Below are positions 1 through 64,000 of a DNA stretch of 64,000 bases, in pieces; the stretch's first letter is position 1, and each line of letters begins with the position of its first letter. Made by a program: the position numbers and the translations under genes. The stretch comes from Mobula hypostoma. Its lineage: Eukaryota. The notes under the pieces were generated by a model. The model did no database searches and had not been told where the DNA came from. It saw nothing but the letters and a program-made list of their open reading frames with translations. Location: contig NC_086097.1 in the NCBI RefSeq assembly GCF_963921235.1, forward strand, positions 51,834,001 through 51,898,000. Direction: 5' to 3'.

Positions 1-164
1 TTGAGCCAATAGGGGAAAGGCAATTCTGGATTGGGTGTTGTATAATGAACCAGACTTGATTCAGTAAAGGAACCCTTAGAGAGAATTGTGCTTTCCCATT
101 CCATCAGGAAGGTAAAATAGAAGCATTCTCAGAGAATTTACAGTCACTTCTATGATACGAGAGG

Positions 165-1948
165 TGTATGTGCAGGGAATTCAGAGGATTACAAACTACA
201 AGTCTACCCTGCATGTGTGACCAGGATGTTTCACTCCCTGAGAGGCTGAATGTCTTCTACGCCCGGTTTGATGTGCAGAGCAAAGTGCTGGCAAGGAAGG
301 CATCCCTCCTCCCAGGGGAGCAGACTGTCTGGTTGAAGCTGATGTGAGGAAAACTCTGGCTAGAGTCAACCCATGCAAGCTGCAGGGCCCAATAATATGC
401 CAGGTTGGGTTCTGAAATACTGTGCAGACCAGCTGACGGAGGTGCTGACAGATACAGTCAACATCTCTCTGGAACAATGCATTGTCCCTCAGTTTTCAAG
501 GCGGCAGCCATCATTCCAGTGCCAAAGAAGGTGATAGTAACTTGCCTAAATGACTGTCGTCTAGTGACATTACCATCAACCATTATGAAATGCTTTGATC
601 AGCTGGTCATGGAGCACATTAAAGGCTTTCTCCAGGCTACATTGGACCATTTCCAGTTCACTTATCAGGCAAATCGATCCACTGATGATGCAATAGCCTC
701 TGCCTTCCGCACTGTCCTGCCCCACCTAGAAAGTGGGGTCTCATATGCCAGACTGCTGTTTATAGACTTCAGTTCAGCATTCAACACCGTCATACCCCAG
801 AAACTAGTGGGGAAACTGTCCTCACTGGGTCTCAACATCTTCCTCTGCAACTGGACACTAGACTTCTTAACAGTAAGGCCACAGTCAGTCTGTGTGGGCA
901 GCAACGTCTCTAGTCCAATTACACTGAGCACTGTCGCTCCCCAAGGCTGTGAGTTCAGCCTGCTACTCTTCGCACTGTTGACTCATGACTGTGTTGAAGG
1001 ATCCAACTCAAAATATGTCAGCAAGTTTGCGGATGACACAACAGTGGTTGTCCTTATCGAGAATGATGACGAGACGGAGTATAGAGAGGAAGTGGAGTGG
1101 CTGGTGGATCGGTGTGAGAAGACCAACCTAAGCCTGAACGTGGAGAAGACAAAGGAAATCATTCTGGACTTCAGGAAGGTGCAGACAAGCCATCCCCCTC
1201 TGTGAATACATGGCTCCTCTATAGAGAGAGTTAAGTGCACCAAGGTCCTGGGAGTTCACATCACCAATGACCTCACCTGGTCCCTTAATATCACCTCTCT
1301 GAACAAGAAAGCACAGCAACACCTCCACTTCCTAAGAATATTGAGGCAAGCAAGGTTCCCACAACCCCCCCCCCCACCATCTTAACTGGGTTTTCCAGGA
1401 GCACCATTGAGAGCATCCTGACAAATTGTACCTCCATCTGGTATGGGAGCAGTTGAACATCTGACCAGAAGTCCCTACAAAGGTCTGTGAGAACAGCTGA
1501 GAGGATCTCAGGGGTCTCCCTACCATCTATCTGGGAGATTTATCAAGAGCTCTCCATATGCAGGGCCCTTAGTGTTATTAAGGATCCCACCCATCCATCC
1601 AGCATCCTCTTTGACTTTCTACCATCAGGTAGGAGACTACGATGCATAAAAACAAGAACTGTCAGGATGAGAAACAATTTCTTCCCATAGGCCATTAGGC
1701 TTCTGAACTCCCTACCACATCATATTCGAAGTGTCCTGTGCCTTACAATATTTAATATTGATACACTTTAGTTTGTTATTTAAGTGTGATTCATCTGTAG
1801 ACTTTATCCTTACCTTCATAAGTTAGATGTGTTATGTGCTTTACAGCTTGGTTTGAAGAAATGTTGTCTCATTTCTGTATACATAATATACATTATATAC
1901 AAACGTACATGTATGTAGTTAAATGACAATAAACCTTACTTGGCTTGA
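165..1948 (+). mobile_element. Rex1/Babar-clade LINE, 5'-truncated, degenerate RT plus 3' tail
   Basis: ORF 405-1205 has RT motifs ([31 protein letters not shown]). Downstream frames give the Rex1-type C-terminus LPSGRRLRCIKTRTVRMRNNFFP. AATAAA tail near 1928. Confidence 0.85.
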
Positions 1949-1949
1949 T

Positions 1950-2660
1950 CATAGTATGACAGAATTCACCCTGCAGTTTGAGAAGGAGAAGCTAAAGTCA
2001 GGGGTATCATTATTATAGTGGAGTAAATAGAATTATAGAGGCATGAGCGAGGAATTGGCCAAAGTTGATTGGAAGGGGACACTAACAGGGATGATGGGAT
2101 TTCTAGGAGCAATATGGAAGGCTCAGGATAGTTACATCCCAAAGATGAAGAAGCATTCTAATGGGAAGATGAGGCCAATGTGGTGACAAGCTAAGTCCAA
2201 GACAGCATAAAAGCTAGAGAAGGCACATAATATAGTGGGAAGTTAGAGGACTGGGAAGGTAAGCTAACCAATAATATAAAAGAAGATACCAGTTCAGTGG
2301 CGGCAAGATGTTAGAGTCCACTATTAAGGATGAAGTTTTGGGATACGTGGAGGCACACAATAAAATATGCCGAAGTAACCATGGTTTCTTCAATGGGAAA
2401 TGTTGCCTGACAAATCTGTTGGAATTCTTTGAGGAAATATTAGGTAGGATACACATACACAAATTCCCATTGAAGAAACCATGGTTACTTTGGCCTATTT
2501 TATTGTGTGCCTCCACGTATCCCAAAATCTCATCCTTAATAATGGACTCTAACATCTTGCCACCACTGAAGTCAAGCTAACTGGTATCTTCTTTTATATT
2601 ATTGGCTGGATGTTGTTTACTTAGATTTTCAGAAGGCCATTGACAAGCTGCCTCACATAA
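1950..2660 (+). mobile_element. CR1 LINE fragments (internally deleted, rearranged)
   Basis: LESTIKDEV...NHGFFNGKCCLTNLLEFFEE and, after the inversion, DVVYLDFQKA are CR1 RT motifs. Confidence 0.8.
2268..2605. repeat. Inverted duplication: arms 2268-2399 and 2464-2605, ~64-bp spacer
   Basis: The arms are near-perfect reverse complements. The ORF track shows the same peptide on both strands. Confidence 0.9.
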
Positions 2661-3052
2661 AGATGTCATTTCATCATCAGGTGAAGTATTCAAGGATTTC
2701 AAATGAAAATTATTTTCAATTTGGTTTAATTTGGTGTTTTTTTCTGCTACATTCAAGAGACATTTGGAAAATATTTCATAGTATTTATCCTTCCATAATG
2801 TTAACACTTGTCATTTCAAATTACAAGCTCTTTTGCATTTAATTTGAAAAGACAAGTGTTCCCTTTATAACAGTTTGACATTGAATAAAAATGTCATGAC
2901 TTCACATTTGCCTCTATGTAATGCCTTCTCTGGTCAATATTTGATACTTATGAAGTTATAAGAGCACAATATTCAGATCATTGAACAGATAGAATAACTA
3001 AAATGATCAGATTTTGTAAAAAATATTTTTATCAGATCAAATATTTTTGTCA

Positions 3053-3175
3053 TTTTATATCTATGTTACTTAAAATTCATTTTATATATGCTGATGAACA
3101 TTTTTCCAGTCTCTTTGTACCAACCTTGTTATAGAGTTTATAATTTTGAAAAATTAATAAAAAGATTTAAAAAGA
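3053..3175 (+). mobile_element. Short retroposed 3'-end (L1-type 3'UTR tail) with 15-bp TSD
   Basis: Identical CAAATATTTTTGTCA at 3038-3052 and 3176-3190. The insert ends in AATAAA plus an A-rich tail. Confidence 0.7.
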
Positions 3176-6100
3176 CAAATATTTTTGTCAAAATATAGCT
3201 AAATCATGGCGAGTGATATTTGATTACATCAACAGCTAGTCTAAAACCCCCGGGGTTTCTTTTGGTTCTGACGTAAATTGCTTTTTTGGCACTGTTTGGA
3301 TTTAGCAGCTGGTGTCATGTAATTTCTATTGCTGAAAGCTCTCCTTGTAATCGAAATCTCTCCAGTGAAGAACATTATAGGATACATTTCATATGTTTCT
3401 TTAATATACCCTATGATGCATCTTTTCAGAGTGCAAGACATATTATTTTTAGCTTCTGAAAGGTTTGGTTTTGTTCCTATTTATCTTGTTTTTACAGATC
3501 TCCAATCATAACATTCATCACTAATGAAAAGAAATTGTCTTGCATAATTTTATAAAGGACCTTTAGATACATCAGGAGGGATAACATAACCTACGTCAGT
3601 TTACCAAAAATGCTAGTGTCAGTGCAAGAGAATTGATTTACTTAGTGACAAGTGACTGCATCAGTGACACATCAATATTTTTCTTTTTCTTGGGACAAAT
3701 GTAAGCTACTGTACCAGCTGTTAAGTTTATCTGTGTTAGACTACACACGTAAATTCAGGGAAGCATCACCCTCTCTCGACATACAGGATCTGATTGTAAG
3801 GCGTTTCATGAAACCGGAATATTTTCATCTCCATGTCCCAAACTGACTTCACTGATCTAATTAAAGGTGACTTAGTCATAATTAACAGGAAACACAATGG
3901 TGTCAACTGTCATAAAATGCACTTTAGAAGAGAAATAATTTAGTGATTAAAGGAAGCCAATAGTTATTGTTTGTTTTAAAAAAACCTGTGATGAGAAATG
4001 TGAGTTTAAAGTCTGCCATGAATATTTTTAAAAAGAGTCTGTAACTAGTAAAAAATTATTGCTGTCGTTTTGTCTCCAACTGTTTGAGACTTAAGAGAAG
4101 GAAACATACAACCTTACTGGAGCTTTCAACATATCACACACAAAGTTTGGAACAGCTGTCTCTAAAGTAACCTAGCAACCAGAGTGAATCTGTGGAAGGA
4201 ACATTGCCGGTGATGCCCATAGTCACATATGAGCTCAATACTTAGAAATTCTTGGCTTCTGCTTAAAGTTAGTAAAACCTTGGAGTATTAAACTGCAGAT
4301 GCTGGAAATCCAAAACAAACAATATGTGGGAAGTCTTCAGCTGGCCAGGCAACACTAGCGAATGAGAAACAGTTGCCATTCTTGCTGAACCTTCAGAAAT
4401 GGAAAAGCAGATCGGTGCATGTGTTTTATGTTATACAGAAGGGTAGAGGGAGAAATGGGGAATGTTTGATAGAGGGACGACTACAGTTGTCATGACAAAT
4501 TCTTTAAAACCAATAGAAGGAACAAAATGATAGAAAAAATTGAAATGAAGATTTAGCCACGAGGGTTTATCTGAAAGTATAAAACTAGAAATTAAGGCTC
4601 AAATGTTGTAACATTATAATTATACAACATGAGAATTGTTCCTTTGATCCAATTATGCATATTGATGAAGGTGCTAACTGTGACATTCATAACATGCCAC
4701 GAGGCTGCTGAATGCAGATTTGCAGACTGATTCCATTTGCCTGGAAAGAGTGCTCTGGTGTAAGCTCGAGGAACAGCACTTTTTTTCTTCTATAGATGTG
4801 GATGAACCTCAGTTTCACTTTTTCACTGTATAACTTTTTCACAATTGGTAATTTTTATATTAATTGTTGCTGTGCCAACTTTGGTCTGTATTCCCATTGT
4901 TCTACTTCCCCACCTTTGCAACTTAAAATTTATGTGCGGTTCTGATGAAAGATTTCAAAGCAAAATCTTGTTCTTCTCCACTTCATAGTGGCATATAAGA
5001 TGATGAGAGGCATAGATAGAGTGGACAGAAATAGCTTCCTTGGTTGTGAATCCAGTTTTAGCTGCATCCAGTGCCGATTCTTACATTCAATAGTCATGGT
5101 GATTAGTCACTGTATCACAAATGTAGAATTTCAAGCATATATTAATCAGATGTTTGATTTATTGGACTACCAGCAACTGTGATAGGCAAAATGTATGGAA
5201 GATCATGTGTTCATGCTATGGAGAGTTAGAGAACAGTCTTAACAACCTCTTAATAACAGTTGTATTGTGTTACCTAAGATGTAATTGTAGGAAACGTAAG
5301 CTATGGAGGGAATGGCCCCATTATGTTCCTATCAATTGAAAAAGCTACCAGTCTAATGGTGAAGTCTCTGCCTCTGAGTCTCTTTCTGGTAGTGTTTTGC
5401 TGACTCCTACCACTCTTTGGGTGGAAATAAGTTTTCTTTCTCTCTCCTCTCATCCTAATGGTCACTTTAAATCTTTACCGTTTGGTTTTTGACTTTCTTT
5501 CTGTAGGAAATAGGTGCTCTCTGTTGCTTTATCTTTTAATTGATCCTTTATTTAAGTCTCCCTTCAGCCCACTTTAATCCAAAGAGAACAATTCTAATTC
5601 AACTAAATTGCCCTCATAACCTTTCCAGACCTGGCAGCATCCTTGTAAACCTCTTACAGCGGTTACTTGAAAACAAGCCAACAATCATTGAGAGAATAAC
5701 CCATGGTACTTGACACTGTGTAAGGCGCTTCCAAATAACAAATTTCCAAATCGAAAAATTACATTCAATCCTTTATTATGAAACCAACAAAGATGGATGA
5801 TCTGTATCGATAAAAAACTAACAAAACTAAATTAGCGATATAACGATCTTAGCATTCATATCTGCATAACTAAGCTTTCTAATTAGCAATATACCTAAAG
5901 GATACTAAGTGTAATTGGCGGTCAAACTAAATTGGCAAAGTTATCATATTTAAGTGGTCCAATAATTTCCAATTAATGGTAAACAAATATTTCATTCCTG
6001 ACTGCCTCTAACTAACAAATGAGAATATGTAACTATACTCATTTTGCTTCTACCACTCCCCAACTCACCAGACAGATGACCAAAATAAATGTGCCACAAA

Positions 6101-6274
6101 CTACAACACAGACAGAAAATAGATACATGGCTGCAACCAACAGAAAATTGAAACATGCAGTCACTGGAGAGTCTTGATGAAATTAGAGAATTTTGGAGAT
6201 ACAGCACCAAGAATTCTTGTTGGTTTAGATAATTGATAGCGTTAATATTAATGTCAATTAGAATATGGTGATAT

Positions 6275-7085
6275 GCCCCGTCTGGTGGCGTAATGACGTC
6301 GGCACTGGACACGGGAGCGGAGGTTCCCGGGTTCGAAACCAGTTGGGTCCGCTCCCGAGTACGCTTTCCATCCGTGCCGGGTTGAGTGTTGAGATCGCAG
6401 CTCGACTTCGTAAAATAAAAGGGAAAAATACTGCGAAAAATAAAGACCATATTAACAGACAGAAAGATGAGCACGTACACTAAAAACAGAATACTGCAGT
6501 GCTACATTTATTCTATCCTGACTTATGGAAGTGAACGCTGGACCATTTCTCCAGCAATGGAAAAGAGACTAGAAGCAGCTGAATTGTGGTTCTACAGGAG
6601 AACGTTAAAAATACCATGGACCACACACACATCAAATGAAGAAGTTCTCAGAAGAGCCCAAGCAGTTCGATCACTCATACCAACAATAAGAGAAAGACAA
6701 CTCAGGTTCCTAGGACACATCATGCGGAAAGATGCACTAGAAAAACTCATGCTCTCTGGAAAGATTGAGAGGAGTAAATCTAGAGGAAGACCTCGGCTTA
6801 TGTACATCAAAAGCATAGCCAGGTGGCTACACATCAAGGAAATGGAAGTCATCCAAAAAACGAATGATAGATCTATATGGAAAACCATGGTCATCAAAGT
6901 CCGCATCGGATATGGTACCTAGACAGACTGCAAGAAAATGTCTGTATGAGGAGTGACGTGCCACGCAGTCTCTCTCTCGCTCTGCGCCTTGTAAAGGCCA
7001 TGAAAAAGACATCATCACGGATGCACGCACACGCAGACGCACATGCACAGACTCAGGCGCACACAGGTACAGGCCAAAAAAAAAT
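6275..7085 (+). mobile_element. tRNA-derived SINE with A-tail and 14-bp TSD, interrupted by an RTE fragment
   Basis: A-box-like TGGCGTAATG and B-box GGTTCGAAACC. TSD GAATATG(G/C)TGATAT at 6261-6274 and 7086-7099. A-run 7076-7084. Confidence 0.8.
6437..6926 (+). mobile_element. RTE-clade LINE 3' fragment inserted in the SINE
   Basis: ORF 6467-6922: ILTYGSERWT, SNEEVLRRA, QLRFLGHIMRK, RGRPR are typical of the RTE C-terminus. Imperfect TSD ACTGCGAAAAAT / ACTGCAAGAAAAT. Confidence 0.85.
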
Positions 7086-7640
7086 GAATATGCTGATATA
7101 CAAAATAAAAACCAAATCATCAAAGTAAGTTGAAATGTCATCTCTAAACCTCAACAAAACTAGCAAGTGATTAACCATGGAAAGTAAAATAAGAAGAAAC
7201 CTTTTAACTAGTTATATCCCATGACAAGATTAAATGAACCTAAAATTTTTACTTTATCTCTTCTATCTGGATAGGCGTTAACGACAAGCATGTCTCTTAA
7301 GTAGCATCTGAATCTCAGAATTGAAGATGGCCTCTAGATCTCGGTAGATTAGTTAAATCCTACTTGGCATATAAGGTGAGGGATGCTATTCCTAATATCC
7401 CTTTGTATATCACAAAACCTTGCTTTTTGTATATTTGGTTGTGTTTTTGACCTGAGACCGAAAATATTCAATTTGCAATTCAATAAACAGAGGACAACAA
7501 AGATTTTGCTTCCTGAGTACTTTTGGGCGTATCTTATGGATTTTGGGCTTCTGATCATGAAAGTCACCTTGAAATGTCTTTATCATGCACCATTTTTTAA
7601 AAATCACCTATATTTGTTATTTAATTCATAATTCAAGTCA

Positions 7641-8275
7641 GGATAACAGATACCAAGATTAAGGAAGGTATCTTGGGCCACTAATAAACAGGTCATCAAT
7701 GACAAGCAATTTAAAGAACTTCTCATGGAATTTGAGAAAATTGTCTGGAAGGCATTCAAACATGTTGAAAATTTTGCAACAATAGAGCAAACGACATGTG
7801 CAGATGGTTGACAACATGCTTCAAGCATACAAACCATGAAGTGCGACATGTTACTAAAGATTCATTTTCTGCATTCCTATTTTGACTTCCCTGCAAATCC
7901 CAGCGCGGTTAGTGACGAGCATGGTGAAAGGCTTTACCAGGACATTGTGGTCATGGAGAAACTGTCTCAGGGCAACTGGAATCCGTCAATGCTGGCTGAT
8001 TATTGTTGGACACTTAAGCGAGAAGCCTCAGACACTGAGTATAAACAAAAGTCATCAACAAAACATTTTTAGCTTAGTTGAACTATTGCAAAGCTTCAGC
8101 ACTATTAGGCAATTAAATGCATTACATTCAATAAAAATTTAATTTCTTGTTTATCCAGATTCCTAGGTGATACAAGTAATCTGAAATTATATTTGTGCTC
8201 TGCTTCAAGCAGTCTATCATAACCAAAAACAAAATCTGAGGAAGCAACGCTTTTGAAAAAACTTGTTGTTCGGTG
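7641..8275 (+). mobile_element. Chapaev3 (CMC) DNA transposon 3' fragment, transposase pseudogene
   Basis: KIHFLHS...AVSDEHGERLYQDI...QGNWNPSMLADYCWTL matches the Chapaev3 transposase C-terminus. Ends TTGTTCGGTG followed by TAA. Confidence 0.8.
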
Positions 8276-9105
8276 TAATTTTCTATCAAGTTATTGACAT
8301 GTAAAGAATCCTAAAAGGTGAAATCCTTTTTCACACCATCTTGGTTTCTCATGGCTTAATAAACATTTTGCAACACTATGATCAAAAGAAAAAGTGAAAT
8401 GCTTCAAGTAAATTTAGAAATGCTTCAAATGATAGCTAAGCAATATCCCATCAGGGTTAACAAACTTCAATGGTCTGGAACAAATAACTGCATAGACATA
8501 TTTTTTGCTTTACTCATTGATTTATGATGTTATGACTTCATAACTGATACATGGTTGGTCTTGTGTGCTGGTTAAAGTGGATAACACCTGTGACATTGTG
8601 CATGCAGATAATATCAAAAGCACAGACATCAGACGTAGGCTTTTTAATAAATATGTGATAAAAATCAGACCAGGTTAAAGCGTCTGAGCAGTGTGACATG
8701 GAACAGGTACTGAGCATTTATCTGTAAGAAATCAGCTGTGTTTGAATCCCTATCCTCACTATCTCAGCACTGGACACCTACTAAGATCTTGATTTCTCTT
8801 AGCAAGCATTCAGCAGTATATTTTGAGCTGAATGGGAGGTCTTCCTTTGATCAAATTTAGAACAGCTTTTTTTCTGAAATTACTATCACTGTTTTTAAAT
8901 TTCCTATTTTGTACTTGGTGTGAAACGACTTGTTAGGGCCCATCTGTTTTCCGAGTGTATCTTTTGTAAAATAATGTCTCAAATTTCTGTTTTCTTTTTG
9001 TTGTACTCTTTTTAGGGACATTTCTTCATGATTCCTGAGATCTTTTCACAACTAACCATTAAAGTTGTTTGGGTAGACTGTTATTTTTAAAAAGTTTTTT
9101 AGAAG

Positions 9106-9435
9106 GTGGCATATTTGTACAACTGGTAGAGAAGCTGCCTCACAACTTCAGCTTCCTAGGTTCAATCCTCTTCTCTGGTGCTACCTATCTGTGTGTAGTT
9201 TGCATTTTCTCCCTGGGACCACATGGTTTCCCTCTGGCTGGGTTGGTTTTCTCTCAAATCCTGAAAATGTGCAGGCTGATTGGTTAATTGGCCTCTAATG
9301 TGTAAATGAATGGCAGAACCTGGGGGAGTTGGGGAGAATTAAATTGGGTTGTGTGGGATTAGTGTAAAAATGGGAGCCTAATGATCGATGAGACTCGATG
9401 AGTTGGTTTCTGTGCAGTACCTTCCTGTGACTATG
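9106..9435 (+). mobile_element. V-SINE (HE1-like) copy
   Basis: tRNA-like head with GGTTCAATCC B-box, then the V-domain TGTGTGTAGTTTGCATTTTCTCCC...GGTTTCC. Confidence 0.7.
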
Positions 9436-10574
9436 AGTATACATGCTCTTTTGTTTTATATTTGAAGACTTATAAAATGAGCATTGTTTTGTGTGGTTTC
9501 AATCTGGTGCAAGAATGGAGAGGGGTTAAGGAACACACTGAGCTTTGGAGGAGAGCACTTACTTTTTCACAGTCTCTGGGTATTTTTTTAGACCTTTATG
9601 TTGAGTGAGCAATGGTGGCAAAGTTGGTGTTGTTTGTACATTCCTATCACCTTTGAACTGAGTGGCTTGTTTGGTAATCTGAGTACAACTAAGAGTTGAC
9701 TGCATTAGTGTGGCTCTGGAGTTGAGCCAGACCAGATCATAGCATTTCTGATGAATGGTTATAGACCAGAAGCATTAAGCCTGTTTCTTTCTTTACAGGT
9801 GTGTCATGAGCAGAGTATTATGATTTATTTCAGATTACAGCTGCTCCGTGGGTTACAAACACTGATTTATGGATAGCCTGTATATACTGTATCCTCTCCC
9901 CTTGCTGTCATCTTATGTCTGGGTAATGAATATTTCTTGGAGACGGAGCCCTGTCAGAATCTGGGTACTCTACAGCATTTCATAGTACAAGAAGATGGCG
10001 GGTGTTGGAATCTGGAGCACAGGCCCACAACATAGACAGATTGACAGTTCCTTTCTCTCCACAGATGCTGCGTAATCCACAGAGTTCTTCCAGCAGATTG
10101 TTTGTAGCAATTACACTAAACTTGCTTTTACAGAAGAGAGTCACCTGTTGGTAATTTTATTTTAATTTCACATGCAGTGAGTTATGGCCTGTGCAGACAA
10201 AACCCAAGTACTTCCTTTTTTTACAATCTTGATTGCATAGACAGTTGTGTCTGAGTGAAGCACCATACCTTTTTCTCTCGTTTCCTGAAAATTGAGTCAG
10301 CAGCATACACCGCTGGTCTAGGTAGATGAAACGAAAATAAATCTCATGATGCTGGGCTCATAGTGAGCTTCAACAAAAAGGTGTTCTGTTGGACCAAAAC
10401 AACTTTTCCTAACGTTAGATCCTTCTTTTACAGTGCATCCTGTGCAATAGGGAATGCTGAAATAGTTGCACTTGACAGCGATATCTTTCTTTGTGACTCC
10501 ATAATCTCTTTTGGGTGAAAATTACACATGGAGACCCATAATTAGAAGTTATGTAAAGCAAAGCATCATCATGT

Positions 10575-11410
10575 TTCTGGAGAGGGTCAGCAACTTTAAA
10601 TGCCTCGGTGTTATCATTTCAGAGGACCTGTCCTGGATCCAGCACGTAAATGCCATTACAAAAAAGGCATGGCAGCGCCTCTACTTTCTTAGAAGCTTGC
10701 ATAGATTTGCTGATTATTGACTGCAGGAGGAAGAAACTGGAGGTCCATGACCCAGTCCTCATTGGGGAGCTTTAAATTCCTTGGTGTTATCATTTCAGAG
10801 GATCTGTCTGGGGTCCAGCACGTAAGTGCCATTACAACGAATGACGGCACTTCCGTAGAAGTTTGCGAAGATTCAGCATGGCATCTAAAACTTTGACAAA
10901 CTTCTGTGGATATGTGGTGGAGAGCATATTGCTTGATTGCAGCCTGGTATGGAAACACCAATGCCCCTGAATGGAAAATCCTACAAAAAATCGTGGATAT
11001 GGCCAAGTCCATCAAGGGGAAAGCCCACCCCACCATGGAGCACACCTACATGGAGCGCTGTCACAGGAAAGCAGCATCCATCATCAAGGACCCCCACCAT
11101 CCAGGCATGCTTGCTTCTTGTTGCTGTTATCAGGAAGAAAGTACAGGAGCCTCAGGACCCACACCACCACTTTCAAGGACTTATGTACTCAGTATTCATT
11201 TCTTATTTATCTATTTATTATTATTTTTATTTTTGTATTTGCATTTTGTTGTCTTTTGCACATTGGTTGTTTGTCTGACTTGCGTGTGGTCTTCATTGAT
11301 TCTATTGTGTTTCTTTGTATTTACTATAAATACCTGCAAGAAAATGAATCTCAGGGTTGTATATGGTGATGCATATGTACTTTGGTAATAAATATACTTT
11401 GAAGTTTGAT
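10575..11410 (+). mobile_element. Rex1/Babar LINE 3' fragments (partial tandem duplication) plus tail
   Basis: FKCLGVIISEDLSW occurs twice; KAASIIKDPHHPG; LSGRKYRSLRTHTT. Shared 3' tail (GAATCTCAGGGTTGTATATGG...AATAAA). Confidence 0.8.
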
Positions 11411-13508
11411 AACTGGTGTAGGACTTTTTCTTACTCTTTTAAACCACCGTACTTGGATGGAGGTGATGGGAGCCTATCACAGGCAGAGAATTAACTGGAC
11501 AAATACTGTAGATGCACAATATTTATTTCTAATAAACTGTTAGTTGTATACTTTCCAGCTGAAAGCTTTCACACAGAAATCACAGCTACCAATAGTTTTG
11601 GATTTTATTTAACTGCAGTGAGTTTTTCTTTTCATTGACCAATCTCGAAAATCTAATCAATTCATTCCAGAGGGCATGCTGTTTCCCTGATATCATTTGA
11701 CAGTCAATAGAAAGAATGTGAGAAATCCTCCATTTGCCTGGAATATCTTTGCAAATCTAAAGCTAATCTGCTAGAATGGAAACTTTCCCACTGGAATCTG
11801 TCTGAATGAGCTGGATAAGAGCAGCAGTTTTTTAGATAAATGACCGGCTTTTGCTAATTTGTCTATGTCGCTTTGATCAGTGTGTGTATTTTCAAGGTAG
11901 ATAAAGCAATAATTCCTGCTAAATGTTAGTGTTATCTATGGTAATGACAGGCCAGTCACTTTGACAGTTAGGTAATTCTTCATGCCAAATATAATGTTTG
12001 TGAATATAGCAATTAAAAATATTAGGAAGATAGCCCTATAATTTCTTATGTTTTGCTTCTGATGTTGGTTGTCCTTGTGGTTTAAGAAATTTGATGACAT
12101 TAATAAACAAACACATTGTAGGTACTACTATCTTGACCAAAACACACAATAATTTGTAGTTAAATGATCAGAATTAAAAATTTAAAAATGCTTCCTTTCC
12201 AATGTTTCTTTCTGAGTTACCTTTGTTTTAATTCATTTGGGAATTTCTGGCTAAGTAGGATTTATTTTCCATCCCTAGCTGCCCCGAACTATGTTGCTTA
12301 TGGGGTGGTATCAAATTTAATAGTATGAATAAAGCAATAGAAATTATGTTTACAGTATTTTTATAAAAATATTTATCTTCAGATTAATCAATTTATAGCA
12401 ACTTTGAATTAAAGGTGGTAGACTGCAATGGTTTTTAATGCTGACTGGATTTAGGATGAGCAGAGGATGAAGTTAGTGCAGGATGTATTCAATGATCTAA
12501 GTTTCCAGCCTCATGCTGAGCGGCTTCCCGCTCAAACATGCTGAAGGTTGAAGCTGGTCAAAGGGGAGAAGTTTGCACGAGCAGTTTCTGACAAGAAGGG
12601 TAGGTTCCTCCACAAACATTTGTATGGAGGTTGATTTCAGGAGGCAGGCGGAGCATGTTGGAATTTTCCTATTCTGACCACTTGAAAGAATGATTTTCAT
12701 GTACTTTTGAATACCTTTTTATGGGATCTCTGAAGTGGATCCCATAAAAAGGCTTTAGTTGTTCAAGGCCTTACTTAAAATCAAGTCATCAGCTTTTAAT
12801 ATAATAGGGCTCCAATTGGCATACATTTTAATATATCTACCCATCTGGAAAATAATATATTAAAATTGACAGTGTCAGGCAATACATATACAGACTTTGG
12901 AGTAATATATGGTTTCCCTCATTTGTAATTGCCTTTGCATGCTTTCTGTTAGGTGAGCACTATAAACATGATGTCTTTGTTTCAGTAAATACAATACCTT
13001 AGCAAAGTAACTGGAGCATTCTTTCTGAGACATTTTTCTAATATCATACATAAATCTTATGGAAATCAATCTACAAATTAAATATTTTCTTTATTCTTTT
13101 AATGCATGGTTCTGCACTCAACAATATGCATCTTTCTGTAAAACTAAAAATAGGTAATGTAATAAATGAAACATCTGGTGTGTTGGTAAATATTCAAGTT
13201 TACCTTGAAAGTACACATAACTCTACATGTAGTGTTTTATTGCGCCTATTCCAGAATGTAATAAATTATACCTCTGGATAGAAATTATTCCAATTTTTCC
13301 TTCACTTACACTTCCATTGCCAGCATGGCATCTTGAAGTAGTTAAGTTGTGAGCTGAGATTTCTAGCCTATTATTGAACACTGAATATCATTTTAAAAGA
13401 ATGAAGAACATAGTTGTTCTCTAAACTTTTATATTTCCTTGACTTATGTAGGAAAATAACTCCTGTGGTGCTATTATTTATATCAAGTATTATTCAATTC
13501 ATGTTGAA

Positions 13509-16500
13509 AATCAGAATCAGAATCAGGTTTATTATCACCAGCATGTAATGTGAAATTTGTTAACTTACATAATATAGAAGAAAAAAAATAAAATAATAAT
13601 GGTAATAATAATAAATAAATAAACCTTACTCTGTATATTTATACACTATACATACAAGGGGTGATTGATAGGTTCGTGGCCTAAGGTAGAAGGAGTCAAT
13701 TTTAGAAAACCTAGCACATTTATTTTTCAACATAGTCCCCTCTTACATTTACACACTTAGTCCAGCGGTCCTGGAGTATACGGATCTTGGACCTCCAGAA
13801 AGCGTCCACAGCAGGGGTGATTGATAAGTTTGTGGCCTAAGGTAGAAGGCGATGAGTTATACATGAGTTACTCATCTCCTCCTACCTAAGGCCACAAACT
13901 TAACAATCACCCCTGGTGAGTTATTAACTTCAAACTTTCTGCATAATCACTCAAAGAGTTGAACTGCACGTGCATGTAATGAGAGCCGTATAACTCATCT
14001 CCTTCTACCTCAGGCCACGAACTTATCAATCACCCCTGGTATACTGAATAGATTAAAAACAGTGCAAAAAACCCCAGAAATACTATATATAAAAAAAAGT
14101 GAGGTAGAGTCCAAGGGTTCAATGTCCATTGAGGAATCGGATGGCAGAGGGGAAGAAGCTGTTCCTGAATGGCTGAGTGTGTGCTTTCAGGCTTCTGTAC
14201 CTCCTACCTGATGGTAACAGTGAGAAAAGGGCATGTCCTGGGTGCTGGAGATCCTTAATAATGGAAGCTGCCTTTCTGAGACACCACTCCTTGAAGATGT
14301 CCTGGGTACTTTGCAGGCTAGTACCCAAGATGGAGCTGACTAGATTTGCAACCTTCTGCAGCTTCTTTCGGTCCTGTGCAGTAGCCCCTCCATACCAGAC
14401 AGTGATGCAGCCTGTCAGAATGCTCTCCATGGTACATCTATAGAAGTTTTTGAGTGTATTTGTTGACATGCCAAATCTCTTGAAATTCCTAATGAAGTAT
14501 AGCCGTTGTCTTGCCTTCTTTATAACTGCATCGATATGTTGAGAGCAGGTTAGATCCTCAGAGATCTCGACACCCAGGAACTGGAAACTGCTCACTCTCT
14601 CCACTCCTGATCTCTCTATGAGGATTGGTGTGTGTTCCCTCGTCTTACCCTTCCTGAAATCCACAATCAGCTCTTTCGTCTTCCTGACGTTCAGTGCCAG
14701 GTTGTTGCTGCAGCACCATTCCACTAGTTGGCATATCTCACTCTTGTACGTCCTCTCGTCACCACCTGAGATTCTACCAACAATGTTTCTATTATCAGCA
14801 AATTTATAGATGGTATTTGAGCTATGCTAAGCCACGCAGCCATGTGTATATAGAGAGCAGAGCAGTGGACTAAGCACACACCCCTGAGGTGCGCCAGTGT
14901 TGATCATCAACGAGGAGGATATGTTATCACCAATCCACACAGATTGTGGTCTTCCGATTAGGAGGTTGAGGATCCAATTGCAGAGGGAGATACAGAGGCC
15001 CAGGTTCTGTAACTTCTCAATCAGGATTGTGGGAATGATGGTATTAAATGCTGAGCTGTAGTCGATGAACAGCATCCTGACATAGGTGGTTATGTTGTCC
15101 AGATGGTCTAAAGCTGCGTGGAGAGCCATTGAGATTGCATCTGCTATCGATCCATTGTGGTAATAGGCAAATTGCAATGGGTCCAGGTCCTTGCTGAGGC
15201 AGGAGTTCAGACTAGTGCTGACCATCCTCTCAAAGCATTTCATCACTGTCGATGTGAGTGCTACCAGGCGATGGTCTTTAAGGCAGCTCACGTTATTCTT
15301 CTTAGGCACTGGTGTAATTGTTGCCTTTTTGAAGCAAGTGGGAACCTCCACCTATAGGAGTGAGAGGTTGAAAATGTCCTTGAATACTCTCGCCAGTTGG
15401 TTGGCACAGGGTTTCAGAGCCTTACCAGCTACTCCACCGGGACCTTCCATCTTGCGAGGGTTCACTCTCTTTAAAGACACCCTAACGTCGGCCTCTGAGA
15501 CAGAGATCACAGGGTCATCAGGTGCAGCAGCGATCTTCACAGCTGTAGTTGTGTTCTCCCTTTCAAAGTGGGCATAGAAAGCGTTGAGTTCATCTGGTAG
15601 TGAAGCATCACTGCCATTCATGCTATTGGGTTTCGCTTTGTAGGAAGTAATGTCTTGCAGACCCTGCCAGAGTTGTCATACATCTGATGTCGCCTCCAAG
15701 CTCGTTTGAAATTGTCTCTTTGCCCTTGAAATAGCCCTCTGCAAATCATACCTGGATTTCTGCTAGAGGCCCTGATCGCCAGACTTGAATGCCACAGATC
15801 TAGCCTTCAGCAGGCAACGTACCTCCTGGTTCATCCACGGCTTTTGGTTTGGAAATGTGCAGTAAGTCTTCGTGAGCACACACTCATCTACACACAGTTT
15901 TAATGAAGTCAGTAACAACTGCAGCATACCCATCCAGGTTCGAAGATGAATCTTTGAATACAGTCCAGTCCACTGATTCAAAGCAGTCCTGTAAGCACTC
16001 ATGTGCTTCCCTTGTCCAAACCTTCTTGGTCCTCACTGTTGGTGCTGCAGTCTTCAGTCTCTGCCTATACTCAGGGAGTAGAAGTACAGCCAGGTGATCA
16101 GACTTTCCAAAGTGAGGGCGTGGAATAGCATGGTAGGTATTCTTGATGGTGGTGTAGAAATGGTCCAGTGTGTTGTTTCCTCTGGTATTGCAAGTGATCT
16201 GTTGATGATAATTGCTTAGTGATTTTTTTCAGACTGGCCTGGTTAAAATCTCCCAAAACAATGGCGAAGGCGTTAGGATATGCAGTTTCGTGCATGTTGA
16301 TCCCAACGCTCAGATCATCTAAAGCCTGATTGATATTGGCCTGAGGTGGAATGTAAACTGCTACCAAAATGACCCCAGAGAACTCCCGTGGTAGGTAAAA
16401 AGGACGGCACTTAACTACTAGATATTCCAGATCGGGTGAGCAGAATTGGGATAACACTGATATATTTGTGCACCAAGAAGAGTTGATCATGAGGCATACA

Positions 16501-16595
16501 CCTCCACCTCTGCTTTTGAGAGACTCTATAGATCTATCCTGATGGTGTATAGTAAACCTGTTGATCTGAATTGCTGCATCTGGTACAGAAGGGAG
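13509..16595 (-). mobile_element. Near-complete Rex1/Babar LINE ORF (APE endonuclease + RT), degenerate
   Basis: Minus ORFs: endonuclease VAVYIPP...LGDFNQ (16098-16490), RT (14827-15351), C-terminus (14119-14724). (AATCAG)n tail at 13509. Confidence 0.9.
13655..14039. mobile_element. Mariner-type MITE with TA TSD and four TIR copies
   Basis: AGGGGTGATTGATAAGTT(C/T)GTGGCCTAAGGTAGAAGG-type TIR forward at 13655 and 13812, reverse ending at 13915 and 14039. Flanked by TA. Confidence 0.85.
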
Positions 16596-18221
16596 TTAAA
16601 AATAAAATATAATGCTCAAGTGATTAGAACAGTAATTCCCAATGGGGGCTGTTATGTGTCCTAAGGTGGCATTAGGGGAAATGGAAGTTGTTGGGGAGGG
16701 GGCAGTCAAGACCTGTCCGACCACTGGTAGAGTGAGCACTCTCAAGAAAAAAGGATGAGGCACTGGAACACAGAAAGAACCATAGCTCTGCAGGTAGTCA
16801 GCACCCGTTGTCACAACACTTCTGAAACTCGGCAATCTTGTCCGACCTTACTAACCAAACAGACATTATTGGGGATACATCAGTTAGCAGCCAGGGTGCC
16901 CATCAGTTCCCCTTCACCTGTGGCACCATGTCTTTTACCTTTTTGACACTATAGTTGAGTTTTTGCTTAGAGTCAACAGGAGATTGGGAGACAAGATTGA
17001 ACTTCTGTGTGAAGATGTGGGATACCTAACTGATCTGTATGACAAAATTAACATTCTTAATATGAAACTGCAAGATGAGAATTTCAATTTAATCCGGCAC
17101 TGATTCTTGAGACTTTGGTGAAAATATGTCCCACTAAGAAAAGTGCTAATTCCGTTGAAAATGAATAACATTTTCTTATTTAAAATAATCAGGGTTGATC
17201 ATCTGAGGGTCTTTTGCACAAATGCAACATTTTTTCATATATTTGTTATTAATTTTTTAAATTATATGATTATACAATAGCCCAGTACCCACAAAATCAG
17301 TTGTCCTCAGACAAGAGATTATCATTTCAATTTGATAAAAAGTGTGAAAAAATCATTTAAAATGTATAATATCTATGCCAGATGAAAGAGTAGAGTGAAA
17401 ACCTCTTTAAAACTAAAAGCTGCGAATTTTCAACAATATTTACTCTTATTTTGTGGTTGCTCAAAATGTGTCCCAAGTTTTTTTGTCAACACCGTATATT
17501 ATAAAAAAAAGCAATAAAATCAGGCAACCACATGGTCAACTATATTCCTGAAGACCCCCTTTCCGCCCTCCACATCTGCTAAATGCAACAAGGTCAAACA
17601 AGCTCCTGTAAGTTTGCTATTTTTTCAATAATTTATTACATATTTATTGATGTTGCTACTGCCACAACCATAATGTGTCAACACTGTCTCTTTTGTATGG
17701 AAAGAATTATTTTAAATTATGACATAAAGTTATGCATTTTAAGTAGAGGCCAGAGGCAGCTAGCAACAGAGGGAAAACAAAATGGCTCCTGTATACAACT
17801 CATGCATGTCATGTAGAAAAGTGGGTTTTTGTCACCACGGTCAGACATCAACACCGTCAGGTTTTCTGTCTGACAGTGGTGACACATAGTTTGACCGTGT
17901 TGACAAAAACATCCAAATCATCCTCAGTGGAGGCTTGAATATAATTTATGATCACAGTAAATAGTAATATGGCTTGTAATGTTTCATTAACCTCTTTATT
18001 TATAATATACATAATTTCCCCTTTATTTCTTCCTCACACAAGCCTATAATATTTCCTTACTATATGTATCCCCAATGACTAAAACCATAAATTAATTTAG
18101 TTGCACCATTTCATAATCATTTTATAAATTAAATTCATAGCATAATTAAATTCGTAGTAATTTTGCACAATTTCATAGTAATTCCATTAAATTCAGACCT
18201 TTTCATGTATTTTAGGAAGTT

Positions 18222-18863
18222 ATGGCTAGGCAGCAGCTATCAGTGGAGGAGCGAAAGAGAAGAAACAGGGAATACCAAAGAAAGCAGAGAGAGAAAATAT
18301 ATGGTGAGCCAGAGTTAAAGGAGGAATACCTGAGAAAGGAAAAGCAAAGATGGAAGAAGAGAGTAGAGGATGGGAAGATAAAAACTATCAGTGATTTGAA
18401 TGAAAGGGAAAAGAGGAGTAAGAGAAAGGCATGGAAACATAGACAGCAAGAGTCAAGAAAGTGTAAGAGAAAGCTGATGGAGGAAATGGAGCAGGAACCC
18501 CAGAGTGGTCCTGATGGGACTACGACAGATATATCTGCTGGTGTCATTAATTGTGGAGATTGGCTTGCAGTCATTTATGACCAAAATTGGTGGTTAGCAA
18601 AGGCTGTCACTGTGGATGCTCATCATCAAGATGTTCAAGTGGAGTTTTTCCACCCTCATGGGCCCAACACACGCTTCCATCCAAAATCAGGTGGAAAGGA
18701 TATGTGCTTCGTATCAGTTGAAGATATTTTGGTCATACTGATGGAGCCATCATCACTGGGTCGTGTAAGCAGGACGAGGGAGATCTACCACCTGGCTGCT
18801 GAAATCATGGACTTCATAGAAGAGGAGCATATTAATCGACTACTTCCTGATAAAGCTGATTGA
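18222..18863 (+). CDS. Intact 213-aa transposon-encoded protein: basic/charged helical N-terminus plus Tudor-like beta domain; no DDE core
   Basis: Open frame with ATG preceded by an acceptor-like TATTTTAG. C-terminal GDWLAVIYDQNWWLAK...VEFFHPHGP. AATAAA at 19325. Confidence 0.55.
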   Translation: MARQQLSVEERKRRNREYQRKQREKIYGEPELKEEYLRKEKQRWKKRVEDGKIKTISDLNEREKRSKRKAWKHRQQESRKCKRKLMEEMEQEPQSGPDGTTTDISAGVINCGDWLAVIYDQNWWLAKAVTVDAHHQDVQVEFFHPHGPNTRFHPKSGGKDMCFVSVEDILVILMEPSSLGRVSRTREIYHLAAEIMDFIEEEHINRLLPDKAD

Positions 18864-18947
18864 ACGTTTTCAAAGATTTTCAAGCCCAGAAATGGATGGA
18901 ATTTTTTTTTTAGTTCCTGGTGTGTTTTCTGATGTTTATGCTTAAAC

Positions 18948-19207
18948 CCGGCTGGTGGCGTAGTGTCATCAGTGTCGGACTTCGGGACGAAAGGTCCCGA
19001 GTTCGAATCCAGCCGGCTCCCCTGCACGCTTTCCATCTGTGCTGGGTTGCAAGCTGGTGATCTCTTTGGAAACTCACCCGACAGAAGACAATGGCAAACC
19101 GCTGCTGTAACTTGCCTTGTACGCGGTTCCCCACTACGTCAGAGAGGCGTGGAGGGAAAGCATCCGCTAACTGGAGAAACACTGGATGCGACGTACCTTT
19201 GCTTTCC
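18948..19207 (+). mobile_element. tRNA-derived, RTE-related SINE with 13-bp TSD
   Basis: A-box TGGCGTAGTG, B-box GAGTTCGAATCC. TSD TTTATGCTTAAAC at 18935-18947 and 19208-19220. Contains the RTE/BovB-like motif AATGGCAAACC. Confidence 0.85.
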
Positions 19208-21575
19208 TTTATGCTTAAACATTGCAGTTGTACTGTAGTTTTTATTTTGCTGTTTACTGTTGTTAATATTTACAGAAGGATAAAATGTACATGACAAATC
19301 GTTATTTGTTGTACCAAATTGTTAAATAAAGTTGTTAAGCAAGGAAGCATTGATCTGAGTGGTGAAAAGGTTGGAATTGTTTGTTGTAATTAGGCCACTG
19401 CCACCACCGTCAGGTCTCAATCACCACCGTCCGATGGAACTTTGTTTTAAATTAATATGCTTACAATCTGTTCCTCCAAAACAGTTGGTTTGTTAAAGTA
19501 ATTGTCTCTTTAAAATTAAGAAGGTCTTTTTTATGTGCAAAATTGTTAGTTTGTATATTTAATGCTAAATGATAAAAGTTGCATGATGTGAGAGTTTTTA
19601 AAGGAGTACATGTGAAATAGTATAAAAAATGAACAAAAGTGAATAGTGAGCATTTAATGGCATATATGTGTAGACACAATGATTTAAAAGCTCTAAATCT
19701 ATTTAAGACTAAATAAATAGGAATAATTAGCTTTTTATTGTGTCTGACTGTGTTGATAAAAACTAAGTAATGACAGGAAAAACACATATTTTATGAAAAA
19801 AATTACAAAATCAGGAGGTTGCACCAAAATATTGCTTGATTGCTGAGACCTTGTTCTATAAACATGTAAGTTTAGATTTCCTAACATTAAAAATTTTTTC
19901 TTTTCAAAATTAAAACCTATTGTATCCAAATTCTCAAGAATCAGTGCCAGGCATAAAGTGCAGTGTTCACTTCTATTGGAAAATTGGAAATATATAAGCA
20001 AAACATTGGGAGGAGAATGTTCTCCCAGATCCCCTGCATGTAAAGTACGGCACTCTCTTTCAATGACGGTGATTTGCAAGAGTACTGCTTTCACCTGCAG
20101 TTACTGAAGAAGGATTTTCTGAATCGATTCAAGGATTTGAACAATTTTGAAATTCCAGACTGGGTAATTAACCCATTTCTTTGCAAGGTGGAAAAGAGCT
20201 TGCAAGAAGAAATTACTGAAATTCAGAATGATGAAGAAGCGAAAATGCTTTTCAGAAATGTTGACTTTTGCGGAAGGTGGTTACACTGTCACACAAAGTT
20301 TCCTGGTATTTAGAGAAGAGCCAAACTGCTCTTCGTTACATTTCCATCCACCTACTCATACTCACACACTCACAGAACCAGAAACTGCTTGGATATTGTT
20401 ATGTGCAGAGACTTAAGGCTTCTGCTGTCACAGCTTGATCCAGATATTTCAACTCTTGCTAAAAACCATCAAGCTCAAGGTATAGAAGCTACTGTGCAGC
20501 GCACAGATACTGTGTAAGCTAGATTTAAAGACAAATAAAAATTTAAAGTAGAATATTTTTTTCATATGGTAGACATGTTTTTACACTATGGGGGCACCGG
20601 AAAGAATATTGTGCCTAAGGGGCATTGGCAAGTATGAAAGTGCTTTAGGGGACATTGGCCTAAAAAAGGTTGGGAAACACTGGATTAGAACATTGGGTTG
20701 AATTAGTTCCAAATAAACCCAGCACAAGAGGCTACCACCAACTTTTCAAGTAATTAAGCAGATGGGAGGGATAACATTCAGTGCCATTCACAAAAGGGAA
20801 AATTGAAACACTGGGACATTTCAACCCATTAACTTAGTTTATGATAACATTTGAGTCTATAAAGAAGGATGAACTTTTATAAACATTAAAAGAACTGCAG
20901 CTAATTGTAAATATTATTGATTTGTATAGCATTAGCTAATTGACTGATTTAGTTGAAAATGAGGGTATGTCTAAATAAAAGGAATGTGCCCATGTGGAAA
21001 AGTTGGGGACAGCAGGTGTAAACTCTGTTAATCTCTGGTATCAGACGTGAGGTTTCAATCAGAGTCACAGATTGATGTAGTAGTCTTCTGCATTTATGTT
21101 TAGCTGTGAGTAATGCTATTGTTATCATTTTGTTTATGTGCTTGTCCCTCGGGACCTTTCAGCATTTACTCTGTTCTTTACTTCTCTGGCAGTTCCTTGG
21201 GACAGATAATGACTTGCTTCCAGTTTTGTTCTTGTTACTTCTGAGCTTCTGAAGCAAATAGTGAAAACCAACGTGACAGGAAGTGCCTGATTAGACACGT
21301 GATGAGTAGTTTGTGAGGGGATGTGTTTCTTATCCCTTTACACTGGGCTCTGACTGTTTCTGATGTGCAGGCTCAAGGTTTTCAGTATGATCCTGTCTGC
21401 TCTTTCACTTTGAGCAGTTGTGGGGCAAGGATATCGAGAGTCGGCGGGATGTTGTATTTTTCTCATAATTAGAATCAGAATCAGGTTTAATATCACTGGC
21501 ACATGTCGTGAAATTTGTTGTTTTGCAGCAGCAGTACATTACAATACATAATAAACAATTATGTTACAAAAAGAA

Positions 21576-21600
<25 letters not shown>
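21576..21600. repeat. (TA)n microsatellite inside a minus-strand Rex1 tail (~21470-21615)
   Basis: Direct reading; AATCAGAATCAGG tail upstream. Confidence 0.9.
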
Positions 21601-21607
<7 letters not shown>

Positions 21608-21616
21608 ATAAGTAAT

Positions 21617-22155
21617 GTAGGTCAAATATGATGGCAGAATATAGTATTAATGGTAAGACTCTTGGCAGTGTGGAGGGTCAGAGGGATCTTGGGGTCTGAG
21701 TCCATAGGACACTCAAAGCTGCTGCACAGGTTGACTCTGTGGTTAAGAAGGTATACGGTGTATTGGCCTTCAACCGTGGGATTGAGTTTAGGAGCCGAGA
21801 GGTAATGTTGCAGCTATATAAGACCCTGGTCAGACCCCACTTGCAGTACTGTGCTCAGTTCTGGTTGCCTCACTACAGGAAGGATGTGGAAACCATAGAA
21901 AGGGTGCAGAGGAGACTTACAAGAATGTTGCCTGGATTGGGGAGCATGCCTTATGAGAATAGGTTGAGTGAACTTGGCCTGTTCTCCTTGGAGCGATGGA
22001 GGACAAGAGGTAACCTGATAGAGGTGTATGAGATAATGAGAGGCATTGATCATGTGGATAGTCAGAGGCTTTTTCCCAGGGCTGAAATGGCTAGCATGAG
22101 AGGGCACAGTTTTAAGGTGCTTGGAAGTAGGTACAGAGGAGATGTCAGGGGTAAT
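21617..22155 (+). mobile_element. CR1 LINE RT C-terminal fragment
   Basis: LYKTLVRPHLQYCAQFWLPHYRKDV...ERVQRR...RGHSFKV. Confidence 0.9.
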
Positions 22156-22157
22156 AA

Positions 22158-22422
22158 TACTCAGTGATTCAGGAACAGCTTCTTCCCCTCTGCTGTCCAA
22201 TTCCTAAATGTACATTGAACCCATGAACACTACCTCACTCTTTAAATATATATTATTTCTGTTTTTGCATGATTTTTAATCTATTGAATATACATACACT
22301 GTAATTGATTTACTTATTTCCTTTTATTGATTCTTCTTCTATATTATGTATTGCATTGAACTGCTGCTGCTAAGTTAACAAATTTCAGGACACAAGCCGG
22401 TGATAATAAATCTGATTCTGAT
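22158..22422 (+). mobile_element. Rex1/Babar 3' end
   Basis: TTCAGGAACAGCTTCTTCCCCTCTGC (FRNSFFPSA) followed by the tail ATAATAAATCTGATTCTGA. Confidence 0.75.
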
Positions 22423-22754
22423 GTTCTCAACTTCCCCTTGCTGAAGCCCACAATCACTTCCTTGGTCTTACTGGCGTTGAGTGCAAGGTTACTCTTTCGA
22501 CACCCTTCAGCCAGTGGATCTATCTCACTCTGCTTTTCTCAGCAAGCCTTTGATCACACCCTTGAATCACTTCCTATGTCCAGCTGGAAATCTCTCCTAG
22601 AGACAGAGCTTGGAGTTAAGTGTCTACTTCAGGAGACTAGTGACAGGCAAACTCATGTGTGACCTCAGTAGATCTAACTAATTGTGGCTATTTATTTAGA
22701 TTGCAACTATACAATTTTCTGGATATGAAATATTCACTTTTATCAGGAAATGTG

Positions 22755-23080
22755 ACTTCTCGTTTCCCTTTATTGATAGAGCCCTCTCTCGCATTTCCTC
22801 TGTTTCCCAGACTTCTGCTCTCACCCCCATCCCTCCAAACACCACAGTGATAGAGTTCCCCAAGTCGTCACCTTTCACCCTATGAGTACATCATCCTTTG
22901 TTATTTACATCTGGTCCCACCACCAGCTTCATCCCTCTCCATCCCTCCCCGGCTTCTGCAGGGGGACATTCCTCAGTGAGTCTCTGGTCTGCTCATCTAT
23001 CCCAATCCACCCTTCTCTGAATCGTGGCACTTCAACCCGCAAACACAGGAGCTGAAATGCTTGCTTTCACGCCTCCTCCT
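22755..23080 (+). mobile_element. Degraded Penelope-like fragment
   Basis: Colinear similarity to 48720-49100 (TCCCC...GTC..CACCT..CACCC; CTCTCTGGTC). Confidence 0.5.
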
Positions 23081-23081
23081 T

Positions 23082-25045
23082 CAAGTTCAATCTCAAGTTC
23101 AAGTTTACAGTCATCCGACTGTACAATCAAACAAAACAACGTTCCACTGGAACACTGTGCACCCACAAAACATATATCACACGCAGCACATAAACCAAAA
23201 TATAACCACATATAAGTTAATGTAAGTTAATTCAAAATGCATGTAGTGCACAGCATAAATACACGGTAAACAGCTTGCTGTCCAAGTGGCAAGACCTTGG
23301 CGAAGACAGGGTATTCATTAGTCTCACAGCCTGTAAGAAGCTCTTACCCAGTCTGGCAGCCTGAGTCCCGATGCTTCTATATCTCCTTCCTGATGGTAGT
23401 GGACCAAAGGGATGGGTGGTAGATACTTTGGGCCCTTGGTCTGCAATGCTCCCAGTAAGTGTTACAGACAGGAGAGCTGGAGACCCCAGTGATCCTCTCT
23501 GTGGTTTCCACTGTCCTGTGTAAGGTCCTGCAGTCTAATGCTTTGCAGCTTCCCTCCCACACAGTGATACAGCCAGACGGGACACTGTCGATGGTGCTCC
23601 TGTAGAAAGTTGTTAGAATGAGGGTGAGGAGCCTTGCACGCCTCAGGCTCCTCAGAAAGTGTAGGCGCTGCTGTGCCTTCTTGACTAGTAGGGAGGATCC
23701 AGGCGAGATTGTCTGTCGTGTCCACACCAAGGAACTCTGTGCTCTTCGCTCTTTCCATGCAATGGATGTGCAATCAAGAGTGGTCAACCTGTGACTTCCT
23801 GACGGCCACAATCACCACTTTTCTCCTGTCCAGGGTGAGACTCAGATTGATGTTCTTGCACCGTTTGACAAGCCCCTCCGCCTCCTCTCTGTATGCTGAC
23901 TCACTGTTGCTGATGAGGCCAACTACTGCTGTATCGTCAGTGAATTTGATGGTGCAGTGTGAGTTGAATCTGGCAGTGTAGTCATGAACACCACTGGACT
24001 GAGCACACAGTTCTGCGGGCACCAGCGCTCAGCATGATAGAACTTGGGATGTTGCTACCACCTCGGACTGACTGCAGTCTTTCCATCAAGAAGTCCAAGG
24101 TCGAGTTATAGGGAGAGGCGTTGAGTCCCGACAAGGGCAGTTTACCAACCAGCCTTTGAGGAATGATTGTGCTAATTGCCGACCTGAAGTCGATGAACAA
24201 CATCCTGCTGTGTGGAGCATCATTCTGTAGGTGGGACAGGATGGAGTGGAGGGCTGAGGCTATGGCGTTATCAGCAGGCAAACTGGAAAGGGTTCAATGT
24301 AGCCAGAAGGTGGGATTTTATATGATCCATTACCAGCCGCCCAAAGCACTTCATGATTGTTGAAGTCAGGGTCACTGGATAGAAAATTATTTATGCCAGT
24401 TACCATTCCTCTCTTGGGCTTCAGAACGATGGTAGAAGCCTGCAAGGATAGTGGACTTGTTTCTATTAAGTCCTCTTTTTAACTGGGCTGCACAGTCTCT
24501 CGATACCTGACCAGGTATGTTGTCTGGCCCTGCAGCTTTGTGTGGGCTTACCCTGACTAGGATCCTCCTCACCTCGGCTGTGGCCAGACAGGGTGCCTGT
24601 TCCTCTGGGGGAGAGGAGCTTTCCTCGATGTCACATCCTTCAATACGCCAAATCATGTTTGGAAGGCATTCAGCCTATCAGGAAGGGAGGTGTCGCTGTT
24701 GCTGATGGACTTGTAATTGGTTGTGGTTTGTACACCTTGCCACATGTACTGCATGCCCCTGGTGTTGCAAAAGTGGCTGTGGATATTCTGTGCGTCCTCA
24801 CTTTGCCTTTCTGATGGTACGGGAGAGTGCAGCTCTTGCTGGCCTTAGAGGGCCCACCATCTACTGACCAAAAGAGGGGAGGCAAAGATTCACCTGCACC
24901 TTCTCCCGTCTTGTTTACTGCATTCGGTGCTCCTGGTGTGGCCTCCTCTCCATCAGCGAGACCAATTGCCTGCTGGGCTGTCAATTTGCAGAGCACCCAT
25001 GCTTTATCTGCAGTGTTTTTCATGAGGTACTGGTTGACTGCATGT
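23082..25045 (-). mobile_element. Rex1/Babar LINE fragment
   Basis: Minus frames KAAGPDNIPG, MLFIDFRSAISTIIP, IKFTDDTAVVGLI, KKAQQRLHFLRSLRR. (TTCAAG)n tail at 23082. Confidence 0.85.
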
Positions 25046-25059
25046 CATTTCAGCTTCCC

Positions 25060-25420
25060 TTGACATTCCCCTCCCAACTTGCCAGTACTCACCTGCTCCA
25101 TTGATGGGGTGAGGCCCAACACAAACAAGAGGAACAACACTTTGCATTCTGCCTGGGTGGTCTACCACCCAATAGTATGAACATTGACATTTCCAGCTTC
25201 AGGCAACTCTTATCTCCTGTTCCAGCCCTTACTCCCTTCCCTTCTGATCCACCTACAATACTCCATCTTTGTCCTTTTCCCATAACCTCACCTCCTAGCC
25301 TGCCTACTTTCATCCTCCCCCCTCCTGTTTCCATCCATTTACTACCCACCTTTTCACCCACCAGGTTTCTCCATACCCCCACTGACCCAGTCTTCTTCTA
25401 TCTGCCTAATGGCTTCCATT
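25060..25420 (+). mobile_element. Penelope-like 3' remnant
   Basis: GAGGAACAACAC...TTCTGCCTGGGT...ATGAACATTGAC, as in the other Penelope copies, followed by a pyrimidine-rich tract. Confidence 0.6.
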
Positions 25421-25686
25421 ATTACCTTCTTTACTTCAAAATTCAAAGCAAAATTTATTATCATTACCATCTATATTACCATATACTACTTTGAAATGCA
25501 ATTTTTTGTAGGCATTTTACAGAAAAATAAAGAAATATACCAGAATTTAAGAAAAACTGCAGAAGAACAAAGACTGAAAAGCAACCAATGTGCACAAGAA
25601 GACAAATTGCACAGGTTAAAAGAAAAACAGAATAAAACTAAGAACATGAGTTATGGAGTCCTTCAAAGTGAGTCTGTGGAATCAGC

Positions 25687-25902
25687 TCAGAGTTTGAGGT
25701 GTGCGTGGAGTTACCCACAGTGGTTCAGGAGTCTGATGGGTCAGAGTTTGAGGTGTGAGTGGAGTTACCCACACTGGTTCAGGAGTCTGATGGGTCAGAG
25801 TTTGAGGTGTGAGTGGAGTTACCCACACTGGTTCAGGAGTCTGATGGGTTAGGGTTTGAGGTGGGAGTGAAGTTACCCACACTGGTTCAGGAGTCTGATG
25901 GG
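25687..25902. repeat. Minisatellite, 4 x 54 bp, derived from a Rex1 3' end
   Basis: Unit TCAGAGTTTGAGGTGTGAGTGGAGTTACCCACACTGGTTCAGGAGTCTGATGGG starts at 25687, 25741, 25795 and 25849. Confidence 0.95.
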
Positions 25903-26690
25903 TTGAAGGGTAACACTTACCAGATTCCTGCATGTGTTCCTGCTTATCTCCCTCCTGGCTGTCTCTAGCTTCACCCTTCCCTCCCCCCTCACCTGGCTCC
26001 ATCTGCCTGTCATTCTTCACTCGTTCTGGGTCTGTCAATCACCCACTGGCACCAGTCTCACCACCCCCATTCTGCACTTTATACCGTGGACTGGTCCCCA
26101 CCCCCACACTCCAAAAATGTACGGGTTAGGGTTAGTAAGTTCTGGGCATGCTATGTTAGCATTGGAAACATGATGACTCTTGCAGGCTGTCTCAGCATAT
26201 ATTCAGACTGTGCTGATCATCGATGCAAATGACGCATTTCACTCTATGTTTCAATGTTTGAATATACATGTGACAAATAAAGCTAATCTTTAAACTAATC
26301 TTTTATCTTGCTTCTCCATTCTTTAGTCCTGCTGTAATTTTAAACCGAAACCTCAACAATTCCTTTTCCCTCTTCCAGCAGATTATTTCTTGTTATTTGA
26401 GCTTTCCTGGTATTCCCATGATCAATGGAATGCTTGCTCCTCACATCCTGCACATTCCACACTCAATTCCTTAATTCTCCTGTGTTCTCGCTTGTATTAT
26501 ATGAAGTTTTCCAACCATATGTTTCGATGGAGTAACACTGCCTGGAAGTACTTGTCTGACTGGCTGCAGTGTGCATGTTTTAGCTGGGAGTCTGCTGAAG
26601 CTGACAAGTTAAATGACAATTCCAACTTGTGATAAAAGTGTGAGGATCTGTACACTTACTCAATGTGTGGCATATGTCTCTCTGATGGAA

Positions 26691-26728
26691 TTACGTCACT
26701 GTGCAGCGCGCCACGTCATGATCACGTG
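26691..26728. promoter_or_regulatory. Candidate cis-regulatory cluster: TTACGTCA, GCCACGTCA, TCACGTG
   Basis: Three ACGT-core motifs (CRE/PAR-like, UPRE-like, E-box) within 38 bp of apparently unique, CpG-retaining sequence. Confidence 0.35.
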
Positions 26729-27094
26729 CTCAGATTTCGGTGCTGCTCCTTGCACTGTGGGACAGTAGCACTGGACAGGGAGATTAGGCAACACGATGGG
26801 TGTGCGAGCAATGCTGGCTCCTTTTTGTATCGCAATGATGAGATGTGGAAGTTTATTCTTTAAATCCGGTGTCTTTAATTATAGGTAGCTTTAGTGGCCA
26901 GAATGACACTATGGATTTCCAGAGGGGTTTTGATTAAACAAGTTTCGGAAAGATTGCTTTTTTTTGTAGAAGTGAGTTCTTCTCTACCTAGGATACTGGA
27001 TTTTGTACATTGGATGACAGTACTTATCTCGATGTTACTTTTTTTTTTGCTGTCAGCTCCCTCCAGATAGTCTTAAAAGAATCCAGTGGGGCTT

Positions 27095-27570
27095 CCACAG
27101 CTATGATGAAGCCACTCTCAGGTTGGAGGAGAAACACTTCATTGTGTTTGGATAGTCTCTAATCTGATGGCATTAATAGCGATTTATCTAACTTCTGGAT
27201 ATTTCTTCCTCCCTCTTCTATTTCCATTCCTCTTTCCGGCTTCCCTCTTACCCCTTGTCTTCTCCTCATCTGCCCATCACCTCCCTCTGATGCGTCCCCC
27301 CTTCTCATTTTCCCATGGCCCACTCTCCTCTCCTGTCACATTCTTTCTTCAGCCCTTTACCTCTTCCATCACCACTCCACCTCCCCTTCACTTGGTTTCA
27401 CCTATCACCTGCCAGCTTGTACTCCATCTCCTGCTCTCGCCTCCTTACTCTGGCTTCTGCCCCCTTCCTTTCCAGTTCTGATGAAGGGTCTCTTTCCGAA
27501 ACATTGACTATTAATTCCCCACCTTAGATGCTGCCTGACCTGCTGAGTTCCTTCTGCATTCTGTGTTTGA
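27095..27570 (+). mobile_element. Penelope-like 3' end with pLTR and degenerate hammerhead motif (27473-27510)
   Basis: GATGAAGCCACTCTCAGGTTGGAGGA; pyrimidine tract; CAGTT-CTGATGA-AGGGTCTCTTTCC-GAAAC. Confidence 0.75.
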
Positions 27571-29466
27571 TGTTAATGTCACTCTCCGTTCTTATTACCA
27601 GAAGCCTGTCTCTTCTGGTCCTCACTTGAAGTCAGAGTACCTCCAGGAAGCCAGCAAAGAATGGGAGAGCTCTTCCCTACTTACTAGCCTTTCCTGAGGA
27701 TGATGCATCTGCTTCACTGATTACTGGCACTCTCTTTCCATCAACTCTCGGAAAATGATTTTACCATTTGATTGGCTGATGTGCTCTGGAAGGGCAGGTC
27801 AGGAAGTTAATGGAGGTTTGATGTGCAGGGATCTGCTCATGGGTTACTAGAGTTCATCCCAATGTGTCCAGGAGAAGACAGAAATTTGGCACAGAAACTT
27901 TGAAATGGGTTAATCACGCTGGAAGCGAATGAAGTAGTTTTGAACAGAGAATGAGTAATCAGGGAGAATGTGACTCGGGGCCTGAGAGAAACAACTGTGA
28001 CTCCATGCTTTTGGTGAATTTAGTTTACTAAGGGTGTGACAAGCAGAGATGTTTTGTAAAAGAAGAGAGGCAGATTTTAAAGTCTGTTTTTATGCTTTTT
28101 GCCTGAGCACATAAGCTAAGTTGACATTTAGTAATAAGGTAATGTTGCACTGAGTTTATGAAAATTACTATGTCATGATATTGTCCTTTGTTTGGTATAG
28201 GGACACTTTGGTTGTCTCATTCTCAATTATTAATGAGCAAATTCAAAATTCAAGATTGTTATTCTTCAGTACATGAGAGTAATGGAGAACAAAATGATTG
28301 TTAATCCAGTTCTGATGCAGCATAAAAAACACAATAAACATGAAAACACAATAAATATAAATATAAAGGCAACACAATGTACAAATAACTCGAGTGTGAC
28401 TGTATATACTTAAGCTTAATTTATATAATTATATAGATATGTGATGTTAGGTACAGCATTATTTGAACATGAGGTGACTCTGACAGGAAATGAAGTGACA
28501 AAGTGACTCTTGGAAAGAGGAATAAAAACTTTATAAAAACCGTAACGATAGTAATTAAGGTCTAATACTTTCATCTCCTTACATACATTGTTCTTTGTTT
28601 TGTCATTGCCATTTTAAAGTCTGCAAAGCAAATCAGTAGGTGATAAGTTAATGATTTTGTTCAGATACAAGTTTTCTTGAAAGAACCTACTGTTGACTTT
28701 AAGCAGATCTCAGTTCAATGTTTATTCAGTATCATCATTCACCAGCAAGGATAAGCTTTTGATAGATCATTTCACAGTTAGATCACAGGATAACTGTACA
28801 AGTGATAGCAAGTGATGTTTGTTTCCTGCTGCATAAACAGAAACTGCACTGAAGGCACTTGAGTTGTAATCTGCGAAGGATGGGAGTATACTTTATGTTC
28901 ATCAATACAAAAGTAATTCTGAGCAGATGAGAAGGGTGAAGCCTTGCTATGATCCGCATTTTGCTGTATCCCAAATTGAATAGCTACTGCATAACAGTTC
29001 AAGAGCTTTATTAAGATAGAGCAAATATTTGCGAAAATATATGGCTAGCAGGATCTCAGCTAATGTTTCTTTTAAATCTGTATAAACTGAATTGTATGCT
29101 TGTTATGTTTTTAACTTGATTTTCTAAAAATACTGGTTTGGTCTGGGCTTTTATTATTGAAGCAATAGACATGGCAGATACTGGGTATACGGGGTATACT
29201 GGAATCATAGAAATATTCAGTGCTACATAAGACCATTTGGCTCATCAGGTCCATTCTGATCAGTAACAGCATCAAAACACCAAAACATGTAATAATAAAA
29301 ACCGGTGAAGTTTTCTGCCTTAGCCACTTTTCAGGCACTGAATTCCAGAACCTTCCGATCAGCCTTTGTTGTAAATACTTTTCCTCAATTCTCCCCTAAC
29401 CCTTCCACCAACTATCTTAACACTATGTTGAGGCTTCTCATTTTCTCATTCACTTTCTGAAGGCCG

Positions 29467-29711
29467 TGTTATGTTTTGTAACTTCAAAGCATTAAACTAA
29501 TTCAAAGGAAGTCACAGGAGCTGGGAATGTGGGTCTAACTTTGTGTTTACTTTAAGTGAAGCACGCACGTAACATGTGGTAGCATGATGATGTATTTATA
29601 CATTTGGATTATTCAAATGAACAAGGCATTATATAAACAACAAAGAATGTTTAATCAACCAGCATATATACAAAATTACTCAAATATAACTGAAATATTA
29701 AATACACAACA
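29467..29711 (-). repeat. 3' LTR
   Basis: Aligns with 31991-32244 (CATTAAACTAATTCAAAGGAAG ... AACTGAAATATTAAATACACAACA). Confidence 0.9.
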
Positions 29712-29975
29712 CTCCTCCCTGCTTAGCTCATATATTGTGCAACTACTACATACAGACATCTACGGTTTAGTAAATTATTTTAGTTGTCCCATTCAGGCCT
29801 AAAGATTTAATCGCTGTGGAGGATTTCTTACTGTTGAGGGGTAACGTCTTTCGTGACAAGGGGGATCACTCTGCTCTGCAGGTGAGACTTGTGGCCGTGA
29901 AACAATCTCAGGTTCTGGGTGGCTGGAGGAGTTAACTGAGACTGCAGGAAACGCTTCTGATAGAGGTTAGCCACC

Positions 29976-30443
29976 TTTTTTCTTCTAGTTTGTGCATCTT
30001 GATCTTGGGAAGATGCATTTAATTCACTGGAGTACTCTCTTATTAATCCTTCCATTGCTTCCTTTATGATCTGATCTCTCCCCTTAGTTTCCTCAGCCAC
30101 AATATCATCTGATGAATTGTCTTCGGTCTTTGCAGCTACTTTTACAAGCAGTGTTTTGTTTCCCACTTGAAGTCCATGCAATAACCTTAATGCACACAGA
30201 GTAGATTCTGGTTCTTTATACTCACAAAAGCCAACTTTCCTGAAGTTCCTTGAACTCACAGCTTAAAACCAAGCCACATTTCTCAAGTCACTGCCTGATT
30301 AATATTATCAAAAGCTTTCTCAGATATTTTGCCACAAAAACTGTTGTAGTCGGACCACTGCTTTCGCCAGTTTCATGATTTGTCTGAGCTGCATGGTTCT
30401 TCCTTGGTCCAATATGCTTTCCAACCAACACCAGCAACAGTTT
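29976..30443 (-). pseudogene. RBM25: Captured fragment of RNA-binding protein 25 (RRM region) with frameshifts and a stop
   Basis: VGKHIGPRK, SGPTTTVFV, ISEKA, KCGLVLS, GFCEYKEPESTLCALRLLH, LLVKVAAKT and LIREYSSELNA match vertebrate RBM25. Confidence 0.9.
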
Positions 30444-31050
30444 GTCCTCTGTTGGGCAATGGTTATGGTGATCAGCATGGAGGAAGTTGTTGGATCATCC
30501 AGTACTTTCCTTAGTTTGCTTTCGATTCACTTTATTATAGGGGATGTGGCATGCAGTTCACTTTATTATAGGCAGACAGATCTCCAATGAAGCTGTAGAT
30601 GTCTCAGTCAATGACGTCCCACAACAGCTTTTCCTGTTTTTACCACGTACAAGCTCAGTTTGGCTTGTTGGTTATTTCACTGTTATGAATGTCATTCCCA
30701 CAGGAGTTATATTTTCTCCAGTATAAGTTCTTGTTTGGATATCTGCCGGCTTCAGTTTGAAATGCCCCTCAAACTCATTTTGTGGAATGACTGAAACAGC
30801 TGGACCAGTGTCCAATTCCATTTTAATTACTTTGCCATTCACTTCTGGCATAAGCCATATTGCTTGTCTATTTTTAATTTTCACACTGTAAATCTTAAGG
30901 CTGTTCAGTCCTGTGTCACTCTCATCATTATCAGCTTTTTCATCAATAGCATGCAGATTAATCCTCTTTTGAAATTGCAACTTGACTTTTTAGCTTTTTC
31001 TCTTCCCTGAGCAGTCCGCTTATGTATTTTTATCTACCCGACACACTCTT

Positions 31051-31077
31051 TGTGTGTGTGTGTGTGTGTGTGTGTGT
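31051..31077. repeat. (TG)n microsatellite inside the gag zinc-knuckle region
   Basis: Direct reading. Confidence 0.95.
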
Positions 31078-31990
31078 CCTGCTTTGTCGTATTTACTACA
31101 AGTTTTGCATTTAAATCTGCATTGGTCTGGTGTATGTGAGCCCCTGCCACAATGATAACACAATTTGTACAGCCAAGCCAGTTTATGTTTAAATGTTGAG
31201 ATTTTGTTCACGCTCACTTTCATTCCTGACTGCAACCCAATTGCATCTTTGTCTGCGGTTTCCATTGAAACAGTGATATCAACTGATCTCTATAAATAGT
31301 GCTTCAGTTAGCCACCATTTTTGAATGCTTTCGCGTAAGGTTCCACAAACTAAACAATCTCTCAGTGTATCATAATGAACATAACTGAACTGACAATCCT
31401 TAGACAACTTCTTCAATTCAGTCACATACGCTAAAATGAACTCCCCTTTTAAAAATTCCATTTATGAAACCTAAAGCATTCTGAAGTCTACAATGACTTC
31501 AGTTCTCAATGTTCATGCATTACTTTGACAATATCAGTAAAGCTAATTTTGGATGGTTTGGCTGGAGCAATCAAACTTTGAAGCAAATTCTACACTTTTA
31601 AACCCAATGCACTTAGCAAAATTGGTACTTGTTTCTCATTGGCTATTTCAAAATATTGTTGAATTAGCTGAGTATGCATGAGCCAGTTACCTGCTGTATA
31701 ATAATATTTGTAAATCTTTTCGATGTAGCCAGCCATTTTTAAAATGATTATTATCACCGGGCACTCACTCTTTATGAACCCATGAATTCTGACTTCAGAA
31801 AAACTTGATCATGTCTTCCCTTTGAAGAACATGTGCTGTACTGCTTTTTCACAAAAAAACTCAATTGTCTCTGCACATCTTTGCTGGGCTGCGTTTTTAA
31901 CTCGCCTTTCTTTTAAGTTTGAACATCTCACTGTGCTTTCAACAGGTTGATATCCGTTTCAGTTTTGTTTTAAAAATAGCTTACCACCAA

Positions 31991-32244
31991 TGTTAAGCTT
32001 TGTTACTTAAAAACATTAAACTAATTCAAAGGAAGCCACAGGAGTTTGGGAATGTGGATCTAACTTCATATTTACTTTAAGCGAGGTGTATACGTCTCAC
32101 ATGACAGTGTGGTGAGGTATGTAATTCATGTATTTGTACATATAACCTGTAAAGGATTATTTAAACAAACAAGACTGCTTAATCAATCAATATATATACA
32201 TGATTACTCAAATACAGTATAACTGAAATATTAAATACACAACA
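31991..32244 (-). repeat. 5' LTR
   Basis: Direct repeat of 29467-29711, adjacent to the PBS-like sequence. Confidence 0.9.
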
Positions 32245-32414
32245 TGTAGTATGTAATGTTGGGGAAGGAAAGTGAAAACTGGGAACCAGAGTATGAACAT
32301 TTAAGAAATCTGAAATAAGAACAGAAAATGCTGGTAAAGCTCAGCTGGTCAGGAAGCATCTGTAGAAAGGGAACAGAGATGTTGTTTCATGTCAAGGAAT
32401 TTTCATTAGAACTA

Positions 32415-33300
32415 TTGGCCAATTAGTGTGACAGGAATATGCCAAAATCAATTATCAAGGAAGTAGTGACTTGGCTTTTAGAAAATCATAGGATTACATC
32501 TGATCATTGTGGATTTATGAAAGAGAAACTATGTTTGAGAAGTCTAAATTTTTTGATATTATAGTTAGCAAAACAAGTAAGACTAATGAGTTAATATATC
32601 ATATGTGGTCTTTTTAAAGGTCTTTATTAAGATTCTACACAAAAAGATTATTAACGTTAGAGTGTACATTATTGTGAGTAATATTCTACCATAGATTAAG
32701 TATTAATGAATAGAAAGCAGGGTGGGAATGCTTGGTAATTTTGAAGTCTTCATTGTATGTGTTCAAGATTAGAGACATCTTTCTCCAATTATTTAAAACT
32801 CTTATTATGACCAGATGTTGTCTAACTTGCTCGAGGAAGGATGTGATTGCTATTGAGGAAGTGCAGGAAAAGTTCACCAGTCTGATTACTGGAGGTGACA
32901 TATATGTTGTATGGAAGAGTTAAGAAGGCTCAGCCTATAGTCTCCTGAATTTGGAAGAATGAATGATCTTCTCATTGAAATGTACAAAATTCTTCAGGAG
33001 CTCAACAGGTTAGAAGCAAGGATGGTGTTTTAGCTAGGGTGTCAAGAAGCAGAGCTCACTGACTCAGTATCAGTGTTTTGTCTTTCAGGATTCAGACAGG
33101 AGGAAACCTTTTTACCTAGGAGGGCTGTAGAGGGGTTGTTCCTGAATTTATTCAAGATAGAGACTGATAGATTTTTAAAAAGTAAGGGATTAGAGGGATA
33201 CACAGTTAGTGCAGGAAATTGGTGCTGAATTAGAAGATCAAGCATGATCTAATTGAACGGTAGAGCAAGCATGAAGGAACAAATGCCCTAGTCTTCTGTT
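32415..33300 (+). mobile_element. Old CR1 RT and 3' fragments
   Basis: RKDVIAIEEVQEKFTSLI and CR1-like 3' UTR remnants. Confidence 0.6.
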
Positions 33301-33807
33301 CCTCCTGACTATCATTCTCTAGCCTTGGCAGGAATCTGCTGTCTTCCTCTACTTGTACTGTTACATCCCTCCTGCACTGTGCTGACCAGAGTTGTACGCT
33401 TAACTCTGGTCAAATTGTAAATTTCACTTGCAATAATTTGCTTTGCGGGATATAATTTATTTTATGTCCCTCATTTTTTTGTATAAAGTAACTGATTTCA
33501 GTGAGGAAAATAAAACTATGGATTTTGAATGCTATTACCCCAGTGCTATTTTGAAATAAAAACAAGAAGTTGAGGAAATGCTGCAATTGTTTTTGAGACT
33601 GATTTCAGCATTATTTGAACTGAGAGCCTATGCACACATCTAAAGAGCACAAATGGGGCCCAGAATACCACCTTACTATTCCTCACTCCTCGTCATGTGC
33701 AGAATTTTATTACTAAGTAAAGTAGAGGGGCCTTCTTGGAGGTAGGAGTACCTTGGAATCAGTTATTGTTAATGTTTGCATATATTGTAATACACTTTAC
33801 TTATAGA

Positions 33808-34766
33808 CAATCAGAATCAGGTTTAATATCATTGGCATATGTCAAAAAATAGTGAAGTAGCATTCAAGGGTTCATTGTCTATTCAGTAATCTGGTGGCAG
33901 GGGGAAGATACTGTTTCTAAAACATAGGTTGTGTGTCTTCACGGTCCTTGATGGTAGCAATGAGAAGAGGGCATGTCTTGGATGATGGGGTCCTTAATGA
34001 TGGATGCTGCCTTTTAGAAGCATTGCCTTTTGAAGATGTGCTTAATGCTGGGGAGGCTAGTGCCCATGATGGAGCTGACTGAGTTTGCAATTTCCTGCAG
34101 CGTTTTTCAGTCATGTGCAGTGGTCCCTCCAGGCTGGGCTCTGATGCAACCGATTAGAATGCTCTCCACGTACAAATGTAGAAATCTGTAAGAGTCTTTC
34201 GTGGCATATCAAGTCTCTCAAACTCCTAATTAAATGTTGCTGCTGTCATGCCTTCTTTGTAATTGCATTGACATGTTGGGCCCAGGATAGATCCTCAGAG
34301 CGTTGACACCCAGAAACTTGACACTGCTCACCCATTCCATGCTGATCCCTCCTTGAGGACAGGTGCTAGTTTCCTCGACTTCCCCTTCCTGGTCCACAAT
34401 CCATTCCTTGACCTTACTGACATTGGGTGTAAAGATGTTGTCATGACACTACTTAACCAGCTAATTCTATCTCACTTCTGTAAGCCTCCTCAATACCATC
34501 TGAGATTTTCTCAACAAATTTACTGGTAGTATTTGAACTGTGCTTAGCTGCACAGTCATGTGTGTAGTGAGAGTAGAGCAGTGGTTTAAGCATGCATCCT
34601 TGATGTGGGCCAGCTGATTGTCAGTGAGGAGGAGATGTTACTTCTGATCCGCACGGACTGTGGTCTCCCGATGAGGAAGACTAGGATCCAGTTGCTGAGG
34701 GAGGTACAGGGGCCCAGGTTCTGTAGCTTGTCAATTAGTACTGAGGGGATCATGGCGTTCACCATC
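33808..34766 (-). mobile_element. Rex1/Babar LINE 3' fragment
   Basis: LIDKLQNLG...[31 protein letters not shown] tail at 33808. Confidence 0.8.
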
Positions 34767-36542
34767 AATGTTGAACTTCTGAATGTAGCCTCTTATGTAA
34801 TGCAGTAAGTAATTCCTGTAGTAAAATCCCACAGGCAGTGATGTGATAATGACCGGATACTCTTCTCAAATGATATTGGTTAAAAGGTAACTGTCTGGGC
34901 ACTTGGGAAAATGGGTTTATGCTAAGTAGGATCATTACATCTTCTACATCTGTTAGTAGGACATACAGTACGGGACCATTGTCTCCCATCCCATCTACAG
35001 GAATTCACCTCTGTCCCTCTTTCTACTCCATTCTAATATTTTGGAGTTTTCACCCAGGTCTTTCGCTCCACTCTCTCAAGAAGGGTTTACAACTACACAG
35101 CTGTTTTGTAGTGTGAGTGCTACCATGAAATCATGACCAAACCAGCTAAATTATGTGAAAATGGAAATTTTTGTCTGAGGTGGCTCAAGTGATACAAGTC
35201 TGCTGAGAAAGCTTGATGCTAGCATGCATAAGGTACAGCAACCCTCGTGCAGCTCGATCATAACTTGCGTGGTGAGTTTAACGCTTTGCAGCTGTAGATC
35301 CAGGCTATTTCTCACTCTGCTGCTTCACTTCAATGTAAGGTTTCCATTGAAAAGCACGTGTAAGAAGGTGAGAAAATATGGCTGGCATTCAGACTTGTCT
35401 TCAGAATAGGCCAAATGTTTATCTGCAGATCTTCTATGGCACACTATAATGATGACAATGCATACTGGCGTAGTGCCCCTTATGCATTGCGGTGAGAGAA
35501 AAAATGTGCAGTATTTTATGTACTTTGTGTCACAAAAGAGATTTTGATGAAATAATGCAGGAATACGGATGGTTTATTGCAACACCCTCACTAGTTGGGA
35601 TATAATGTGAAGCACAATAATTATTAATGTATAGGGACTGCTTTTGGTGGTGGGAGGTGGGGGGGAGCTGTTTAGAAATATAAAAAGCACATGAGCATCA
35701 CATAATATTTCATATGTTCATTTATATTTATATTTTATAGAGAAATGATCGATCAGTCCAAATAAATTATACTTGTAATAATTCCAATCATTTGTTATTT
35801 AGATGTTCAAATACTTTTCATCGAATCCTTTTCAACTATGTATTGTAGAAATTATGTTTGTATCCACTAATGATGATGGGGGTGGGAGTGTATTTGCTGA
35901 TGCAGTAATAAAGATCTACCAGTAAGACTGAGTGAGCACTAATAGAAAGCACATTCTTCTGAAAATCTTCCAGTTTTACAAAGGCCCTTTGTTGGTTGTT
36001 TTCATGTTAAAAGAACAGATGTTAAAATAAGATGATAATAGAGAACAGATTTAGATAACAATCTTAAATGAAAAGGAACATTGTTTCAAACATAAACCTG
36101 TAACAATGTTTATTAGGTTCATTGAGCTATATGCATTGAAAATAATGGAGACTGTTCATTCCATCATGAGCATGCTGCCGTCTAAAGAACTATCCGACCT
36201 AAAGCAATGCTGAAGACGGGCCTCAGCTCAAAACGTTGACTGTTTACTCTTTTCCCATAGATGCTGTCTGACCTTCTGAGTTTCTCTGGCATTATGTGTG
36301 TGTTGCTTTGTTCCTAGTTTGGTCCTGGACAACCATGTGTGTATTATTTTTAAGTGTATCAGGGATTTTTGCCTGCACCGATTTCTAACTAGAAATAAAT
36401 TTCCTCAATTCCTTTTCACCTCAATTACTTGAATTCCGTGCTCAATTCTGCAAGGGGAACATTGACTCCAGAGGGCCAGTGTCTTTAAGTTAGTAAACTG
36501 AGGCATAGCAAGGTTCTTCAGTTCCGGCAAACATGAATCTTG

Positions 36543-36680
36543 TGCAAACGACAGGAATTCTGCAGATGCTGGAAATTCAAGCAACACACATCAAAGTTTC
36601 TGGTGAACGCAGCAGGCCAGGCAGCATCTCTAGGAAGAGGTGCAGTCGACGTTTCAGGCCGAGACCCTTCGTCAGGGCCA
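36543..36680 (-). mobile_element. Solo Penelope pLTR
   Basis: Reverse complement closely matches 49757-49856 (AGAGATGCTGCCTGGCCTGCTG...). Confidence 0.8.
36643..36680 (-). ncRNA. Minimal type-I hammerhead ribozyme motif, catalytic core intact
   Basis: Minus strand: TGGCC-CTGACGA-AGG(GTCTCGG)CCT-GAAAC-GTC-GACTG. Shows the CUGANGA core, stem II, GAAA, palindromic ACGU stem III and a GUC site. Confidence 0.65.
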
Positions 36681-37029
36681 CGGTGCTGTTCCTGGCCCAC
36701 AATGTTTGCAGAAACTGTCTTCAGCTGAAGCCCTCAAGCTGCAAGTTTTCGATTTTGAGTAATGTCTGTGCATCAGGAAGTGAGCACCGCACAATTTAAA
36801 TGTGTAGGACCATAGAACATTACAGCACAGAAACAGGCCTTTTGGCCCTTCTTCGCTGTGCCGAACCATTTTTCTGCCTCGTCCCACTGACTGTGTGCAA
36901 AGAGAGGACTGGAACAGCAGGCAGAAGGCGGAGAGGGGTTATGAATTACTGTATCTTACTCTTCAGTTGGTATTCAGCATTGAATATTGGTGAGGGTGAG
37001 TTCCTCTTGGAAATACAGCTGGACTCATG

Positions 37030-39930
37030 ACACTAGAACAGTAAATGCTTTAGCTGTTCAGTTGGGGGTTGTTGGGGAGAGGAGCCATTTGGGAGGATGG
37101 GAGGCAGATTAGATGGGTGTATGTAGTTGTAATAGAGCTGGCAAAATTGTGATTCCATGGTGCTTTCCTGGTTTTGGTTAACTATGTCACTGAGTTGGGA
37201 CAAGCTAAGACAATCAGCCAGCGCTCGTGGTCAGTATTTGAACTGATAACAGTGAGCTGGAAAAGAGATTAAAAAACAAGGAATCCAATGTAGAAAACCC
37301 TGAACTGGTCCTGGTGCAGAGCACTGATGAGTGGAGAAATAAAATCATGCATTTCAACATATGACTGAAGAGTTGATGCAGGAGGGATGTCTTGGGTTAT
37401 TGGGATGGTTCTTTGTGACCTGCATTAGTGATAGGGCCACATTTCACAGGTTTGCGGGTACTCGAGGTGAGATGTTACTCTGCCCTGGCAGGGGAAAAAC
37501 CCCCAGAACATTTTCAGGAAGCAAAAAGATCAAGTTAGGTTGGAAGGTAACAAAGCCAGGTAAGCAAACTTGGAAGGCTGAGGAAGCAAGCCCGGAAAAA
37601 AAACCCAGCAAAGTTTTTCGGTGTGTTGTGCTAAAGGCCAGGAAATGAGGCTGATGAACTGAGGCCGTAAGTATGCATGGGGAAGAATGAATATCATGTC
37701 TGCTATGGGGATGTAGCTTAATCAAGAGCAGCAGGGCTGATCATTCCCAGATTCACTGTTTTCAAAGAAGGCAAAAGGGAATAAAATGTAGGGGAAGTGT
37801 TGCAATATTGGGCAACAAAGTAATTTCAGCTATGAGTGGGATTTACTTGCCAGAAAACTCAACAAAGCCGGCTTCATGGGTTGAAATGAAGGACAAACAG
37901 AGAGCAATTACATTCAGCAAATGCATGATAACTCCTAATGTTACTGAGAGAAATATATAAACATGTTGATGGCAAATGGAAAAAAAACATTGTTCACCAC
38001 TGTGTCACAAACCTAACAAGGTGGGAGGGGGGAACAGACAGAGAGAAAAAACAGAAACATGCTGGGAACACCCAGCAAGCTGGACTACATCTGTGAGAAG
38101 AAAAGGAGAGTTAACATTTTGAATTGGAAACCCTTTGTCAGAACTGGGGGTGTTGGTGGGGTGGCGGAGGGATATCTCTGATAGAGTAGAACGGGGATGG
38201 CCATAGGGATAGGCTTTAATAAAGATTTTCTGGTCAATGACTGAATGGGAGCAGTTAGAGAAAACGGAGACAAAACAAGACAGATAAAAGAGTAGGGGAG
38301 GTGTGAAATGCAGAGCAGGAAAACATGACTGACACGTGCTTCATTCCCACAGAGCCATCCCACTCTGACTCAGGCCTATTGGTTTCTGGCTTCCTGTACT
38401 GTTACAACTAGGCCTAATACCAGCTTGAGGAACAGCACCTCTTATTCCACCTGGTTTACTCTCGAAGCCTTCCCCATGAGTGGGTATTGCTGCAAGGCAG
38501 CAGGGGTTTGAGATCGGGGTTTTCCTTCTCCTCGATGAGCTGCCAATCACGGCTGATGAGTCCCGTCAGCCTTTGTCCCTTCTGGAAATAGAGCGGTCAG
38601 CAGAACAGTTCTGCCGGGCTTAGTCGCTAAGCCACATGTGTAGGCCTGGAGCTGGATGAGGTTTTCAGAGGCTGTTTGAGATGCATGCCATTGGGAACAT
38701 TTATTAGGTAGTGGGAGTTTATACCCACTACCACCCCTGGCCATGACAATCTTAAGGAACCAACGACCAATTAAGCCATTGAACGGTATGTCTTTAGACT
38801 TGTCTATGTCCCCACTCTCTAACTTCTCCCATTCATTCATTGAACAGATAACCTTGTTTATGGCTTTGTCTCCCATGGTCATCCTGTTTTACCCCATCAG
38901 AGACATCGCTCTTTCTTCCACCTCCCTGCAGATAAACAAGCTTCTTTTCGGTCTCTGACCCGTAACATTAACTCTTTTAATCTTCTCACAGATGCTTTTG
39001 ACCAGCTGAGTACTTCTAGAATTTTCTGTTTTCTTAGATATCCAGCATTTGCAGTATTCTCCCCCCACCCAGATTTTCAGTTCTAGACAGTGGGCAGATG
39101 GTAGGAGTATTATTTAGGTGATGGAGAAATAATTCATTTAGACTTGATAGCAAGTCTCGGCTTTAAAGTTGTCAACTGGGACATTCATTTAGCTCCAAAG
39201 AAATAATTTAGTAAAATTGGGCTGATGACAATGATAAACCCGTGTCAGAATGACAGAATTATTCAACGGGTTAGATTCAAAATGGGTGGTTGAACTTGAA
39301 TTCACAAAAGATGGTTTGAACGGTCAAATCTGAACCCCTCTGGGTATTGGGAAATATGTGCAGCAGTTAAAAGGCAAAAAAAACCACATGAACCCTGAGT
39401 CAAGTGCTGAGAGTCCAGCATGTCAGAAAGCCTTGGAGGCCTTGAAAAGTGGCATTAAAAATAATTTAGGAAGAGGAAAAGTGCATTGCAAGTCTTGTTA
39501 AATAAAATCAAGAAAAACTCAAAGGTGTCTTGTAAATAATGACCAAGGACAGAATAGGCCCTTTTAGAGATCAAAGCAATAACTTTTATACAGAAGAAGA
39601 TACGGGTTTGCTTCTCAAGGAATGCATATTTTCAGCCTTCACATAAAGGGAGAATAAGGGTACTTTAGTTAAGGAGGAAGACTGCAAAATATTAAATAGG
39701 GTAAACGTAATTAAAACAGTTAAAGGATGTTTTCTTGAAATGAGCTAAATTGAATAAACTCCCTGGTGATTAAAAGAAATCTTGGAAAAATCAGTCTGTG
39801 ACTTACATTTTTTTGACCTCTGGTTATAGACTGGAGAACTGCTGGTGTTGTTCTCTTGTTTACAAATGACAGCAGGACATACTGAGTAATTTTAGACTAG
39901 TCAGTCTGGCATTAGTGTTAGACAATCATT
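37030..39930 (+). mobile_element. Old degraded CR1 (ORF1/endonuclease/linker), interrupted at ~38040-39060 by Penelope and RTE-related pieces
   Basis: Scattered CR1-like remnants (for example GACTGGAGAACTGCTGGTGTTGTTCTCTTGTTTACAAA, DWRTAxVVxLF). Confidence 0.45.
38455..38760 (-). mobile_element. Non-coding, hairpin-rich repeat resembling an RTE 5'UTR-derived SINE
   Basis: Minus strand GGCAGCTCATCGAGGAGAAGGAAAACCCCGATCTCAAACC; several local hairpins. Confidence 0.4.
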
Positions 39931-41544
39931 AACGTTCATATCCGCTTCTTAGTATCTGATGTAAATTTCCTTTTTCAACCTTTGCTTATCCTGTATGGTC
40001 CAAGATATCCAAAGGAGTTCCAGACTTGGGAGTGAAATCTGTTATTGTTTGATTCTGCATGCTTTGGCCTTACGTCGTTTCCTCCTTGTGTTATGCCAAT
40101 GCTTTGACATTGGTTTACTTTCAAATAACTTTGTAGCTCAGTAAAAGTGGTGCAAGATCTGTGAGTGTTGGAAATGCTAAGCTAAAACAGAAAATGCTGT
40201 TTTCTGAGATCTCTCTCTCTCTCTCACGATTAGTGAGAGCCACGAGGAAGGTGTTGAAGGTCAGTCTGCCAAATCACAGAACACTGTTCTTGTCAATAGG
40301 TCTAATGGCAATGGTACAGTGCATTCATGTTGACTGGCCCGCTGAGCAGGTTGTGCTTGAGTGCAGTGGAAAACCCTGAGACTGTCATTGTTATAGATCC
40401 TAGGAAGATAAGAGACTGGAAGGAAGGGTCTATAGTTTCATATAAGGACTCCTGGCCTAATAAATTGTCACAGAGCCAGGAAATGAAGAGTTCAGCATTG
40501 TTAAGAAGGTATAGAGACTTGAAACTGGGGTTTATGCTTAAGGTTGATAGTTTGGAATGAGATCAAATGTGACAGTGAAAATACGGCTGGACTGGCAACA
40601 AGGATGAAGGGTGGGGTGGAGGAAAGTGAAATGGCGAAATGATGTGGAGGACAAATTCAGGAGCTGATGGAGGATGCCATATTTGAAACAAAGTGGAAGT
40701 CTTTTTGTTGAAAATATTCACAGTAAAAGCAGCTTTTCTTTAATTGAAGGTTTTATCATGATAAATTGTTGTTCTGTACCCTATTGTCACTAAATCTAAC
40801 TAAATGATGAATAATGCAGCCGAAGTATACTCCCATTGATGTTATTTCTACCTTCATAGCTTTATATTGACCCTGAATTTGCCCTTTGCTTGCTACATAC
40901 CAAATGCAATGTTCCCAATGAATGGTACAATAGTGCTTTAGAAACTAGTTCGTCTTTATCTTTGGGAGCTTGGTTGTGAAAGTCTGCTATTGCACACTTT
41001 GTGGTACAGCTGTGTGTCAATAACGGCATGCAGAACCACATACAGAATTGAAAGGATGAATCTTTCTGATGTTTGATTGCATCTTTAACAATCAATACAT
41101 AACTTGTGAAGAAGAAGCTTACCTACTGATTGAAGCTATTGCCACTGTAATAAATTAATGTCAAATCCATTCACCTGACAAAATACTGGCAGACAGATCA
41201 GGGCACGGCCATTTGCCTTCTCCAAACACACTTGACAAACATCCTAAGAGAAGCTAAAACTGGATTAGTAAATAAAAGTTCCTGCGGAAAGGAAGTGGTG
41301 CTCCCTAGGTCACTAAGTCAAACATTCCACAGCTACTCACTATGGTGGAGGGTTTCCACCTGAAACATTGATTGTTCATTCCCCTCCATAGATGCTGCCT
41401 GACCTGTTGAGTTCCTCCAGCATTTTGTGTGTGTTGCTTAAGATTTCCATCATCTGCAGAATCTCTTGTGCACTCAGTAGACTGGATTTTATCTGTGCAG
41501 TGTGCTCTGACTGAGCAGCAATGGTGGTGATCGATAACATAGTT

Positions 41545-42325
41545 CAACCCAGATAGTGTGAGGTGATTCATCTTGGTAGGTTCAAATATGATGGCGGAAT
41601 ATAATATTAATGGTAAGACTCTTGGCAGTATGGAGGATCAGAGGGATCTTGGGGTCTGAGTCCATAGGATACTCAAAGCTGCTGCGCAGGTTGACTCTGT
41701 GGTTAAGAAGGCATAGAGTGTATTGGCCTTCATCAACTGTGGGATTGAGTTCAAGAGCTGTGAGGTAACGTCACAGCTATATAGGACCCTGGTTAGACCC
41801 CACTCGGAGTACTGTGCTCACCTCACTACAAGAAGGATGTGGAAACTATAGAAAGGGTGCAGAGGAGATTTACAAGAATATTGTCTAGATTGGGGAGCGT
41901 GCCTTATGAGAATAGGTTGAGTGAACTTGGAGTGATGGAGGATGAGAGGTGACCTGATAGAGGTGTATAAGATGATGAGAGGCATTGATCATGTGGATTG
42001 TCAGAGGCTTATTCTCAGGGCTGAAGTAGCTAACATGAGAGGGCACAGTTTTAAGGTGCTTAGAAGTAGGTACAGAGGAGATATCAGGGGTAAGTTTTTT
42101 ATGCAGAGAGTGGTAAGTGCGTGGAATGGGCCGCTGGTGATGGTGGTGGAGGTGGATGCGATAAGGTCTTTTAAGAGACTCCTGGATAGGAACATGGAGC
42201 TTAGAAATATCGAGGGCTATGGGAAACCCTAGGAAATTTCTAAAGTAAGTACATGTTCGGCATAGCATTGTGGGTCAAAGGGCCTGTATTGTGCTGTGGG
42301 TTTTATATGTTTCTATGTTCTATGT
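41545..42325 (+). mobile_element. CR1 LINE 3' fragment with (TTCTATG)n tail
   Basis: MRGDLIEVYKMMRGID...RGHSFKV...FFMQRVVSAWN. Same subfamily as the copies at 21617 and 51428. Confidence 0.9.
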
Positions 42326-42569
42326 AAATATCTGTTCAGTGACATTTTAACCCAGGTATTACATTAACAAATCTTTTCTGTTCTTCATCATAAGCCAATT
42401 TCAACCTAAATATTTGAAGCGACACTTCGAGTATGAAGTTTGATTGTTTTTTTTGGAATTCAGAATACATCAGGAAAAATTAGTAGAATGAAGTCCAGGC
42501 ATCTAAAGGCTGTGGCTGATTGTGATAACTCCCACCTGCATACGATGCTAAGAGCTGTAAGGTCCTATG

Positions 42570-43300
42570 TGGAAATAGCCTTTCCTACTGAGGGAGGAAT
42601 ACAGAGCATCTAACAGCACAGCACAGGAGTATGAATAATATAATCACTCGAGTGAAGTACGATGTTGTCCTAAGGTGGTCGCCTGGGTATCTGTTGAGGT
42701 TAACCCTGGATCCACATATTCCAGTGCAGTCTGTGTGAGAGTAAATGGTGGCTATGATGGTTGGGCCTTTTGGTTCTTCAGTCTCTCCTTTGCAGCTGTC
42801 ATTTGTTCTGTGTGACACAGCGGAGGTTCACCTGATGTAGCGCAGCTCCCTCTTGAACAGATTTCCTCCATCTATTGAGTGCAATGTCTTCCCAGTTTTT
42901 AGATGTAATGTTGAACTTCTTCTGGCTCATTGTGATGTTATCTTTGAAGCTTTCCCTTTGCCCACCAGGGGCTCATCGACCTTCCTTCAACTGGGAGTAA
43001 TGGATCTGTTTGGGGAGACGTGAGTTAGGTATCTGAATGACATGGCCTATCCACAGCATGGGTCCTTTGCATACAATGCTGTGCCAACTACTCAACGAGC
43101 AGCCGAGCCCTTCCCCCCGGTTGTCCACCAGCCCTGTTCTCCCACTGGTAAGGCAGATGGTTGTTTATCACCTGGTGAGTCGTGCAGATCGTGGGGCTAG
43201 CAAATGCAGTTGGAACTGGGGCCGGTGGTTGCAGTCGACTGGAATCTCTATTCAGCTGGGTGTCAGTGATACAATAAGTGATGAAATGCTAAGAATGGTT
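42570..43300 (-). mobile_element. Internally deleted RTE (BovB/Expander-like) element
   Basis: Minus translation GHVIQIPNSRLPKQIHYSQLKEGR*APGGQ...FKDNI, then CTGICGSRV. Confidence 0.7.
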
Positions 43301-44624
43301 TCCGTTTAGGAGATTGGGAATTTTTCTTGCCCACCTCTTTGTCCCGGACACATAGAAGTCCTGAAGCCAATGACCTCTTCTGTGATCCAAATCACTGCTT
43401 TGCTCTGAGCCTCCGATGGAGATTGAGACGGGAGCAGCTTCAATAGCTGCAGGAGAGCGGCAGTCAGGGCAGAGCTGTCCCAGCAAAAGCACTGGGGAAG
43501 CCAACAGTATTCTGAGGTGGCATTCCAGCACCTGGAGACGTCCATTAGTACACACGACCCAGAGTGAGCATGGCACACTGTGCTCAGCCCAACGCTGGAT
43601 ACTAACAAAGTATGGATCTGCACAAGAGACAAGGTGGAATATACAGAACCTATTCCAATAATTCTGAGAAGATGGCAGTATGATGTGATATAGCAAATGC
43701 GTTGCTGACAGGAAATTCTCAGCATTTGGGAGGTTCCCATGGTCTATAATTCAATATATCTAGAAGAAAGGTCCATTTTCCACATCAGCCACACTCCTGG
43801 CCCCCAGTCTACAAATGGAACCAATCCTGCAATGGCCGAGTATCCCCCTCTCAGCCCATTGTTCAGTGACATTTCTTCACTGCTGGGAGGCCACACCAGG
43901 AGATAACCAAAAGCAGGAAGTAGTGGGGAAAATTAAGTACTTAGCAATAAAACAACATATGTACTGTATGTTAAAATATTTGTGCAGAAGCAAACCTTTA
44001 CTCCTCCTTTTCTCCTCCAAGCACTCCTACATGTGGCATCTTTGGTCTTTGATAGTTGCTCAGAGTAGTTCCATGAGATTTTTCTAGCCAGAGACCTCCA
44101 TATTCTGCTGTGCATAAGGATCCTGCCAAAGATTGTCTGCCGGAGCAAACCCAATCATTGGGAATATGAAGCACAGAAACTGACAGCACGGGATGCAGAC
44201 GTTCATTCAGGCAGCCCTGGGATGGAGCTATCTGAGTTAATTCCCTCTTCACAACTTGTAAATGAACTAATACTACTTTATGCTCTGTCCTATGAATTCA
44301 TATTTTTCTGATTGACAAATGGCTATTCAAGCTACTGCTCAAAGTGATGTGACATTCATGATTGCTGTATTTGGTGTTCCCTGTAACAAGCTGTTCTTGC
44401 AATGGCAACATCGTCACAAATGCTAATTTCATCTTCAAGCTCTAGCAAGATAGAGTGTGCACTGTGTAGTAGTACCTAGCACATGTCTTGCTTTTGCACC
44501 AGGCTCTCCTGTTCATCAGTGGCTTCAATGGACTAAGAAAGCCTAGCCTTCCACTGTTTCCTCCAGAAAAGAGTGTCCTAATTCCCATCTGAAAGACGCA
44601 ATTGACTCTGTTTCCATCACCCTG

Positions 44625-45650
44625 CCAAACATTATATTCCAGATTTCCCACACATCTACCCTCCCTTATCCTCCCACTGTCATAGCAGGGATGGGAATCC
44701 CCTCAATCATATCTACCACTCCATGAGCCTCCAGATCCAGACCATCAATCTCTGTAACTTCTGCCATCTCCATTGGGATCCTACCATTAAGCAAATCTTT
44801 TTCCCAGCTCTGCTTTCTGGAGGGATCGCTCTATATGTGACTCCCTAGTCCATTCATCCCTCCCCACTAATCTCCTCCTGGAACTTATTCCTGCAAGTGG
44901 AACAAGTGCTACACCTGTTCCTGCTCCTCTTGCCCCACCGCCATTCAGGGCCCCAAACAGTCCTTCCAGGTAAGGCAACACTTTATCTGCAAGTCTGTTG
45001 GGGTTGTCTTTTGTATCCGGTGCTGCCAGTGCAGCCTCCTCTATATCAGGGAGACCAGACGCAGATTGGGAGACCACTTTGTCGAGCACCTTGTTTTGTC
45101 AATAGCAAAAGGCAGGATCTCTGGTGACCAGCCATTCCAATTTGACTTCCCTTTCCCATTCTGATAAATCCTTCTCCACTGCCATGATGAGGCCAAATTC
45201 AGGTTGAAGGAACAGCACCTCATATTCTGTTTGGGTAGCCTCCAACCTGATGGCATGAACATCAATATCTCAAGTTCCCAGTAATTTCTAACCCTCCTTC
45301 CTTCCCTCTTTTTCCATTTCCCATTCTGTCTCCCCTCTTACCCCTTCTCTTCTTCTCTCCTGCCCATCACCTCCTCTTCCTCCCCTTTCTTCCTGGGTCC
45401 ACTGCCCTGTCCTATTAGATTCCTTGTTCTTCAGCCCTGTACCCCTTCTGCCTATCCCCTCCCAGCTTCTTAGTTCGTACCTGCTCCCTCACCCACACAC
45501 ATTCCCCCCTCAATTGTCTCGCCTATCTCCTGTCAGCTTGTGCTCTTTCCTCTCTCTCCACCTTCTTATTCTGACTTCTGCCCCCTTCCTTTCCAGTCCT
45601 GATGAAGGGCCTCGTTCATAGTTGTTGCCTGACTTGCTGAGTTTCTCCTC
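44625..45650 (+). mobile_element. Penelope-like element fragment (Cys linker + GIY-YIG endonuclease + truncated pLTR)
   Basis: CKWNKCYTC; VFCIRCCQCSLLYIRETRRRLGDHFVEHL. CAGTCCTGATGAAGGG at ~45594. Confidence 0.85.
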
Positions 45651-46077
45651 TAATGTACATGCTGCTCATTGCATTCCAGATGTTGATCACCCCACCCCCC
45701 TGCAAACTGCCTTTTCCAAAAGCTCCCTTCTGTAAAGCGCTACAGGGCTATTAAAAGAAAAATTTCAGGCCATCTCAAAAATTTCTTCCCCCAGGCAGTT
45801 AATCTAATCAACCATTCTAGTTAGCTCCACCCACCCCTCTTCACCTATTACCCCTGTTACTGTTCTGCACTGTGAGCACTTTAAACCACTTTTTATAATG
45901 CTGTTTGCATTGTAATTACATGCTGGTATTTATGTATTTATGCACTTTTTATTGCATTTCCATACTTTAATCACCAACTTTAGTTTTTAAATATAATTTC
46001 TTTATAATTGTTGAATGTTGTTGTTCTCTTTGTTGAACATCATGACCTGACTAACACACCACAGCAAATTTCTAATA

Positions 46078-48178
46078 CAGGTTAACTGGGTCATCAGAAG
46101 TCCTAATTCCAGTTAATTGGGCCATCGGTTAATCAGGGCAGCCATTTATTTGGAAAATTCTTAAAGAACAAAAGTTAATTGAGAAAATAGCTGGAATTCC
46201 CTTTGTTTATTTGGTATATCTTGCAGCTTAATTGGGGCAGGAGACTGTTGCCGAATAGTTTCTAACTAACGTCAGGCGTGTGCACTTGTGTGGCTGTTAG
46301 GCACAACACTGTTTAGAGCAAATAGTTTTTAAAAAGTGTCAGAAAACAGTGAATTTTATTACTGTTAGTTGGTGAGAAATAAGCAGTAAGACAATTCAGA
46401 ACTGTATTGCTCACCGCAGTTTCAAGCATTCAGGCTTAGAGATAGCAGAAACAGACGGGAGTGAAAATGAAATGACTACATAGTTAGGAACCAAAAAAGA
46501 ATTTGAAGGTATCAGCAATCATCTTTAATGTTACAATGAAAATGAAAATGTGGAGGATGCGCACTGATTTTGTTCATTTACAGTCAATCAAAGAAACACG
46601 ACAGCGTAAACTGGATAAATTCCTCCATTGATGACAATTAGGAACACAGTTTTATCATACTGTAGTAGTGTTGATGGTGTTCTAATTTGTTCTGTATTTC
46701 ATATAAATACATAATTTATTACTTGGTTAAATGCTAGTTTGTCTTTTCAAACCTTTTAACTATTTCCATGAAACTTTGGCTTATTGGGGGAGCTGCTTTT
46801 TTTAAAAAAATGCTTTATTTTCAAAATTTCAAAAAAGGCAATGAAATCAACAAGAACATCCCAGCTCAGACATGTGTAAAAATGAAATTAGCAAAAAAAA
46901 GGGACATAACATTAGAGGGATGCCTATTGCGCAAAGTGCTCAAAAATACTAAACATTAAATCTCAAATGAGGGCCCTGAGAAATCAGCTGGGGGGAAATT
47001 GCTCATCTGCCCCTGGCCTCGTCCAGGTAGGCAAGAAATGGATCCCAGATAGCTAAAAATTTTTTCATTGAATTGGTTCTCAAGAACCTAAGTTTCTCCA
47101 TCTATATGACTGAGATCATATCAGCTATCCATCTCCGAAACGAAGGGGGAGAGGGTGATTTCCATTCCATCAAGATAAGTCTTTTGGCAACAATCATCCC
47201 CCGCATCAGAGACAGTTGTATGTCTGCAGGGAAACAAAAAGTAGATTGCGAGCAGCCAAATATAGCGAGACCAACTTCCAAGGGGAAGGATCTTTTATAG
47301 GCCTTTGAGTACCAGTCGAATATTTTGGACCAAAATCCAGTCAGTAATGGGCAAAACCAAAAAGTGTGTGACAACGTGGCCTCCATCCCTTGGCATCTAT
47401 CACACACTGGCAAGACAGAAGGGTAAATCCTGTGCAATCTAAGTTTAGAGTAGTGGAGACGGTGGACAACTTTAAACTGGATCAGTTGTGCCTGCTGTTA
47501 AGAGAGCAAGCCTGTATCATAGATAAACACTTATTCCAAACAGTTTCAGATAATTCAATGCCCAACTCCTCTCTCCAGGTGTCTCTAATCTTCCCAGTAG
47601 ACGCTACAGTGCAATTATCAAACAAATGTACAAACTTAGAAACGAGACGCCTGGAGTCAGGAGGGTTCTTTAAAATATCAAAAAACATATGTTTCCCTGG
47701 AAGGATTTCAAAATTACAAATCTTAGATTGAATGTAGTGTCTAATTTGTAAGTAACGAAAAAAGTGTGAATGAGGCAGCTCAAATTTCTCTTTCAGCAGA
47801 CTAAATGTTGCAAACCTTCCCTCTATGTATAGGTCTTCAATAGGAACTAGACCCTTCTCCCTCCAAGCATGGTAGGTTTTATCTGACCATGAGGGTTGAA
47901 AGGAGTGATTGAAACAGATTGGTGTTTGTACAGAGGTCTCTGGTAAATTCAGAACGCTCCTAATCTGATTTAGAATTCTGACGGAATTTTTCAAAACAAA
48001 ACTCAAACTTTTTGAAGTCCCAGGCTTCTCTAACATAGAGAACAGCATGGCTGGCAAGGAGGAATTAACAACAGAGTTAGACTCCATGCATAGCCACAAG
48101 AGAGCCCCTATTGGGGGAGCTGCTTAACTGGCCCAAAATATACCGCATGATATGTCCCAATTAACTGGAATCTATATG
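46078..48178 (+). mobile_element. Tigger/pogo-like DNA transposon remnant, split by an L1 insertion
   Basis: Inverted ends ATTCCAGTTAATTGGG and CCCAATTAACTGGAAT. Remnants TIQNCIAH and RQRKLDKFLH*. Confidence 0.7.
46799..48108 (-). mobile_element. L1-clade LINE, 5'-truncated, 17-bp TSD
   Basis: TSD TATTGGGGGAGCTGCTT at 46782-46798 and 48109-48125. ORF2 C-terminus FFRYLQIRH and the CCHC knuckle CDRC...SHTFWFC. Minus-strand AATAAA plus A-tail. Confidence 0.9.
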
Positions 48179-48214
48179 TATATGGCGAATAAAGTTAATC
48201 CAAAATTGTCAAAT

Positions 48215-49856
48215 CACCTCCTTTCGATTAGTCCTTACTCTTAATAATTTCTCCTTTGGCTCCTCCCACTTCCTCCAAACTGAAGGTGTAGCTATGGGCA
48301 CCCGTATGGGTCCTAGCTATACCAGTCTTTTTGTTGGCTTTGTGGAACAATCTATGTTCCAAACTTATTCTGGTATCTGTCCCCCACTTTTCCTTTGCCA
48401 CATCGATGACTGCATTGGCCTGCTTCCTGCACACATGCTGAGCTCGTTGACTTCAACTACTTTGCCTCCAACTTTCACCCTGCCCTCAAGTTTACCTGGT
48501 CCATTTCCAACACCTCCCTCCCCTTTCTAGATCTTTCTGTCTCTACCTCTGGAGAGATCTTATCTACTGATGTCTACTATAAGCATACTGACTCTCACAG
48601 CTATCTGGACTATTCCTCTTCTCACCGTCTCTTGCAAAAATGCCATCCCCTTCTCGCAATTCCTCCGTCTCCGCCGCATCTGCTCTCAGGATGAAACTTT
48701 TCATTCCAGGACGAGGGTGATGTCCTCCTTTTTTAAAGAAAGGGGCTTCCCTTCCTCCACCATCAACTCTGCTCTCAAACGCATCTCCCCCCATTTCACG
48801 CACATCTGCTCTCACTCCATCCTCCCGCCACCCCACTAGGAAAAGGGTTCCCCTTGTCCTCACCTACCACCCCACCAGCCTCCGGGTCCAACATATTATT
48901 CTCCGTAGCTTCCTCCACCTCCAACGGGATCCCACCACTAAGCACATCTTTCCCTCCCCCTTCCCCCGCTTTCCGCAGGGATCGCTCCCTACGCGACTCC
49001 CTTGTCCATTCATCCCCCCCCCCCCATCCCTCCCCACTGATCTCCCTCCTGGCACTTATCCTTGTAAGCGGAACAAGTGCTACACATGCCCTTACACTTC
49101 CTCCCTTACCACCATTCAGGGCCCCAGACAGTCCTTCCAGGTGAGGCGACACTTCAGCTGTGGGTCGGCTGGGGTGATATACTGCGTCCGGTGCTCCTGA
49201 TGTGGCCTTCTATATGAGATCCGACGCAGGCTGGGAGATCGTTTTGCTGAACACCTATACTCTGTCCGCCAGAGAAAGCAGGATCTCCCAGTGGCCACAC
49301 ATTTTAATTCCACGTCCCATTCCCATTCTGATATGTCTATCCATGGCCTCCTCTACTGTCAAGATGAAGCCACACTCAGGTTGGAGGAACAACACCTTAT
49401 ATTCCGTCTGGGTAGCCTCCAACCTGATGGCATGAGCATTGACTTCTCTAACTTCCGCTAATGCCCCACCTCCCCCTTGTACCCCATCTGTTATTTATTT
49501 ATATACACACATTCTTCTTCTCTCTCTCCTTTTTCTTCCTCTGTCCCTCTCACTATATCCCTTGTCCATCCTCTGGGCTTCCCCCCCCCCTTTCCTTCTC
49601 CCTGGACCTCCTGTCCCATGATCCTCTCATATCCCTTTTGCCTATCACCTGTCCAGCTCTTGGCTCCATCCCTCCCCCTCCTGTCTTCTCCTATCATTTT
49701 GGATCTCCCCCTCCCCTCCCACTTTCAAATCTCTTACTAACTCTTCCTTCAGTTAGTCCTGACAAAGGGTCTTGGCCTGAAACGTCGACTGTACCTCTTC
49801 CTAGAGATGCTGCCTGGCCTGCTGTGTTCACCAGCAACTTTGATGTGCGTTGCTTG
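48215..49856 (+). mobile_element. Penelope-like retroelement (Neptune-like): RT, Cys linker, GIY-YIG, pLTR
   Basis: GVAMGTRMGPSY, HIDDCIG, CKNAIPFSQFLRLRRICS, CKRNKCYTC, VIYCVRC...RLGDRFAEHL. Frameshifted. Confidence 0.9.
49754..49791 (+). ncRNA. Minimal hammerhead motif with core mutation (CUGACAA)
   Basis: TAGTC-CTGACAA-AGG(GTCTTGG)CCT-GAAAC-GTC-GACTG. Stem I pairs TAGTC with GACTG. Confidence 0.6.
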
Positions 49857-50419
49857 TCAAATCACTGTCAGTATAGGAAGTATGAGCAATCCTGTCACAG
49901 AGGTAGGCTATAACGCTTCTAAGCAGTGTTAGTACTTGTTGGAATAACTCTGCATCACTTCTTCAGTTCATTAACTCTCCTTTATGCTCTCATCTTCCTG
50001 TCACTGCTGTGGGCTTACGTTTACATCATTATAATTCAGTGAGTAACAAATCGAAATTGACACCCAACATTTCACGAATTGTGAAATGAAAGAGTCAGCT
50101 TATTAGAACTAACCTGCTGATGAGCTGTCACTTTTCTAGAGTTTAGTGTTTGGCTCCCTCCAACTCACCCCACTCCCCAAACCTCCTCAATCCCATCCAT
50201 GTCTGTGCATTTGGGCTCAGAATAAAACATGCAAATCATTTTCAGTGTGAGAGCCTGATTCAGAGCAAAGTTGATGGGCACATTTGTCATAAAGACGCCA
50301 CATTCTGCAATCCAGCTTACGTGCTGGCAGGACACATGCCCTGAGAAGCTTCAGAAATACTCTAGTATACATGAACAATCTCAAGTGTTCTCATTTCTTT
50401 AGATTTAGGTAGGGCCATG

Positions 50420-51765
50420 TCGTAGAACTGTAGAGTGTGGAACAAGACCATTCAGCCTAACTCATCTACACTGACTGGTGGGTATAGTTTCATATTAACC
50501 CCATTAACCAGAACCTGGTTCCCAGCTGACTGTACGTCAAAAATTCAATTGTTCATCTTGACACTTAAATGCTGATAATGACTTAGCTTCTACCATTCCC
50601 CTTGGCTGTACTTTCCAGGTACTCACCAATCTCTGGGTTTAAGAGTGTTCCCTACATATCCCCTCTCAGTTTTACCTACTTTCTAGTAAGGGCAAAAGTT
50701 TCCTGCAGTCTACCTTATCTATGTTCCTCATAGTTCTATATCCCTCTGTCATGTCTCTCCTTCATATGTGATGAGACCTGGGTGGTTGCTATGCGATATG
50801 GATGTGGGGGACAAGATCAGTAAGTTCATGGATGATGCAAAGATTGGTGGAGTTGTTGATAGTGTGGAAAGTAGTCTTAGGTAACAGATGGTTATCTGTT
50901 TTGGTGTAGTCAGCTGAAAAATGTCAGGTAGAGATTTGTGGTAGGGTCTAAGGAAGTATTGAACAATAGAATACAAGTTCACAATCCTTGAAGGTGGCAA
51001 TACAGATAGACAAAATGATCAGGAAGACATGTGGGATACTGGCTTTCATTATTTGGTGCAGTGAATACAGAATTAGGGAGTTCATATTCGTCTTTATCAA
51101 ACCTTGGTCATACTTCAGATGAAGTATTGCGTGCAATTCCGGTTAGTAAAGTAAAGGAAGTGAAGCTAGTGCTGGAGAGGGTGTGATGCAGAGTAGATTC
51201 ACCAGGATATTGCTGGGATGGACCAGTTCAGTTACGAGGAGAGACTGGAGAAGCTATGCCTTCTATGCCAGAGGAGACATGACTGTGGGATGTTGTTTTG
51301 TTTGACAGTATATTGCATGGAATTGGTTGAAAGACAATAAAGTTGAACTTGAACAAGTCATTCACATATATCACCGACGGGAAGGATCCCAGCACGCATC
51401 CTTGTGGGACACCACTAATCACACACAAGCAGAGGCTTTTTCCTGGGGCTGAAATGACTAACATGAGAGGGCACCGTTTTAAGCTGCTTGGAAGTAGGTA
51501 CAGAGGAGATGTCAGGGGTAAGTTTTTTATGTAGAGAGTGGTGACTGCGTGGAATCGGCTGCCGGCGACTGTGATGGAGGCAGATAGAATAGGGTCTTTT
51601 AAGAGACTCCTGGATAGGTACATGGAGCTTAGGAAAATAGAGGGGTTACCATAGCCTTCTATGGGTAACCCTAGGTAATTTCTAAGTAAGTATATGTTCG
51701 GCACAGCATTGTGGGCTAAAGGGCCTGTATTGTGCTGCAGGTATTCTATGTTTTCTATGTTTTAA
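50420..51765. mobile_element. Cluster of CR1 fragments on both strands
   Basis: KFMDDAKIGGVVDS (+), SGVPQGCVLG (-), RGHRFKLLG...FFM (+) with a TTCTATG tail. Confidence 0.75.
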
Positions 51766-51854
51766 TCACTAAAACAACCCTGCACCATCATCACCTTCTG
51801 TCTCCTATGGCCAAGCCGGTTTCATTTAGTTATTTCATTTCATTTCGGGATAAG

Positions 51855-52000
51855 GCACAGTATACGCCCTTCAGGCTCAATGAGTCATGCTGCCCAACAT
51901 CACAGGACAATTTACAATGACCAATTAACCTACAAACCGGTCTTTGGACTGTGGGAGGAAACTGGAGCACCTTGAGAAAACCCACATGGTGACGGAGACT
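51855..52000 (-). mobile_element. V-SINE fragment
   Basis: TCTTTGGACTGTGGGAGGAAACTGGAGCACC is the reverse complement of the V-domain. Confidence 0.65.
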
Positions 52001-55000
52001 TGGATCTGGTTCGCTAACTTGCCCGAGATCCCACGAACCTTTTGCACTAGTATCAAATCTAGAACCTTGTCAAAGGCTTTACTAATATCCATGTAAGTCT
52101 CATCTACTGATATGCCCTCATTGATACACATTGTTTCTTCTTTAAAGAATTCAATCAAATTGGTTAGACAGGATACCTCTTTGCTATAACTACATTGACT
52201 GTCTCTGAGTAGTCCCTGCTTTCCAAATTACCATTAATCCTCTCACTCAGCAATTTTCCAGTATCTTCCCTACCATTGATGTTAGGTTCAGATCTATAGG
52301 CACCAGGATTTTGCTTGCAGCCTTTCTTGATGAGAGAGACTGCGTTCACTGTCCTCCGGACATCTGATATATCCTTTTGGCGAAGGAGTACACAGTATAT
52401 GTTCAATAGAGAACTTCTACCTATTTTGCTTATGTAGATTTCTCAATAGTTTGGCATCAAGATTATACTGGATTTTTCTTTGCATCTGCAAAAAGGGAAC
52501 TGCATGGGATCAATGTAATCTATTGGTCATCTCAAAGTTAAAAAAAATCTAATACTTTAAGTCTTTTAGCCCCTATCATTTTCCCTGCTATTGGCCTATT
52601 CATTTCTTGTTGAAGTTGCTTTTATTAGTTGATTTACTATTTTTATGAACTGCTGGCTCCATCTTTCCACACATTGCATGTCTGTGAGTTTGAATCTGTG
52701 GTACTATCTTTTATATTATTGGCTAACCTACCTTCATATTTCATCTTTTCTCTGCTTATGAGTTTTTTTGTTGCCTGTTGTTGTTTTTTAAAAGCTCCCC
52801 AATCCTCTAACATCCCAATAATACTTGCTGTATTATATGCCCTCTCTTTTCCTTTTGTGCTGTCTTTGACTTCCCTTGTCAGCCACGGTTGCCTTATCCT
52901 CCATTTAGAATCCTTTTTCAACTTTGGGATGTTACCATCCTGTACCTTCCGAATTGCTTCAGGAACTCCAGACATTTCTGCTTTGCCGACATTCCTGTTA
53001 GTGTCTCCTTCCAATCAACTTTGGCCAGCTCCCCTTTCATGCCTCCATAATTCTCTTTCTCCACAGTAATACTGATACATCTGACTTCAGCTTTTCCTTC
53101 TCAAACTACAGGGTGAATTCTATCATGTTATGATCACTGTCTCTAAAGGGTTCCTTCACCTTAAGCTCCCTAACCTAGGACTCACGTTCAAGGACTCTTC
53201 GTTTCATGGTCTCAATATTTATTGCTTATTTACCTATTATTATTATTATTTTTTCTTTCTATTTATGTTTGCAGTTTGCTGTCTCTTGCACACTGGTTGT
53301 CCACCCTGTTGATTTAGTCATTCATTGACTCTTTTATGGTGATTGAATTTACTGAGTATGCCCACAAGCAAATGAATCCCTGGGTTGTATATGGTGACAT
53401 ATACTGTATGTACTTTGATAACAAATTTACTTTGAACTAATTAAATCTGTTTCATTACACAACACCCAGTGCAGAATTGCCTTTCCTTAGTGGCTCATCC
53501 ACAAGCTCCCCTCAAAAGGCATATCCTAGGCATTCTACAAAATCCATCTCCTGGGATCTAGCACCAACCTGATTTTACCAATCTGCCTGCGTATTGAAAT
53601 TCCCCATGATAATTCAGACACTGCCCTTTTTATGTAGCTTTTCTATCTCCCATTGTGATTTGTATCCCACATCCTGGATACAGTTTGGAGGCCTGGGTAT
53701 AACTCCCATCAGGAATTTTTACCCTTCTAGTTTCAAAAACTCTACCCACAAGGATTCTACATCTTCTAATCCTGTGTCACCTCTTCCTAAGGATTTGATT
53801 TTATTTTCTTTTACCAACAGAGCCACCCCGTCCCCTCTGCCTACTGGCCTGTCCTCTTGATACAATGTGTATCCTTGAATGTAAAGCTCAGAAATATTTT
53901 GTTCTTTCACCTACGACTCGGTGATGCCCATACCTGCCAATCTGTAACTGTGCTACAAGATCATCTACCTTATTCTGTATACTGTGTGCATGCAAATATA
54001 ACACTTTCTGTCCTGCATTCATTGCCCATTTCGATTTTATGTTATGTTTCAACCCATCGCACTGAGAGCAACTTTGCCTTATCAACTGACTGTCTTTCCT
54101 CTCAGTCTCACAACACACTACATCTACTTGTATACCGACTGCCCCTCCTCACCCCTATCACTCCAGTTCCCATCCCCTTGCCCAGTTAGTTTAAACCCTC
54201 TACAACGGCTCTAGCAGACCTGCCCACAAGGATATTAGTCCCCCTTGGTTCCAGGTGTAATCTGTCTTTTTTGTACAGGTCATACCTTCCTCAGAGAAGA
54301 GCCCAATGATTCAGAAATCGGCAATCTTGCCCACTACACCAGTTTCTCTCAGCCATGCATTCATCTGCTGAATCAGGCAGCAATCCAGAGACCTTGGAGG
54401 TCTTGCTTTTCAGTTTTATATGTAATTGTCATATTCTGTCTTCTGGATCCCCTCCCTTTTGGTAGGAGGTCCAGAAGAGAGAATATAATTTACAGGTACC
54501 AATATGTACCATGACTTCCAGCTTCTTATCCTCCCTCTTTAGAATGCTGTGGAGCTGATCTGAGACATTCCTGATCGTGGCATCTGGGAGGCAACATATC
54601 ATCTAAGTGTATCTTTCATGTACACAGAATCTCCTGCGTGCTCCTTTAACTATGGAATCCTCTATTGCAACTATACTTCTCTCCTACTCCTTTATCTTCT
54701 GAGTCACAAAGCTAGACTCAGTGCCAGAGACCCAGTCAGTACAATTTCCCCCGGTACACTGCTCCCCCCACACCACCAACGATATACTTATTATTGAGTC
54801 TCTGCTCTGGCCACAAGGGTAAGCTGCACTGGCTGCCTATTCCTTTTCCCTCTCCTGACAGTCACCCAGGTACCCGCCTCCTGCAGCTTAGGGGTGACTA
54901 CTTCCCTGCATTACTGCCTCATCTGCATGAAGGTCATCAAGCTGCAGCTCCAGTTCCTTAGCATGGTCTCTAAGGAGCTGCAGTTTGATGCATTTCATGG

Positions 55001-55085
55001 AGATGTAGTTATCAGGGAGACAGAGGTCTCCCAGAGTACCACTAACCCTGGCTCCATTCTCACTGCACTAGCTATGTACTAATAG
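52000..55085 (-). mobile_element. Degraded CR1 including ORF1 (zipper and SGNH esterase) and endonuclease; Rex tail inserted at ~53175-53440
   Basis: CIKLQLLRDHAKELELQLDDL; IEDSIVKG...CLPDATIRNVSDQL; GRGDGVALLVK; RLANNIK; MDISKAFDKV. Confidence 0.75.
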
Positions 55086-56212
55086 ACAAAGAAAGAGAGA
55101 AAAAAACATGCTAGAAACTTCTGCCTGCTGCCTCTGCCTGCTCTCACCTAAGCCTGTTGAGACAAAGCTTGACCACTCTAACACTGTCCACTCCTACAAA
55201 GGCGGCTCTGCTTACAGCTTGTTTCATTTTATTGGCCTTTGGTTCAATCTATAATGTGGTTTATCATTCTTCCTTCAAAAGTGGACAATCACATTTTCCC
55301 CATTATACTCCATCTGCCAGCCTCTTGTCCATTCACGTTAACTATATTGCTTTGGAGACTCTTTGCACCTACCTAACAACTTCCTAACCCTCTTTGTATC
55401 ATCAGCAAATTTAGCTGCTGTACTCTTGGTCTTTTCATCTGTCATTGATTGATTAATTAATAGAAAACAGATTGTCAGCAAAAATGGGTAATTTTTTCCA
55501 TTGGCAAACATTAACTAATTTTAAATAGCTGAGACCACAGCACTGATCTCTGTGGCACCCTACTAGTTAATGTTTACCCCTCCAGAAATGATCTATTTAT
55601 CCTCAGTCTACTTTCTGTTAGTTAGTCAACTCCTTATCTACTGTATGTCAATTTATTACTAACCACCCTATGTGCTCTTATGTTTTGCAGTAACCTTGAA
55701 TGGACCTCAATTCTTCAACTATCTTTTGGAAATTGAAATACAACACATCCACTGTTCCATTTTACACTCCTTGTGTGGTACAAGTTAAATAATTATAACA
55801 AATTTGTCTAACACTATTTCCCTTTCATGAAACCACACTGTCTCTAAGACTGTATTAATGTCTTCCATATGTCTTATCATTACCCTATTAATAATAGCTT
55901 TCAGCATTTTCCTCAGAGACAAATGTCAAGCAAAAAAATTGGCTTACAAATTCCCACATATGTTTCTCTCATTACTTGAATAGCTGATTTATATTTGCAA
56001 TGTTCAAAGAGCACTCCCAAATTCAAAAGTTTTGTTAAATTGTGATGCTTTTACTATATCTGTAACCACTTTTTAAGTTCTTAGAACATAGGTTGGGTTA
56101 CATTTGGCCATTGGCCTCATTAGTTTATCTAGTGCTTGACATCAAATTCCAAGCAGGGGTTCCCATTGTTGATAAGTGTCACACTGCTCTTTATGTTACT
56201 GAGTGAACTGAG

Positions 56213-58999
56213 ATAGAACATAGAACATAGAAAAGTACAGCACAGTACAGGCCCTTTGGCCCACAATGTTGTGCCGACCCTCAAACCCTGCCTCCCATAT
56301 AAGCCCCCACCTTAAATTCCTCCATATACCTGTCTAGTAGTCTCTTAAACTTCACTAGTGTATCTGCCTCCACCACTGACTCAGGCAGTGTATTCCACGC
56401 ACCAACCACTCTCTGAGTAAAAAACCTTCCTCTAATATCCCCCTTGAACTTCCCACCCCTTACCTTAAAGCCATGTCCTCTTGTATTGAGCAGTGGTGCC
56501 CTGGGGAAGAGGCGCTGCTATCCACTCTATCTATTCCTCTTATTATCTTGTACACCTCTATCATGTCTCCTCTCATCCTCCTTCTCTCCAAAGAGTAAAG
56601 CCCTAGCTCCCTTAATCTCTGATCATAATGCATACTTTCTACACCAGGCAGCATCCTGGTAAATCTCCTCTGTACCCTTTCCAGTGCTTTCACATCCTTC
56701 CTATAGTGAGGTGACCAGAACTGGACACAGTACTCCAAGTGTGGCCTAACCAGAGTTTTATAGAGCTGCATCATTATATCGCGACTCTTAAACTCTATCC
56801 CTCGACTTATGAAAGCCAGCACCCCATAAGCTTTCTTAACTGCCCTATCCACCTGTGAGGCAACTTTCAGGGATCTGTGGACATGTACCCCGAGATCCCT
56901 CTGCTCCTCCACACTACCAAGTATCCTGCCATTTAGTTTGTACTCTGCCTTGGAGTTTGTCCTTCCAAAGTATACCACCTCACACTTCTCCGAGTTGAAC
57001 TCCATCTGCCACTTCTCAGCCCACTTCTGCAACCTATCAATGTCTCTCTGCAATCTTTGACAATCCTCTACACTATCTACAACACCACCAACCTTTGTGT
57101 CGTCTGCAAACTTGCCAACCCACCCTTCTACCCCCACATCCAGGTCATTAATAAAAATCACTAAAAGTAGAGGTCCCAGAACAGATCCTTGTGGGACACC
57201 ACTAGTCACAATCCTCCAATTTGAATGTACTCCCTCTACCACCACCCTCTGCCTTCTGCCTTCTGCAGGCAAGCCAATTCTGAATCCAGCCGGCCAAACT
57301 TCCCTGGATCCCATGCCTTCTAACTTTCTGAATAAGCCTACCATGTGGAACCTTGTCAAATGCCTTACTAAAATCCATATAGATCACATCCACTGCACTA
57401 CCCTCATCTATATGACTGGTCACCTCCTCAAAGAACTCCATCAGGCTTGTTAGACATGATCTGCCCTTCACAAAGCCATGCTGACTGTCCCTGATCAGAC
57501 CATGATTCTCTAAATGCCTATAGATCCTATCTCTAAGAATCTTTTCCAACAGCTTTCCCACTACAGGCGTAAGGCTCACTGGTCTATAATTACCCGGACT
57601 ATCCCTACTACCTTTTTTGAACAAGGGAACAACATTCGCCTCCCTCCAATCCTCCGGTACCGTTCCTGTGGACAACGAGGACATAAAGATCCTAGCCAGA
57701 GGCTCAGCAATCTCTTCTCTCGCCTCGTGGAGCAGACTGGGGAATATTCCGTCAGGCCCTGGGGACTTATCCATCCTAATGTATTTTAACAACTCCAGCA
57801 CCTCCTCTCCCTTAATATCAACATGCTCCAGAACATCTACCTCACTCATATTGTCCTCACCATCATCAAATTCCCTCTCATTGGTGAATACTGAAGAGAA
57901 GTATTCATTGAGGACCTCGCTCACTTCCACAGCCTCCAGGCACATCTTCCCACCTTTATCTCTAATCGGTCCTACCTTCACTCCTGTCATCCTTTTTTTT
58001 CTTCACATAATTGAAGAATGCCTTGGGGTTTTCCTTTACCCTACTCGCCAAGGCCTTCTCATGCCCCCTTCTTGCTCTTCTCAGCCCCTTCTTAAGCTCC
58101 TTTCTTGCTTTCCTATAGACCCATCTGATCCTTGCTTCCTAAACCTCATGTATCCTGCCTTCTTCCACCTGACTAGATTTTCCACCTCACTTGTCACCTA
58201 TGGTTCCTTCATCCTACCATTCTTTATCTTCCTCACCGGAACAAATTTATCCCTTACATCCCGCAAGAGATCTCTAAACATTGACCACGTGTCCATAGTT
58301 CATTTCCCTGCAAAAACATCATCCCAATTCACACCCGCAAGTTCTAGCCTTATAGCCTCATAATTTGCCTTTCCCCAATTAAAAATTTTCCTGTCCTCTT
58401 TGATTTTATCCTTTTCCAGGATAATTATAAAGGCCAGGGAGTGGTGGTCACTGTCTCCCAGATGCTCACCCACTGAGAGATCTGTGACCTGATCCGGTTC
58501 ATTACCTAGTACTAGATCTGGTATGGCATTCCCCCTGGTCGGCCTGTCCACATACTGTGACAGGAATCCACCCTGGACACACTTAACAAATTCTGCCCCG
58601 TCTAAACCCTTGGAACTAATCAGGTGCCAATCAATATTAGGGAAGTTAAAGTCACCCATGATAACAACCCTGTTATTTTTGCACCTTTCCAAAATCTGCC
58701 TCCCAATCTGCTCCTCTGTATCTCTGCTGCTACCAGGGGGCCTATAGAATACCCCCAGTAGAGTAACTGCTCCCTTCCTGTTCCTGACTTCCACCCATAT
58801 TGACTCAAAAGAGGATCCTGCTACATTACCCACCCTTTCTGTAGCTGTAATAGTATCCCTGACCAGTAATGCCACCCCTCCTCCCCTTTTTCCGCCCTCT
58901 CTATCCCTTTTAGAGCACTGAAATCCAGGAATATTGAGAATCCATTCTTGCCCTGGTGCCAGCCAAGTCTCTGTAATGGCCACTACATCATAATTCCAT
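56213..58999 (-). mobile_element. Relatively young CR1 LINE ORF2 (endonuclease + RT), 5'-truncated, few lesions
   Basis: ORFs 58300-58983 (ITETW, YRPP, GDFN, SDH), 57202-57990 and 56460-57359 ([15 protein letters not shown]). (ATAGAAC)n tail at 56213. Confidence 0.95.
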
Positions 59000-59109
59000 G
59001 ATAGGTGTGATTACATTTAGAATGAAAAGAACCAGAGAATTTTCAAGCAATGTACTATAATTTCTGGAGATTTCAATCTGCTGATTTCAACATGAAATAA
59101 GCTGATTTC

Positions 59110-60645
59110 ATGTCTGGACCAGAGAGTGGGGAATGAGCCAGTGTATGGCTATTGCTGGAGCGGACTTGGAGGCAATTCCACACGCAGAGCCGAGGTGAGA
59201 GGAGGCGGAGCTTGGCCCAACAGTGAGGAATGACCCGAGGTTTGGATTATTTAAGTGCAAAGCTGAATTGGAAAGGTTGGGTTTGGGCCAAATCAAGGCA
59301 GCTTGGCTCAAGCACGAAGAGTGAATCGAAGTGGCAGGGCCCGCGTCCGAGAGCAAGGAACAACTTGCGGTTTGGATGATTTAAGTGTCAGGCCAGATTG
59401 AAAAGGTCAGGGTTTCGGGGCTGGAGGCGAGGGCCGGGCCGGGCCAGGCCAGTTCAGCTCGCGTCTCTGCGAGGTTTACTCGTTTCTGCGCTGAACTTCA
59501 GCTCGCGTTTCTGCTCCACAGTTTACTGTCCTGGACTCAGCATGTAAGTTCAATTGTGAAGAATGCACGGCAGCACCTCTGTTTTCTTAGGAGTCTGTTG
59601 AGATTTGGCATGACATCTGAAACTTTGACAAACTTCTATGGATGTGTAGTGGTGAGTGTATTAACTGGCTGTATCACATCCTGGTATGAAAATACTAATA
59701 CCTTTGGACAGAAAATCCTACAAAAGGTACTAGATTCAGCCCAGTATATCACAGATAAAGCCCTCTCAACCACTGAGCACATCTACATTAAACGCTGTCG
59801 TAGGAAAGCAGCATCCATCGTTAAAGATCCCCACTACCCAGGTCATTCTCTCTTTTCACTGCTGCCATCAGGTAGAAAGTATAAGAGCCTCAGGGCTCAC
59901 AGCACCAGGTTGAAGAACATTTACTACCCCTCAACCATCAGGATCTTGAATAAAAGGGGATAGCTACACTCATGCCCCATTATTGAAATGTTCCTACAAC
60001 CAATGATCTCGCTTCAACTACTCTTTATCTCGTTATCTCATTTTCTCATTATTTATTACTATTTATTTATATTTGCATTTTCACAGTTATCTTCTACACT
60101 CTGGCTGATCTTTCTTTGATCCTGTTTTTAGTTACTATTCTATAGATTTGTTGAGTATGCTTGGAGGAAAATAAATCTCAGAGTTGCATAGGGTGACATA
60201 TGTATTTAATAACAAAATTTACTTAGTCTTAGACTTACTCATCCCTGTACTGAACTGAGGTTGTGGCTTGCAACTAATGGGTTTCTGAATCTACCAGGTT
60301 GTGAGCTCACTTTCGTGAATTCACTTCTGAATGCTATTTGCTTACTTTTATTGTTGGTACGATTTGTTTTACTGCTCTCTGCACATTGGGTGTTTAATGG
60401 TCTTCTTTTATTTTAATGGGTTAAACATAGAACATAGAATAGTACAGCACAGTACAGGCCCTTCGGCCCACGTTGTTGTGCTGACCCTCAAACCCTGCCT
60501 CCCCTATAACCCCCCACCTTAAATTCCTCCATATACTCTATTGGGTTCTATTGGGTTTCTTTGTTTTGTGGCTGCCTGTAAGGAGACGAATCTCAAGGTT
60601 GTATAAAGTGTATACACTTTGATAATAAATGTACTTTGATCTTTG
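59110..60645 (+). mobile_element. Non-coding GC-rich repeat with Rex-type tail, interrupted by a Rex1 3' fragment (59528-60225) and a CR1 tail (~60426-60535)
   Basis: Internal direct repeats GGTTTGGAT.ATTTAAGTG...AAAGG; peptide KNARQHLCFLRSL...LPSGRKYKS; tail GAATCTCAAGGTTGTATA...AATAAA. Confidence 0.65.
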
Positions 60646-60771
60646 AAAAATACTTATTCAAACACATTGAAAAATTCAATTAAGTTTTGTTGTTGTGAAA
60701 TAATGTTCCTTGAAAAGCTGAATGCATCTTTTTACCAAAAAACTATAAAAATGCAGAAATTCAATCTATTA

Positions 60772-62050
60772 TTTGTGCGTGGAAGGTCATGTTTGACAAA
60801 TCTTATTGAATTTTTTGAAGAGGTTACTAGGAAAGTTGATGAGGGTAAAGCGGTGGATGTTGTCTATATGGACTTCAATAAGGCCTTTGACAAGGTTCCA
60901 CACGGAAGGTTAGTTAGGAAGGTTCAATCGTTAGGTATTAATATTGAAGTAGTAAAATGGATTCAGCAGTGGCTGGATGGGAGACGCCAGAGAGTAGTGG
61001 TGGATAACTGTTAGTCAGATTGGAGGCCGGTGACTAGTGGTGTGCCTCAGGGATCTGTACTGGGTCCAATGTTGTTTGTCATATATATTAATGATCTGGA
61101 TGATGGGGTGGTAAATTGGATGAGTAAGTATGCAGATGATACTAAGACAGGTGGAGTTGCGGATAATGAAGTAGGTTTTCAAAGCTTGCAGAGAGATTTA
61201 GGCCAGTTAGAAGAGTGGGCTGAAAGATGGTAGATGGAGTTTAATGCTGATAAATGTGAGGTGCTACATTTTGGTAGGACTAATCAAAATAGGACATACA
61301 TGGTAAATGGTAGGGCAAGGAAGAATGCAGTAGAACAGAGGGATCTAGGAATAATGGTGCATAGATCCCTGAAGGTGGAATCTCATGTGGATAGGGTGGT
61401 GAAGAAAGCTTTTGGTATGCTGGCCTTTATAAATCAGAGTATTGAGTACAGGAGTTGGGATGCAATGTTGAAATTGTACAAGGCATTGTTGAGGCCAAAT
61501 TTGAAGTATTGTGTACAGTTTTGGGCACTGTAAGGAAAGATGTCAACAAAATTGAGACAGTACACAGAAGATTTACTAGAATGTTACCTGAGTTTCATCA
61601 CTTAAGTTATAGAGAAAGGTTGAACAAGTTGGGTCTTTATTCTTTGGAATGTAGAAGGTTGAGGGGGGGACTTGATAGAGGTATTTAAAATTATGAGGGG
61701 GATAGATAGAGTTGACATGGATAGGCTTTTTCCATTGAGAATAGGGGAGATTCAAACAACAGGATATGAGTTGAGAGTTAAAGGGAAAAAGTTTAGGGGT
61801 AACATGAGGGGGAACTTCTTTACTCAGAGAGTGGTAGCTGTGTGGAACAAGCTTTCAGCAGAAGTGGTTGAGGCAGGTTCGATGTTGTCGTTTAAAGTTA
61901 AATTGGACAGCCATATGTACAGGAAAGGAATGGAGGATTATGGGCTGAGTGCAGGTCGGTGGGACTAGGTGAGAGTAAGAGTTCGGCACGGACTAGAAGG
62001 GCCGAGATGGCCTGTCTCTGTGCTGTAATTGTTATATGGTTATATGGTTA
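60772..62050 (+). mobile_element. CR1 LINE RT and 3' end with (TTATATGG)n tail
   Basis: [50 protein letters not shown]. In-frame stops. Confidence 0.95.
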
Positions 62051-62204
62051 AGTAAAATCAATTTCCTTCTGTAATTCTAACCATGGCTTTAACTAAATTA
62101 CTGACTGCAGGAATCTTATAGCTTATTTCCTCCTTTAAGGAGCTTTTTCTGTAACCAGAACAAGAGCTTCTCCAAGTGAAATGAGAGCTTCAACATAAGC
62201 TAAA

Positions 62205-62273
62205 TTATCATCATATTTATATATCTTAAAAAAAGACGGCCGTCTTTTTTAAGATTTATAAATAAGATGATAA
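62205..62273. repeat. ~69-bp spacerless palindrome
   Basis: Centred on GACGG|CCGTC; arms differ by 2 substitutions and 1 A/T-run indel. Confidence 0.9.
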
Positions 62274-62514
62274 ACCACAAGTATTAAGTTGACTAAGTGA
62301 GACCAAAGATGTTTGTCTTATTGTTGCTTTAAAATACACTATTAAATTTTCATTTGAGAATGGTAGCAATTTTGACATTATTAAAATGAACATTCAAGGA
62401 ATATTTAATACTAGATGTAATGTTATGTTTTTCCTAATTATGTAAATTATATTCTATTCCAGTGCAAAGTATCTTTGATAGTCTTTATATTTCATTAACA
62501 TCGTTCACTACCCA

Positions 62515-63385
62515 TGGCGCGGCTTACAAAGAGAAGGTGAAAGTGCTCAATGCCTGATGCCAGTCAAATAATCTCTTCCTCAATGTCAAACAGACAAGGG
62601 AGATAGTTACCGACTTCAGGACAACTGACAGCACTCACAGACCCCTCTACGTCAGCAGCACAGCAGGGGAAACTGCAAACAGTTTCAAACTCCTGGGAGT
62701 GCACATCTTACACTAGCTCTCATGGCTGCAGAACACATCCTACATAATCAGGAAAGCTCACCAACACCCCTACATTCAGAGGAGGTTTCAGAGAGCTGGA
62801 CTATGCACATTAATACTCATGACCTTCTACAGATATGCAGTAGAAAGCATCCTAACATGCTGCATCGCTGCATGGTATGGAACCTGCACTACAGTGGACA
62901 GGAAGGCTCTACAACAGGTAGTCAAAACGTCCCAATGCATCATCAGAACCAGCCTACCCTGCATCAAGGACATATATACAGAAAGGTGCTGGGAAAAGGC
63001 CAGCAAAACCGTAAAGGATCTGACCCACCCTCCTCATGGACTGTTTGTCCCACTCCCATCAGGGGTGAGGCTACGTAACAGGACCACCAGACTCAAAAAC
63101 TGTTACTTTCCCCAAGCAGTAAGGCTGATCAACACCTCCACCCACTAACCCACCCCACCACCACAGCTTTATCATTTCCTGTCAGAGTCACTTTATGTAT
63201 AGACACTCCTGTACCTAGCATCGCCTTGTATACATACAATAAATCTATGTATATAAGCTATCTTATATATTTATATTTATTGTTTTTTATTATTTGGTTC
63301 TTTATCTTATTATGTTTTTGGTGCTGCATCATATATGGAGTAACAATTATTGCTTTCTCCTTTACACCTGTGTACTGGAAATGAC
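62515..63385 (+). mobile_element. Rex1/Babar LINE 3' fragment
   Basis: FYRYAVESILTCCIAAWYG...LPSGVRLRNRTTRLKNCYFPQAVRL. Confidence 0.85.
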
Positions 63386-63806
63386 CCTCCACCTTGTTGT
63401 GGGGTTTGGAGGCTTATGTGCTTCAATGACCTGGAGAGCTATGCTGGCTGGAATCAGAACTTTATGCTTCAACTCTTGGTAGGGTCACCCATGCCATACA
63501 GGTCAAAGGATAGAGGCCAAACTAAGTGTCCTCTGGTCCTCCAGGTTTGGGGGTTCAGATCAGGGCTAACGACGCTGTCTGGTAAAACAAAACTGTTACG
63601 GAAACAGCAATGAAGAATATTTCTATATCTGTGTGTGACGGTATTCCTGAGTCTCCAGTCGGGACTTGCACGGCTGACAGTAGTGGAAACCAAGAGGAAG
63701 CTACTGACGTGATGAAGGAAGGCCTGAACATCGCCAGAGATGGACGACCTTCCTGTCTAATATCATTTCCAGTACTTACTGCCCATTATGCCAGGCAGTA
63801 AATATC
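63386..63806 (+). mobile_element. RTE (Rex3/Expander-like) 5'UTR-derived repeat inserted in the Rex1 tail
   Basis: CCACCTTGTTGTGG...GAGCTATG...GGTAGGGTCACCCATG...CAGGTC resembles RTE 5'UTRs. The Rex tail resumes as (ATCTTGA)n. Confidence 0.5.
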
Positions 63807-64000
63807 GGAAATAAGATTATACAATCTTGAATCTTGAATTTACTAGTTCAGCTTTTTCATTGTGCTTCCTCAAGTAATGTTAAGAAGCCACGGTATATTA
63901 TAATTGCAATTTAGCAGTGAAGTAAACCCAAATTCTGTGACTTAACTGTCAACAGCGATATCTGCTTTGACTTTCGTACTGTAAGCTGTAAATCAATCTC

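What the first reader, a model, noticed from the sequence alone, without database searches (positions are those of the whole stretch)
29467..32244. Gypsy LTR element that has captured a host splicing-factor (RBM25) mRNA fragment in place of pol
Seen: two LTRs, PBS-like site, PPT, gag knuckle, protease and the extreme pol C-terminus. About 470 bp of RBM25 coding sequence (whole RRM and downstream helix) sits exactly where RT/RNaseH/integrase should be, in the element's sense orientation. Known: RBM25 is a multi-exon spliceosome-associated gene, and LTR elements can capture co-packaged mRNA by template switching, as in retroviral oncogene transduction. This is rarely described for vertebrate Gypsy elements. 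Inference: the fragment is continuous, so the capture was RNA-mediated. The chimera keeps its cis signals, so it may have been amplified as a non-autonomous family that spread RBM25 pieces. This copy is old: the LTRs have diverged, the insert has frameshifts and a ~20-aa deletion after VAAKT, and no TSD is preserved.
Basis: partly seen in the sequence, partly recalled or inferred. Interest (0 to 1): 0.82.

Follow-up and report, generated by a model that had tools for sequence, protein, structure and literature searches.

The report
Jumping-gene family carrying RBM25 cDNA
This is one old, dead copy of a Gypsy-type jumping gene whose copying enzymes are replaced by an intron-free piece of the host splicing-factor gene RBM25, a hybrid that was likely made by the copying enzyme hopping between templates and that stands in well over a thousand places in this genome.

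Summary
On the minus strand, 29467-32244 is a 2.8-kb LTR element: two LTRs (K2P 0.244), a PBS-like site, gag with a CCHC knuckle, a protease with DTG, about 510 bp of RBM25 cDNA, the last ~55 codons of pol, a PPT.

The cargo matches exons of this genome's own RBM25 gene at 84-89% DNA identity, without introns. It includes a 48-nt cassette exon.

The whole chimera is a family. The 5' junction 20-mer occurs 1194 times (reversed control 0). Forty sampled copies fall into long, medium and short cargo variants; the window's is short, with a private ~57-nt deletion.

New here: I found the autonomous parent lineage (RT, integrase, same pol tail and LTRs; Ty3/Gypsy-like). Both breakpoints lie in microhomologies with RBM25 mRNA, TGCCACA (7 nt) and GAGAAGAAA (9 nt). 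This supports two template switches, as in LTR-mediated retroposition (Tan et al. 2016). It refuted my own splice-donor idea.

The cargo evolved neutrally. The insertion is shared with at least one related organism.

This scan reported the same family at least 11 times on other DNA of this genome. It is a known kind of event on an unusually large scale for a vertebrate.

The parts
31991..32244 (-). 5' LTR (in element sense), TG...CA ends
   Evidence: Direct repeat with 29467-29711. K2P 0.244 over 244 nt.
31979..31990 (-). PBS-like site TTGGTGGTAAGC directly after the 5' LTR; the tRNA was not identified
   Evidence: Most of the 17 other copies printed show a similar TTGGTGA.GAGG-like motif.
31020..31808 (-). 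gag remnants, broken by frameshifts and stops; CCHC knuckle at 31160-31119; a (TG)n run at about 31043-31077
   Evidence: ORFs; motif coordinates. The gag of a family copy (L010) is 35-42% identical in protein to the gag of other Gypsy families of this genome.
30560..30989 (-). Aspartic protease, MELDTGPAVSV with DTG at 30812-30804
   Evidence: Pfam match is weak, E=0.015. Autonomous copies match this stretch at 73-76% DNA identity.
30495..30559 (-). Linker after the protease (...KLRKVLDDAT in better copies), the last stretch of element sequence before the cargo
   Evidence: Shared by family copies and autonomous copies up to the crossover.
30488..30494 (-). 5' crossover: 7-nt microhomology, TGCCACA in the family and mutated to TCCAACA in this copy
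   Evidence: Autonomous copies read GATGATGCCACAGCAGTGTTC. The RBM25 A'|A junction reads CCTGCCACAACT|GTCTCC.
29987..30487 (-). RBM25 cDNA: the end of exon A', cassette exon A (from 30484), then exons B, C, D and E, with no introns. It holds the RRM and the following helix. A private deletion of about 57 nt lies near 30118-30120.
   Evidence: DNA matches to C1:99832631-99819268, exon by exon, at 84-89%. Splice sites. Protein hits to RBM25.
29974..29986 (-). A/G-rich 3' junction. It holds remnants of exon E, of exon I and of the 9-nt crossover GAGAAGAAA, merged by the short-variant deletion.
29724..29973 (-). Element tail: the extreme C-terminus of pol (ends ...VRNPPQRLNL, 29831-29802) plus untranslated sequence
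   Evidence: Homologous to the stretch after the integrase in autonomous copies.
29712..29723 (-). Polypurine tract AGCAGGGAGGAG
   Evidence: Most of the 16 other copies printed keep it.
29467..29711 (-). 3' LTR

Best explanation
Window 29467-32244 (minus strand) is a decayed copy of a non-autonomous Ty3/Gypsy-type LTR retrotransposon family in which RT, RNase H and integrase are replaced by spliced RBM25 cDNA; the chimera was most likely formed once, by two microhomology-guided template switches of reverse transcriptase between the element's RNA and a co-packaged RBM25 mRNA, and was then likely copied in trans by the enzymes of its autonomous parent lineage. Shown directly: the anatomy; the spliced origin from this genome's RBM25 gene; identical breakpoints in more than a thousand copies; an autonomous lineage with the same gag-protease, pol tail and LTRs; a 7-nt and a 9-nt microhomology exactly at the two breakpoints; neutral decay of the cargo. 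Inferred: co-packaging, the order of the two switches, mobilisation in trans, and that the short and medium cargo variants arose from the long one by internal deletions in A/G-rich sequence.
For: Spliced origin: the cargo aligns to RBM25 exons that lie about 13 kb apart in the gene and are contiguous in the element, at 84-89% identity. Its 5' end also carries the last nucleotides of exon A'. A single alignment spans the four internal exon junctions in 66, 65, 64 and 58 of 70 copies.

Family: 29 of 29 loci found with the cargo share homology across the 5' junction, and 18 of 29 run on through the window's 3' junction. The junction 20-mer gives 615+579 matches against 0+0 for the reversed control. 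All 40 sampled copies have protease homology upstream. They split into 7 long, 10 medium, 11 short and 12 truncated.

Parent lineage: copies that run from the same linker into RT, and copies with integrase followed by the same tail and LTR. Pfam gives RVT_1 E=4.3e-9 and rve E=3.4e-13, both above the curated cut-offs. The best named relatives are 'Gypsy retrotransposon integrase-like protein 1' / 'K02A2.6-like', at 63% identity and E=6e-101. Ty3 in the PDB matches at E=7e-7.

Microhomology: at the 5' side TGCCACA is exact in 16 of 30 autonomous-type loci and sits at the RBM25 A' end. At the 3' side GAGAAGAAA is kept in 20 of 29 autonomous-type loci and in RBM25 exon I. Tan et al. 2016 report a median microsimilarity of 6 bp for such events (passages).

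Age: ten family LTR pairs have K2P 0.166-0.244. Copies differ from the parent exons by a median of 13.8%.
Against: No intact autonomous copy was seen, so mobilisation in trans rests on shared LTRs, PBS, PPT and tail only. The 3' microhomology lies in purine-rich, low-complexity sequence, where a 9-nt match is less surprising than in random sequence. I ran no simulation of chance microhomology. The three autonomous-type loci that first showed the 5' breakpoint were found with a pattern biased toward the family sequence. The unbiased sample shortened the microhomology from 8 to 7 nt. A single origin is inferred from shared breakpoints, not from a tree. No RNA evidence was obtained for exon A or for the family.
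Confidence: 0.87

Rival explanations
1. Read-through transduction of the retroviral-oncogene type. An element inserted upstream in RBM25 in the same orientation. A read-through transcript joined element and gene, by splicing or by a deletion. A single non-homologous recombination during reverse transcription then restored the 3' end.
For: At first the cargo seemed to begin exactly at the first base of a 48-nt exon, and it is in frame with gag-protease. The read-through model is the classical account of oncogene capture (Telesnitsky and Wolin 2016, PMC4997597, passage read).
Against: The apparent exon-boundary start dissolved. The bases before it (GCCACAACT) are the end of the preceding RBM25 exon A', so the 5' breakpoint lies inside spliced coding sequence, in a 7-nt match with the element. 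No element remnant in sense orientation was seen near the gene. The two family LTR hits 36-66 kb upstream are antisense. The SUDS3-carrying family breaks at a different position after the protease, so there is no shared donor site.
Confidence: 0.06
2. An ordinary LINE-made processed pseudogene of RBM25 landed inside a Gypsy element. A later deletion removed pol, and the result was then copied.
For: Nested insertions are common in this genome; many sampled copies are interrupted by other repeats.
Against: The cargo has no poly-A tract and no duplications flanking it. It ends inside coding exon I, or exon E in the short form. Both ends coincide with microhomologies to the element. Pol is replaced rather than interrupted.
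Confidence: 0.03
3. The cargo was kept because the in-frame Gag-protease-RBM25 (RRM) fusion protein helped the chimera to spread.
For: The protease-linker frame runs into the native RBM25 frame. Open frames of 150-179 aa still cross the junction in five decayed copies: L010, L017, L029, L016 and L023. Of the 21 differences from the host gene that are shared by at least 70% of copies, 19 are synonymous.
Against: Differences at intermediate frequency, which arose inside the family, are 7 synonymous to 15 non-synonymous (3 to 7 outside CpG). That is near the random expectation of 22% synonymous. After the 19 shared sites are set aside (my arithmetic's counts), decay is about even over the three codon positions. 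The synonymous excess among shared differences is what the host gene's own constrained drift since the capture would give. Variants that delete different parts of the cargo all multiplied. An in-frame join is expected by chance one time in three.
Confidence: 0.04

Closest known systems
LTR-mediated retrocopies that act as non-autonomous ('pseudo') LTR retrotransposons (Tan et al. 2016, Genome Res 26:1663, PMC5131818; abstract and passages read)
   Same: An intron-free partial mRNA replaces part of the internal ORFs of an LTR element. Microsimilarity sits at both switch points (7 and 9 nt here; their median is 6 bp, with examples of 5, 7 and 10 bp). There is no poly-A. The join with the parental gene is in frame. 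Further rounds of retroposition copied the whole chimera.
   Different: Scale and age. In the passages I read, secondary copies are few. This family has at least 1194 junction-bearing copies, is roughly 10-12% diverged per copy, and has split into cargo-length variants.
Bs1 of maize, an LTR element carrying pieces of three host genes (known to me only as described in Tan et al. 2016)
   Same: [quoted passage not shown]
   Different: Bs1 has 1-5 copies per Zea species according to that passage. It is a plant element with three parental genes.
Acute transforming retroviruses (capture of host oncogenes; Telesnitsky and Wolin 2016, PMC4997597, passage read)
   Same: Host coding sequence replaces replication genes, is fused in frame to gag, and the defective genome depends on a helper.
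   Different: No selection on the cargo is visible here. The 5' junction lies in a microhomology inside spliced mRNA, which does not call for read-through. The element is a germ-line Gypsy element, not an infectious retrovirus.
Sibling cargo-carrying Gypsy families of the same genome
   Same: The architecture is the same. The gag and protease of the SUDS3 family are 33-42% identical in protein to those of RBM25-family copies (L010, L014, L017, L023).
   Different: They have different backbones, with no DNA similarity to the RBM25 family. The SUDS3 family breaks about 11 residues after the protease LDW motif and starts a few codons before the SUDS3 start codon.

Membership tests
Ty3/Gypsy LTR retrotransposon (the lineage as a whole) | LTRs with TG...CA ends, a PBS next to the 5' LTR and a PPT next to the 3' LTR | tested here: met
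   The tRNA primer was not identified.
Ty3/Gypsy LTR retrotransposon (the lineage as a whole) | Domain order gag - protease - RT - RNase H - integrase | tested here: met
   Pieced together from several decayed autonomous-type copies. Protease and linker run into RT. RVT_1 E=4.3e-9 and rve E=3.4e-13. Integrase runs into the tail and LTR. RT_RNaseH is only weak, E=6.5e-4, below the cut-off. No single copy shows the whole order.
Ty3/Gypsy LTR retrotransposon (the lineage as a whole) | RT or integrase groups with Ty3/Gypsy rather than with BEL, Copia or retroviruses | tested here: inconclusive
   No tree was built. The best named relatives are 'Gypsy retrotransposon integrase-like protein 1' / 'K02A2.6-like', and they carry RT_RNaseH_2 and Integrase_H2C2. 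In the PDB search the Ty3 polyprotein scores E=7e-7, about level with retroviral integrases.
Ty3/Gypsy LTR retrotransposon (this copy) | Carries its own RT, RNase H and integrase (autonomous) | tested here: not met
   Between the protease linker and the pol tail there is only RBM25 cDNA. The copy is non-autonomous.
LTR-mediated retrocopy (Tan et al. 2016) | An intron-free copy of a host mRNA lies inside a discontinuous LTR element and replaces internal sequence | tested here: met
LTR-mediated retrocopy (Tan et al. 2016) | Microsimilarity between element and mRNA at both switch points | tested here: met
   TGCCACA at the 5' side and GAGAAGAAA at the 3' side. Chance expectation was not simulated.
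LTR-mediated retrocopy (Tan et al. 2016) | No L1 hallmarks around the cargo (no poly-A tail, no TSD) | tested here: met
   The cargo ends inside coding exons, with no poly-A.
LTR-mediated retrocopy (Tan et al. 2016) | Transcribed together with the flanking LTR element | not testable with these tools
   No RNA holder was listed.
LINE-mediated processed pseudogene | A 3' poly-A tract and target-site duplications bound the retrocopy | tested here: not met
RBM25 (origin of the cargo) | Sequence identity with the species' own RBM25 gene over the RRM and the region after it | tested here: met
   84-89% DNA identity to exons at C1:99.81-99.84 Mb. 110 protein hits at E<=0.001, and most of the named ones are called RBM25 or RBM25-like.

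The most novel reading that the evidence does not exclude
The captured RNA-binding domain was not a passenger: the in-frame Gag-protease-RBM25 fusion bound the chimera's own RNA and gave it a packaging advantage over its autonomous parent, and that drove the burst to over a thousand copies. Rays would then hold a natural example of a retroelement that gained fitness from a stolen host RNA-binding module.
Probability: 0.05. Interest if true: 0.8.

Novelty: new member of a known kind. Interest (0 to 1): 0.45.

Why it matters
Capture of host mRNA by LTR retrotransposons is a known way of duplicating and shuffling exons. In animals it has been documented mostly as single or few-copy events. Here a captured piece of an essential splicing factor was multiplied to more than a thousand copies. 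It persisted across related species, and both template-switch points can still be read against the parent element.

The family matters in four practical ways:
- It spreads RRM-coding fragments through the genome, which can mislead gene prediction.
- It preserves a snapshot of an old RBM25 mRNA isoform that contained a 48-nt cassette exon.
- Together with the sibling families carrying SUDS3, myosin and SH3KBP1 that this scan noted, it suggests that Gypsy elements of this lineage captured host messages repeatedly.
- It is a useful natural data set for studying template switching and the success of non-autonomous elements.

Tried and rejected
1. Splice-donor idea (my own). The cargo seemed to start at the first base of exon A, so I suspected a read-through transcript spliced from a donor in the element. 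This was rejected once exon A' was found: the bases before exon A in the element are the end of A'. The SUDS3 family also breaks at another position.

2. Word-based protein search with the protease of copy L017, longer proteins: 240 candidates, none at E<=0.001.

3. The search of protein representatives was not accepting jobs, so no exhaustive profile search was run.

4. Pfam on very decayed autonomous copies gave only sub-threshold hits. Better ORFs were needed.

5. TSD search over sampled copies was inconclusive: 7 elements were delimited, the best case matched 4 of 5 bases, and the window copy was mis-delimited by the pattern. The window copy has no TSD.

6. The tRNA for the PBS was not identified.

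7. No RNA holder was listed among the sequencing runs. Expression of the family and use of exon A in present-day mRNA therefore remain untested.

8. DNA comparison with the loci of the other cargo families found only a shared (TG)n run. The myosin-family locus I fetched (L093) showed no gag or protease similarity; my coordinates for it may have been off.

9. One genome search used mistaken coordinates. It hit another part of the autonomous element and was repeated correctly.

10. Literature: RBM25 with Gypsy gave 1 irrelevant paper. RBM25 with retrotransposon, LTR or captured gave nothing relevant among the 15 listed. RBM25 with shark or elasmobranch terms gave 12 listed papers, none mentioning RBM25. 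I found no description in print in this library; Repbase and Dfam could not be consulted.
Full report
**Anatomy.** The feature lies on the minus strand. Read in element sense, it has these parts:
- A 254-nt LTR at 32244-31991.
- A PBS-like TTGGTGGTAAGC at 31990-31979.
- A frameshifted gag with the knuckle CYHCGRGSHTPDQC at 31160-31119.
- A protease with MELDTGPAVSV (DTG at 30812-30804).
- A short linker, then about 510 nt of RBM25-like sequence.
- About 250 nt ending in a pol-like C-terminus (...VRNPPQRLNL, 29831-29802).
- A polypurine tract at 29723-29712.
- The second LTR at 29711-29467.

The two LTRs differ at 20.5% of 244 aligned sites, K2P 0.244. Pfam sees only faint protease and RRM signals in this decayed copy. 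No target-site duplication is left.

**The cargo is RBM25, spliced, and from this genome.** A translated piece of the cargo finds 110 proteins at E<=0.001. Most of the named ones are called RBM25 or RBM25-like; the best is 61% identical.

The host gene lies at C1:99.79-99.84 Mb of the window's own assembly. At DNA level the cargo matches five separate exons, spread over about 13 kb, at 84-89% identity, and they are contiguous in the element. Each exon has canonical splice sites in the gene.

The first of these exons, which I call A, is 48 nt long. It is an in-frame cassette (VSMLYTMNRCPTEGKQ) between the canonical exon A' (...PMIPVPMGIMTPATT) and exon B. It is absent from the gar and Xenopus RBM25 proteins I fetched, and from ten partial RBM25 proteins of unnamed origin. 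It is present in a predicted shark isoform, P0001.

**The whole chimera is a family.**
- A DNA search with the cargo and its edges gave 3037 first-look candidates; 40 were scored, at 70-82% identity.
- All 29 fetched loci share homology across the 5' junction into protease and gag, and 18 of 29 run on through the window's 3' junction to the LTR.
- A 20-mer over the 5' junction, with up to 2 mismatches, occurs 615+579 = 1194 times. The reversed control occurs 0 times.
- That 20-mer lies within spliced RBM25 sequence, so it could in principle also match processed pseudogenes. However, all 40 copies sampled from the exact matches have the element's protease upstream: 39 next to the junction and one behind about 1.3 kb of inserted DNA.
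- A single alignment to the spliced host exons spans the four internal exon junctions in 66, 65, 64 and 58 of 70 copies.

**Cargo variants.** Of the 40 sampled copies:
- 7 carry a long cargo: exons A-E plus F, G/H and often I.
- 10 carry a medium one: exon E joined to the middle of exon G.
- 11 carry a short one: exon E joined to a few bases of exon I and then the element tail.
- 12 are truncated or interrupted.

The window's copy is short. Long copies mostly keep the host-like ...HP... codons in exon E, where short and medium ones are changed. I therefore infer that the long form is ancestral, and that the others arose by deletions between A/G-rich repeats. The window's ~57-nt gap after VAAKT spans the D/E junction and is not a family trait.

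**The parent element and the two breakpoints.** I first suspected a splice-mediated origin, because the cargo seemed to start at the first base of exon A. A pattern search for the linker not followed by exon A gave 20 hits. Among them are copies that continue ...LDDATSVF... into a reverse transcriptase. These share gag and protease with the family at 71-77% DNA identity.

Searches with the RT start and with the integrase C-terminus of such copies gave 2966 and 3045 first-look candidates. From the fetched loci:
- RVT_1 scores E=4.3e-9 and rve E=3.4e-13, both above Pfam's cut-offs.
- An integrase ORF finds 519 proteins at E<=1e-5. The best is 63% identical and is named 'K02A2.6-like' / 'Gypsy retrotransposon integrase-like protein 1'.
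- Ty3 is among the best solved-structure matches.
- In 27 of 30 loci the integrase region is followed by the same tail, the same LTR, or both.

The autonomous sequence at the 5' breakpoint is GATGATGCCACAGCAGTGTTCAAGG, as in L159 and L172; TGCCACA is exact in 16 of 30 loci. Spliced RBM25 reads ...ACTCCTGCCACAACT|GTCTCCATG across A'|A. The family reads GATGATGCCACAACTGTCTCCATG. The crossover therefore lies inside the shared TGCCACA, and the cargo includes the last bases of exon A'. My splice idea is refuted.

At the 3' side the three sequences are:
- Autonomous copies: ...TTAGAGAAGAAAGGTGTCCAGAGC...
- RBM25 exon I: ...AAAAGGAGAAGAAAAGGGATAGG...
- Long family copies: ...AAAAGGAGAAGAAAGGTGTCCAGAGC...

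The crossover lies in GAGAAGAAA, which 20 of 29 autonomous-type loci keep. Two switch points, each in a 7-9-nt match, are the signature of LTR-mediated retroposition described by Tan et al. 2016, who report a median of 6 bp (passages read).

**Is the cargo used?** The join is in frame, because the shared GCC ACA codons have the same phase in both templates. Open frames of 150-179 aa still cross it in five copies.

Of the 21 sites where at least 70% of 60 copies carry the same base differing from today's host exons, 19 are synonymous. A synonymous fraction of 0.218 is expected for random changes. But the changes at 30-70% frequency, which arose within the family, are 7 synonymous to 15 non-synonymous, or 3 to 7 outside CpG. 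Once the shared sites are set aside (my arithmetic's counts), decay is about even over the three codon positions.

The simplest reading is that the host gene drifted synonymously after the capture while the cargo decayed neutrally. I did not compute a synonymous rate for the host gene, so how long the capture preceded the burst remains open.

**Age and spread.** Ten family LTR pairs have K2P 0.166-0.244, median about 0.21. I dropped four other repeat pairs from that output because their coordinates are not family LTRs. I give no absolute date, since I have no substitution rate from any call.

Contigs of public runs from four coded organisms pile onto the element in tens of thousands; 36192 to 40432 were laid at 85% likeness or more.
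- In organism B, single contigs bridge both ends of this very insertion, with 1-2% differences in the flanks. The insertion therefore predates that split.
- In organisms C and D, flank contigs (about 8% different) reach 30 nt into the LTR. This suggests the same, but falls short of the tool's 31-nt criterion for a bridge.

**Comparison and verdict.** This is a member of a known kind: an LTR-mediated retrocopy turned non-autonomous LTR retrotransposon. In Tan et al. 2016 the known animal cases and maize Bs1 have few copies (passages read). This family is exceptional mainly in copy number, age and the legibility of its origin.

I found no paper on it in the held library. This scan has reported the same family at least 11 times elsewhere in this genome. 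It has also noted sibling families carrying SUDS3, myosin and SH3KBP1.

Of those siblings I checked the SUDS3 family. Its gag and protease are 33-42% identical in protein to those of RBM25-family copies (L010, L014, L017, L023). It has no DNA similarity to the RBM25 family, and it has a different breakpoint.

Noticed in passing
G000:C1:99832586-99832633 (locus L037/L089); window 30437-30484: RBM25 of this genome has an extra 48-nt in-frame cassette exon (VSMLYTMNRCPTEGKQ) between the canonical exon ending ...MTPATT and the exon starting VLVPTS. The captured mRNA contained it. So does a predicted shark isoform (P0001). The gar and Xenopus RBM25 proteins fetched, and ten partial RBM25 proteins of unnamed origin, lack it.
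   Followed up: partly
L090, L091, L094 (G000:C1:56.81, 31.76 and 73.97 Mb): Copies of a second cargo-carrying Gypsy family, with spliced SUDS3 directly after the protease. The join lies about 11 residues after the LDW motif and a few codons before the SUDS3 start codon. Its gag and protease are 33-42% identical in protein to those of RBM25-family copies (L010, L014, L017, L023). Earlier notes also list families carrying myosin and SH3KBP1.
   Followed up: partly
G000:C1:99876648-99876890 and 99906403-99906635: Two LTR-like matches of this family lie 36-66 kb upstream of the first coding exon of RBM25 that I located, in antisense orientation to the gene. This is probably chance, given the family's abundance.
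   Followed up: no
window 31043-31077: A (TG)n/(CA)n microsatellite sits inside the gag remnant of this copy, just after the zinc knuckles.
   Followed up: no
window 32245-32440: The DNA directly beside the 5' LTR is itself highly repeated: contig depth is in the thousands, against about 10-20 in the unique flanks. The element therefore abuts or sits in another repeat.
   Followed up: no
L116 (G000:C36:4395501-4405500), L127, L118/L119: The autonomous lineage has its own internally deleted derivatives. L116 and L127 join early RT to the integrase C-terminus within about 1-1.6 kb. L118 and L119 lack about 19 nt right at the linker/RT boundary.
   Followed up: partly
L080 (G000:C9:130770997-130775817): One family copy has pieces of RBM25 exons B and E repeated out of order before the normal B-E series. 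This is an internal rearrangement of the cargo.
   Followed up: no
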